In this document: one piece after another, positions 1 to 64,000 of the stretch | Layout of the letters: every line of letters starts with the position of its first letter | Position numbering within the stretch: the stretch's first letter is position 1 | NCBI RefSeq assembly: GCF_018350175.1 | Contig: NC_058379.1 | Span: 81,096,001-81,160,000 of the forward strand | Reading direction: 5' to 3' | DNA: 64,000 bases | Source of the DNA: Felis catus | Lineage: Eukaryota | The notes under the pieces: model-generated | Database searches by the model: none | What the model was told of the DNA's origin: nothing | Seen by the model: only the letters and a program-made list of their open reading frames with translations | Made by a program: the position numbers and the translations under genes

Positions 1-2168
1 CGGACTAGATCCATTCCAAGATCTGGCTGCACTTTCAAGGTTTAGGATTTTAGGACATAACGCAAACAGCAGGCGACTTCGCAATGCGTTCTTACAAGTT
101 TTTGTTTGTTGCGTCTGTACTTGTGACTTACGTTTCCATCTCACTTTTCTCTGGTTGAAATAAAAGTGCCTTTGAAACATTTAAGTGACTAAAACATGTA
201 GCGTTTCCTACGTTGGAGCTGTAATGGAAATTCTCTCTTTTTGTTAGAATTGTCAGAGGGTTTTCATGAAAAGGACAGAAGTTCTCTCTGTGACCAAGTG
301 AAAAGTAAAACAAATAAAAAAAAACCTGCAGTGATTTTTCGCACTCTGAACACAGGTCATTAGGCATGTACAATTATGATGGAGGACTTGCTAACCTCTA
401 CCCTTGGACCCATAATTTGTATAGCATTAGCTGCACAAAATGGCCCGTGTAGGACCGGATGCATTTTCCTGGGCTTGTATTGCTACGTTGCTGGGATTTG
501 TTTGCATGCTTTGTCTTGCAGCACCTTGAGGTGGCGATGGGCTGTGGCCAAAGTCATCCCTTGGAACCACCTCAGACCAGACCGGCTTTAAGTGTTTTTA
601 GGTCTGCTGGTATTAATCACCAAGCAGGTGGTGAGGTCTGCCATGCGATATCTGGTGGGTTACTTGGTTGGTGATTGCTTGCCTCTACACAGATTTCCGT
701 GTGCACCCATTTTCTGCTTCCTTCGTCAGGTATCCAACAATATTGTTATCTCTAGGACCTCAGATACTAAGGCCGTATGACCTTCCCTGACTCGTGGGAG
801 AATTATCTGAGAAAGGAGCCAGTCAGCACACAGATAAGAAGGCACACCTGTTTGGACGCCTACACTGAGGACTTTCATGCAAAGGAACAGACTCTTGAAA
901 GGGAGGGTCTGCCCCTGTCGGGAAAGCATCAGCCGATAGACGTGTACTGATTTACATTTTCCATCAGGGACTGGAAATCCAAGCCTTGAATTGCAACACA
1001 GCGTTAACTGGATTGTGTAATCAGCTGTCCTAAAAACCACCATTATCTTGTATCGCATGGAACCATTTAGACTAAATTTACCCTCAGATGCTTTAAAGGA
1101 TGAATGAAGAGTGCTTCGCTTGAACAATGTGGTAAAATGAACATTTCCTTACCCTTTGATCCGCTTCTAGGTGTTTGCAGTCAAAATTCCCTGAGCGGAT
1201 TACTCCGAGGCCTTGAATACACAGAGGAAATCAAACTTTAAAAGTAAAGTTTGTATCAATTATGCAAAATTATTCTAATTTCTCTTCTTGAAGGGTAGGA
1301 AGTACATGCTGGGAAGGACTACTGATGTTTGTTCAAGCAGAGTTGGTATGTTTTCATCTTATTATTGATGTGATCAGGCCTCAAGTTGTAAAAGCTTCGA
1401 GAAGTTTGCAGTGGCTTGGGTTTTAGGCCTCTCTCTTTGGTGAAGAAATAGCTCATTTAGGCATCTTTATTTGATGGAGAAATGACTCATGTTGAATTTT
1501 AGTTGTTGATGAACTCAGCCCCATCCGTGTTAAATTTGCTGTTGGAGAAAGCCAGACTTCAAGTCCTGAAAGTCTGTTACAGGGATCCCCCAAACCTTTT
1601 GTGAAGTTTCTTTTAATTTCTTCGTGGTGGACGTACTGGTCAAAACACCCTGTGTGCTTCCATTTCTGTCTCATGGCCTTCCGTACCCTTGATGTTGGGC
1701 GGCTTTGCCTGGGAGTGCACAGTCATCCCGAGCAGATCCCGCCCCAGAGAGAGGAGAAGGTCTCGGGCCCCAAAGAAATGTAAGATTTAAGGTTACCTTG
1801 TGGTAGGTTTTCAGAACAACGACCTAAGTTCACTTAGCTGTTCTTATTGGGGGCATAAAACAAAGGAGGAAGAAGTCATTGGAGATGAACAGCGAGCATG
1901 AACGGGTCAACAAAACATTCTTTTTGGTAATGCATTTGCTTTTATAGACTCTGAGATACATTATAACCTTCTCGAATCCATCTTGCACACAAGCCACACG
2001 TCCCATAAAAGGTGGATTCCTGTCCTGGGCTCAGGCAGGGGCTGAAGAGTCTATGCAGCCCAGTTCTGTTCAAGAAAGTGTTATGCCCTGACTCCTTCAG
2101 TTAGGTGCCTTCAGGCTTGGTCAGTAATGCCTGGATTGAACAGAAAGGTCGACCTTTTCTTAGAATAA

Positions 2169-2760
2169 CAGTTCTCAAACTTTTCAATTCCAAGATGTCT
2201 TTGAACTCTTAAAAATTACCAAGGATCCCAAAGAGTCGTTTTTCTTTTCTTTTCCTTTCTTTATTTTTCTTTTTTTTTTTTTGATGTCAATTATATCTAT
2301 TGGTATTGACCAAATCAGAAATTAAAACTGGAGAAATTTTAAAATATTTACTCATTTATTGAAGATACCAATCACGTGACCCTTACATATTAACACGAAT
2401 AACCTATTTCTATGAAAAACCACTGTTTTCTAAAGGAAAAGAGGTGCAGAAAGAAAAGTAACACTGTCTCTTCATTTCCTCGAATCTCTTTAATATTTGG
2501 TTTAATAGAAGACACATAATGCAGGCTCTGGAAACTCTGCTGCATATTTGTGACAGATTGACAATGGAAAGACAAACAATGTCTAAAAACTTTTATGACG
2601 TTAAAAAAATCTCCGTGCCCCTCGAGGGGCTCGACCTAGACTCTGAGATCAAGAGTTGCATTCCCCACCGACGGAGCCAGCCAGGTGCCCCTGAAAGTGG
2701 TTTTGACCTCACGGACCCACCGAAAGGGTCTCAGGGACTTAGAGAATCTACATGAGAATA
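2169..2760 (-). mobile_element. hAT-Charlie DNA transposon relic (Charlie1-like)
   Basis: CAGTTCTCAAACTT terminus; distal GTTTTGACCTCACGGACCCACCGAAAGGGTCTCAGGG resembles the reverse complement of the Charlie1 end (recalled consensus). Confidence 0.55.
2626..2691 (-). mobile_element. Old CanSINE 5' fragment inserted in the Charlie relic
   Basis: Reverse complement reads GGGGCACCTGGCTGGCTCCGTCGG...GATCTCAGAGTCTAGGTCGAGCCC (tRNA-derived head). Confidence 0.5.
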
Positions 2761-3094
2761 AGAGTCCTCAGACAGGACTAGGTGCCCACTTGCTGTTGTC
2801 TCCAATTCCCTGGGCCCCGTATTTTTAGCTGAACCCACCTTCTCTCTCTTTTCATTAACTCCTATATGATTTGTCACACCGCTCGCACGGCACGGGCAGC
2901 CGCACATTCCCCTTACTTGTCTACGTATCTGCCCCCAGAGATGGCAGGCTCAGAAGAGGAGGGACTCAGTTGATCCTTCTAATACTTTGTGTAGTGTCTT
3001 CCACACTGTAGGTGTGTACTAACAACAAAAACATTAACAGCTGTATTTATTAACTATTGCTGTGTTCTAGGTGGCCTACTAAGGCATGACTGAC

Positions 3095-3490
3095 TGTATG
3101 AGTCTCCTTGAGCTGTTATGACAAAGTACCACCAATTGCGTGGCTTAAACCAATAGAAATTTATTCTCCCACCGTCTGGAGGGGCCTGAAATCAAGGTAC
3201 CTGCAGGGTCCTACTCTCTCTGCAAGCCGTAAGGGAGAGTCTGTTCCATGTTTTTCTCTTAGGCTCTGGTGTTGCCAGTGATCTTTGGTGTTCCTTGGCT
3301 TGTAGAAGCGCCAGTTCACTCTCTACCTCTGTTGTCGTGTGGCCTTCCCTATGGGTGCGTTCATACCATCTTCCCTTTGTGCACGTCTGTCTCAGTGTCT
3401 TTTCTCCTGTTTTTACAAGGACCTTGGTCATATTGGATTAGGGCCACCCTCACGACCTCAACATATCCTTTAGGGAGACGCTATTCAACC
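3095..3490 (-). mobile_element. MaLR LTR (MLT1C/D-like)
   Basis: AAAGTACCAC...GGCTTAAAC..AGAAATTTATTCTC...GGTCATATTGGATTAGGGCC motifs of reverse-complement MLT1. Confidence 0.65.
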
Positions 3491-3537
3491 CGTAACACTT
3501 ACTAAATATTAAATTGAACCATACAAAACTGCTCTGA

Positions 3538-3730
3538 TTTTTTGATTTATTTTTGAGAGAGGGAGAGAGAGAGCCAGTGGATGAGGGGAGGAGAGAGAGG
3601 GGGACAGAGGATCTAAAGTAGGTTCGGTGCTGGCCGCAGAGATCCCAACGCGGGGCTCGAACTCACAAACTGTGAGATCGTGACCTGAGCCAGAGTTGGA
3701 GGCTCAACCGACTGAACCACACAGGCGCCC
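3538..3730 (-). mobile_element. CanSINE (felid SINEC)
   Basis: poly-T/(GA)n tail then ...GGGGCTCGAACTC...GTGACCTGAGCC...CAGGCGCCC. Confidence 0.9.
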
Positions 3731-4090
3731 TTAAGACCAACTGATTTTGATCAGTGGCATCAGCTGTTCCGTCCACCTGCTGAGGAAGAGGTGTGCAGGC
3801 TCCTGAGGATGGCCTTTGTGGCCGAGTAGGCCTGAATCTGGAGATTCTGGGCAGAGCTGGACACGCAGAGGATCCCATATGCTGGACTGTTCAGACCTTA
3901 GGACATTTTGCCAGAAGTTTCTTCACCATTGGCTTTTCAGATTGCATTTACTGAAAGTTCCTTCGTCTCTTCTACCCAAGACCGTTACTTTGTTTGAATA
4001 GAATCCCGTTGCATTGGCAGAATGCCGTTGAGAACACCTCAGAGACGCTTTAGAAATAACCTCATCCTTGTCCTTTGCTGCAGGCCCACA

Positions 4091-4258
4091 ATGGACGCTC
4101 TACAACTGGCAAATTCGGCTTTTGCAGTTGACCTGTTCAAACAACTGTGTGAAAAGGAGCCAGCGGGCAATGTCCTCTTCTCTCCGATCTGTCTCTCCAC
4201 CTCTCTGTCACTTGCTCAAGTAGGCACCAAAGGTGACACAGCAAATGAGATTGGACAG
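4091..4258 (+). CDS. SERPINB5: Maspin coding exon (exon 2; ATG at 4091, 5' UTR part 4084-4090), aa 1-56
   Basis: Acceptor ...tttgctgcag|GCCCACA ATG; encodes MDALQLANSAFAVDLFKQLCEKEPAGNVLFSPICLSTSLSLAQVGTKGDTANEIGQ; donor CAG|gtaagc. Confidence 0.97.
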
Positions 4259-5039
4259 GTAAGCTCCATACCTTGTTTCTGCTTTCGGTGGGAACAGACT
4301 TACCAGAACACAGAGGCGGTGCCTCGGGAAAATGAATGGGGGCTCTTGGAGAAAATTCCTCAGGATTGAGAAGTATGCCATTTCTCGCATCGTCTTAATC
4401 TATCTTTAAGTGTGTCATTAATCTCTCCTGCGACCCACATTTACAAGTACCATGTTGTGATGGACAACCTGGGGACCTGCTTGCTAGGCAATCACAATAT
4501 TTACACTAACGAGTAGCCTTTGGGGAGTCTCTCTGATACTTTGTGAAAATCAGTCAAGATGGTGTTTGTTAAATGTGCCACTGCAGATACCCCGTCCAGT
4601 GCGTGTTTATTTATGGCATCATGCTTTACTTTAAGATGCAGGCTCAACTTCATTCTACTCTGTGATGTATTCTACCCTATAATGTGTCCATATTAGATAA
4701 ATCGATCTGTGCTTATGTTGGTATAGAAATAACTTAAAAATTTTTCTGCCTTTGAGTAACAGGGATAAAGAAGCAGATGCGTTGTGCTTACTTATGTTCC
4801 AGAATACTCCCTGGGGCTTGAGTATCCTATTTAAGAAGAATGCAATGAACTGATGTCGACCCTCCCCCACATATGCATATAGTTATATGTATATGTGTGT
4901 GTATTTTACTTTTTTTTTTGTTGTTTGAGTTTCTTTTTGGCTATGGCTGACCATCTAGCTTTGTAAAATTCTTAGACCTCCAAATGGAGTGACCTTCTCT
5001 ATCTTGCTATGTTTCATATTTGCTCACTTACCTTTATTT

Positions 5040-5330
5040 TAGGTTATCGTTCTTTTCAACTGTGATATAACTGACATACAACATATTCGTTCTAGATGGA
5101 CCATATAATGATTTGATATCTGCACATATTGGAAATGATCGCCACGATAAGTCTAGTTGACATCTCTCACTCTACATTGTTACAAATTCTTTTTTTTTCT
5201 TGTAGGAGAACTTTTGAGATCTACTCCCTCAACAACTTTCAAGTATATAATACAGTGTTATTAACTACAGTCCTCATGCTGTACATTACATTCCCATGGA
5301 TTATTTATTTTATGCCTGGAAGTTTTGTCC
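5040..5330 (-). mobile_element. L1 3' end fragment
   Basis: GATATAACTGACATACAAC...AACAACTTTCAAGTATATAATACAGTGTTATTAACTACAGTC motifs of L1MA/L1_Carn 3' UTR reverse complement. Confidence 0.7.
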
Positions 5331-6010
5331 CCTTTTGGATCGTAGGTGGATGTGCTCCTAATTCCATTCCGTTATCTTCTTAGGTTGATGGTTTTATGTT
5401 CAGTAGAATCTTCTTTTCCATCAACGCACAAACATTTCAAAAATAGGGACCTCTTCTTATATCCATAAATCCTTACTAAGTAAGACCCACAAAGTATTAT
5501 TTTGGTCAGGATGAACAATTTACACTTGAAATTGAGTGAGGCTTGGAAAAGAAACTTCAGTTGTGGAGAAAAGCTGTCTCTCTCTTCTCCGTCCTTGGTT
5601 CCTCACCCCCCACCCCTCCATTCCTACCCCCTTTTACCTTCCTCGTCTCCCACTAGAGAAGGGATGGTAAAGAGACCTTCCTGGTGGTGGGTCTGTTCTC
5701 AGTAATAATAATAAAGCTCTTTTCAGTACCTACAATGGTTCCCCCAGTAATGGTGACCTGGGTTCTTTAATTTTTTGGTCTTTTTACCTGTCATTAGGCA
5801 GGAGAGCTACGTACTGCCTTGGATCAGACATCTAACCCTGCAGTACTGAGGCTTTGTGAGTCACAGGCACAATGTGCCCATTTAGTGACATTACCTAGGG
5901 TGTGGTGTCAGGGCAGTTATTATGACTTAAGAGTCAGGAGAGAATCACCTTATGCAGACATCGTTTTGGGGCACCATGAAACACAAGAGCTACTGGGCTA
6001 TCGGTTGGAA

Positions 6011-6512
6011 TGAAAGAAAAGTTAGGAACAAAATAGAAGGGGACTTCTTCCAGAAGATAGCATCGTGGTTTTAAGTAGCTTAGAATATAACTGTAAGAAT
6101 AACTACTAACTGACTAGGGAAACAAAGGCAAGAGACACGTAGCTTAAATTAAATTTCCTTACAGCTTGCAGCCCACTGACACCTGAAACCTCCAGAGTGT
6201 GACCTTCCTCAGGGACTCGTGGCTGCCTCAATGTTATTATGTCATTAAAAACTAAAAGTAACTTTATCTTAATGGCACCTAAGCCCCACAAGGTCCTGAA
6301 AGCCTTGCTTCAAAATCCTTAGACTTACTTTATCTCTATTCTCCTTCCCACCACAAACTTAAAAGTATACAATCAGTCCTTCACAACCCCAGTGCAGCTC
6401 TTTCCGCCCACAGGTCCTGTCCCTGTGCTATATTAAAATTACCTTTTTGCACCAAAAATGTCTCAAGAATTCTTAGCCGTTTGCTCATGAACCCCAGTTC
6501 CTAATTTCATCA
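6011..6512 (+). mobile_element. Carnivore ERV1-type solo LTR (CarLTR-like), sense in intron 2
   Basis: TGAAAG...TTCATCA termini, TATA-like AAAAGTATACAATC (~6361), ATTAAA at 6432 followed by T-rich tract; no clear TSD. Confidence 0.6.
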
Positions 6513-6544
6513 TTAAGGTTTCTTTTCTTTTCTTTTAAAATTAT

Positions 6545-6546
6545 AT

Positions 6547-6581
<35 letters not shown>

Positions 6582-6803
6582 TTAAAAAAAATTTTTTTAA
6601 TGTTTATTCATTTTTGAGAGACAGAGAGAGACAGTGCATGAGCGGGGAAGGGGCAGAGAGAGAGGGAGACGCAGAATCCCAAGCAGGCTCCAGGCTCTGA
6701 GCTGCCAGCACAGAGCCCGACGCGGGGCTCGAACTCATGAACTGTGAGATCATGGCCTGAGCCGAAGTCCGGCACTCAACCGATTGAGCCGCCCAGGCAC
6801 CCC
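6545..6803 (-). mobile_element. CanSINE with (TTTA)n tail, nested in the tail of the next SINE
   Basis: Full SINE body; flanked by CTTTTAAA(A)TTAT copies at 6532 and 6803. Confidence 0.9.
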
Positions 6804-7011
6804 TTTTAAATTATTTTTAAATGTTTATTTATTTTGAGAGACAGAGTACAAGTGGGGAGGGAGAGAGAGACAGGGAGACAGTGAATCCACAGTAGGCTCC
6901 AGGTTCCGAGCTGTTACCACAGAGCCGGAGGTGGGGCTCGAACTCATGAACCATGGATCGTGACCTGAGCCGAAGTCAGAAGGTTAACCGACTGAGCCAC
7001 CCAGGCGCCCC
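6804..7011 (-). mobile_element. CanSINE (host of the nested copy)
   Basis: Full body; 16-bp TSD TCATC(A/G)TTAAGGTTTC at 6507-6522 and 7012-7027. Confidence 0.9.
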
Positions 7012-7399
7012 TCATCGTTAAGGTTTCGATATGATGTTTTAGATGGTTTCCATATAATGTCTGCAATGATCATAGCAACGCCGAAAAGTAGGTATTCTCA
7101 GTCCATTTTACAGAGGGGAAAGGGAAGCTCTGAAGGGCTGGGCAAGATTACGTTTCTGGCAGGTACAGGCTGGGATTCCAAGGCAAGGGTGTCTGACTGT
7201 AGCCCACCCAGGGCAGCCACCACTTCTGCTGACTCTACCACCAGTGATGCAGCAGTTCACAGTTAGAGCGACTTGTTGGAGCAACTGATGGGGTCACATA
7301 GACCTTGCTAGAGACCCTCTATCCCCGAATCTGACATCTGCCTAGTGATAGTCTCTCTTGGTGTTAATCTCTCTTTGCTTGCGTCTAAACTAGATAGAA

Positions 7400-7650
7400 G
7401 GGGGCGCGTGGGTGTCTCGGTTGCTTGAGTGTCTGACTCTTGATTTCGGCTCAGGTCACCATCTTGCCGTTTGCAGTTTCGAACCCCATGTAGGACTCTG
7501 CACTGACAGCGCTGAATCCCTGCTTGGGATCCTCTCTCCCCCTCTCTCTCTGCCCCTCCCCAACTTGTGCGCACACGCGCGTGCGCTTTCTCTCTCTCTC
7601 TCTCTTTCAAAAATAAATAAATAAATAAATAAATACATAAATACGTAAAT
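7400..7650 (+). mobile_element. CanSINE, sense orientation in intron 2
   Basis: GGGGGCGCGTGGGTGTCTCGGTTG head, (CT)n, (AAAT)n tail. Confidence 0.9.
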
Positions 7651-7805
7651 ATCAAAAAAGTAATAAATAAATTGGATAGAAATTATACCCCAGCTTCACT
7701 CTTTCCCATGTTTAGAAAGGTCTTGGTCTGAGCCTCAGAGGCATCATTTTGAACAAAGGGCAAAATCCCCCCGATAGTTGAGTAAAGAGAAGAGTATCAT
7801 TATGG

Positions 7806-8018
7806 CAGTATTTCTCAGCTGGGGACGGTTCCTCTCCCTCTCATCCCAGGGACATCTGGCAAGGCCCGCAGACATTTTTGGTGTCACAAATGGAGGAAGG
7901 AGTGCTACTGGCAGTTAGTCTGCTGCTAAGCATCCTACAGTACCCAGGACTGCACCCCCACACACCCCAAGAATTATCCAGCCCCAGATGTCAATGACAC
8001 TCAGGTTGAGAAGCCTTG
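7806..8018 (+). mobile_element. MER20-like hAT MITE
   Basis: CAGTATTTCTCAGCTGGGG...GGGACATCTGGCAA...AAGAATTATCCAGCCCCAGATGTCAAT...GGTTGAGAAGCCTTG. Confidence 0.7.
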
Positions 8019-8139
8019 CTTTATGAGGACAGTTGAGCAGGAAGATACTGCTCCCCCGAGGCGGCTGACCATGGTCTTGTATCCATTGCAGTGGGAAGAG
8101 ACAAAGCTTGGTGGATGATGGATTGTTTTCTCTTCACAG

Positions 8140-8277
8140 GTCCTTCATTTTGGAAACATCAAAGATGTACCCTTTGGATTTCAAACAGTGACATCGGATG
8201 TAAACAAACTTAGTTCCTTTTACTCCCTGAAACTGATCAAACGACTCTACGTAGACAAATCTCTGAATCCTTCTACA
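8140..8277 (+). CDS. SERPINB5: Maspin exon 3, aa 57-102
   Basis: Acceptor ttttctcttcacag|; 138 nt, VLHFGNIKDVPFGFQTVTSDVNKLSSFYSLKLIKRLYVDKSLNPST; donor ACA|gtaagt. Confidence 0.97.
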
Positions 8278-8417
8278 GTAAGTGGGTTAAAGCAATTCGC
8301 ACGCTTCGACTCTTTACCAGGAGTGGCATTTTCACGTGGTTACACCCACCACTTTGTTTTCAGCAAAATCCACTTCTAAGATGCTCATTTATGACTTGAA
8401 GCTTATTAAAATAAATC

Positions 8418-8740
8418 AGTCCTGGTGGGGAGTGTGGGGTCTCTTGATCAGATGGGGGCGCCAAGTGTGGTGTGGTCCAATCTGATGGAGGCTGGCAGGA
8501 GGGTAGGGGGGCTCGGGGGGTGGGGACGGCCCTGAGGCAGAACAAAGAAGATAGAAGTTTATTGATACACTGCCAGGAGGGGCAGACAGGACAGCCAGGG
8601 AGAGACTGTCTGCCCTGAGAAAGTAGTGGGGGGCTTAGTTAAGGGGGGAGGTGAGGGGGTAAGGGAATGTATGGAATTCTCCTTTTTTAAGATCTGTGAC
8701 CATTGGGTCAGCTAGGGTTCTCCTTAAACAGCAGGGCAAA
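8418..8740 (-). mobile_element. ERV 5' LTR fragment with adjoining primer-binding-site-like sequence
   Basis: On - strand: AATAAA (8563-8558), LTR-like end ...CACCACA, 2 nt, then TGGCGCCCCCATCTGAT. Confidence 0.45.
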
Positions 8741-9270
8741 TGACCTGGATGAACATTTTGAGTTCTCTAAAGTTCTCCGCCTCATCTGTTTCTGCATACA
8801 ATATTCTCTTGATGTTTCCCAAATCAATGAGAAAAATAACAACTGTATGAATTAATAGTTCTCATCCGTCACAAATTGGTTTTGTTTGCTTTACTCGGCT
8901 GGTCGCGTGAGTATCTGTACCAGGTAGCTCTAGGTATTTAATTTTAGCTGTTTCTTGAAGGAATCATATAAAGTATACTGTAGTATCCTTAAATTTGATC
9001 CCAGAGTATATCAATATTTTTCAAGTCTGTATTTGAAACACGTAGCCAGCATTCTAGACTACCACATAGACGTTCTTTCTCTACTTTAACAATAAAGAAT
9101 TGATTCAGTTTGTGGTTGCCTGTTCAAAACTGCAAGCTCTCCAAATCTAAAAGGTAGACTGTCGGTTAAATAGCTTACCATAGTTTTACTAACTGCTACT
9201 GTAGCTGTCTTTCTGGTTGAGATCTTTTGAGGACATCCATCACTAGATTATTGTTGTGACTTTATTCTTA

Positions 9271-9499
9271 AAAAATTTTTTTTTAATGTTTATTCATTTT
9301 TTTGAGAGGGAGAGAGAGAGAGACAGAGCACGAGTCAGGGAGGGGCAGAGAGAGAGGGAGACACAGAATCTGAAGCAGGCTCCAGGCTCTGAGCTGAGCT
9401 GTCAGCCCAGAGCCTGACTTGGGGCTCAAACTCATGAACCATGAGATCACGAGCTGAGCTGAAGTCGATGCTTGACCCACTGAGCCACCCAGGTGCCCC
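9271..9499 (-). mobile_element. CanSINE
   Basis: Full body; 19-bp TSD TGTTGT(G/A)ACTTTATTCTTA. Confidence 0.92.
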
Positions 9500-10199
9500 A
9501 TGTTGTAACTTTATTCTTATTGCTTGAAGACATATATACACAGCCTTCTTTTCTGCTAACAATCACCCAGAGAATTAAAAAAAAAAAAATACTGAGATGT
9601 GAGCTGGGGTCCGAGCATGGAAAGTTTTTTGGAAGCTCCCCACGTGGTCCTTACGAAGATGCTGAATACATTTTGGGCCAGCAGTGAGGACAGTGGAGGT
9701 GTCTTTATCTTGGTGAGGCTCTGATGTTTTGGGGTGGCCCCAGTTCTCTCAGTCAAGGGCAACACGCAGTCCCAAGGTTGGGTTGTAGTTCACAGATGCA
9801 AAGTGGCTCAGGCTGTCGCTGCTCTGAAGAAATTCAAGGGCCCCCTGTGCTTAGGATGTTTAATCAGCTATGTGTCATTTGGTGGAACTTCTGTTCAACA
9901 TTTTGAATTATTTCAACAAAACTTGAGTTTGGAGTTGAAAGAGATTTTTTTCAAAGCCGGTTTAAAGAAATTTTTGAAGTTTAAAGAAATTTTTTCCATC
10001 CCTCTGTTGGGTGTACATCACTTGCAAATGCACCAAGAATAGAACAAAGGAGCGCGTGGCCTGAGGGGGGCTGCCTGCCTCAGAACTACCCGGATGTTTG
10101 TGAAAAGTGCTAATTCCTGGCCTCAGATCACTCAATGGGGATGGGTCTTGGGGGTTGGCATTTTTAACAATAGAACCCCTGCCGCGTTCACTACGGAGC

Positions 10200-10300
10200 C
10201 GTGTTTCAAACTTAAATGTGAGAAGAGTCCCCCGGGAATCTTGTTAAAATGCACATTCTGGTTCAGTAGGTCTGGGGTGGGGCCTAAGAGCCTGCATTTC

Positions 10301-10331
<31 letters not shown>

Positions 10332-10600
10332 GTTTATTTATTTTTGAGAGAGAGACAGAGCGGGGGAGAGGGGCAGAGAGAGAGGGAGACACAGAATCTG
10401 AAGCAGCCTCCAGGCTCTGATCTGTCAGCACGGAGTCCCATGCGGGGTTCAAACCCTGGAACCTTGAGATCATGACCTGAACCAAAGTCAAATGTTTAAT
10501 CGACTGAGCCACGCAGGCGCCCCAAGAATTTGCATTTCTATTAAGATCCCAGGTGATGCTGTGGCTCTTGGTCCTAGAGCTCCACTTTCAGTAGCAAGAA
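10200..10600 (+). mobile_element. MER5A-like hAT MITE interrupted by a SINE
   Basis: CTTGTTAAAATGCACATTCTGGTTCAGTAGGTCTGGGGTGGGGCC [SINE] AAGAATTTGCATTTCT..CCCAGGTGATGCT. Confidence 0.65.
10301..10523 (-). mobile_element. CanSINE inside MER5A
   Basis: ~30-nt poly-T tail, full body; degenerate TSD AAGA(GCC/ATT)TGCATTTC. Confidence 0.92.
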
Positions 10601-10684
10601 ATCTTTAGAGTTGGTATGAATGTCAGTGAGTAAGAGTTTTCTGCTCACAGAGTTCTCTTTTCTGTACATTTCTTCTGTTCTAAG

Positions 10685-10740
10685 ATATCTATCTATATCT
10701 ATATCTATATCTATATCTATATCTATATCTATATCTATAT
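10685..10740. repeat. (ATATCT)n hexanucleotide microsatellite
   Basis: About 9 tandem TATATC units. Confidence 0.95.
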
Positions 10741-11072
10741 GATATACCCTTTAATGTTTCTAAGTTGGAATTCATATTATAACTCTTGTGTAGCGTAATG
10801 TTTCTTTCTTTCCTCCAAAGCTGCTACTACACCGAGAGAGGCATTTAATAATAGCTATTGTCTTAGAATTGAAGAACTGAAACACTTTATACGAAGGGCA
10901 TTTCATTGATTTCCACACGAAGCCTCCATTTATAGTATTTACAGATGCTGAGAGGGTATTCACCCACCTGGACATTTTACAAACCCCAATTTAGTTGGAA
11001 TCGTGGAAGGGCACGATGGTTTGACTGCAGAGTTCAGGTATTTTGTGATTTTATGAGCTGGACGTTTTTCAG

Positions 11073-11190
11073 GAGTTCATCAGCTCTACAAAGAGACCCT
11101 ACGCGAAGGAAATGGAAACCGTTGACTTCAAAGAGAAATTGGAAGAGACGAAAAGTCAGATCAACCAGTCCATCAAGGACCTCACCGACG
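11073..11190 (+). CDS. SERPINB5: Maspin exon 4, aa 103-142 (phase 1 end), followed by a GC donor
   Basis: Acceptor gtttttcag|; 118 nt, EFISSTKRPYAKEMETVDFKEKLEETKSQINQSIKDLTD-G; frame with exon 5 is kept only with donor GACG|gcaagtat. Confidence 0.94.
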
Positions 11191-12109
11191 GCAAGTATCT
11201 TTTACTTACTTGGACACCGCCTTCTCTTGACTCTTCCTGCTAAGCAGAGGACTGAACATCTGGAGGCTTCCTTGGATGCTTTCAGTAGACAGGCTAAATT
11301 CTTGCCCTTGAAATGCCAGACATGTCAACCACGTGACTCCTGGGCTCCTGGGCTCCTGGGTGTCGACACCCTCGTCATCTAAGGCTTGGCAGGAATTCCT
11401 GGTGCTTCAGTTCCGGTCCACTTTGCTGTGCTCCCCAGGGAGCTGCTGGCTGGTCCTCCTGGAGCCCCAGCCCTGCCTCCAACAGAGGGTGGCTTTGGGC
11501 CACTCACTGGCCAGTTTCTCGATGCGGAGACGAAGGGCTTGGGCTTTAACTTAATCCCTGCGGCCACCTTCGGCTCAAAAATTCTGCGAATTTTTTGAAG
11601 GAAAAAAGGACAAAAGCTCCTAGGCAATCAAACACACGTCCAGAAAAAACAAAACAAAGCGAACTGAGGAGGAAACTTGTCCTCAGACCCACCACTCCCA
11701 GTGCTGGTCTGCCCTCTGCTAGCCTCAGGGTCTCTTCCGCAGTATCTGCCTGGTCCTGCCCCTGACTCAGTGCTCTCCTCCTGCACCGACCCTCCCCGCC
11801 CCACCCCACCTCCATGGTGTGTCGTCCTCCCTGGATAGGAATTGGAGCTGGGATGAGTCTGAGTGCCGGTCAGTGTCCATGTGTCCCTTCCTGGGGACAT
11901 GTTTGTGTTGTACAGAGTGGACTTGTTGGGACACAGCACTTAAATGTGACGGACTGACTGTGCAGATGAACCTTTCAGGTCCCACCTGCGTTGCCGGGAA
12001 GGTCACACTTCTTAGCAAGGGAGACACGCTTCCCGTAGGAATGGCCAGAGGGGTCCTGTCGTGCCGCTGACTCAGGAATGACAGGTTCCACGCTGTAACT
12101 GCAGAGTGA

Positions 12110-12280
12110 GGCCATGGAGAGAACGTGGTCTCAGAGTCATGGAAGACCCAGGTTCAAATCCAGACACTGCCACTTTGCACTGAGTTACTTGGCTAGAGAT
12201 CTTCAGTTTACTGAACTGTAAAATGGGGCATATGTTACTTGGTTAATTTTTACACGGTTGTTGTGAGAATCAGGTTAGAC
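12110..12280 (+). mobile_element. MIR fragment
   Basis: AGACCCAGGTTCAAATCC...CTGTAAAATGGGG...GTTGTGAGAAT core motifs. Confidence 0.6.
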
Positions 12281-13269
12281 AATATAGGTTAAAGAATAAT
12301 ATAAGATAGCGAAGGTAATATATGGTAGCCATAGCTATGCGTGGACACACGTGCATATTCATACATATATATGTCCTTGAAATGACCTTTTCATTGCCTT
12401 CATATGTAAAGAAAAAACAGGTATAAGTAACACCAGGCTGCGCACAATTTAAAGATTTATAAGCAAAAGCAGCTCCGTTTAAATCGCTGTGTAATTGTTT
12501 TGCTTCTAGAATTGCCATATAATTGTATTTTGCTCTCCAAGGGCCTTTAAAAGACCTTCACAAATTTAAGGTTTTTATGGGAGAAGGTAGCTTAGTAAAA
12601 GTCCTCTGAGTTTAGAATCAGAAATTCGAGGTTTCAGTTGAAATGACCACCTGCTGGCTCCCCTTCTTCTCTGGTCTTTAAGTTCCTTCTTTGACATGAT
12701 TACGGATTCAGCACATCGTGTGATGTTGGCGGGACTGAAAATGCGGGGCTCCTTATTAAAAAAGGTATTACGCATTTTAAGGTGGTGACAGGGGATCATG
12801 AAGCCAGTACAGGGCCCTGCACACACACCGCCACAGGCCCACGAAGCGGGTCCTGAGCGGAGACGTGGCAATCCGAGGGATTAGGTCAGTGAGAATCCCT
12901 TGCAAAACATGTCAGTACTGTTCAAATGTGAGGACTTTGCTCTATCAAGGCATTATCACCACCGAACTGTTGTGGCTGTTGGGAGCTTGCTCTCTGCGGT
13001 AATTACAGTGCCGACCTTGACACAAACAGGTGTCTGCAGCAATGTAATCTTTGGGTGGGGGAGGGGAGGGTGCCAAGTGTTTGGCCAAGAGCGCAGCTTG
13101 GTTCTGTGCGGATCTGCTTTCCAGCTGCGGGCACGAGGAGGGCTGCTTGGCCTTTCCGAGTCCCAGGTTCCTCAAGTCTAAAATGCGGCGGACGATCCTG
13201 GCCTTACAGGATCGTTGTGAGGGAATACGCGTGAAAAGGCTAAAATTACACTCGTGCATTTTCGTCCCA

Positions 13270-13430
13270 GAGCACAGGCTTTGCAGTCCAAAAGACTCAT
13301 TAGGATCCCGAATCCCTCCTTGCTCATGTGTCATCTTGGGCAAGTGACTTCTTAACAGCAAGTCCTCATCTGTAAAATGGGGAGAAATACACGATATCAC
13401 GCATAGGAAATCTCTAGCACACTGCCCCAC
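13270..13430 (+). mobile_element. MIR fragment
   Basis: CTTGGGCAAGTGACTTC...CCTCATCTGTAAAATGGGG. Confidence 0.6.
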
Positions 13431-13733
13431 ACAAGGCATTCAAAAGGGGTAGCTCGTGTTTTTCTTCTTCCTGTTCTTCCTGTTCTTCTCCCTCCCTTCC
13501 CCTCTGCTTTCTGCCCGCCCCACCCCTGCCGCCAGATCTCTTCGGTAAGTCTTCTCGCAACAGGATGAAAGGAGAGAAAGGAACCCTTGTGAGGCATTCC
13601 GGGCCATCGGTCGAACCTTGTGTGGGTGGCTCCAGCCGTGACAAATACCCAGGGAGCGGATGCGGTGTGGATCCCAGATGTGGTGTTGAAGAATAACCCT
13701 GTGCAATCTGTGGTTTCCTACAATTGTTTGCAG

Positions 13734-13876
13734 GCCGCTTTGAGAACATTTTGTCTGACAGCAGTGTCAGTGAGCAGACCCAAATCCTGGTGGTTAATGC
13801 TGCCTACTTCGTTGGAAAGTGGATGAAGAAATTTCCTGAATCCGAAACCAGAGAATGCCCTTTCAGAATCAACAAG
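13734..13876 (+). CDS. SERPINB5: Maspin exon 5, aa 142-189
   Basis: Acceptor tgtttgcag|; 143 nt, (G)RFENILSDSSVSEQTQILVVNAAYFVGKWMKKFPESETRECPFRINK; donor AAG|gtacgt. Confidence 0.97.
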
Positions 13877-15484
13877 GTACGTAAGGCCGCGTGTCAAAGG
13901 CTCCCAAGTACAGATCTGAAAAATTATGGAAAATTGAGGCATAGGAGGTAGTGTGCCTTTCCTGAGACCAATGGTTGGGAGGGGAGGGGTGGGCAAAGAA
14001 CCATAATCCCCTCTTATAATAGTGAGCACGCCCCCACTGCACCCAGAGGTGTAGTTTTTATATTTAAGAAAGTGTTCATGGGCGGAAGGGAGGGGGAGTG
14101 CGGGGGACTCCTTTACTGTCATTAAATCATAAAGCTGGGAGGTGTCAGATCCTGGAGACTCAGACTCTAGAAGAGAGTCACTCAAGATTTGAAATGTCAC
14201 TGATTTTTCAGCGTGGCTTCTAACCAAGCAGGAAAACACTGCTCCAGGCTGCGTGGGGATACGCCCTCCTTTTGAATGCGGACTTTTCCTTTGTTTCCGT
14301 TGCATTACTTTTGTCAGCCTCTGAACTTTTTCAAAGGTCTGACTAAATAAACCTTTTCTCCTGTCCCATGGTGTCTTCTTTAAGGGTAGACTAAATTGAG
14401 GAAGTTATATTATGAAAGGTGTAAATAGTGCCTGTTCGGACAAGGTGAACACACACACATGTTTTTTGGAAGAGTGTATTTAGCCCTGTGTTCAGAAGAT
14501 ATGTCTCTCGATTTATATTCTAGAAAACGGAATTATTGTATCCATCTTCGGTGCTGATAAATGAAATAGATGACTATATTTGGTGGCCACAACTATATGC
14601 AAATTCAGATGACTAGCCGTCTAACTTGATGGAGGGTTTTAGACAAATCTAGAGCGTCTTTAAGAGAAATAAATGGAAGCATTAGCAGTAAATTTCAAAA
14701 GTAGTGTGCTTTTCTATCCTAATTCTATTTCTGGTTGTACCTAGAATGGAAGTCTTTAATTATTTATTGACCAAATATTTAGTGAGCAACTGCTACGTGA
14801 TGGGATATATCAAGATAATAAGACATGGTTTCTGCTTTGACTGTAGTCTAGTTAGGGTGAGGGGTGTGTGTGTGTGGGAAACAGTCACATAAACATTTCT
14901 AACCTTGTGACAAGCATTGAAATAGAGGTATTACAAAAAGTAAAATAAGTATAGTCTAGCTCTGCTGAGAGGTGTTGGGGGAAATTCAGTTTACTGTTTG
15001 AAGATCCCAGATATAAGTTTTACTGAAATACTATCTCCCAGGCCTGATATGAAGCTTAAAATCTCCCCTAACAGAGATCCAGCTAACAGGCAAATATCCT
15101 GAGGGAGGTAGAGATCGAAATAATAAGCTACAGTAATTTACTGTCAGTCTCTTACTCTTTAGTATGAACTAATTTTCCTTCAGAAAATCAGTCATGTCAG
15201 TAGCAGAGGCACAGTCAGATATCAAGGGGGACAGAGAGAAGGAAGGGCCTGGGATGCTGCGCAGAGAGAAAAGCCTGGGCACCAAGACCCTTTTGGAGGC
15301 GTGTGGAATGCATTGGAACTAGAAGCGACTTAAGAGATAATTTGTTTACTTAATATTCTCATTTAAGAAATTATGAAATATTTTAAACATGTAGAGTATT
15401 CTAGAAAATAATAAAACAAACTCCGATGTACTCAACAGTCAGCTTTGTCAATCTTTATATTTTGCTGTATTTATTTTAGATCTT

Positions 15485-15708
15485 TAAATTTTTTTTTTAA
15501 CGTTTATTTATTATTGAGAGACACGGAGACCCAGAGCGTGAGCAGGGGTGGGACAGAGAAAGAGGGAGGCACAGAATCCAAAGCAGGCTCCAGGCTCCAA
15601 GCTGTCAGCACAGAGCCCCACATGGGGCTCGAACTCATAAACTGAGAGATCGTGACCTGAGCCGAAGTCGAAGTCGGACGCTTAACGGACTAAGCCACCC
15701 AGGCGCCT
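15485..15708 (-). mobile_element. CanSINE
   Basis: Full body; TSD TATTT(T/C)AGATCTTT. Confidence 0.92.
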
Positions 15709-16510
15709 CTATTTCAGATCTTTTAAAGAAAAAAAAATACAGCAAGGATACAGGGATACAGGGAAGGGTAGCCCCTCCTTCCCTGTCTCAAGGTTCCTCC
15801 CCAGAGGTAACGACCATTCTGAAATGTCCAATTCCCTCCTGCTACTGACAAGGAAACTGAGGTCCAAGGAGTGAAGTGATTCCCTTAAGATCACACCATC
15901 TGTTTATGTCACATTTGAGACCGAAACCCCAGGTTCTTATCTCGAATCCAGACTTCTTCACAGCTCAGATCAGAGTAGGCGGCCGTACAGGGAGAGGGGG
16001 ATTAAAAACAAAGGAGAACAGAGGACCAAACAAATGTGATTTGTGTCTTGCTGTGTGCTGAGTGTTCCCTCATATGTATTCGACCAGCAAACGCTGCCTA
16101 AGTAGCTATGTGGTTTGCCCTCGAATTTATTTCCACTCCACCAGGAATAAAGAGCTGGCAATTATGAGCATCTATAAAGACTAAGTCAAAGTCTGCCTCT
16201 GTTTTCAGTCTTACTCTCTTATTTTCAATGTTTTGTATAAGCAAGTGCCGTATTACGTATAGTTCCCGAAATACATTGGAATGATAAGGCATGTGAATGG
16301 CTTTTCAAAGGAAGTCATTGATCTTCCGGGGATAGTCTGTGATGGTCTGGGTCCAGTACAGTTGGGATCCCAGCGGAGGGATGATTACACCACGATGGTC
16401 TGAAACTATAACAAGAACAAATGTGCGTGTGTGCGTGTGCGTGCGGGTGTGTGTATTTATGCTTGTGTGAACTGAAAAGCAAGTGATCCGAATTTCTTCT
16501 CCTCTTACAG

Positions 16511-16678
16511 ACAGACACCAAACCGGTGCAGATGATGAATATGGACGCCACGTTCTGTATGGGCAACATTGATGGTATTAATTGTAAGATCATAGAGCTT
16601 CCCTTTCAAAACAAACACCTCAGCCTGCTTATTCTGCTCCCCAAGGATGTGGAGGATGAGTCCACGGGCCTGGAGAAG
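16511..16678 (+). CDS. SERPINB5: Maspin exon 6, aa 190-245
   Basis: Acceptor ttcttctcctcttacag|; 168 nt, TDTKPVQMMNMDATFCMGNIDGINCKIIELPFQNKHLSLLILLPKDVEDESTGLEK; donor AAG|gtgagg. Confidence 0.97.
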
Positions 16679-17631
16679 GTGAGGAGGGAGGGGGGTGTTC
16701 AACACAAAGGTGCCACCTGCTGTGACAAGGAGCCGTGTGGAGGGCACTGTGCGTGGCTGTGACGCTGCCCTGCCTTACACATCACTTGCTCAGTCGTCTC
16801 CAAGGGTTTCGTGGTCCTTTCTGGGCCTTTGTCTTTGACATGAAAACGGCCAGCATGTATTTGGCACTCGTGACCAGCCAGGAGCTGTGAGGTCCCCATG
16901 TACGCCTTCTCCTCGACTTCTTGGGACAGGCCTATCTATTTATTAGAAGCTGTCACGGTGCTCTTGTTGACTGAGGGACCTGAGGCACAGCAGGGGAGGT
17001 GACAAGTCTGTGGTCACCTAACTCATCGGTGGCACGTAGAATCAGAATTGGAGCCCGGGAAGTTGGAATCTGTGTTCTCAATCTAGCCCCGAGTGCCTAT
17101 TATTAGCATCTTGCGTTAGTGTGGTACATCTGTTACAACCGATGAACCAGTTGTCCACACATTATTCATAAAGTCTGCAGCCTGCTTTAGGGTTCACTTT
17201 GTGTTGTACCTTCTACGGGTCCGGAAAAGCTCTTTTAATGCGTACACACAGAGGAGATTTTATTATGCTTCATCCTTTATGGAGGTTATTAGAGGCACGA
17301 GGTGTAGATAACAGTAGAGGTTCATCTCCTTGTGAAGGATGCTTTTGCTCCCCCTCTGCTCTGGCAGCCCCATCCAGCCACCCAGGGCCACCTGCTCCCC
17401 CCTCGGCCCCGTGTTCTCAGCTCCCTAGCTCCCCTCCACCAGGGCCTCGGCCCTTGGCCAGGGAGAAGGACAGGCTCGTTGAGGACCCCAGAGGTGACCT
17501 GCTTCATTTCCAGTCATGCCTCGGTTACGCCCTGGCTTTCCAGGGAGTGGTCTCAGTCCATGTCCGTCCTACTTGCTGCTTTAATGGTCATTACGCTTTA
17601 TCCATCACTGGCCTTTGTTACTCTTTTTCCT

Positions 17632-17826
17632 TAATGTTTGTTTGTTTGTTTGTTTGTTTATTTATTTATTTATCTAGAGCTCGAGCAGGGGAGGGGCAGA
17701 GAGAGAGGGAGACAGAGAATCCCAAGCCCTGATGTGGGGCTGAAACCCATGATCAAACCATGAGATCGTGACCCGAGCCAAAACCAAGAGTCGGACGCTT
17801 AATGGACTGAGCCACCCAGGCGTCCC
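17632..17826 (-). mobile_element. CanSINE
   Basis: (TTTG)n/(TTTA)n tail, GAATCCCAAGC, head ...GAGCCACCCAGGCGTCCC. Confidence 0.88.
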
Positions 17827-17974
17827 TGGCCTTCATTATTCTTTTATTCACATTCACTGCGCTTTTTCTTTTTCACTCCACTCCATGCCCTATCTCCTCT
17901 TCTCTCGCTGTTGTTATTCAGCTGTTTTGCACTTTGCCACTTACGTGAAAGACCCTCATACCATTTTTTTTTCT

Positions 17975-18206
17975 TTTTTTTTTTTTATAAATTTTTTTTT
18001 TCAACATTTTTATTTATTTTTGGGACAGAGAGAGACAGAGCATGAACGGGGGAGGGGCAGAGAGAGAGGGAGACACAGAATCGGAAACAGGCTCCAGGCT
18101 CTGAGCCATCAGCCCAGAGCCTGACGTGGGGCTCGAACTCATGGACCGCGAGATCGTGACCTGGCTGAAGTCGGACGCTTAACCGACTGCGCCACCCAGG
18201 CGCCCC
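17975..18206 (-). mobile_element. Young CanSINE (Fc1-like subfamily)
   Basis: Diagnostic GCCATCAGCCCAGAG / CCTGGCTGAAG / TGCGCCACC; perfect 14-bp flank CCATTTTTTTTTCT on both sides. Confidence 0.95.
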
Positions 18207-18281
18207 ATTTTTTTTTCTGATTAAAGTACAGAATGGGAAATACCGAACTTTTGAGTCTCAGAGAAATTCAAGAACACGCTT

Positions 18282-18742
18282 TGTGTTCTTCTCCAGGGGC
18301 CACCATAATAAGTACCACAAACTGAGTAGCTTAAACAAGAATTTATTCTCTCACAGTTCCAGAGGCTAGAAATCTGAGCTCAGGTGTTGGTTCCTGCTGA
18401 GGGTTGTGAAGGAGACTCTGTTCTATGCCTCCCCACTTAGCTTCTGGAGATTGGCCGCCAATCTTTGGTGTTCCTTGGCTTAACATGTGTCACTTCAATC
18501 TCTGCCTCTGTCTTCATGTGGCTTCCTCCCTGTATGCGTGTGTATCTGTGTCCAAAATTTTCCTTTTTATAAGGACACTGGTCATATTAAGTTAGGGCCC
18601 ATCCTAATGACTTCATCTTAAGTAATGACACCTACAAGGATTCTGTTTCCCCGTAAGGTCACCTTCTAAGGCACCGTGGGTTAAGACTTCAATATAAAAA
18701 TTTAGTTTTTTGCGGGGAGGGGGCACAATTTGACCCATAACA
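18282..18742 (-). mobile_element. MaLR LTR (MLT1C-like), near full length
   Basis: TG...AAGTACCACAAACTGAGTAGCTTAAAC..AATTTATTCTCTCACAGTTC...GGGCACAATTTGACCCATAACA. Confidence 0.75.
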
Positions 18743-19793
18743 CATATATAATGGAGGAAGGGAAAAAACTTTTTTTTCCCCCTTCTGACTAGTCTTTTTG
18801 AATTATGAATGAATATTCTTCCCTCTCTTCATTCTCAGATAATAAATGGGCAAGAGAATATACCTTTTGGCTGAAAAATTCTAGTTACTTATGGCAATCT
18901 TTCGGTTCTAATAATGTGCCATAAATAAAAACAGTAGTCATTGAAAACCAGATTATCATAGATGAACAAGAGAATCCAACGGTACCTTCCCCCACTAAAC
19001 ACACAACAAACAGACTTGTGACCAGTCTGTGACCTTGCCATGTTACTGATTTTTATGAGTTTCGTGTGAATAACTTCAGTGCAAGATTGTCCCATGATAA
19101 TACGGTCAAGGTACTATCATTCTCAGTTGTATTCTTGTTTCTTCTCCAGCCAGTGAGGGGTTGGGAGGGCAAGGAGCAATTTCAGATTTGCTCAGCGAAG
19201 AATTTTGTGACTCAACCATTCCATGTGTCATGGCATAGCTCTCATTTTTAAAATAACCAACTGAAATGGATGCATTCATCACCCCCGGTCTTCGAGAATG
19301 GCCATAGACAGCTTAACAAAGAGTAACTCATTTTACAAAGAGTAACTTTAGAGTTGATTTGAGTTACTTTTGATGCCAGGCCAAGTACCCGAATATTCTG
19401 GATTTCCTAGAGGAGAAATTAAAACCAGCATTCAGGCAATAGTATGTATAAAAGCCCTCCTAGTTTTATGTTTATGTTACTCTTATTTATGCAACATCAT
19501 CGGCCACACATCCATTTCTACTCTATAACTTGAAAGAAATAGCCTGAGACATTTCAGGGCAAGGGGACTGTGGTCGGAGCATGGCGGGGAGGAGAGCAGT
19601 GCTGGGTGGCTGGGTGCATCTTTGATACGGGAAACCAGTCCCACACCCAGACCGCAGGGTTGATTCCATTTTCGGTGGTCCGAGGGCACTGCTTCAGCAC
19701 TGGACTCACGATGGCACTTTCTGTTGCCAATCAAGCTGGATCTTTCACATCTGGGAATAAAAAAAATAATTTCCTTTCCTTTTGGTCCTTCAG

Positions 19794-20186
19794 GTTGAAC
19801 AACAACTCAACTCAGAGACGCTCTTGCAGTGGACTAATCCCAGCACCATGGCCAATGCCAAAGTCAAACTCTCCATTCCAAAATTTAAGGTGGAAAAGAT
19901 TGTTGATCCCAAAGCTAGTCTGGAAAATCTAGGGCTGAAAAATATCTTTAATGAGAATACATCCGATTTCTCTGGAATGTCAGAGACCAAGGGAGTGGCC
20001 CTCTCCAATGTTGTTCACAGAGTGTGCTTAGAAATAACTGAAGATGGTGGGGATTCCATGGAGGTGCCAGGGTCACGAATCCTGCAACACAAGGATGAAT
20101 TCAATGCCGACCACCCATTTATTTACATCGTCAGGCACAACAAAACGCGAAACATCATTTTCTTTGGCAAGTTCTGTTCCCCTTAA
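19794..20186 (+). CDS. SERPINB5: Maspin exon 7 coding part, aa 246-375 + TAA, includes reactive centre loop
   Basis: Acceptor ttttggtccttcag|; VEQQLNSETLLQWTNPSTM...TEDGGDSMEVPGSRILQHKDEFNADHPFIYIVRHNKTRNIIFFGKFCSP*; serpin signature ADHPF. Confidence 0.98.
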   Translation, partial: VEQQLNSETLLQWTNPSTMANAKVKLSIPKFKVEKIVDPKASLENLGLKNIFNENTSDFSGMSETKGVALSNVVHRVCLEITEDGGDSMEVPGSRILQHKDEFNADHPFIYIVRHNKTRNIIFFGKFCSP

Positions 20187-20260
20187 GTGGCAAAAGCCCA
20201 GGTTAAGTCCCACCTGACTTTTCTGTAAACTCTGCATCCAAAGAAACACTTTCTAAATAC

Positions 20261-20266
20261 AATAAA
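20261..20266 (+). terminator. Proximal poly(A) signal AATAAA in SERPINB5 3' UTR
   Basis: AATAAA 75 nt after the stop codon; only a modest downstream GU element. Confidence 0.45.
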
Positions 20267-21569
20267 TTGTTAATATTGCTGGATCTGGAAGCTGCTGGTA
20301 CTTGACCTGTGTAGCCCTCGTATCAATAGACCCTTCTTTTCCAATTCTTCGTTTTGTTCTCCCTTCACCTCCTCCCCATAAGACACAATGCTTTTAATGA
20401 AAAGGGGTTACTCTGGAGGAAATATATGTATTCATTATGTGTCAGCTTATCTCAGGTTGTTGGCAGGAATACAGTCTTTCACAAAGAAAATCCCCGGAAG
20501 GGGGATCTGGAGGATTTTAGAGCTTTACCTTCCTTCATTCACTGGGATCAGAATTCTGGGAACACCAGAATGTTCCAGACATTCTTACTTCCCCGAAAGA
20601 CTAAAGAAACTGGTACACGGGATCCACAAAACTTTCTTAGCCCCGCTGGAACTTGGGCACACGTTCAGGCTACTGTCGGTCCACAGCTCCTTATGCTAAA
20701 CGGTGGTACCGGTGTTTTCCTCAAACTCTGACTTTTTGGGATTTTAGAAAGCTAACCTGTTGCACATACTATGTGTTTCGGAACTCCACTGATAGAGTCT
20801 GGGACAGCACCCTATAAATCAACACCTTAATATTTCTGCCACAACCCATACATTTTCACACAAGCTGGATAGACAGACTCTGAGCAGCCCGTAAGTACCA
20901 GGTTTTGCCACCAAATGAGTGTGCCAGCAGCTTATGAACAGACTGTGTTTTCAGAACTTTTGGAAACTTTGGAGTGTTGGAGAAGGGATTGCAGACCTAT
21001 AGCAGCTGAAGTGCAGCACCTCGGGGGGGAGGCAGGATTTTACTAAAAGCCCACTTTCACTTTAAGCAGGACACCCACCCAGTCACTTGGTTGGTGGTTA
21101 GACCAGTGACTGGCAGTGAACGCTGAGTCGGCAAGGTCTTGGGTGTCTCACAACCGGGGACCTCAAACCCGAGGGGACTTTAAGGGAGCCAATGAGAGAG
21201 TAAGGAACTTTTCTGTTTGTCCGATGTGATAGTGGGAAGGGGAAAGGAGTTAATGCCTTTGGGAAACCTTGCGGAAACAGAACTAAAGCAACCCAGTGCT
21301 CTCACTGCCGTGACATGCACGTTTCCAGACTGTGGCTTTAGTTACTGTGGATGGCTAGTCAGTAACTTCCATGAACGTAATTTGGGAAGGTGGCCTGTCC
21401 AGTAATCTATGCTGCAAATACACGGATTAATTCACTGGCAAGGAGAGTGCATTTACTGAAGGTTTCATGATATTCCTTTGCTCATCTCTTCTCTGGCTTT
21501 CGTTGTAAATATGTTCAACTTTCTTCTTGCTCCGAAGGTTCAATATTGAATTTCTTGGATGCTATGGAC

Positions 21570-21606
21570 AATAAAATATTATGGAACTGCGTGTCTTGTT
21601 TCTTCC
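21570..21606 (+). terminator. Distal poly(A) signal of SERPINB5 with downstream GU/U-rich element
   Basis: AATAAA 21570-21575, upstream TGTA near 21505, downstream GTGTCTTGTTTCTT; gives a ~1.4 kb 3' UTR. Confidence 0.75.
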
Positions 21607-21794
21607 ATGACATCGAGTTTCCTATTTTGAAATAGACCGAAGCCAGCGTTTACGAAAGCATTCCTGTATGTGAGTGCTTTTTGAGGGGGCCGATGTAGAA
21701 TAAAAAGGAATAAGAATAATTACTGTCCTTATTCCTTGTCTTCCTTTCTTCCTGCCCACCAAGCTTGCTTCCTCCCCCCATTCCCTTTCATCGT

Positions 21795-21830
21795 GGGGGG
21801 GGGTGGGTGGGTGTGGGGTTAGGGTTGGGG
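21795..21830 (+). other. G-quadruplex-forming G-run cluster
   Basis: G9-T-G3-T-G3-TGT-G4-TTA-G3-TT-G4. Confidence 0.7.
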
Positions 21831-21974
21831 TTAACTCCCTCTTCAGTCAGGGGAGATCTGGGATGCATTTCCATGGCATGAAAGTGTGCAATGACGTGAG
21901 AGACACTCGGGAACAGGACACAGAGCTTTTCTCCTGCAGTTTGTACTGAAGGCCCAGCCCCAAAATCTAATTTT

Positions 21975-22184
21975 TTTTCTCTCTTTTTAATGTCTATTTA
22001 TTTATTTTGAGAGAGATCTGAGAGCGCTCACGTGCATGGGGAAGGGGCAGAGAGAGAGGGTCCCAAGTGGAACCCACACTCAGTGCAGAGCCCGACACGG
22101 GGCTCAATCCCACAAACCGTGAGATCATGACCTGAGCCAAAATCAAGAGTTGGACGCTTTACTGACTGAGCCACCCAGGTGCCC
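21975..22184 (-). mobile_element. CanSINE
   Basis: Full body; TSD CAAAATCTA(A/G)TTTTT. Confidence 0.9.
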
Positions 22185-22666
22185 GCTCAAAATCTAGTTT
22201 TATTAAGTAAGGTGTAAATACTCAAAATATTTGCTATTAAGTACATGTTTCTCAAGGTACATTTGTTTTCAATCAGTTACAGTATCCCTGAACCTAACAT
22301 CCAACATAGTCCTTTTCCTGTCCTTGTGCTGTGCCCACATAGAATGTGTCCTCTCCTGCAGGAATGGTTGAGCACAAAAAGTGGAAAATGCTCCCCATTC
22401 CCTCCAAAAGAAAGAGCCATTTGTGCAGGCTTGCTGGGGGGCGGGGGGGAGGGTGGTCCAAACCAGGTTTTGCCATTCTTGGCTCATTACCCCCTCTAGG
22501 TTATGAAACAGAAAGTATGGGTTAATGCACAAAGGTGTAGTGAGTATTTAGAGGAGGGAAGGGATTAATGTCTCTTTAAGCCAAGTGTTCAGGGAGCTTG
22601 AAATGTCTCCTGGAATTTGGAAAGCACCAAAACTTCGGATTTACTCTTGCCTGGGATGCTCTAATC

Positions 22667-22845
22667 CAGTGGTTTTCAACCAGGGGCAGTTCTGTCCCCT
22701 AGGGACATTTTGTTGTCACAACTAGGGTGGGGTGCTGCTGGCATCTAGTGGGTAAAGGCCAAGAATTCTCAATATTCTACCATGCCCAGAACATTCCAGA
22801 GCAGAGAATGGCCAACACTGAGCACTGCTGAGGGTGAGGAAGCTG
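22667..22845 (+). mobile_element. MER20-like hAT MITE
   Basis: CAGTGGTTTTCAACCAGGGGCAGTT...GGGACATTTTGTTGTCACAACT...GGCATCTAGTGGGTAAAGGCCA. Confidence 0.6.
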
Positions 22846-23743
22846 GGACCCTATCTAAAGAACAGATGCTGGGGAGGGGTCCCCCAGGCAGAGCAGGGAG
22901 AAGGGGGTGCAGGGGGCATGCAGAGAGGGTGCCTGCTGTCAGCGGCAGTGACACGTGCAGGGGGCCACGCTGGAGTATTTTAAGATTCTGCTCAAAGGTC
23001 CGCCCAGTGAAGGTGTGCGTTCTCCCGGGAGCCCACGGGAGTGTCCTGTGAGAAAGAGGCACCTCTCGCCCTAGAGTCCAATTGCACCAGTGAGGCGAGG
23101 TCCTTCCCTTCTCCCCTTCCCTCTCCTTCCTCCCCTCGCCCTGCAAGTTGCGTATTATAAGGAGCAGGAGAAGAGCAGGGTGGGTAAGTGGTGGGGAAGC
23201 CTCCCTCCACTTCCATCCTCTGTGGGTTCGTGAGCCCCAACAGACCCCAAGCTGTGATGGATGGAGACTCTGAAGTTCTGATTTAGCAGAATTCTGGGCT
23301 TTTTCACTTCTGAAAATGTCTTCATTAATACATGAAAGTGACCGGAGAGGCATCAGTCTAGGGCATTTGGTTTAGGGGGTGCGAAGGACAATGGTGCAGC
23401 GCGGACTTGAGAAGGCATCAGAAGGGAAGCAGTAAGTGCCTGGTTCACCAATAAACCCGTTACGGGTATATTACCTCATTTAATCATGGCAACAGACGTA
23501 TGAGGAGGAAACCACAATCCTGTCTTATAAGTGAGGATACTGAGACACGGAATGGGTACATCACCAGGGCAAGGGCACAGAGCTGATGAGAGCTGATGGC
23601 CAGATTGGAACTCCTGCAGACTGAGTTCAGAACCAGGGCTCTGACCTCGCTGCCACCAACTTCCGCCTGGCATTGCCCCTGGCGAGCGGCCACTGCAGGT
23701 GCCTGGAAGAATTCCTCCCTCCTCTGGACCTTCTCTATTTTGG

Positions 23744-24067
23744 AGTTCCCAGAGGTTTGTCTCTTCCTGCCAGGTTTTGCTGTCAGCTCAAATGTGCCCA
23801 GGTGTAACCGGCTCAGTTGGGTACATTGATAGAACATCCTCTACAGGCCAGGTGTTGTATGTGAAAGTCTTTATGGATGTTACTCATTTGCGTATTCTTA
23901 TAATAACCCTAGAGTTAGGCGCGATGCCCATATATTTCAGGAGGAAATATGGGCTTAGAGGAATTGGGCAAAGCATCCAAATCGGTGATTGGCAGAGTAT
24001 GTGTGCAGCTCTGTCTGACCCCAGAGCCTACGGTCCTTCCGCGGTGACTTATGGTCCTTGGACCATG
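23744..24067 (+). repeat. Inverted repeat arm 1 (324 bp; partner 25600-25923)
   Basis: Base-by-base comparison with the reverse complement of 25600-25923: 313/324 identical, 11 transitions, no indels; contains a MIR-like fragment. Confidence 0.97.
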
Positions 24068-24158
24068 TGGGGCCATGTGGGGCTCAAACTCATGAACTGT
24101 GAGATCATGACCTGAGCCAAAGTCAGATGCTCAACCGACTGAGCCCCCCAGGCGCACC
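24063..24158 (-). mobile_element. 5' half of a CanSINE split by an inversion breakpoint
   Basis: - strand reads GGTGCGCCTGGGGGGCTCAGTCGG...TTTGAGCCCCACATGG then stops; upstream flank AAAAATGAAATTTTGT (24174-24159). Confidence 0.9.
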
Positions 24159-24489
24159 ACAAAATTTCATTTTTAACATAAATCGAACAAGATCGTCCTT
24201 GAAGCAAATTTAATGGAATTCATCAAGTAAGAATTGTTAATGGAATCAAATGCACTGAGGTTAATAGTATGGGTTCTGAGTCCAAGAGTGAGGGTGTCCA
24301 TCTTCGTAACACAATCTAGCAGCCACATGCGCTCAGCAAGTTTCTTCTGTGTCTCTAAAGCCTCAATTCCTTTAGCCGGTCCTCAGGACTGTTGTGGAAG
24401 CTGAATTAAAATACATGTTATGCTTAGCACAGTACCCAGCTCCTAACTGGCAGTGGGGTTGATAAAAGTAAGAGTTGAAAAAAATGCTC

Positions 24490-24662
24490 ATTAATAATAA
24501 TTATTTAATAATAATGGTACTAGTAATAATATACTAGCACTATTTATAAAATATTATTATTATAATTACAGTAATAATTATAATGTAATTATACTTTTTT
24601 ATACATTTAATTATACATTATTATACATTATATACATGTATATATATAATATATACATTAGT
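24490..24662. repeat. AT-rich low-complexity tract
   Basis: (TAA)n/(TA)n-like sequence almost devoid of G and C. Confidence 0.85.
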
Positions 24663-24672
24663 ATAACTCATT

Positions 24673-24720
24673 TGCATGAGTTAGTGCAAAGCCATCCAGA
24701 GGGAGCCTGCCCCAGTGCAT
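24673..24720 (+). repeat. 48-bp direct repeat copy 1 (partner 25555-25602)
   Basis: TGCAT(G/T)AGTTAGTGCAAAGCCATCCAGAGGGAGCCTGCCCC(A/C)GTGCAT, 46/48 identical. Confidence 0.95.
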
Positions 24721-24834
24721 TCCTCCAGTGGAGAGCCACTTTGGAAAACTGGCTGAATATTTGCATATGGGTCAGTAATTCCATTTCCCAAGTATGTGTG
24801 TGTATAAATATATACAAGTTATATATATATATAT

Positions 24835-25026
24835 TTTTTTTTTTTAAGAGAGAGAGAGAGTGTGCGAGTGGGGGGCACACAGGGAGAGGGAGAGGGAATC
24901 CCAAGCAGGATCCACTTGGGAGACGGTGTGGAGTCTGATGCAGGGCTCGATCCCACAACCGTGAGATCATGACTTGAGCAGAAATCAAGAGTTGGATGCT
25001 TACTCGACTGAGCCACCAGGGGCCCC
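24835..25026 (-). mobile_element. CanSINE inside the inverted segment
   Basis: poly-T/(GA)n, GAATCCCAAGCAGG, head ...GAGCCACCAGGGGCCCC. Confidence 0.88.
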
Positions 25027-25554
25027 TGTAAGTTATATTTGTATGTGCCCTCCTTATACACGGCCATTACAAGGCAGCTCTGGGTCAGCCCCGCAGCCCT
25101 GGACACAGATATCATCAGGCCGCCTGGTGCCAGGACCCCCCCATCCAGCCAGTTTCAATCTGGACTCCTGCTGTTTCCTTCTGGTTCCACATGCACTCTG
25201 AGCCTCGTGTGCAACACTTCATTCTCCTAACAGGACCACCGAGCACGTGCTTCTTTCTGTGGGGTCCCTGCCCTCTCTCTCTTTCCACATCTGGACTAAG
25301 GCTCCAGGCCCTTCTGAAATCCCCTCTCCTTCCCACTGCTTTCTGGGTGCAGCCACCTCAGCAGAGAGACACTACCCTGTCACTGAGTGCCAGTGAGCCT
25401 ATGCAGCCCCTCAGGGCAGGGGAGAGGTGCTCCTGGTGTCCTGGTGAAGACCAGCGCAGGGACTAACCAAGAAGTTTTGTTCTGTTCTGTGTCCTTAAAG
25501 GACAAGAGACAGGCATTGCTTTGGCAACACTGGGTGGCCAGAGGTCCCATGTGA

Positions 25555-25602
25555 TGCATTAGTTAGTGCAAAGCCATCCAGAGGGAGCCTGCCCCCGTGC
25601 AT
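25555..25602 (+). repeat. 48-bp direct repeat copy 2, abutting inverted repeat arm 2
   Basis: 46/48 identical to 24673-24720; last 3 nt (CAT) shared with the start of arm 2. Confidence 0.95.
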
Positions 25603-25923
25603 GGTTCAAGGGCCGTAAGTCACCACAGAAGGACCGTAGGCTCTGGGGTCAGACAGAGCCGCACACATACTCTGCCAATCACCAATTTGGATACTTTGCC
25701 CAATTCCTCTAAGCCCATATTTCCTTCTGAAATATATGGGCATCGCGCCTAACTCTAGGGTTATTGTAAGAATACGCAAATGAGTAACATCCATAAAGAC
25801 TTTCACATACAACACCTGGCCCGTAGAGGATGTTCTATCAATGTACCCAACTGAGCCGGTTACACCTGGGCACATTTGAGCTGACAGCAAAACCTGGCAG
25901 GAAGAGACAAACCTCTGGGAACT
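25600..25923 (-). repeat. Inverted repeat arm 2 (324 bp; partner 23744-24067)
   Basis: See arm 1; ORF-track peptides at 23699-24115 (+) and 25606-25890 (-) are near-identical as a result. Confidence 0.97.
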
Positions 25924-26027
25924 GACAGCACAGAGCCCGTTTCAGATCCTCTGTCCCTCTCTGTCTCTGCCCCTCCCCCACTCATGCTTGCTCTTTCTCT
26001 CTCAAAAATAAATAAGCATTAAAAAAA
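25922..26027 (+). mobile_element. 3' half of the split CanSINE
   Basis: Begins abruptly at CTGACAGCACAGAGCCC, runs through (CT)n to the A-tail; downstream flank AAAAATGAAATATTGT (26023-26038) matches the 5'-half flank at 15/16. Confidence 0.9.
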
Positions 26028-26969
26028 TGAAATATTGTGTTAAATGTAAGACAAACGAATGTAGGTAAAGATAAACCTTAGCTAAATATTTCCCTCAGTA
26101 AGCAAACCTTGTAGGAATGTTTACTTTTCAAGCATTTCTGGGTAAATGTAATCTATTTTTTAACAGTTCGGAGCTCTTTCCTCGGGGGTCATATTCAGTC
26201 ACCTGTATGCCATTTGCTCTTCCTACCGGATTTGAAAGGCTTCCCTGTTTTAGTTTTTCGCTCTTAGACCTGAAACTGCTTCCACAGCATTCTTGCCCTC
26301 AGCCCCACCCCACGGCCACAGAGGATTTAGTAGATGGGCGTGTCCCTGCTCACAGGTTTCTCTCCCTGTTTCCACCCTCTGGCCCGACTGTAATAGCAGC
26401 TCCAGTCTGTGGGGGCTTTCAAGTGAGCGGATCAAAGTGTGCTACTGATAGGGAATGACTCTTCCTGACCCAAGTCCTGGAACAGAATAAGTAGACGGCG
26501 CTATTCTCCGTTAGAGACACGGTAGGTACAGCCGTGTCACTGGAACTCCTCACTGCCTTTTAGGAGCCTTACCAGACCCCGGCAGTCGGACTGAGTCCTC
26601 TCTATCTCTACCATAAGCTCCGTGCCTTCCATAAACAGTAAATATTAATACATACTTCTGATTGATGGGAAAAGAGCATCTGATTCTGCAGGTAATCCAC
26701 CCGTTTGAGTTGTTTTGCTCTCTCAGAACTAACAACGCCTTCTTTGCTGACTTAAAAAAAAATCATTCGCACTTCTGAAATGAGTCTGGAGGATCAATAG
26801 TTCTGTGGGGATGAGATGATGCTATGAAAATAGGAATCCATGCTTAAAAAGTCGTGCACAGATTGTGTTGAATGAGATGAAAGAGGTTCCTGCAGTACTT
26901 TCTAAGCTTTTGAGAGGTCAGTGGGCTTTGTAACTCTCTGGGGAAGCATGTGGGACCTTGCTTCTTAAA

Positions 26970-27167
26970 TTTATTCATTTTTAAAATGTTTATTCATTTA
27001 TTTTGAGGGAGGAAGGCAGAGAGAGAGAGGGATGAGAAGGAATCCCAAGCAGGCTTTGTGCTGTCAGTACAGAGCCCAACTCAGGGCTTGATCCCATGAA
27101 CCGTGAGATCATGACCTGAGCAGAAATCAAGAGTTGGTCACTTAACTGACTGAGCCACCCAGGTGCC
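26970..27167 (-). mobile_element. CanSINE
   Basis: Tail, GAATCCCAAGCAGG, head ...GAGCCACCCAGGTGCC. Confidence 0.88.
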
Positions 27168-28249
27168 GCCTTGTTGCTTCAATTTCAATGAACCCTACAC
27201 GTGCTAGTTACACTCTATCTTGGAGGGCTATTGTTTCGCGGAGCAAGTTTTGGACAAAGTAAACTTACCTGGAACATCAAGTTGGGGAGAAAAGTCCAGA
27301 TTTGTCAGCTTGCCAGGTGGGCGCTGTGAAAAGAATGCTGGCATGGGGAGCAGGAAGCCTGGATCCCAGCATCCAAGCCATGCACCCTTTCAAAGGCTCA
27401 TGTACTACTTAAATATGAGGGAGAACCTTTATCTCAATGATCTCTTAGATTCCTACTGATGACAGTAAGTCCCCCCCACAGGCCAACACAACTCTTCTCT
27501 ATCGAGGAAGTCCTCACTCATCCATCTATGCAGAGCCAATCACCACCTCCACCCTTGAGAGCATGGTCAAGGAGCTGGCTCTCCTTTTTGTCAATGGGAA
27601 CCAAGGTTGGCCTTTCCAGGATGGAGAGGCATGATTGCCATGGCCCTCTCACTTAGGTAGAGGATGGAAACACCTGACGCAGAGCCTCTTCTGTGCCGAT
27701 TCTAGGACCTCACGTTAGTGGTCAAATGAGTCTTCCCCCAGCACTCCTAGAAAGGAGGTTATTGAGGCAGCCAGAAAGTGTCAAGGCAATGAAACCAGCT
27801 TCTTCTCCTTGGCATCATCTAGTTGTTGTTTTTTTCTGTCTGCTTATAACACAGACCTGGCTCTTTTCCTACGGACCACCCAGTCTTTTCCCCTTTATTT
27901 GGATGTCCCCCAATGCCACTGCGCGTGGTTGTGTGGGTTGCTGGCTGCACAAGGGCACCTCGTGAGAGGGCAAGGGGGCTGACATCAAGCTGGCATTCCC
28001 TTCACAGCACAGTGCGCCAGGGTGTGAGGCTGTGTCAGTCTGAGGAAGAGTCACCTCTTCTGAATTCATACAAAGGTGCTGTACAGGCTAAAGGTGGCCC
28101 TGTTCGGTACTCGGTGACATTTTCAAAAGAAGTAAAAGCATCATCACACCATCATTACTTCTATTATAATTACCATTGTTGACGTCATCATCATCAATTT
28201 AATATTCTACTTTCTTAAGATAACGACGCTTATGTAAAGTCAGGCCAAT

Positions 28250-28460
28250 CAGAAGTAGATAGACTTTCCCTGTGCGCTGTTGGTGGGAAGGTCAAGCGAT
28301 GCAGCTGCCGTGGGAAGCAGGATGGAGGCTCCTCAAAAAACTAAAGCTCGAACTACTGTAATGATCCAGCAATGCCGGGGCTGGGGACTTATCCACAGGA
28401 ATTGAAGTCAGGATCTCGAAGAGATAGTTGCACTCCTAAGTTCACTGGAGCAGTATTCAA
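28250..28460 (+). mobile_element. L1 3' region fragment
   Basis: CTGTTGGTGGGAA...ATGGAGGCTCCTCAAAAAACTAAAG..GAACTAC..ATGATCCAGCAAT. Confidence 0.7.
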
Positions 28461-28472
28461 AATTCCTTTTTC

Positions 28473-28697
28473 TTTTTTTTAAATTTTTTTTCAACGTTTT
28501 TTATTTATTTTTGGGACAGAGAGAGACAGAGCATGAAAGGGGGAGGGGCAGAGAGAGAGGGAGACACAGAATCAGAAACAGGCTCCAGGCTCTGAGCCAT
28601 CAGCCCAGAGCCTGACGCGGGGCTCGAACTCCCGGACCGCGAGATCGTGACCTGGCTGAAGTCGGACGCTTAACCGACTACGCCACCCAGGCGCCCC
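28473..28697 (-). mobile_element. Young CanSINE (Fc1-like)
   Basis: Diagnostic motifs; perfect 16-bp TSD TCAAAATTCCTTTTTC (28457-28472, 28698-28713). Confidence 0.95.
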
Positions 28698-29554
28698 TCA
28701 AAATTCCTTTTTCAAGAGCCTGGTGTTGATCCCTAAGTTTGATCAAACACCGAAGGCAGGTCATGGGGAGCTGACATGAGCTGTGTTCTCCTGCCCTTAA
28801 TTCTTATTCTTTGCTGACTGTGGAAAAAGCAGAAACTAAATGGGTAGGGTAATTAGGTCGATGGCTTTCCAGGTAGAGAACAGGTTTTCCCATTCTTGGC
28901 GAGGCATCATTACAAAGTTGCTGGCCAGAGAGTGAGCCTGCCTGAGCTGGGTAAGTGGCCATCCTGAGCGTCGTTCTTTTGCCATAAAATAAATCCCAGC
29001 GGGAATTCAAGCACTAATGATGGAGTTACAATAGGCAGTGAATAAGCTTTATGCTTCTGTTGTCAATAATTTTAAGTGCACCAGGCTCAGTAATGAATTT
29101 CTTTTTTTTAAATCAAATTGTCTCGAGCATCCAACAGGCAAAGACGCTTGCTGCCCTAACGAAACTTCCTAAGTGGGCGATCATTTCCTATCTCCGTCTT
29201 GTCCACAAAGTTATCAATAAAATTTTCATCAACTCAATCATTCAATTATTCATTTGATAGACATTGATTGTGTTGGACACTGGACAAAATGTGGGAAATC
29301 AAGACACAGAGGCCATAGTCACACAGGAAATGAGCAGCCACTGGTTAGGAGGAGGTAATCAGGGAGACCTCTGAGCACAGATGGAGGGCTCCCAGCCCAG
29401 CCCAGGGATCCTCCAGAATCCAAACTGAGTTTTAAAGGACAAGTAGGCATTATGTAGATGAGGAAAGTAAGGGAGGGAACAGTACTTGCAAAGCAGAGAG
29501 GCAGGGGATTAGGCTAGTTGTTGGGTGGTAGGGGTGTGAAAACCCGTGAGAACA

Positions 29555-29680
29555 TTGGCAGTTTACTTCACTTAGCATAATGCCCTCAAGAGCCATCCAT
29601 GTTGTTGCAGAAGGCAAGATTTCCTTCTTCTTATGGCTGAATAGTATTCCATTGTATATAAACACATCCCATTGAGAAGG
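29555..29680 (-). mobile_element. L1 3' UTR fragment
   Basis: TTCACTTAGCATAATGCCCTCAAG..CCATCCATGTTGTTGCA...GGCTGAATAGTATTCCATTGT. Confidence 0.75.
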
Positions 29681-29867
29681 CACTTTTATGGGGCACTTTG
29701 GGATATGTTTTTTTCATTCATATTCATGTGACTATTTTTCTAAATTAATGAACTTGTTTTCAGTTCCACGTTTTTTGTGTGCAGAGGCCAAGTGAAGCAA
29801 TAGCTTTGGATGTATTGGTTCCATTAGCAGAAGAATGCCTCGGTTAAATGATGTCATCTTAAAACAA

Positions 29868-30085
29868 TTCTTTTAATGTTCATTTATTTTTGAGAGAGAG
29901 AGAGACAGAGAGATAGAGTGCAAGTGGGGGGAGGAGCAGAGAGAGAGGGAGACACAGAATCAGAAGCAGGCTCTAGGCTCTGAGCTGTCAGCAAAGAGCC
30001 TGATGTGGGTCTTGAACCCACGAACCAAGAGATCATGACCTGAGCTGAAGTCAGATGCTTACTGACTGAGCCATCTGGACGTCCC
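29868..30085 (-). mobile_element. CanSINE
   Basis: Full body; TSD AAATGATGTCA(T/G)CTT. Confidence 0.92.
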
Positions 30086-30628
30086 AAATGATGTCAGCTT
30101 TATATCAGTGTCTCCAGCTGCTTCAAATAGAAAATCGTTTATGTTAATTTCAACAACGGTTCTCTTTTCCTTTTGTCTGGTTCATAAGCTTTTCGGATTT
30201 CAATTTATCAAATGAAAAACTCCTGACATTCTTATGAACTCCACTGTCAATTTAGTTAAAAGGCTCAGCATTAAAGATAAAATTATTTTTATACTGATGG
30301 CATAAATAGAAACTTTGGTGGACCTCAATGTTTTAATGAAAACAACTTTCTCTCCTAAGTGAAAAAAGCCTCTTAAAATAGCAATAGACTTGGGATTGTG
30401 TGTGGTGTTCATAAAATTTATAAGGGTGTCCAAATATGCTGTGTTACTCTACCAAAATAGAAGTTGCAGTTGTAAAAATTTATAGATTTTTAAATACACA
30501 CAGAGTAACTACCGAATTTTTGTGACACCATCATCAATGGGAATTTGGAAAAGCTTGATATAACTGGGGTGCAGGGGGGTAAGAGCGTCTGGGCCTAGGG
30601 GGGCCCAAACAGACCAGATTTAGCCATT

Positions 30629-31034
30629 TGCCGCAGACAAAATCCAAAGGCGGAGAGATGAGGGGTGGTGAAACAGAAAGGAATTTATTTCAGTGAGGCC
30701 AACACCTGGGAAACAGTAAACCAGCGTCTCAAAGATTGTGCTCCAAAGTGCCAACAATACTTCCGGGTTTATACAAGGAAAATGTGGGACGAAGGTTGGT
30801 GGCTACATGCAGGTGGGCTGTAAAAAAGTTGATCATTGTCTTGGGGTCAAGCATATGGGGTCTTGCAGGCTCAGGACGGTCCTTATTGCTTGAGAGGGTA
30901 GTTTCGGCTCCCATCAGGGGATGCTTTGCCCGCCATGTCTTTGGCCTTTCCAGCCTGAGATAAGCTGGACAGAACTTAATCAGTTAGAAAGTACAGACTG
31001 AGGTCGACATGGAGGTAGTTGACGTCGTCTTTCA
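30629..31034 (-). mobile_element. ERV1-type solo LTR
   Basis: On - strand: TGAAAG start, TATAAA (30773-30768), AATAAA (30689-30684), ...GCGGCA end. Confidence 0.55.
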
Positions 31035-32034
31035 TTGAGTCCGTGAAGGGCTATGTTGTAAACCAACTCAAGTTCTCCTTATGTCCGCGTCTTAAGGTTT
31101 TGTTCTTGGTTTCGGCAAGTGGATTCTTTACCGTTTGGTTGTGTTTTGTTCACTACTCGCTGGAAGTCTCTGATCAAAGCATTTAAGGAACAGCGCATCC
31201 CCAAACCTCAGCTTTTGATACTTTTGGCTAACTGCAATTACTGAACATAAAACCTGCAGACAGGAAAGCATTTAAATTAATTACTGAAGAAGAAAGGGGG
31301 AGCTGACTACATTTAGGAACAAGAGTTGCTCAAAGGTGTATAAGACTTAAATTCAGAATTCTGTAACTGCCCTTTAGAAGATCTCAACTTGTGGGAAGAA
31401 TCCTTTGATAGAGCTTGGATTTTTAATTCTATATCCATTTATATTTTCATACCAGGATAGAATAAAGGTGAGACCCTCAGTTTTGCATAATCTAAATTTG
31501 GTGGTATGTTCAAAGAGATCCACAGAGATAACTTATTCGACACGTTTGGCTTGTAGGATAAATGTCCTTTGAGTCAAGGCAAAGACACTGTACCTGTGAC
31601 ACTATTGGGGCTGGATTACTCTAGTACTGAGATACAGAAAGTTCAAATTGAGAATATTCCTTCACAGAACTAGTTCTGAGCTTACCAGCTACCTTGGCAC
31701 CTGTAGCGAGATGATTTTCTCAATGATATTAATTTTATTAATTATAAGATGCAACTTTGAAGAAGATTTCTGCCGGTTTTATGAAAGAATTAAAAATAAA
31801 TCATATTGAAAAACTACAGTCTTCAGAAAAATACAATTGACACAGGTTTGGAGAGCAGTGCATCTCAAACACTGTTTAAAGTACACAGTAATTATCCCGC
31901 TTGTGTTTATGTTATTATTTTTTTAACACTCAGATAATCAAGTCAAGGGTTTTTTTTTTTCCTTTTTCACATTTTGCTTAGTGTGCATTGACACATATTA
32001 TTTTAAAAGATAATTTTAATTTTGAAAATGGTTT

Positions 32035-32235
32035 TATTTTTAAGTTTACTTTTATTTATTTTGAGAGAGAGATAGAGAGCAAGTGGGGGAGGGTCAGAGA
32101 GAGAGAGAATCCCAAGCGGGTTCCGCACTGTCAGCACAGAGCTCAACTTGGAGCTCAAACTCATGAACCGTGAGATCATGACCTGAGCCAAAATCAAGAG
32201 CTGGACCCTTAACCGACTGAGCCACCCAGGTGTGC
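32035..32235 (-). mobile_element. CanSINE
   Basis: Tail, (GA)n, GAATCCCAAGC, head ...GAGCCACCCAGGTG. Confidence 0.88.
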
Positions 32236-33379
32236 TGAAAATAGCTTTTGTGTAGAACTACTTTAAGGATCCACCAATAAAATAAAACCCGTTTGGCAGT
32301 CAAAGAAAGACGTCATAGATCTACATCTATGCCCTACTCTGTCTGTCTTGAATCATTTTTGGTGCTTTTTTCACTTTCAGAAATGTCTTGGTTTGGAGGA
32401 TTAATCGTATGATCACACTCTTTATGAAAGACAATGTGGAAAAAATGGTTTTCTCCTGAAAGTGTCAGGGGAGAAAGCAGAGAGAAGGAAACCCATGAAA
32501 TGTGGTGGAATTGGCAAAATACCATCAAGACAGGGCTTCTTAATGTCCAGTTTTCATCTCCATGTTGACGTCGAGTGAGGTGTTTTGCTTGTTGTGGTTT
32601 GTGGTGATGTGGGGCTCGTCTTGGTTGTTCTCTCAACGCTGGGACCCTCGACAGGGTTTGTTTTCAATCTGGGGGTGATGCAAACACAGAGATAAAGTTG
32701 AAGATGGGAACCGGTGAGAGGAAGATTCTGGATATCCCGAGGGGTTCCGGAATTTACACAGGTCTTGGGAGAGCGGCGGACGTTCTGCAGGGCGAGGAAC
32801 GGGGATTTCTGATCCAAACATTGTACAGGCACGAAGGAGCAGAGAGACCCCAGGGACACCTCGGTCACAGTTAGTCTGGGTCTGACTGTTCTATGACTTA
32901 CAGTCCCCTCAGAAGCAGGACAGTGTAATGAGGCTACTGGCTTGGGAGCCCACAAGCCAGGTACTCGCCCTAGCTCTCACTGGAGAACTTACATGACTCG
33001 TGGGGAAGCCAAACTTAGTTCTTGTGGCCTATGCTTCCTCTGAAAATATACCTTTAAGATTCTTTCCAACCCCAAGTCAATGTGACCCATGATCAACAAG
33101 CAAGAAAATCGGTCTTCTCCCGGCTGTTCATCTTATCTTCCACGAGATGGCGCTGTTCATCACACTATCTCTGCTGCTCCCGGTCTCAGACCAGCAGTTT
33201 TAACAGCTTTTCTTAAAGACTTAAAACTCCAGCGGTGCCTTGGACCTCCTCCCCCTGCTTCTCTGCGGACGTTCTTGAAGTGCTTTCTTCTCTTTGCTGC
33301 CCAGACACAACACCCTCCAACACTCCCTCTGCCTACCCCTGAAGTGTTAACATTCCTTAAAGTTTTCTTGTGGGGTGCC

Positions 33380-34040
33380 ATTTGTTACCGATAACAGTGA
33401 CTTGGCTTCAGTTATTAGTTCTCTGTTGACCCGCTCTCCAATCTTTATCTCCTGGGTCTTCTTGCTGAGTTCCAGCCACATATCCAACTGCTCCCATGGA
33501 CACCTACAGGTGACACAGACACCCCACACTGAATTCACCCACCCCTCTTTCCCTATGCTCTTTGTAAAACGGCCATACCATCTACCCAGAGGTCCAAATG
33601 GGACTCATATATCATTTTCCACAGTGATTTTCTTCCTTTGCCTGTATCAGGATGACCAACACGACATCCTGGTATCTTTCAAATTCACCCATTATCCTCC
33701 ATGGTCCCTCCTCTGGATACCAGAAACAGAACTCCTAACGTGCATCCTGTCTTTCTTTTCCTCCATCCATTCTTCACAGTGCAGCCACACACACACGTAT
33801 ACAAATATATGCACATATATAGGTATACGTATACACAGATGCATGTATACATCTATATGCCTGCCTAAAGAGATGTTTATAAAGATGTGTATATAAGCAT
33901 ATTTGTTTATTTATATATTGTGTCCACCTCACTCCAGCATAAGGTCCATTAGGGCAGAGATCTTGTCCACTTTGTTGTGTGCTGTGTCTCCAGTGCCTGA
34001 GGCATACTAAGTGCTCAACAAGTATTTGTCGAGTGGCTGC
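33380..34040 (+). mobile_element. L2 fragments
   Basis: TCCAAATCTTTATCTCC-like, CATATCCAACTGC, and 3' end CTCCAGTGCCTG...AAGTGCTCAACAAGTATTTGT motifs. Confidence 0.55.
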
Positions 34041-35457
34041 CTTCCCCGTTGAACCAATAGTTGTGGCCAGAGAAATGTTGTGTTAGTTGTCTTAGACATT
34101 GGTCATATATGCCATTTATAGGGTTGGGGGATACTCTGAGAGATAAGACATATTGATTTCCATCCTCCTAATTTTGATAATATATATGAAATCAGTTCTC
34201 TTGGATGATGAAGGACCCACTACCCTGGTGGGCTAATTTTACGTGTTGGTGAGTTAGACACTCATCCATCTTAGGAGTTATCCAGCTGGGTAGGCCCTCA
34301 AACTGAGAACACTCAGAGTCTTTTTCTCTTTCAAATCTTCTTCTGGCACTGTGCCTTGAATTCCAATAATTGTGTCACTCCTCAAGGGACATCTGTAACA
34401 TAAAGTTATTTTAAAGCATTATCTAATGGGAGAGGCAACCCATTAGCTGGAACATATATAAGCACAAGCTGGTTTATCTGATTATTTCATTACCGTATCT
34501 TGAAAGATGCCTGTTTGGATGAGGGCACGTGTATAATAAATAAACTTGAGTGGGCTGGGGGCAGTGTGGGGGAAACTGGGCATTTGGAAGCTTGGAAGAG
34601 GATCCTTGAAAATGAGAAGAACATTTCCAAGAACAGGAGGGACCGAGAAGATAGTCTATTTTGTAATTCTTTGTGGATCTGGTTCTGCTCATAAGACTGC
34701 TTTCAAACTCTGTGGATTCATGTATCTCATAAGCTCTGAGAATTTCTCAGCCACATCTCTTCAAATTTGCCTCTCATTCACTTTTTGTATTTTCAGCTTC
34801 TGAGACTTAAAATAGACGTAGAATTTCTTATTTTATGTTCCACGTCTATTAATCTTCCTTTTATATTTTCCATGTCCTTACACTTTATTCTCAGCTACTT
34901 CTTCATATCTATCTTTTATCTCACGAACTCTCTTGTTAGTGGTGTCTAATTTGTTTAACCCTCTGTTCAATTTTTAATTGAAATACTTACATATTTCAAC
35001 TCTAAAATTTGTTTGGTTTCTTTTCGAATAGGCTGGGTCATATATGATGGTCTTACCACTTGTTTGTTTTGGAAACTCTTAATTTTTAAAAAATATTTCA
35101 TCCATGGTTATTTTATATTCTGTATGTGATAATTCCAGTAGCTGAGAATCTTAGGCTTTAAGTCTGTTTTTGTTTGTTTGTTGTTTCTGCTGACCTTATT
35201 TCGTGGTGGCTTATTTTATTGTATGTTTGGTGATACTGTATTGTAAAATCATAGTTGGTTGATAGTAATCTGTGGGAATACTGGAGGCATTTATTCTCAA
35301 ATGATTTGCGTCTTCCTTTCCTGAGAGCCAGGGGGCGCTACTGAGCCATAATTGATCTAGCCCGGTCTTGAGCACCCAGGGCTTCATGTGGAAGTCTAGG
35401 AATCAGATTTCCCACTTCTTGAGTTTGCTTACCCTTTGAAGCTCAGATTTCAGCTCA

Positions 35458-35635
35458 CAGTATGACAGCCACAGGCTATTTGTGGTAAGTAAAATGAAGT
35501 AAAATTAAACCTACGGCTTCTCAGTCACACTAGACACGTTTCCAGAGATCAAGAGCTACGTGTAGCTAGTGGCAAAGACACTGGACAGCAGAGAACACTA
35601 TCATCACTGCAGACATTCCTCCTGGACAGTGCTGT
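35458..35635 (-). mobile_element. MER3-like hAT MITE
   Basis: TCAGTCACACTAGACACGTTTC...GCTAGTGGC...TGGACAGCAGAGAAC...TGGACAGTGCTG. Confidence 0.55.
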
Positions 35636-37857
35636 TCTTGAACATCACTTCTACATCACGGGAGACCAACGACGCATTAAAGGGTATGCTTTTCAGGAGT
35701 AAGCTGTTTTGTAGAGAACATACCTAGGATTCCATACTGCCCGAGGCATGATACAAAGACCATCTTATGTGTCTTCCTGAAGAAAGCAATGCACTAAACA
35801 ATGCAGAAAATAGTAGAGATTTTTTTTTAATAGGAGGTACGGTACGGTTATCTCGTTTATTAAGAAGAATCACTACGATGGTCCTGTGGCAAATGTATCA
35901 GAGGGGAGAAAGATTAGAAGTGGGAAGTATAGCCTGGAGGCTCTGGCAGTATTCTGGGTGAGCAATGTCGAGGTCTCAACTAAGTCAGCAATAGTGCAGG
36001 TGGGGAGGAGAAAAGAGCCGTAACATTCAGTGAGAGTTAACATTGACAGGATGTTTTGGATGCAGGAGAAAAGAGGAGGAGAGTGGAATGTGATTTAGGT
36101 TTTCCATTGAGCCAGTAGCCCGATGGCAAGGCCGTCAGTCAGAGTTGGCAATACCAGAGAAGGGGCAAGCTTAGGGGAGAAGATGGGTTGACTCGGGGAC
36201 ATTTTGTGTCGGAGGTACTTCTGCACCACTTTACAAGGACCTACAGGTCACCCTGTAGGGGTCAAAGGGAGCCCCAGCCAATAGATACTGCACACCAAGA
36301 GTGGATAAAAACCTACTCTGACCCTCTTCTGTGACATTGGAGCCGCTTGGCATAGAGGAAAGCCGGAAGACAGCTCCGGGCCCTGTTCTGTGACAAACAC
36401 CATCATCTTTAGCCTTCCATGCAATTCTTGTGAAATTTCAGAGCTTCACCCCTTTTGGTCCTTCTAGACCTCTCCCTGCATCCCGTGCTCCCCACAATTC
36501 AGGGCGGGGAGACCAGAATATTTGGTAGAGTGGCTTGCAGAGGCCAGTGGCCCCGGGTCCCTAATGAGTAGGAGCAACACTCTCCCCAAGAGCACCCCTA
36601 TCTGTGAGAACACCCCTCAAGGGTGAGACGGTGAACTCAGCCCCAGTCGCCTGACGTACATAGCTTGTGGGCGTCAGATGTGTGCACTGGGGACGGTGCT
36701 CATCCTGGGTGAATTCCTCGGAACCTTCTCCAGACTCAGCAAAGGGCACTTGAAAGGAAAAGTCGGCAGAAACAATCCCGGGGCGGCTGACGTGTGTTGA
36801 GAATCTGCTCTATACCAGGCACGTGCCAGATGCTTCCATACACTGCTTTGTGCGTGTGCGGCACAAAAGCCCTGTTGGATGTGGGCATCTGCAGCCTCGC
36901 TCAGCTTCTCGAACTTTTGAGTTCCGTTGCCTCCTCAACCCCACCCCTGCTATGTCCTTCAGCTTGAAAAACCAGTGGATGGCGTTACTAGCTTCGTTGC
37001 CTGGATTCGTACCATGCGCATTATCGCAGTTCAGTGATGGAAAGAAGGAATCTCCTTTACGTCAGCGAACCGGGCTTCCTGGGTGGAATCCGGTGCAGAC
37101 GCCTGGGTGTCGGTGGGCTTCTCTCTTCACTTGCTGTCGTGAGATGCCTTATTGCTCGTCTAGGAATATGAGAAGTTTTGCGTGTGTCAGAATCTGCTGG
37201 GAGCCTCGTGGAAAGTGCACGTTGGAGGTGCCATCCCTGTGGGTTCTGATTTATCATCTAAGGCGAAAGTCAAGAAGAAGTATTTTGAAACAAACACCGC
37301 CAGTGACTCTGAGGCAAGTTTCAAGGATCCCGCATGGAGAAGCTGTGTTAGCCCTGTGGGGTCGGCGCTTCTTCACAGACGCCTGGCGTCTCGGGTGTCC
37401 GCGGTCCCTAAGAGTGGTGGTCTACACCAAGCAGACCATCAGGGGGCCGTCTTCTAGTCCTGGGGGCCTTCTGTCGTCTATACGAGCATCTTCCCCTCAG
37501 CTGGATGCTGGTGTCAAGTTCTATCAGTCAGTATCGTCAGTCAGCAAGTACTTATCAAGTTGCTGCAGATGACGTAACACATCACGCTCCTAGACTCAGG
37601 CCCTCCCTCAAGGATTTACAGAGACAAGTGTATAATTAAGTGAATTATGTTCACAGAAGGGCAATAATTGGAGCAGTAGTTTTCAATGGGAGGGGTAGGT
37701 TAGAGAAGGGGAGAATGAGTTGGGAAAAAAAATGGAGGTATACACTCTCAACAGTTCGGGGACTCAGATCATATTTAATAAACATTTGCTGATTAGCCTC
37801 TAGGAGCCAGGCACGGCCATACGCATTGCTTTTGTTCTAAGAAATAGAATGAATACT

Positions 37858-38055
37858 GGGGTGCCCGGGCGGCCCAGCTGGTTAAGTGTCTGACTCTTGA
37901 TTTCTGCTCAGGTCATGATCTCACGGTTGGTGAGTTTGAGGCCTGCATCGGGCTCTGCGCTGACAGGGAGAAAACCTGCTTGGGATTCTCTCTCGCCCTT
38001 TCTCACTACCCCTCCCCTGCTCACGCTCTCTCTGAAATAAATACACTTAAAAAAA
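37858..38055 (+). mobile_element. CanSINE
   Basis: GGGGTGCCCGGGCGGCCCAGCTGG head, A-tail. Confidence 0.88.
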
Positions 38056-38797
38056 TACATAGAATTATTACTTATGTCCCTATGAATAAAATTCATACTT
38101 ATGAATTCATAGTCTTCCCATTGGCAGAAACAGCCACTAATTCTTTATAATCATTGGGGTTCCACAAAGCACTTTAGACCTAAGTCTTTCATTACAAAAT
38201 TGTAGCCTGAAGGGCATAGCATGCTTGCCCAAATATGCAGTGGTCTGCAAGGGGTTTGCCAAACCCCAAATACTGGGGGGAGTTCAATGTTCGTTGATAA
38301 TAATCCATGCAGACAAATAGATTAAGAACATTTCTCCTTTGTCCTTCGATTTTCTCTCACCTGGCAGATCTTGGGATCTTTCAGCTTGGATGCTGAAGCC
38401 TTTCTTCAATTCTAGTCAACACACAGGTTAGTAATTTGTGCCGACTTGACAAGGAGAAGGAAAAACTTCCAAAGATCTAGGCTGGGTCTATGGTTCATTC
38501 CTGAACAGTATATGATTTTCACTATTAAGTAACACTGTTTTATGGATGCATAATGCAGGCATATGGTTTTTGAGGCAAGACAGACTCTAGAGTAAGAAAG
38601 ACGTGAGTTTGAATCACACTATTTGGAGCTCACTATTTAGAGACCTTTAGCAGCTCCCTTAACTTCTCTGACCTATCATTTCCTGACCTGTAACATACAG
38701 AGAATATTCCCTATCTCTCATGGAGGGTTACATGAGATGAACTAATAAAACACCTCGTTTAGTGCCTGAGGCTGGGAAACATTCAAGAAATATGTTA

Positions 38798-39005
38798 GGG
38801 GTACCTGGGTGGCTCAGTGGGTTGAGAGTCCGACTCTCGGTTTCTGCTCAGGTCGTGATCTCATGGTTCATGGGTTCGAGCCCTATATTGGGTTCTGTGT
38901 TGACAACATGGAACCTCTCTCTCTCTCTCTCTCTCCCCCTCCCTCCCCTTATACTCTGTCTCTCTCTCTCTCTCTCTCAAAATAAATAAGCTTAAAAAAA
39001 GTAAC
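38798..39005 (+). mobile_element. CanSINE
   Basis: GGGGTACCTGGGTGGCTCAGTGG head, (CT)n, A-tail. Confidence 0.88.
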
Positions 39006-40469
39006 AAATAAAAAATGAAAGACATAAATGTTACTTCTTTCATTTGTCAAAATTAAATACCATTTTATCTATTTCTGATGTAAATAACCTTCAATAAATG
39101 ACAGATTTAAGAAATTATGTAAATCGTATCTATTAATATTTTATTTCCTTGAATGGGGGAAATGTTATTTAAGTGCAGTTGAGGAACATTTTGATCCAAT
39201 TTGTGGCACCCAGGACACCGTGGGAGCACAGTTTGAGAACCTCCAGCCAGTGTGGTTTTAGGAATGGTGTTTCATGTGATACGGATATTTGCTTACTCTC
39301 CAGTTTTGTCTTTCACCCCTCCCTGTATTCATCCTCAAGATTAGGGTTGTTTGAGATCGAAGAGATTATCTCCACGGTAGATGCAAATATTCTTGCGGCC
39401 TGGTATGAACGAGTTTGCTAAAGGGCTGGTGCCACGAACAACACTGTGCTACCTCTAAGGTGGCACAAATTCTGCCTTCTGGGCTATGTTTGCAAATGAG
39501 GATGATTGCAAAATAAGGACAATGGCAGCAACAGAAATAACAGCGACAATAGCAAACCCTACCACCATTCTTGCTTTTTTACCAGGATATGTTTGCAGTG
39601 TACCCCCAACCCTTCCTGAGCCTGAAAAAGTTGACCTTGGGAGTAACAGAAGCTCCTTATAACACAAATTCTTGGTACAGAGTGAGTCTTCATGCATGTT
39701 TATTAAACGAATGAATGCAAATTTGAGTTCTCATGGTGGAGGGTGTGTAAGAAGGTTGAATCATGAACATGGCTTTTGATGAGATCTTTCAACCCTGACA
39801 TCTTGGTATGATCACTGGTCGATCCAGTCATTGTCCTCACATTACACTCCCATATAAACAAATATGACACCCTATTATACTTCACCCCGACTTCAATTTC
39901 AGGTCTGAAATTACAGAATGTCAGGGCTGAAGTTCCCATTGCACAAACCCTTAATTTCACAGATAATTAAATAGAAGCATAGTTTTAATCCTTTTGAAGA
40001 CATGTTAATCCAGATACCTCATGGCTCTAATAATGAATAGGTGCTGGTCTTCACTGTTGACCCAGAGCTGGGGTTGTAGAGGTTAGTTTGGCTAACTCCA
40101 TCTATAATGGCATATTCATAACTTTGGGAACCTCCTACCTCCCCTCTGTAAAATTGGTGGTTTCATGTATTTAAGATATATTTATGCACCTTATGACATA
40201 TGTGACATATGTCTTTTTTTTTTTTTTAACCAAAGAAACACTAAGGTTTGGGTTTATTTGGATCTATATAGTAAACACTTACTGGAAAAGCAAAGCCTCT
40301 AAGTGCCATTTCAGATTCACTGCTCTGCTTTCCTCTTAGTTGCTTGGTTGTGAGGTTCATTCTGGGAAACTCCAGAGACTGCAATATACCAACCACAACT
40401 ACTGATGATTTTTAGATTCTTTTTTTTAAATGTTTATTTGTTTTTGAGAGAGAGAGAGTTATTTATAAT

Positions 40470-40690
40470 TAAAAAAATTTTTTTTATTGTTAATTATTTA
40501 TTTTTGACAGAGACAGACAGAGCACAAGTGGGGGAGGGACAGAGAGAGAAGGAGACACAGAATCCGAAGCAGACTCCAGGTTCTGAGCTGTCAGCACAGA
40601 GCCCGACATGAGTCTCAAACCCGCAAACTGGGAGATCATGACCTGAGCCGAAGTTGGACGCTTAACTGACTGAGCTACCCAGGCGTCCCC
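40470..40690 (-). mobile_element. CanSINE
   Basis: Full body ending ...GCTACCCAGGCGTCCCC. Confidence 0.9.
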
Positions 40691-40691
40691 T

Positions 40692-40745
40692 CTTTCTCCC
40701 TTTTCTTTTTCTTTCTTTTTCTTTCTTTTTCTTTCTTTTTCTTTC

Positions 40746-40796
<51 letters not shown>

Positions 40797-40987
40797 AGTT
40801 TATTTGTTTTGAGAGAGAGAGCATGTATGTGAGAGTGTGAATGGGGGAGAGAGCGGAGAGAATCCCAAGCAGACTCCACGGTCAGCACAGAGCTTGATGT
40901 GGGACTTGATCCCATGAATCATGAGATCATGACCTGAGCCGTGATCAAGAGCCAGACACTTAACCAACTGAGCCACCCAGGTGCCCC
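40692..40987 (-). mobile_element. CanSINE with expanded (CTTT)n/(CTTTT)n tail
   Basis: ~100-bp pyrimidine microsatellite (40692-40796) followed by the SINE body. Confidence 0.88.
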
Positions 40988-41449
40988 TTTATATTCTGTC
41001 TTGTGTTTTAATTTTCTCAAAGCCATTGTTGAGGTCAAGCTTTTGCTTTATATTTCCATTTTAAACCATTCATCTAAATTGTGATTTGAAATTTTAAATT
41101 TCAAAGCATTTTGTTTCCAAAAACTATTTGAAAAATGATGCTACAGTTGTAAAAATATGGTTTTGAAAAAATATTTTGATGTAACGGAGAAACTCATTGG
41201 AGACGTGAGAAATAGTGATCTGAAGGCCTATTTGACTGAACATAATTCTGGAAGCAGGTGAACTGATTTGTAGGACCTTGTGGTTCTTTGTGTCATCAAA
41301 AGCAACTGTAAAATTCATAGTAACTTATAATACTCTGTTTCATAAGGAGATAACTCATTAGAAAGCAAAACTAGTGTGGAGACCTGAGGGACTTATCAAG
41401 TGAGAGTACTCTGAATTTTTCATACTATGCTCTCCCGCCTTATTGTGCG

Positions 41450-41474
41450 TTTTTTTTTAAAATTATTTATTTTT

Positions 41475-41522
<48 letters not shown>

Positions 41523-41660
41523 GGGGAGGGTCAGAGACAGAGGGAGACACAGAATCTGAAGCAGGCTCCAGGTTTCCAGCTGTCAGCACAGAGCCCAACA
41601 TGGGGCTCGAACTCGAACTCGTGAGCCATGAAATCAAGACCTGAGCCACCCAGGCACTGC
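41450..41660 (-). mobile_element. CanSINE with (GA)~21 tract
   Basis: Long (GA)n at ~41477-41519; shortened head. Confidence 0.88.
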
Positions 41661-42329
41661 CCTTATTGTGCTGTTAATTTCACAAAAGGATTAGATTTTC
41701 CAATCATTTACTACTCAAAACAAAAATTGTTTTGTTCTGTGAACTTTCATGAACAAGCATGGTGTTGGCCAGCACAGGAGAGCTGGACTCTGTAGACTTT
41801 GATTGTACTCTTGTACTCTTGTAATCTGAGGATTAACTCTATTGGAATTCACAAGCTTTCTTTCCCCACTCTTTCTTCTAGCACAAAGAGTAGATGTTGA
41901 GGATATACATAGCCAAGTAAAATCTCCAGTAATTTGTACTCATTCATATTCTAATACAGAATCTTTGTACTTAGTCATCCGTACTTGTCTTTTGAATTTC
42001 TTTTCCAGACTGGTTAAGACTTTGCAATCGCACATTTGTCTTACTGGGCTTCTCCTGCTATAATGACTGGGTGGTTCAGGAAGGTAAGTGCCTCTGATCA
42101 AGCTGATTTGGAAACTGAAACTGTAAAACATAGATTCATCCATACCACATTATGACCAACAAACCAGAATAGGCCAGAGTCACATAATCATGTGGGACAC
42201 CCTTAGATTTTCTATGAACAGAGGCAATGTCTCAGAGAAATGACAATCTTTTTCTTAAAAAATTTTGGATGAGAGGCTAAAACAAAATGTAGATAAGCTA
42301 TGCTCAGTTAGGTTTTTTTTTTTTTTCTC

Positions 42330-42815
42330 TAATGGTTTACTGATTTTAAGAATGGCTTCTTGGAACACCATCTTATAAATATAGATGAAATACTGAGTAG
42401 AAAATCACTATTTTGAAACAGTTACTGTAAAAATTGATCCAAGCAAGAATCACTAATGGGTGCTAAAATTTGAAAATATTTGGTGAAGACCAAGATAGTT
42501 ATAGTTTCAAAAGATCTCTTTCCTTTCTGTTTTTATGATAACTGTAAGAGATGTCATTTTTCTTAAGAATTATGTACCAAAATATTTAGGAGCAAAGGGG
42601 CATGATGTATGCAGCTTATTCACCCATACTTCAAAATAGATGTCTGTGTGTATATAAGTATATATACAAGAGGAAAGCATTGTAGAGCAAATGAGATGAA
42701 AAGTTAGTGATTGGTAAATCTGGGTAAAGTATATACAGTTATTCTTTGTAACATTCCTACAACTTTCTGCAAGTTTGAAATTAATTCTAAATAAAAGTAA
42801 AAAAAAACCCATTTT
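42330..42815 (+). mobile_element. L1MC/MD-like 3' end
   Basis: TACTGAGTAGAAAATCACTATTTTG...GTAAATCTGGGTAAAG...TTCCTACAACTTTCTGCAAGTTTGAAATT..AATAAAAGT. Confidence 0.65.
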
Positions 42816-42988
42816 CCTAGAAAAGTTATAAAGAAAAAACAGACTTGATTTAATAAAAATTAAAAAATGTCTATACTTTGAAAGTATAATCAATTAAAGG
42901 TCAAATGACAGCAATGGAAAAACACAATAGATAGAGTTCATATATGTTTCTGATATCAAATGAGTATCTGTAAATTAAGAAAATATAA

Positions 42989-43210
42989 GAGCACTTGGGT
43001 GGCTCAGTCGGTTAAGCGTCCAACTTCAGCTCGGGTCATGATCTTGCAGTTCGTGAGTTCCAGCCCCATGTCGGGCTCTGTGCTGACAGCTCAGAGCCTG
43101 GAGCCTGCTTTGGATCCTGTGTCTCCCTCTTTCTCTGTCCCTCCCCCCTTGTGTTCTGTTTCTCTCTCTCTCTCAAAAATAAATAATAAACAATAAAAAA
43201 TTAAAAATAT
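42989..43210 (+). mobile_element. CanSINE
   Basis: Head GGGTGGCTCAGTCGGTTAAGCG, full body, A-tail. Confidence 0.9.
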
Positions 43211-43397
43211 ATAAATAACTCAAATATTAAATGTAATGCATACAAAAATGCACTTAACAGAAAAAAATTAATGCCAATGAATGTGAATAGATGCTTAATT
43301 TATAATGAATCAAAGAACTAAAACGAGGGTAATTTCATGCTTACCACTTTAGCCAATTTATAAAAATTGATTATGTTAGGGAAAATTGAAGGCTTCT

Positions 43398-43424
43398 TTA
43401 TTTTATTTATTTATTTATTTTATT

Positions 43425-43462
<38 letters not shown>

Positions 43463-43596
43463 GGCAAGAGCGCATGAGTTGGGTAGAGGGGCAGAGGGAG
43501 AGACAGAGGACCCCAAGCAGGCTCCACACTAACATGGTGGCCCATGCAGGATCGAGTCAGCCACTCAACCAACTGAGCCACCCAGGTGCCCCCCCC
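43398..43596 (-). mobile_element. CanSINE (internally deleted)
   Basis: (TTTA)n, (GA)n, head ...GAGCCACCCAGGTGCCCC. Confidence 0.8.
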
Positions 43597-44057
43597 TAGG
43601 GCTTCTTTTTCTTCTACTCTCATGAAGAAAGCACGAATGGACTAACACTTCTATATTTTTCCACTCCTGACTCATTCTACTCAATGAAGATTGGTTAGAT
43701 TGGACAGAACCTGATCTGCACTGGGCTAAGCTAATCACTAAATTACATTGCGAGCTCCCATGAGCTAGACACAGGGTGGAGTACATTATATACATACATT
43801 ATTTCAGTCAGCCCTTAAAACAGTTCTATAAAGTTGGTAATATTATTATTTCCATTTCATCAATATTTTAGCTTTATCATATATTAAAATTAATTAACCA
43901 TAAGAGAAGTAATTCCAACCACAGGAGAAAGGGTTGGTAATTTACCAAATAGTGCTGGACACACTGGCAAGGTAGTTAGGGGTTTTGAGTATTTATTCAT
44001 ATTCCTACCCTATATCATAGACTAAAATAAATTCTTGATGGACTAAAAATAAAAGGT

Positions 44058-44265
44058 GGGGGGTGCCTGGGTGGCTCGGTTAAGCATTTGACTTTGGCTC
44101 AGGTCATGATCTCGCAGTTCACGAGTTCAGGTCCCTGTCTGTGCTGACAGCTTAGAGCCTGGAGCCTGCTTCAGATTCTGTGTCTCCCTCTCTCTCTGCC
44201 CCTTCCCCACTCATGCTCTGTCTCTCTTTCGCTCTCTCTCTCTCAAAAACAAACATTAAAAAAAG
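44058..44265 (+). mobile_element. CanSINE
   Basis: GGGGGTGCCTGGGTGGCTCGG head, full body. Confidence 0.88.
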
Positions 44266-44830
44266 TTAAAAACAAAAGAAAAGGTGAAGAGAAAAACCTA
44301 CAGGAAAGTGTAGGTAAGTTATTACCTATTCTCTGGAAAGGGAAAGACTTTATAAATAGAAACGACAAGAAATTATCAAGGAAGAGATACACTTATCACA
44401 TTAAAAGACCTATTTATCAGGGTCAACCGATACCTACCGACATCATGGACTGACTACCAACTAGGACTTATTTGGAGAAAACAGCTAGGGCGATGTTAGA
44501 AAACGAGCATGCTGAGGTATGCAGGGTGACATCGAATGTACTCTTGAGTCTCTCCTACCAAATGCTGGGCTCCTCCAGGGAAGAACTGTGTATTCTGCTC
44601 ATCCGTGTGTCCCTGGTGTCTTGTGCTGACTTGGGCCACCATGTGCATTCTGTTCTGTGTTTTCGGAGACTAGGGAAACAAAGGAATGGTATTCAGGTGT
44701 GGCCAGAGAAGCATGACAGGAAGGTACAATAGCGTGTCCTAGACCAGTGACATAGATGGGTCATGAGAGCGCTGGAACAGTTTAGTGCTCTGAAGCACTT
44801 TGATTGACTGAGTTCTATGCCCATACTTCT

Positions 44831-45058
44831 TTTTTTTTTTTTAATTTTTTTTCAACGTTTTTAATTTATTTTTGGGACAGAGAGAGACAGAGCATGAACG
44901 GGGGAGGGGCAGAGAGAGAGGGAGACACAGAATCGGAAACAGGCTCCAGGCTCTGAGCCATCAGCCCAGAGCCCGACGCGGGGCTCGAACTCACGGACCG
45001 CGAGATCGTGACCTGGCTGAAGTTGGACGCTTAACCGACTGCGCCACCCAGGCGCCTC
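44831..45058 (-). mobile_element. Young CanSINE (Fc1-like)
   Basis: Diagnostic motifs; perfect 17-bp TSD TCTATGCCCATACTTCT (44814-44830, 45059-45075). Confidence 0.95.
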
Positions 45059-45221
45059 TCTATGCCCATACTTCTAACTTCCCTAGGAATGTGGATGGAT
45101 TGCGGGATTATTCTACTGTTCGCAATAAATTGTCATTAAAAGTTTGGGAGACTAAAGCAACTCAACAAAAGTCTGCTTTTCTAGACAGCCAACTAAAAAC
45201 GATCAAGTCACCAAATCATCT

Positions 45222-45388
45222 GAATTACATATTGTCATATGGAAACCCCCTTGTGCATGGTTTAGAAAAAAAGCCCGTGAAAATAGATTACATTTGTGGA
45301 ATTACATTTATATATTATCATATCGAAACCCCCTTGTGCGTGGTTTTAAAAAAAACCCATGAAAATAGATTACATTTGTGGAATTATA
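45222..45388. repeat. Tandem duplication, ~83-bp unit x2
   Basis: ATATT(G/A)TCATAT(G/C)GAAACCCCCTTGTGC...TGAAAATAGATTACATTTGTGGAATTA repeated at offset 82-83. Confidence 0.9.
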
Positions 45389-45674
45389 TATAATGACTAA
45401 TCTTTCGTAATGTTTTATTACTACTATGTAAAAATAGTATTGTGTCTTTGCACTTAAGAGATGAGGTTTAGAGTGTGTGGCAGCCCATTTGGCTGAGTCG
45501 AGTGAAGAAGAGGGATGAGCCACGGAGTGGTAATGTCACTGGGGTTTGCATTTGCCCTTCCCTAATGACTAGTGATGTTGGGTGTCTTTTCACGTGCTTA
45601 CTGTTCAGTTTGCATATCTCCTCTGGAGGAATTTCTGTGGAAGTCATTTGCCCATTTAAAAACTGGGTGATTTC

Positions 45675-45907
45675 GGGCGCCTGGGTGGCGCAGTCGGTTA
45701 AGCGTCCGACTTCAGCCAGGTCACGATCTCGCGCTCCGTGAGTTCGAGCCCCGCGTCGGGCTCTGGGCTGATGGCTCGGAGCCTGGAGCCTGTTTCCGAT
45801 TCTGTGTCTCCCTCTCTCTCTGCCCCTCCCCTGTTCATGCTCTGTCTCTCTCTGTCCCAAAAATAAATAAACGTTGAAAACAAAAAATTATTAAAACAAA
45901 AAAAAAA
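45675..45907 (+). mobile_element. Young CanSINE (Fc1-like)
   Basis: Diagnostic motifs; TSD AAAAA(C)CTGGGTGATTT. Confidence 0.95.
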
Positions 45908-46080
45908 CCTGGGTGATTTATTTTGTTATTGTTGAGTTGTAAGTGCTTTCTGTACAAATCCCTTACCAGATAAGTGATTTGCAGACATATTCTCCCATTT
46001 TGTGGCTTGTTTTTTTTCCATTTCTTGATGGCGTCTTTTGCAACACAGAAGTTTTTAATTTTGGTGAATTCCAGTGCAGC

Positions 46081-46240
46081 NNNNNNNNNNNNNNNNNNNN
46101 NNNNNNNNNNNNNNNNNNNNNNNNNNNNNNNNNNNNNNNNNNNNNNNNNNNNNNNNNNNNNNNNNNNNNNNNNNNNNNNNNNNNNNNNNNNNNNNNNNNN
46201 NNNNNNNNNNNNNNNNNNNNNNNNNNNNNNNNNNNNNNNT
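46081..46240. other. Assembly gap (160 N)
   Basis: Run of N. Confidence 1.
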
Positions 46241-46249
46241 ATTTTTCTT

Positions 46250-46471
46250 GTAAAAGTTTTTTTTTAAAGTTTATTTTGTTTACTTATTTAGAGAAAGAGA
46301 GACAAAGAGTGCGCATGAGTCAGGGAGGGGCAGAGAGAGAGAGGGAGACAGAGAATCACAAGCAGGCTCTGTGCTGTCAGCAGGGCTAGAACCCACGAAC
46401 CATGAGATCACGATAACCTGAGCCGAAGCCAAAAGTCAAAGTCTCAACCAACTGACCCACCCAGTGCCCCT
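46250..46471 (-). mobile_element. CanSINE
   Basis: Tail, (GA)n, head ...CCACCCAGTGCCCC. Confidence 0.85.
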
Positions 46472-47641
46472 CTTGTAAGAGGTTTTTAGTTTTAGCCCTT
46501 ACACTTATGTCTGATCAATTTTGAATTAATTTTTGTGTATGGTGTCAGGCAGGGTCCAACTTCATTCTTCTGTTTGTGGAATGCTCTGGATTTAGTTTTG
46601 ACTAACAAGAAAAGATCTCATCGGTATGATGGAAGCCCTGGGCAAGCCCTTTTGTGAGGGCAAAAGTCAGAGGTCAAAGGTAAGGAATGCAAGGACTCCG
46701 GGAGTATGGAGCCAGACTTTCTAAGTACATATTTAAAAACTCAACAAAATTATATCCTTTGCTCTGAGACATTAAAAGGGATTGTGGCTCCAGAGGACTA
46801 AAAATGAAATTCTGACTCCATGAGAATCAGGAAATCTGATGAAAGGAGAAAGAAGACAACATTTAAGGAAACATGCACAGCTACAAGTTTGGGTGATGAG
46901 CTCAGATTTTAACGCATCATGTGCAACAGAAAATAGGCAGCGCATATAATCCAAACTGAATGTTGTGTAAGCTAGTGAGAAAAATTCCAAGAAATCTAAT
47001 GCCAGAATGAAGTAAAGCTTGAAGAAATGAGGGAAGAGTGAGGCTGAGGTACATTCCCAGAAAAAGTGCAAAAGACTGTAGTTTGTTTGCCTTTAGGAAA
47101 GGAAGTGGTGGGTTGTTGGGTCACCCAAGAGTTTTCTAAGAACAAAATCTAGTAAACAAGGAGGGTGGGAAGAAACTTTTGGAGGTCGTGGAGATGTTTA
47201 TGGCATAGGTTACAGTGATAGGTTCCCAAGTGTGTACTTATCTTCAAGACCATCACGTTATATACATTAAATATGTACAGCCTTTTTTTTTTTTGTATGT
47301 CAATTATAGCCCAAAAAAAGTGATGTAAAAATAAATTAGTCAGTGTGAAATTAAAACATGAAAGAACAAGTCAGGTCAAAAAGAATTTGATTTCTTATTG
47401 TGATCAGATTTCTTGAATTATTGAGCAGGGGACAAATGTGTTTTGGCCTCGGCATACAGATGGCTCAAGGCTCTTGTCACATCACGGATGAAACAGAGAG
47501 ATCCGGTCTTCCCCGATCCCTCTGCCACCAACTGTGATTTGTGGCTCTCTTCTTTGCCACCTTAACTTTGACTATTGGTCTCTTTTCTTGTGGCACCAAA
47601 ATTTGGTGTTGACATATATTGTGTGGCTACTTGGACGTTAT

Positions 47642-47840
47642 TAATTTTTTTTTTAAATTTTAGAGAGAGAGAGAGTGAGCAGGGGAGAGGGGCAGAAGGA
47701 GAAAGAGAGAGACTCTCAAGAAGGCTCCACACTCAGCACAGAGCCCGATGTGTAACTCGATCCCACGACACCGGGGTCATGACCTGAGCCGAAATCAGGA
47801 GTCAGACACTCGATTGACTGAGCCACCCCTGGTCCCCTGG
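47642..47840 (-). mobile_element. CanSINE
   Basis: poly-T, (GA)n, CATGACCTGAGCCGAAATCAGGAG, head. Confidence 0.85.
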
Positions 47841-48212
47841 ACATTCCTTTTATCTTCTGGTGTTGAAGAAACCAGAAGGCTCAGTGAGTTTTGGTGAAGA
47901 AACTAAGCCTCAGTAAGTTTTGCTGACTAGGTCAATGTTACACAATGAGGAAGTCTGACAGAAGAATTTCTGCAAATATACTGATGCTTCCCTCAAGTTT
48001 AAGCATAATTATTAGACTGAACTGATAGATATATTTTCTGTTCTTGGGGTTTTATACATAGCCACATGCCCTTAGACTTACTGGTTGCTGCCTGTGGATC
48101 CCACACTGTCTGAAACGAGAAAGTTCACTTGAGACAGATACAATGAGGTAAATCCCCTGACTTGACCCATAGTTATTTATTTACTCTTTTCTCCGAAGTC
48201 CAAGGTAACTGA

Positions 48213-48394
48213 GAGGCACCTGGATGGCTCAGTTGGTTAAGCATCTGACTCTTGATTTTGGCTCAGGTCAGGATCTCATAGCTTTGGTGAGCTTGAGCCC
48301 TGCATTGGGCTCTGTGCTGAGTGTGGAGACTGCTTTGGATTCTTCTTCTTTCTCTGCCCCTCCTCAGCTCTTGCTCTCTCTGTCCCTCTCAAAA

Positions 48395-48437
<43 letters not shown>

Positions 48438-48455
48438 ACTTTAAATTTTTTTTTA
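48213..48455 (+). mobile_element. CanSINE with (AAAT)n tail
   Basis: Perfect 17-bp TSD AAGTCCAAGGTAACTGA (48196-48212, 48456-48472). Confidence 0.92.
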
Positions 48456-50527
48456 AAGTCCAAGGTAACTGAATTAAATTTTATAGGAATAAATTCTCCC
48501 TGAGAAATTTTCCTTCATTTCTGGCCAATATTTAAACTATGGAGACTCTTGGAAAGGCTGGGACTAACAGCTGTTCTCTCTGTGGAAAAAAAGAGACTCA
48601 AGGTTCCGCATTCACCAGTCACTTCTTCACCCCTTGCATTGTTTCCTTTTTGTGACCATGGCTCTTCTTAGGGGCTCCCATAATTGCCGATAGTAGCGAC
48701 AGCCAAGGCCATCCCAGAAGCTCAGTCAGAGCCAGTAAGAAGGTGCGAAACTAAAAATCATGCTTTCTTACTTCCTGTGCAATTTTTCAGCACACCTACA
48801 AATGCTCTAAAAAACCTATTAAGAAAAGGGAGGGAAAGAGGGTGCGCATTCACACTTCTTCGACAAAACTGAGTAAACGCCAGGAGGTGTTGCATGTTAC
48901 AGGGTTTTCACCAGCATCGTCTGTAGAAATAGGGAGAGGGTTCTAGGATGTGGGAGAACAGAGGGCATCAGGAAGGGATTGGGTGGGTGGGGGGGACACC
49001 AAATACTTTGCTTTCTCCTCTGGCTGTGTCAAGAACAAATGTTTGTCCTCTTCATCTTCTTCTCCTCATCCTGTCCCCCTCCCTCCACTTTCAAATTAAA
49101 TGCCAGGAAAATCCTGTCATTCACTTTGAGTATTCACACTGATGTCTACTGCACGGCTTTTCTAAGTGGGTTATATTCTCAAAGCACACTGGGAAACAGA
49201 TGGTGGTGGAGTGGTCGTTCTCTCAGAAACCCTCATGGGGGAGGGTAGAACCAGCTGGGTAACTTCATGGATAACCCCTGTGTACACCATTTCTTTTTAG
49301 TCCAATTCTGCGTGCTAATATAACTAGATGAATTGAGGCTTTTCTCCTAAGTTTTGCAATGGCATATCCTACGTACATCATGGCCGGCTGCCACTGGACA
49401 TGGAGAACTGCAACAGGGGGAGGAGCCACGAGGGAGAGTACTAGAAAGGTAGGCTCCAGCTTGTCTTTGGTGTTCTCTTAGGAATATTCTGAAATTAGTT
49501 GGTCACACCATGTCCCCACCTCCACATGAGAGACCATCTGAAAGACGCTTAAAACCTGACCTGAAAGAAACTTAGCCGGCCTAAAGAGTCATTTGTCTAA
49601 TTGTGCAGAGTAGTGATTGGTGTAGGAGGAGTGGTAAAGAATCCTGACCTTTTTCATGGTTCTCTCAGGGATTTTCTTAGGAGGGAAAAGGTTTGGTTAC
49701 CAGGTTTTAGGAGAAGAAAAACTGGTTAGGAAGCGACAGTATAATGGCACCTCCTTCTCTGGCGGAATTTCTGTGGAGTACATTTGACATGGTATAGTCA
49801 GGTATAAAAATGTTCGGAAATTTTATCCATTAATTCAGTCCTTAGATATTTATGCTAAGGAGACCATCTGAGATTCAGATAGGCAGACTAAAACCAAATA
49901 TTTTTAGTAGTACTATTTATGTCAGTTGGAAACCACCTAAATGTTGAATTAATAAAAGAATGGATGAGTAATTGATGGCACATTCACATAGTCATTAAAA
50001 GTAATTCTTATGAACAGAATTTCAAAATATGGAGACATAATTAGGGTGAAGTATTAAATGAAAAAAAAAGCAGGACATACAACTACAATGTAGTGAGAAC
50101 TCAACTATGTAAAAACAGAATGTATAGAAAAAAAGAAAATTGTGATTTGATGGGCTTATCACTATCTTTATTTTTTATTTACATTATTAAATATCCTCAA
50201 TTTTCTCAAATAACATGTATTATTTAAAATTCATTTGTAATCTCCTATCCCAAATTTCTGGCCATCTTTCTAATTCAAAGCTTTTATCGCTTTTACAGTT
50301 ATATTCCCAGTGACCGTATTATTCTGTGGGTTAAATATGACTTATGGGAACCCAATTTCATATTTGTAGCCAGTCAACTTCATAGATTGTCTGATTCTTG
50401 GTTTATAGGTTAGGAGTTCACAACTTTAACATTCCACAGGACTGCAGGGTTTTCTTTGGTAATGAGGTGAAATCTTCATTTTTGGTATAAATACAGATAG
50501 CAATTGCTCCACAAATTATGATTCTCA

Positions 50528-50550
50528 CTGAGTCATGACTCAGGGGTGGG
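50528..50550. promoter_or_regulatory. Palindromic tandem AP-1 sites plus adjacent KLF/SP CACCC box (candidate enhancer)
   Basis: CTGAGTCATGACTCAG is a perfect 16-bp palindrome (TGAGTCA+TGACTCA), followed by GGGGTGGG. Confidence 0.45.
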
Positions 50551-52204
50551 TTTTCATGGAACATCGAGTATACTGTCCTCAAATTACATAGAGAGGAAGG
50601 GTCTTTCTAAGGAAATTCAATGCTAGAGCTTTGCTGTAAACTGCAAAATGAATTGAACAGCCTCTAAATAGCTCAAAATTCCTCCAAGGATGTGTTATTT
50701 TCCTTAACAAAATATGAACCATATTTTGAAAAAGACCCAATGTTTTTTGATGATGAAAGGTACTATCTGGTAAGTTTTGCAGGTGAAATAATTCCTTGGA
50801 ATAGCCTTACTCAGAGACAAAGAGAAGAACCAATGGGGAAATAGGTCGGGTGAGCCTAGGGGAGAAGGAATGAGGAGCTAAGGAAGACAGAGATACAGAC
50901 AGGCAACAGGGGAAATTTGTTCATTTAAGTTTTGTCTGAGGTGTGAGAAGAAAAAGTAGTAGTTGGTAAGGATGCTCGGTGAGTCGTCCTAGATAGCTCT
51001 GGATTGTAACGTGACAGGGTAGGTAACAGACACACAGAGAACGTAGCTTTCAATACCCGATTCTCCTCTGTCAGCGACACATTACTTCTCTTCATACTTA
51101 GCTCAGACAGTAGAGCTCTGTCGCCCTCAATCCATTTGCTGGGAGTGGGTTGGGACACACTGTGAAAAGCATTCCCTTTGGGTTTTGTGTGTTCCATTTA
51201 CAAACTATGAACTCATGGAGTTTCAGAGTGCTGAAAGGTATCTAAGTTGTTTGGGGAGAATAAGGAACGGAGAGAGAAATCCAAGCCTTTCTAGCAGCGC
51301 TTTCTAAAGGCTTCCTCTGTAACCTCTGGTTTCCTGAAAATAGCAGGCTGTGAGAGGACTTACAAAGAGAGGCTGTGCCAGTGGAATGTTCTATTCTAAA
51401 AGAGCGATAACAGACTTAGAGGTAATTACTTTAATTTAAAATTCATTGAGTTAATGACCATAAACGTGTGTCTTTCCCCCCACTCTGTCTTATAGGCTAA
51501 CCATTGTGATTCATGGTCATAATTAAAAAGCGCATAGAATTACTTGCTCAACACCTGTCCTTACCAGTTTTCATAGGCGGTAAGCCTCGGCTGCTCCCTC
51601 CTCTGTGTGATAACTGAATTGACTTCATCAGAGCACAAACCTTCGCTGGGGACAGTTCTCACCAGCTTCCAGGTATGTCCTGGGGAGGCGGGCAAGCAGT
51701 TGGTGGTGCAGGTGTCTCTGAGGCCAGTGCTCGCAGCGCTGAAGCTAGATGTTTGAAGATCTTTATTCCTGGCATTGGGGGGAAAGGGAGGTGTTACTTT
51801 ATCATCACATTCTCCTGCTACTTTCTACTTTCACGACTGCGAGCAACTTAATGTGTCTGAGTCCTAGCTTTCCTCATTTGTCTATTAGGAAAACAATGTC
51901 TTCCTCCTTGACTTATTGGAAGAACTGAGTGAGGTAATGGATGCGGAAGGGCCTGTGACATATTAGGTCCCCTGTAAATGTTTATGACATCTAGATGCAG
52001 GTAAGACAGTCCGGGATGTAAGTTCCTCCTGCACTAGCTGTCATGAGTGCAGGGGCAATCACGTTCTTGCTCACCGGACAGCGAGTGCCTGACACATAGT
52101 AGGTACTCAGAAATAGTTATTTACTGAATGGATGTCTGGGCTATTCTTTTACTGCAGTATTCAAGGGATCTAGAGTTTTGTCTGGGGTTGAGGTCAAATC
52201 CAAA

Positions 52205-52243
52205 TACATACTGAAAAAACATTGTAAATGCTTATTTATTTTT

Positions 52244-52275
<32 letters not shown>

Positions 52276-52450
52276 AAGAGAGAGAGAGAGAGAGGTTGGG
52301 GGAGGGGCAGAGAGAGGGGGAGATACAGAATCCAAAGCGGGCTCCAGGTCCTGAGCTGTCAGCACAGAGCCTGACACGGGGCTCGAACTCACGAATGTGA
52401 GTTCTGAGCCGAAGTCAGACATTTAACCAACTGAGCCAGCCAGGCACCAC
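52205..52450 (-). mobile_element. CanSINE
   Basis: Long (GA)n, full body. Confidence 0.9.
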
Positions 52451-52469
52451 CCCCCCCAAATGCATATAT

Positions 52470-52682
52470 TTTTTTTTTCAACGTTTATTTATTTTGGGGA
52501 CAGAGAGAGACAGAGCATGAACGGGGGAGGGGCAGAGAGAGAGGGAGACACAGAATCGGAAACAGGCTCCAGGCTCTGAGCCATCAGCCCAGAGCCCGAT
52601 GCGGGGCTCGAACTCACGGACCGCGAGATCGTGACCTGGCTGAAGTCGGACGCTTAACCGACTGCGCCACCCAGGCGCCCCC
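52470..52682 (-). mobile_element. Young CanSINE (Fc1-like)
   Basis: Diagnostic motifs; TSD CCAAATGCATAT. Confidence 0.95.
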
Positions 52683-52820
52683 AAATGCATATTTTTAATT
52701 TAAGAAACTGTATTTCTTATCAGTGTATTATAACGTTTGTTCTATGTAAAGAGAAGTTATATAGCTAAGGCTATAAAAATTTCATAGGTGTTAAAAATTA
52801 TGGTGCTTTATCATTTAAAG

Positions 52821-53040
52821 CAAGGACTGGCAAACTTCTTAGTAAAGACCAGATAATAAATATTTTTGATTTTGCAGGCCATATGGTCTCTTTACAAGTC
52901 TTCAGCTCTGCCATTAGAGCTGGAAAGCCGCCACAGACAGTAGTAAATGGACGGGCACGGCTGTGTGTTTCTAAAAATTTACTTATTAAAAAGAGACAGT
53001 GGGCTGGATTTAACCCAAAGCCTGTAGTCTGTGAACCTTG
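52821..53040 (+). mobile_element. MER58A-like hAT MITE
   Basis: CAAGGACTGGCAAACTT..GTAAAG.CCAGATAATAAATATTT...CAGCTCTGCCATT...GGGCTGGATTT...CCTTG. Confidence 0.7.
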
Positions 53041-53556
53041 ATCAGGATGTTGAAACGCTGGTTTACAATTACGGAAGAAATAGATAGATGTCATACGGAT
53101 TTTGTTAAGAAGTAAAAAAACATTTATGCAGTACTAATTCTATGTAATTATACTAGTAATACTAACATATTGTGTAACATATTAGGGCAAGGAAGGCCGC
53201 ATTGTTATTCCTATTTTTTGAATAGGTGAGAAAATTGAAGTTCAAGAGGTATTTGCTCCAGATGTCAGGCTAGTAAGATTCAGAGTGGGATCTGCACCCT
53301 CCGATCGCAAATGTGCTGCTGGTTCCGTGTTGTATTCTTCGCCATCTCGTAGCTTTGACCCTCTGCGGTCCCTGTGTCTCTGTCCCATTGGGGCAGGGAG
53401 TGGTACTGATGCCAAGCCTGGAGCCCTCGGCTTGGGATCTAGGAGAACTGAGGGCTTTTCTGGAAAGGGTGATTGATATCTTAAGAGTAACTGCAAGTGC
53501 TAAAACAAGCTTGGTGTGTTTTCATCTTTATTATTGTTGCTTTTTGTTGTTTTAGT

Positions 53557-53557
<1 letters not shown>

Positions 53558-53602
<45 letters not shown>
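53558..53602. repeat. (TG)~22 microsatellite
   Basis: Uninterrupted GT repeat. Confidence 0.97.
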
Positions 53603-53605
<3 letters not shown>

Positions 53606-55376
53606 TTGATTTTATATGCTGTTACCCAGGCTTTTAAGTTTGGAGGATAAAACGATGCATGTGAGGTCAGCAGTTTACTTTATGTAAAAGATCCATTTTT
53701 CATCAGATTCAAAGGCCTCTATGCTGATATTTTCCCCAGACACATTTTGTTTCCTCGGTGATGTGATGTAAAATTAGAAGAAAAAGAGACTCTTGACAAT
53801 CTTTCAAAAAGACTGCCTTTATGGCACCGGAGAATTTTAATCATATTGTGTTGCATCACCAGCTGGCAAAGACTTCGGTGAATCGTTCTGGCATTCCTGA
53901 ATTTTTAATCTGGGCAGAAAATGACTAGTTACTAACGAGTTAAAAGATTGGTTCATAACTCATGATGCGTTGTAACATACCTAGGAGGAGCCGTCCGACT
54001 CTGCCCTTGATGAAACTGTGTTCTCACAGCCTGTTGACACAGAAAGCCTTGCCAGCTTGCCTGGCAGTGTCGGGTTAGCGACCTCCAACATTCCTTCAAA
54101 CTCTAGTGTAATTTGCTGACACTTTAAGTCACTGACATTAGAGAGACTGACTTCTTTCACTCACATGAGATTATTACGTATGCAAAATCGCACACGATGC
54201 TTAGCACATTGTAGGTGCTCAACGGATTCTCACATGCTCCTGAGCAATTTATTACTGTACCTGAATATTTAGCTACATTTAGTGGCAGATTTCATCATTA
54301 CTGATTGAACCATCACACCACACCAAATTTTTAGGCTTGTAGGGTACAGTCATCTGTAGTCAGACCTTTGTTGCATTGTATCGGAAGATAAACAGGTGAT
54401 TATTTGAGAGGATAAACAGATGCCATCCTAGATGAAAGATATTCAAACAAGCTTTGAATCTGCTCAGGCACCCAGAAGCCCAAAGCGATGCGAATATCAG
54501 CGCCAACGACAACAAATGTGACAACCAGAAATCCACACCCTGGATTTAATGTAAATAGTATCTTTTTTGAAAGATGATGCTGACAGCAGCCGTGTGAAGT
54601 ACTGATCAGCTGGAATGGAGTATTAATTGATTACACGTTAAAATTTTCCAGCCTCTTGTAAGTCATAATCAATGACAAAATTCAACTGAAAAATGATGGT
54701 TTTTAGAATTTTGTGGAAAAGTTTAGAGAAAAAACCCACAAGCATTTTTTTTCAAATGAAAAAAGGAAGGGAAGAGAATTAACCACACATTTGCTTTCTA
54801 CATTCACTATTGATAATTGAGAGGCCCTCTCGATGATCAGTTACGGATTTCCATTGGTCAATATCTTGCCTTATAAAACTGGCTTGTACTTACTGCATTT
54901 ATACACTACCACTAGCTGCATAAGCAGCTTATATTCTCCATATAGATGTACGTACGTTATCTATAAGCAGCTTATGTTCTCCATAATGGTAATATCCCTA
55001 CTTTAAAAAAGTTTTCTTTTGAATTTCTCGGTCTCATATAATCATATTTGTGGGGCTGGAGCTCCGAAATATTATTGTCTGTCAAGATGTTAGGAAAGGA
55101 AGACGAAGCTGTCAAAAAGGGAACCAGGCCAGAGAGAAGTCCTCGTTCTGTCCCTAAATCTTGTCAGTTCCACAGTTTTCACTCTTCCTAACTCTTCCCT
55201 AGTTACAACCTTTGTTCCCGATTCACCGACCCCCATGTTTATAGCCACAAACAAATCAGGACTGCAGAATGTTAGAACTAAAAGCAACATCAGAAGCTAT
55301 CTGACTCAGTTTGAAACTTTGTTTTTTTTAGTGCTGGAATATATTCGCCCCATGAAAACTTTATTAGAAGGCTGAT

Positions 55377-55520
55377 AAGAAAAAAAGGGAAAAAGGAAAG
55401 AAGGGGGCAAAGGAAGGGAAGAGGGAAGGAAAAAAGAGGGAAGGAAGGATGGACAGAAAAGAGGGAAGAAGGAAGGAAGGGAGGAAGAAGAAAGGGAGGG
55501 AGGAAGGGAAAGGAAGAGAG
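55377..55520 (+). repeat. Polypurine (GGAA/AGG-rich) low-complexity tract
   Basis: ~145 bp almost entirely A/G on + strand. Confidence 0.9.
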
Positions 55521-56037
55521 TGAGTGTCTGGGGCTCTAAAATTCCTTGAGGAAATAAATAAGATAAAGAGATGAGCAGATCACAGGGTGTGGAGATGAAA
55601 TTGGACGGACTTTCTGGAGATACTGGCACACAGTTGATCAGTTCTTAGCTTCCTAGCAAAGTAGTTTTCTTCTGGAAAGCACCCCCACCTGGTCTATCAG
55701 TAGATCTTGATAATTTCCATCCTCTGATTGGTATTCAGCTATTCTAGTTGATAAATTAAATAGTAACCCCCATTTCCACCCCATGGCTGCTGCAGGGAAA
55801 AAAAAAAAAAAGAACATTGAGAATAGCTTAACATACATTTTGCAGTCAAAAAAAGGTTAGAAAAATATAGAAATGGGAGTATAAGAGAATGTCCAAGATA
55901 ATGGTTATATGAAGTATAATAGTTCTCTACTTCTCTCTCTAGTATAGGAATTTGGGTTGAAAGGTGTAGGTCAAATGAGGCATCTCAAAAGAGACCCAAC
56001 TGGAAAAAGCATAGAAAATACAAACACAGTAAGTTAA

Positions 56038-56273
56038 GGGGAGCCTGAATGGCTCAGTCAGTTAAATGTCTGACTCTTGGTTTCAGCTGGGGTCATGATC
56101 TCATGGTTCGTGGGTTCAAGCCCTGAGTCAAGCCCTGCGTCTCACGTCAGGCTCTGTGCTGACAGCGTGCAGCCCGCTTAGGATTCTGTCTCTCCCTCTC
56201 TCTTTGCCCCTTCCCTGCTCTCTCTCCCTCTCTCTCTCTTTCTCAATATAAATCAATACACATTAAAAAAATA
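56038..56273 (+). mobile_element. CanSINE
   Basis: Head GGGGAGCCTGAATGGCTCAG; TSD ...CA(C/T)AGTAAGTTAA. Confidence 0.88.
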
Positions 56274-57149
56274 AGCATAGTAAGTTAAATATTTTAGTGG
56301 AAAGCATAGAAGGTTTAAATTTGTTTGAAAATACATATACCACACACTTCTCTTTTTTGTTCTCTTTCATCAATCAATGACAATTTTACCCTGGATTCCC
56401 AAATGGCTCTTGGAAAAGTGCCCTTGTGGGAGGGGCAAAGTTCACATATTTCCATTCCTGACGGGGTGTGGATTGAAACTTACCCAGCCAGCTGTTAGCA
56501 GCAACTCTGAAGGCAAGAAGCTAACTGCGAGCATTGCCTAATATCGTTTTTAACAATGCATATTGCACTGGAAAATTATTTCAAATTACAGAAAGCCAAA
56601 AGAGATTTGGCTGAAGCCAAAGGATGTGCCATTTTTATTATTAAGCCAATGTCTTTTAAAAAAAGAGCAGTTGGTTTTATCATGTGTTGAATTTCTTGTA
56701 AATGTGGCAATACTTGCTAGGAGGTATTAGCAACTATCTGTTCTTCCGTTCATCTTCTTCGGTCCCCCTGCACCCGGTCAGCTGTCTGATGTACCTGCTT
56801 GATTTTCTTAAAATGTGGATGTTTGGATAGTTTTAAAATCTTTACATACTTGGCAGATTGTATTTTATCTTTTTGTTATTTCTGTAATAGAAAATGATGC
56901 AATATTTAGAATATCTATTTTTAAACATCACAAGTAGGATTTTTTTATTTGTCACCATTAAATATCTGAATTTTAAGCAGATTTTTGGATTGGCGGCTCA
57001 TATCTATTAGCCCATTCAACTTTAGCACTGGTCTCATCCTCAGTAGCTTTTCTAAAACTACTACCTTCACCAGGAATAGATTGTCAGATTGTCTATGTTT
57101 TAAATAATATGAGCTTGCATTTCTCTTTTGCACCATAAATTGGAAATGC

Positions 57150-57397
57150 TTTTTTTAAAAAAATGTTTATTTTTGAGAGAGAGAGAGAGACAGAGCGTGA
57201 GCAGGGGAGGGGCAGAGAGAGAGGGAGACACAGAATCTGAAGCAGGCTCCAGGCTCTGAACTGTCAGCATAGAGCCCGATGTGGAGCTTGAACCCACGGA
57301 CGGTGAGAATGTGGAGCTCGAACCCACGGACCGTGAGATCATGACCTGAGCCGAAGTCAGATGCTTAACTGACTGAGCCACCATTTCCAGACGCCCC
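57150..57397 (-). mobile_element. CanSINE with internal 30-bp tandem duplication
   Basis: 13-bp TSD TGGAAATGCTTTT; unit ATGTGGAGCT(T/C)GAACCCACGGAC(G/C)GTGAGA x2 at 57279-57338. Confidence 0.92.
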
Positions 57398-57978
57398 TGG
57401 AAATGCTTTTGATTGCATCTTTCACAACTATTTCTTTGTTTTTCCATATTGTTTGTCATTTAGTTAGCTGTAACCAGATCTGAGTATTTATTCTAGCAGT
57501 AGACCATCTACCTGTGTAAAGTTGGAATTTCATTCTTGGGTTATTAATAGTTTTGTGGACATTATGAATATCTCAAGACATGAAATATTCTGGGGATATA
57601 ATTTTTTCTCCCTACTATATAGTAAAGAACAATTTCCCCCAAGATTTTTTTGGGGGTGTTGGAAAACCTATCTTGTCTAAACTTTTATATTTTCACTGTA
57701 AAGGAAACCAATTTTCACAAGTGAACTATTCCTAAAACAGTAGAAAGTTAATGAAAAGTTGATTCTGCTATGTAACATCTGTATTGATTACCGGTGCCTG
57801 CAGAATGTATGCAGAGTGAATATGAAATACAGAATTATCATCTAATATTTCAAACATTCGAATTATTTGCAATGAAAAAGGGGCAGATGTTAGCAAATAA
57901 ATCCATTAAAGCTTATTAAGTGCTCTTATTGTGCCACGATTTATATTCTTTACTGATGGGGTACAAAGATGAATATAA

Positions 57979-58219
57979 GGGGCGCCTGGGTGGCGCAGTC
58001 GGTTAAGCGTCCGACTTCAGCCAGGTCACGATCCCGCGTTCGGTGGGTTCGAGCCCCGCGTCGGGCTCTGGGCTGATGGCTCAGAGCCTGGAGCCTGTTT
58101 CCGATTCTGTGTCTCCCTCTCTCTCTGCCCCTCCCCCGTTCATGCTCTGTCTCTCTCTGTCCCAAAAATAAATAAAACAAAAACAAAAACAAAAACAAAA
58201 AACGTTGAAAAAAAACCCC
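57979..58219 (+). mobile_element. Young CanSINE (Fc1-like) with (CAAAAA)n tail
   Basis: Perfect 16-bp TSD ACAAAGATGAATATAA (57963-57978, 58220-58235). Confidence 0.95.
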
Positions 58220-59753
58220 ACAAAGATGAATATAAAACATGGAACCTGCCTGGAAGAGAATTATGCTTTGGAAGCAAAGACAGAAATATAAAAAAATAAT
58301 TCACCTCACAGCATGATAAGGGAAACAGAAATATGAATGTCGTGTGTTTAATATCTTTATACCTCTGCTATAATTGCAAGATTAGAAAGCACGAGGAAAA
58401 TAAAGACAATTGATTTGTCAATAGTGTGAGAGAAAAATTCAAATTTATTGTTGAGACTGCAGAATGTCATTAATGATGCCGGATTTTCTTCCCTCTGCAC
58501 GATAACCTTGAATTTGAGAACCCAAGTGCTTTTGCTTCATTAGAGGTTAAATAATGAATCACTTATTTGGAAAGAACTGTAGGCAAAAATATGGCGATAT
58601 TCTTATTGATATCAAAGTTAGTTTTTCCTTTTTCTCCTGAATAAAAATTGCCAATTAGCCCCTGCCTTTAAAGTTATGGCGATATGGTAGGAGGTGATAC
58701 TGGGGACAGTAAGTACGAAATGACCTAAGTCAGGTCTAATTTGGAATAAAGTTGTTTGCAATCACGAAGTTCCCATCTATTTCTATGACACAATTGCATG
58801 GGTTTTAATGCAACGTGTGGGAGATTTTTAAGTAATTGTTCCGTGTAGAGAAGCGATCTCTCAGCAGATTAGAGGAGTCTTGGAAGGACGCACTGGAGCT
58901 CAAGATGTTCCTTGGCAGAGAGGTTGGTCAGAGCAGTGCTGATGGATGCCCAGTGGTGGCCACTGGTCAGAGACACCAATGAGACCAATAATACGTGTTT
59001 AATTATTTTATTATCCTTATTTTACATTATTATTTTCTTATTTATTAGAAGAACATCTTCCTGTCATGAAACTATGTGGTGGGTTAGTCGAGCCATGGTC
59101 CTGCGGAGCACAGGATTATCTGCGCCAACGGCAGCGCGTGGTGTAGGAAGAAAGACGGTGGCTTTGATGTTGGACCGAACGGCCAGATTTGTAGACCAGC
59201 TGTGTCACTTAATGATTGGATTTAAAATGAAGACAATTTCCAGCTTACAGGGTTGTTGAGAATTAGAGACGTTTGTGAAATGCCATGCATATTGTAGGCG
59301 AATTAAATGGTAGCTATCATTATAAAGTCATCACAGGTGGGATAGTATTAATTCCCTGAGCTGAATAGATTTTTGAAGGGCCTTATTATTTTAAAGATTA
59401 TTTCAACTCTGTTTGGAAATAATGATGACTGAAGTAAATTATGTACAAGTTTTTCAAGTTTTGGAGTATTAAGAAGCAGCTTACATCAGCAATCAGCCTT
59501 TGGGCTTAGACTTAGCTGAACTAACTTCTTTGTGTGGTAGATGTTTTCCAGAGCGGATGTAAAGAACCTCCTGTTAATGCTTAGGGAACATCCTAATTGC
59601 ATCTGGAGACTACATTTCATTGTCAGAAGTTAGTCTTCAATTTTCAATAGCATCCTGGTTCTTGTGTTAAACACAAAGTTGCAGTGTCTGAAAATTTGCT
59701 GCCATGCTTAGTAATACATCTGCAGTACATTTTAAAATAATTACACTATAGAG

Positions 59754-59955
59754 GGGCGCCCGGGTGGCTCAGTCGGTTAAGCGTCCGACTTCAGCTCAGG
59801 CCATGATCTCACAGTTCGTGAGTTCAGAGTCCCAAGTCGGACTCTGTGCTGACAGCTCAGAGCCTGGAGCCTGCTTCAGATTCTGTCTCCCTCTCAGAGC
59901 TCATGCTCTGTGTCTGTCTCCTTTAAAAATAAATAAACATTAAAAATTTTTTTAA
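59754..59955 (+). mobile_element. CanSINE (internally deleted)
   Basis: GGGGCGCCCGGGTGGCTCAGTCGG head, A-tail. Confidence 0.88.
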
Positions 59956-61004
59956 GTAGAATTAAACTTTAAATATATATATAATTTATGTATAAATATA
60001 TATACATACATCAATATATAGAAAAGTCATATATAACCGTATTATTATGGACCCTTCCTGTACAGCTTCTTTCACTCAACATTGTATTGTGAGATCCATG
60101 TTACTATGGGGTGACTAGAGTTCACTCAGACCCATGGGTGTGCGTATGCCGTTGTAGGACGTGTAACCCGCAAGCTGTTTATCTTACTGATGATGGACAT
60201 TTGGTTTGCTTCTGAGTTTGGGCTGTGACAGAAGTGTTTCTATGAATGTATTTGTGCACACAGTTTTTTAAATCTGAAAATGATTTTGCATCTCTGGAAA
60301 ATATCTGTTATGGTTACATTTTAGTATGATGATGATTAGATCTCTACTGTCCATTTATTGGTAAGTTGGTCCCACTTGTAAATCCAGCGGATTTGGAGAC
60401 TGGTTTAGTCCTACTGTTTTCAGATTAGTACTGATGTAAAGGGGTTTTTGGTAAGGACAAGAAAACTGACCTTAGAGTTCTTTTTATTTTACTTTATCTT
60501 TTGTTGTGACAACATGACATGACTTTTACTGCCCACCAAAGCTTATCTCTAGTGAATAAAAACAGTGTTAAGTGGACTTAAAAATGTGAACAGTATTATA
60601 TTTTTAAATTGGCTGTTTGAATATTATTAGGATAATATTCAAATAAGTCTTGATGAGGGCTGTTTGAAATTTTTTTCCTACATAATACTCTTTTGCTTTT
60701 TCCATTTCATTTTGTGAATTAACACCGTATTCTCCTATCTATGCTCTTATATCCCCACTGGAGCTGCTTCTAATGTAGTACGTGCTCTATCAGAGGGTGG
60801 ATTTCTCAGAGGCAGAGATTGGGTCACATTCATTTCATCCTTTGATGTGTCATCACTGCCCCCCAATGGGAGAACTTGATAAATGTTTAAAGAGCAATTA
60901 GGTCACTGTCAAATTTGGCCAGTTTCTGATTTAAAAACAAGCAAAACGACAACAGCACTCCAAAGGTAATTACCAGATGCCATTTTAATAAAGTTGTTAT
61001 TATT

Positions 61005-61223
61005 TTTTTTAAATTTTTTTAATGTTTATTTATTTTTGAGACAGAGAGAGACAGAGCATGAACGGGGGAGGGTCAGAGAGAGAGGGAGACACAGAATCTG
61101 AAGCAGGCTCCAGGCTCTGAGCTGTCAGCACAGAGCCCGATGCGGGGCTCGAACTCACGGACCGTGAGATCATGACCTGAGCTGAAGTCGGACGCTTAAC
61201 TGACTGAGCCACCCAGGCGCCCC
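61005..61223 (-). mobile_element. CanSINE
   Basis: Near-consensus body; TSD TAAAGTTGTTATTATTT. Confidence 0.93.
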
Positions 61224-61234
61224 TAAAGTTGTTA

Positions 61235-61440
61235 TTATTTATTTATTTACATCCCGATGAGTTAGCATATAGTGCAATGATGATTTCAGAAGTAGATTCC
61301 ACTGATTCATCTCTATGTATAACACTCAGTGCTCATCCCAACAAGTGTCTTCCTTAATGCCCCTTACGCATTTAGCCCATCCTCTCACTGATAACCCCTC
61401 CAGCAATAAAGTTATGTTTCTATATTTTAGAGTTTTCTAT
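61235..61440 (-). mobile_element. Carnivore L1 3' end fragment
   Basis: AGTTAGCATATAGTGCAATGATGATTTCAGAAGTAGATTCC...AACACTCAGTGCTCATCCCAACAAGTG. Confidence 0.75.
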
Positions 61441-62859
61441 AACCCCAGGCAAGATTTTCCTATAATAAATGCTCACCTATAGTCATCTAACATATACTGC
61501 GATTTTCAGGCTGGTTTTCTATTACTACCATTCTCACTTCTCCCTTGGAAGGCAGGGCAGAATTAAAGCTCCATAGACTCTCATGGAAACTCAGAACCAG
61601 TCCATGGGGTAGAAGCAGATAAGGCTCAGAAAAGGGACTTGTTGCTGGGGGAGAACATGATAGTATTTGGAGCCAGGTCGGGAAACTCCTGAGACAAAAT
61701 TTAGCATGGGCTCCTCGTTCTTTATGCACCAATGGGCAGAGAGAGTTTGAGGGTGCACTGCAGCTCCCAGCGTGAATAAGGGTAGCAGCAGAATTAGAAA
61801 TGGGTACAAAACACCGCATATTCCAGGAGAGAGCAGGCCTGGGCGCGGAGAGGTCATAGCCTTGCCTTTCTCCGGGACAACTTCGTGACTGGGTGCAAAT
61901 CACTTCACCGCTTCGGGCCTCGGGTTTTTTCATCTCAAGAAGAAGGGAGTTGGCCTGCATGAGCAATCACGTCCTTTTCACAGCAGGTTAAGACTCCAGT
62001 TGTTCAGTTCCATGCATCTCGTGCCAGAAAGGAACATCCCACCCCTCTGATGCCTGAGGCACATCCACACAAAGAAACAGGGTAAAGTTGAGCAAATGGC
62101 TGGAACATTTTTTAAAGAGCCAGATTGGGATAATGCAGTTTTTAATCCAAATCTCTTCTTTTCCTTTAGTGTTGTGTCTCTAGGCTTCTTTAATAGCAAT
62201 GAACAAAGAGCCAGAATATCCACTGCTTTTTCCTTTGATGCCAAATGTTTTAGTTAAATATCCACCTTGGTTATACGAACGAGGTTTTAAAAAACATCAG
62301 ACTACTTTTTATCCAAAATTTCATGATTTAACGAAAGCCTGTGCAATCCCCTCAAACCAGACCACCTTGACTTTATCTGATTTCTCCACTTTCTTAGTAA
62401 ATTTGTTCCTAAATGGGTAATGCCAGCCACTGTTGTAGAGTGAATATGTTGGATGTGTAGATTTCTGAGGTGTGAGGCATTACTGAATTTCCAGGCATGC
62501 TCAGGACATAGGTTTCTTGGAAAACACATAACTGAACCCAGTTTTATCAGTACAGAATGAGAAATACACGTCATGTGCAAATTTGGCAGGAAAAAAAACG
62601 TAAGGATAAAAATGGACTGTAAGCTGAACAAGGGGGAAAAACACCAACGTATAGTGGGCGTGTGTTTGGTCAGCCTACCCTATACTGAGGGCAACTTAGC
62701 AGAAATAGAAGCTACAGCAGAAACAGTACGTAGATTAGGCCAACGTGTGTGATTCGATTCTTCAATTCTTTACTCATCTGGTATAAAGGGACTGCCAATA
62801 TCTAGCCTGGAGAGTTGTGGGGTTAAAGCTAATATATGTAAAACATATGTCTGGCATAT

Positions 62860-63087
62860 TTTATTTTATTTTATCTATTTTATTTTATTGATCTTACTTA
62901 TTTTTGAGAGACAGAGACAGAGCATGAGTCGGGGAGGGACAGAGAGAGAGGGAGACAGAATCTGAAGCAGGTTCCAGGCTCTGAGCTGTCAGCACAGAGC
63001 CCAACATGGGGCTTAAACCTACAAACTGTGAGATCATGACCTGAGCTAAAGTCGGGCACTTAACCAACTAAGCCACCCACGCGCCCT
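62860..63087 (-). mobile_element. CanSINE
   Basis: (TTTTA)n tail, full body. Confidence 0.9.
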
Positions 63088-63384
63088 TATCTAGCATATT
63101 CTAAAAAAGGTATCTCATGTTATCTATTTGAATTAGGTTTATAGACTAAAAAGGCCCATATCAAACTGGGATGATTCTAGAACCAATGTACACTGGTCAA
63201 TGCAGTAACGATTTCTTAATGTTTACTATGTGCCACATGTCTGATGATAAAAAAACACAAACAAGAGGGTTCACATTTCCCTCTAGGAAATACACAATAT
63301 CCATAGACAAAATGACAAAAGAAAAGACATTTCATCGGAGAGGGATGGTCCAAAGTGAGATCTATGTAAGATTTTCTTTTTTTC

Positions 63385-63591
63385 CCCAATGTTTTTTAAA
63401 AATTTATTTTGGGAGAGAGAGCATGAGCAGAGTAGATAGGGGCAGAGAGAGAGGGAGAGAGAGAATCCCAAGCAGGCTCTGCACTGTCAGTGTAGAGCCC
63501 AATGTAGGGCTTGGTCTCATGAACTGTGAGATCATGGTATGATCCGAAATCAGGAGTTGGATGCTTAACCGACTGAGCCACCCAGGCGCTC
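63385..63591 (-). mobile_element. CanSINE
   Basis: Perfect 17-bp TSD CTATGTAAGATTTTCTT (63362-63378, 63592-63608). Confidence 0.92.
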
Positions 63592-64000
63592 CTATGTAAG
63601 ATTTTCTTGATACTTCTAGAATAGATTATTGTGGGGGGCAAGGAATCTATCCTCAAGGAGTCACTTCCTTATGTTGGTTCTATATCACCTGTGGTTCAGC
63701 GTAGAATTTCTAAACTCCCAACATCTTTCAAGATCAATGATCTCTTGAACAATATCAATGACTGACAGGAGCACCTCAAGTCCTACAGGCTGCATGTGGA
63801 GTGAGTCAGAAGGATGTGAGGTGACCAAGGACATGGCCCATGACCATTTGCTGGGCATTCCTCAATCCTAGCATGCTGAGGGGAGAGCACAGGCAGAAGA
63901 CTGAAGCAGAACCGGGAATAGCCTATGGAGAAGGAGGTGGAATGAAGTTTTCTTGATTGCAAACTTGACTTTGAGGACACGGTTGCCTGTAAATTTGTCT

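Follow-up and report, generated by a model that had tools for sequence, protein, structure and literature searches.

Inversions bounded by inverted copies of their own flanking DNA have been described in the Drosophila melanogaster group, where they are attributed to staggered breaks (Ranz et al. 2007, PMC1885836); the two ends of such a segment carry inverted duplicates of DNA that is single-copy in outgroups, and a pre-existing repeat is absent from the breakpoints. Among human rearrangements, the CNV-flanked inversions termed dupINV and delINVdup (Collins et al. 2017, PMC5338099; Frith and Khan, 10.1101/175943) combine a duplication on one side with a deletion on the other, and their junction microhomology and templated fillers point to template switching. 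Other human inversions are mediated by inverted repeats and recur (Aguado et al. 2014, PMC3961182), and breakage associated with palindromes or hairpins has likewise been linked to template switching. Here we describe a segment of about 1.9 kb within a 64,000-nucleotide stretch of the Felis catus genome (GCF_018350175.1, contig NC_058379.1, positions 81,096,001 to 81,160,000; hereafter the window) that can be compared with each of these systems.

With the Drosophila inversions the cat locus shares both the inverted duplication of outgroup-single-copy DNA and the lack of a pre-existing repeat at the breakpoints. It differs from them in its small size (against megabases), in its mammalian host, in being duplicated at one breakpoint only with 8 nt lost at the other, in carrying an extra templated insertion inside, and in that the duplicates later mediated a re-inversion. 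The pairing of duplication with deletion, together with the microhomology and fillers, is held in common with dupINV and delINVdup; unlike those, the cat deletion amounts to just 8 nt, the rearrangement is fixed in a mammalian family instead of being a rare human allele, and its ancestral state is readable from an intact outgroup SINE. The recurrent human inversions find a parallel in the leopard cats, genus Prionailurus, where the spacer has flipped with its junctions kept and its arms gene-converted, although the cat arms are only 324 bp long, were themselves born of the first rearrangement, and have one documented flip. As in palindrome-associated breakage, the SINE-side breakpoints fall within the 5' arm of a putative palindrome and at the base of that arm; the cat palindrome is short and partly reconstructed, and may have had a causal role. 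The locus is a clean, well-dated instance of a known rearrangement type.

Two arms, X and X' (Table 1), form a 97% complementary inverted repeat of 324 nt (313/324 bases identical) with 1532 nt between them. All 11 mismatches are transitions, mostly at CpG, and a whole-assembly search of the 2.43-Gb assembly returned two copies of X, both in the window. Two halves of one SINE face in opposite directions, their limits set by alignment to ten full-length copies within the same window; the 3' half starts at 25922 or 25924. After reverse complementation of the left one, the two SINE flanks match at 15 of 16 positions, and about 8 nt of the SINE consensus, GCTCTGTG, are absent between the halves. 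Junction J1 shares 5 nt (CCATG in the window, CCAYG across felids) and J2 shares 2 nt (CT). A 10-nt unit, CCATGTGGGG, occurs twice at J1 (CCAYGTGGGG x2, that is, the filler TGGGG plus neighbouring bases). The SINE break falls in the 5' arm of a putative perfect palindrome of 27 nt (13+1+13), this arm having been reconstructed from the hyena and the SINE consensus and being shown by no felid. The first-pass annotation had reported the 324-bp inverted duplication at the breakpoints with its 11 substitutions, the single SINE in opposite-facing halves with matching TSDs, the loss of about 8-9 central SINE bases, and the junction microhomology with a 10-bp tandem on the left, and in all of this our analysis agrees with it. 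Its SINE 5' half was real but drawn too wide (24063-24158), since 24063-24072 comprise the end of X and the 5-nt filler.

Table 1. Features of the rearranged segment, in window coordinates
Feature	Position	Strand	Remarks
Left arm X	23744-24067	+	outer (left) side, ancestral A|X adjacency; inner side, novel junction J1
J1 filler TGGGG, 5 nt	24068-24072	not assigned	in 12/12 felid assemblies
5' half of split carnivore SINE	24073-24158	-	ends at SINE-internal palindrome
Left SINE TSD	24159-24174	-	reverse complement of AAAAATGAAATTTTGT
Spacer	24175-25599	-	inverted relative to hyena and rhinoceros
d2 copy 1, felid-specific templated insertion	24673-24720	+	copies sequence adjoining X'; hyena and rhinoceros lack it
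d2 copy 2, ancestral source	25555-25599	+	adjoins X directly in both outgroups
Right arm X'	25600-25923	-	inner side, ancestral X|d2 adjacency; outer side, novel junction J2 (CT shared)
3' half of split SINE	25924-26022	+	starts within palindrome (CTG-A-CAGCACAGAGCCC)
Right SINE TSD	26023-26038	+	AAAAATGAAATATTGT

The spacer, which also holds, at about 24847-25026, an older SINE present in the hyena too, contains a 48-nt direct repeat (24673-24720 against 25555-25602, 96% identity) whose second copy adjoins X'. This repeat had been missed in the first-pass annotation. The felid-only copy, of 46-48 nt, lies 880 bp from its source, the end of which is at most 3 nt from the X boundary, and it constitutes a third felid-specific junction (the comparative queries mostly excluded window positions 24622-24665). 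That it and the arms have an endpoint and a stem branch in common suggests that both may have been made in a single event.

Orthologous DNA was reached through SERPINB5 in 14 other assemblies, comprising 11 further felid assemblies, spotted hyena, white rhinoceros and pangolin; puma, caracal, bay cat and Pallas's cat lay outside the sample. Two inverted copies of X are present in 12/12 felid assemblies (window included), and one in each of hyena and rhinoceros. Window positions 24075-25831 align to both outgroups on the minus strand and both flanks align on the plus strand. In the hyena X is single, the spacer runs the other way, and the SINE is whole, with its two TSDs and the 8 nt GCTCTGTG in place. 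The rhinoceros has one X and one d2 in the same ancestral order, and its SINE site is empty, window positions 24158 and 26025 meeting there at one point. An element intact with 16-nt TSDs in the hyena and an empty site in the rhinoceros, together with the alignment of the halves to ten other copies in the window, identify the SINE as a member of the carnivore tRNA-derived Can-SINE family. The pangolin was uninformative, the orthologous interval being deleted there.

The structure of the window and both junctions recur in eight felid assemblies from Panthera, Neofelis, Leopardus and Lynx (tiger, two further Panthera, snow leopard, lion, clouded leopard, Geoffroy's cat and Iberian lynx), with J1 and J2 the same bar point substitutions; the orientation in F. 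catus itself is given by its own assembly and these eight colinear ones. Because structure and junctions are common to assemblies of these four genera, the event can be placed, on comparative grounds, before crown Felidae, on the felid stem after the hyena split. A real, lineage-specific micro-inversion had been proposed in the first-pass annotation, with a check against outgroups. The orientation is indeed derived relative to both outgroups, the hyena giving the single X, opposite spacer and intact SINE and the rhinoceros agreeing; the rearrangement is also felid-only, but it belongs to no one species, being common to all sampled felid lineages.

The alignments show the ancestral order to be A - X - d2 - P - Q - TSD - SINE - TSD - B, and the derived order in the window to be A - X - J1 - reversed SINE 5' half - TSD - reversed Q - extra d2 copy - reversed P - d2 - reversed X - J2 - SINE 3' half - TSD - B. 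We propose that the interval was rearranged on the cat-family stem by a single complex error of break repair or replication, with one breakpoint at the X|d2 boundary and the other in the 5' arm of the SINE palindrome, where the 8 nt were lost. That spacer inversion and duplication arose in this same event has, in our estimate, a probability of about 0.5. Within such a one-step origin, serial microhomology-mediated template switching (FoSTeS/MMBIR-like) or synthesis-dependent end joining would be favored over plain cut-and-paste by about 70:30. FoSTeS/MMBIR is recognized by microhomology at novel junctions, found here at J1 (5 nt) and J2 (2 nt), and by nearby templated insertions, of which there are the 5-nt filler repeating the adjacent 10-mer and the 46-48-nt d2 copy. 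The orientation being derived, and a block that was single-copy ancestrally now standing inverted at both segment ends, the locus also has the makings of a dupINV/delINVdup rearrangement. With X single-copy in both outgroups, the origin would have been non-homologous. The 324-bp inverted arms later became a recombination substrate, with gene conversion between them and, in Prionailurus, a flip of the spacer back.

Orientation errors in assemblies classically occur at inverted repeats, so that a contig mis-joined or wrongly oriented at the repeat might be suspected; yet both junctions occur, with lineage-specific substitutions, in eleven other felid assemblies, which refutes an artefact as their source, and the 11 CpG-biased transitions between the arms form a mutational and not an error pattern. 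Moreover, 85-87% of the interval's sampled words are contained in 20 sequencing runs from 10 studies of the same organism, a search that matched same-organism runs only and carries no cross-species information. The chance of mis-assembly is, in our view, negligible. We give equally little credence to an origin by ectopic recombination (NAHR) between pre-existing inverted repeats. Such repeats of 324 bp do flank the segment today, but hyena and rhinoceros have one X each, so the repeat was absent before the event, and, apart from 5 nt, the point at which the SINE is split is not homologous to X. NAHR is thereby refuted as the origin, although it does fit the later Prionailurus flip. The first-pass annotation had likewise argued against both an assembly artefact and recombination between pre-existing repeats. 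Less remote, but still unlikely, is a cut-and-paste inversion without template switching, in which two single-strand nicks, staggered by 324 nt at the left breakpoint, were made good by fill-in synthesis while end joining closed a near-blunt SINE break. Inverted duplication of unique flanking DNA is the signature of staggered breaks in 17/29 Drosophila inversions (PMC1885836), and the cat locus is duplicated at one breakpoint only, with a small loss at the other. Staggered breaks leave unexplained, however, both the felid-specific 46-48-nt d2 copy, the source of which ends at the same boundary, and the templated 5-nt filler at J1, and the 324 bp between the nicks must unwind, a difficulty conceded by the authors of that study (PMC1885836).

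A history in two steps deserves more serious consideration, and we hold it to be quite possible, if short of an even chance. A reverse copy of the 324-bp X with the 5-nt filler would first have been inserted at a distance of 1.5 kb, into the palindrome of the SINE, where it took the place of 8 nt and produced the order now seen in Prionailurus; a reciprocal exchange between the arms would then have inverted the spacer before the living cats diverged, and Prionailurus would have reverted. This history yields exactly the same two junctions, calls for only ~0.4 kb of aberrant synthesis as against 1.9 kb in one step, and invokes a process, arm exchange, which the flip in Prionailurus and the pervasive gene conversion demonstrate at this very locus. 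The hairpin-prone palindrome would be a plausible single break site, and in human long reads non-tandem local duplications were reportedly the second commonest local rearrangement, delINVdup having been found once (10.1101/175943). It requires two flips on the sampled tree, however, even though flips are infrequent (one across the whole sampled felid tree) and 9/9 non-Prionailurus felid assemblies, both early-branching pantherine genera included, have the window's orientation. Whether in one step or in two, the outcome at the junctions is the same, and none of the sequence features tested tells the routes apart, which serves as a caution that junctions alone cannot distinguish inversion with duplication from an inverted insertion that subsequently flipped. 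Simultaneous inversion and duplication is slightly preferred here because it needs one flip, not two, on the tree of 12 felid assemblies.

In three Prionailurus assemblies the J1, J2, A|X and X|d2 adjacencies are kept and the 1.5-kb spacer is flipped relative to nine other felid assemblies, with the diagnostic arm sites at the inner ends swapped between sides. This pattern indicates that the flip came about by recombination between the arms, in one reciprocal exchange, the crossover point of which is not mappable in outer arm parts that have no fixed differences. Nineteen derived alleles occur in the left and the right arm alike within one species or clade, against only 4 arm-specific sites, all in the innermost 16 nt. 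A maximum-likelihood tree of the arms, poorly resolved save for the Lynx arm pair and the Prionailurus left-arm group, gave no split between left and right. The arms thus evolve in concert, with gene conversion between them in all of the sampled lineages, a conclusion independent of Lynx, in which many lineage-specific changes in both arms may in part reflect repeat collapse in an older assembly. Because the arms are homogenised in this way, their divergence (3.4%) cannot date the event, and we dropped the attempt to do so; divergence between inversion-flanking duplicates is, as this case cautions, unusable as a clock.

The segment lies between genes, some 2.5 kb past the point at which transcript evidence for SERPINB5 stops, in keeping with its earlier placement just downstream of that gene. 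X is conserved no better than its flanks, and no function or functional effect of the segment is indicated. Its value lies in the record that it preserves, in which a small inversion can be followed through its entire history by sequence, from the ancestral state kept in hyena and rhinoceros through SINE-palindrome breakpoint, junctions with microhomology and templated fillers, inverted repeat and concerted evolution to secondary flip. It also supplies two clean rare-genomic-change markers, the paired arms with the split SINE for Felidae and the flipped spacer for Prionailurus. It is tempting to imagine a small invertible segment whose spacer toggles recurrently and is perhaps still polymorphic in living cats, domestic cats included. 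We consider this rather improbable; were it true, orientation could matter for the SERPINB5/SERPINB12 intergenic region.

Two inverted arms, X on the left and X' on the right, lie downstream of SERPINB5, separated by a spacer and accompanied by opposite-facing halves of a single SINE. The first-pass annotation had proposed these arms, the SINE halves and their matching flanks, and all were recovered: the arms by repeat search, the halves by alignment, and the 16-nt flanks by their agreement at 15 of 16 positions. Approximately 8 nt of consensus between the SINE halves (GCTCTGTG) are absent from the window's halves. Base-by-base comparison of the arms revealed 11 mismatches, all transitions and most in CpG context, and hence a mutational rather than an error pattern. 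Furthermore, a search of the window's own assembly (2.43 Gb, 71 contigs, the window being C27:81096001-81160000) located X at two places only. The annotation had overlooked a direct repeat containing d2, the sequence that ancestrally adjoins X (25555-25599); the second copy of this repeat runs 3 nt into the start of X'.

Features of the rearranged locus and of SERPINB5 (window positions)
Feature	Position	Strand	Detail	Basis
Inverted-repeat arms	23744-24067 and 25600-25923		324 nt each, 97% complementary, 1532 nt between	Repeat search
SINE 5' half	24073-24158	minus		Alignment to ten full-length elements of this carnivore SINE within the window
SINE 3' half	25922/25924 to 26022	plus		Same alignment
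Direct repeat	24673-24720 and 25555-25602		48 nt, 96%	Repeat search
SERPINB5 exons	4078-4260, 8136-8278, 11073-11192, 13733-13876, 16509-16680, 19792-21221	plus		Cat cDNA contig

The six SERPINB5 exons match the cat cDNA contig at 99.5-100%, the stop codon ending at 20186 in the last of these. Of the serpin proteins, that of Felis catus gives the best fit to these exons, and the window is probably from domestic cat. The rearrangement begins 3.56 kb past the stop codon, and is intergenic because this start lies about 2.5 kb past the last transcript evidence. Orthologous DNA was reached from the last SERPINB5 exon through a 215-aa representative, full-length serpin B5 clusters and the named members of the carnivore-protein cluster; the encoding contigs, with 10-kb flanks, supplied the downstream DNA of 14 assemblies (L-numbers below).

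In spotted hyena (L003), both outer flanks (A, left; B, right) align in plus orientation and X is single-copy, while the alignments of window 24075-24584 and 24729-25831 run in minus orientation, as the annotation had anticipated for an outgroup. At base level hyena has an unbroken SINE that retains the two target-site duplications and the 8 nt missing from the window, and A|X and X|d2 are both contiguous; the window keeps the former at its left arm and the latter at its right. White rhinoceros (L016) has the same order, A - X - reversed spacer - B, with a single d2 and no SINE, window 24158 and 26025 meeting at one unduplicated target site. Since two halves cannot regenerate an intact retroposon, polarity is settled, the hyena and rhinoceros order being ancestral and that of the window derived. 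A hyena-specific SINE (L003:29927-30158) cuts the single ancestral X of that species into two pieces, and in Sunda pangolin (L015, about 26998-27109) window 23380 to 26482 is entirely missing from the orthologue.

Colinearity with the window, including both arms, is seen in tiger, two further Panthera, snow leopard, lion, clouded leopard, Geoffroy's cat and Iberian lynx. In these assemblies A|X, X'|d2 and the two novel junctions, J1 (X to filler and SINE 5' half) and J2 (X' to SINE 3' half), are those of the window save for point substitutions. Because pantherines and felines have it in common, the rearrangement is older than crown Felidae, which dates to roughly 11 million years ago, the hyaenid split lying several tens of millions of years back. 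The proposed lineage-specific micro-inversion is indeed absent in hyena and rhinoceros, but its lineage comprises all sampled felids. The 10-bp tandem reported at the left junction is perfect in the window, but its second unit reads CCACGTGGGG in most felid species; a CpG transition after the event thus perfected the window's tandem, the motif shared at the event being CCAYG. In Geoffroy's cat (L011:31602-31830) the SINE 3' half and flank appear aligned twice, about 225 bp apart (window 25924-26037 and 25933 onward), which suggests a local duplication or insertion immediately right of J2. Iberian lynx arms carry unusually many lineage-specific changes, and the lynx spacer matching window 24666-25044 (L012:30046-30462) is longer and just 73% identical, suggesting additional inserted sequence or noise in the assembly.

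Fishing cat (L013), leopard cat (L014) and Iriomote cat (L017) possess the arms and flanks as in the window and the whole inter-arm segment in opposite orientation. The base-level order in these Prionailurus species is A - arm - d2 ... TSD - SINE 5' half (plus) - reversed J1 - arm - J2 - SINE 3' half. As all junctions are intact and the diagnostic bases at the arms' inner ends are exchanged between sides, this arrangement is the hallmark of a reciprocal exchange between the two inverted repeats. Lineages that have the window's orientation surround Prionailurus in the tree, so that a flip on the branch to this genus is the simplest placement.

Alignment of 22 felid arms with hyena revealed 19 derived alleles, each present in both arms of one species or clade, including five in Geoffroy's cat, one in 6/6 Prionailurus arms and one in all eight arms of the window and Prionailurus. 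Arm types are separated across genera at only four sites, all within the innermost 16 nt. Given these shared alleles, mean between-species differences that are close for same-side (10.5) and opposite-side (11.5) pairs, and an arm tree without a left-right division, the 3.4% divergence of the window's arms measures time since their last homogenisation rather than the age of the event. A 17-bp deletion (window 23877-23893) occurs in the left arm of fishing cat (L013:29840-30146) and not in the right; gene conversion has therefore left some differences unerased.

The novel junctions share 5 nt and 2 nt of sequence, and the SINE has lost 8 nt. A 5-nt filler either repeats the adjacent 10-mer or equals the first d2 bases minus 3 nt, the two readings fitting alike. 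Partial evidence places the SINE breakpoints within the 5' arm of GGGCTCTGTGCTG-A-CAGCACAGAGCCC, which is perfectly palindromic provided that the missing arm read as in hyena and the SINE consensus. All sampled felids also carry a second d2 copy, about 880 bp from the first and beside an AT-rich sequence; both are absent from the hyena and rhinoceros orthologues. The source of this copy and the X duplication end ≤3 nt apart, and the two changes share a stem branch, which is why we infer that all three junctions reflect a single event with several template switches, or synthesis-dependent repair. Inversions attributed to staggered nicks with plain fill-in (PMC1885836) likewise leave an inverted duplicate at their breakpoints, but FoSTeS/MMBIR-type descriptions fit the felid locus better.

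Window-type and Prionailurus-type orders hold identical junctions, and either could have come first. In a one-step origin, to which we assign a probability of roughly 0.5, a nascent strand would leave at X|d2, copy the stretch between the SINE and A|X in the backward direction and return, giving the window order directly. It is also quite conceivable, if somewhat less probable, that the strand left at the SINE palindrome, copied X alone backwards and returned, yielding the Prionailurus order, from which one arm exchange produced that of the window. This route is favoured by its shorter aberrant synthesis and by local non-tandem duplications being reported as more frequent than delINVdup events (10.1101/175943); parsimony counts against it, as it requires two flips where the one-step origin requires one.

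Inverted duplications at inversion breakpoints (PMC1885836), CNV-flanked inversion classes (PMC5338099) and repeat-mediated recurrent inversions (PMC3961182) are already known. No paper on this SERPINB5-downstream locus was found in the literature, and genome-wide felid structural-variant lists may include it unremarked; the rearrangement is a new, unusually complete example among known inversion types. Hyena identity in X (82%) against that of the flanks (86% and 82%) gives no sign of function. The spacer also contains an older second SINE (24847-25026, minus strand), present in hyena and lacking in rhinoceros, which plays no role in the rearrangement. The AT-rich low-complexity stretch immediately left of the felid-specific d2 copy (24622-24665), part of the AT-rich sequence present in the orthologous DNA of other felids and lacking in hyena and rhinoceros, was cut from later ortholog comparison queries and still included in two earlier local alignments. 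The sole N run of the window spans 159 bases (46081-46239).
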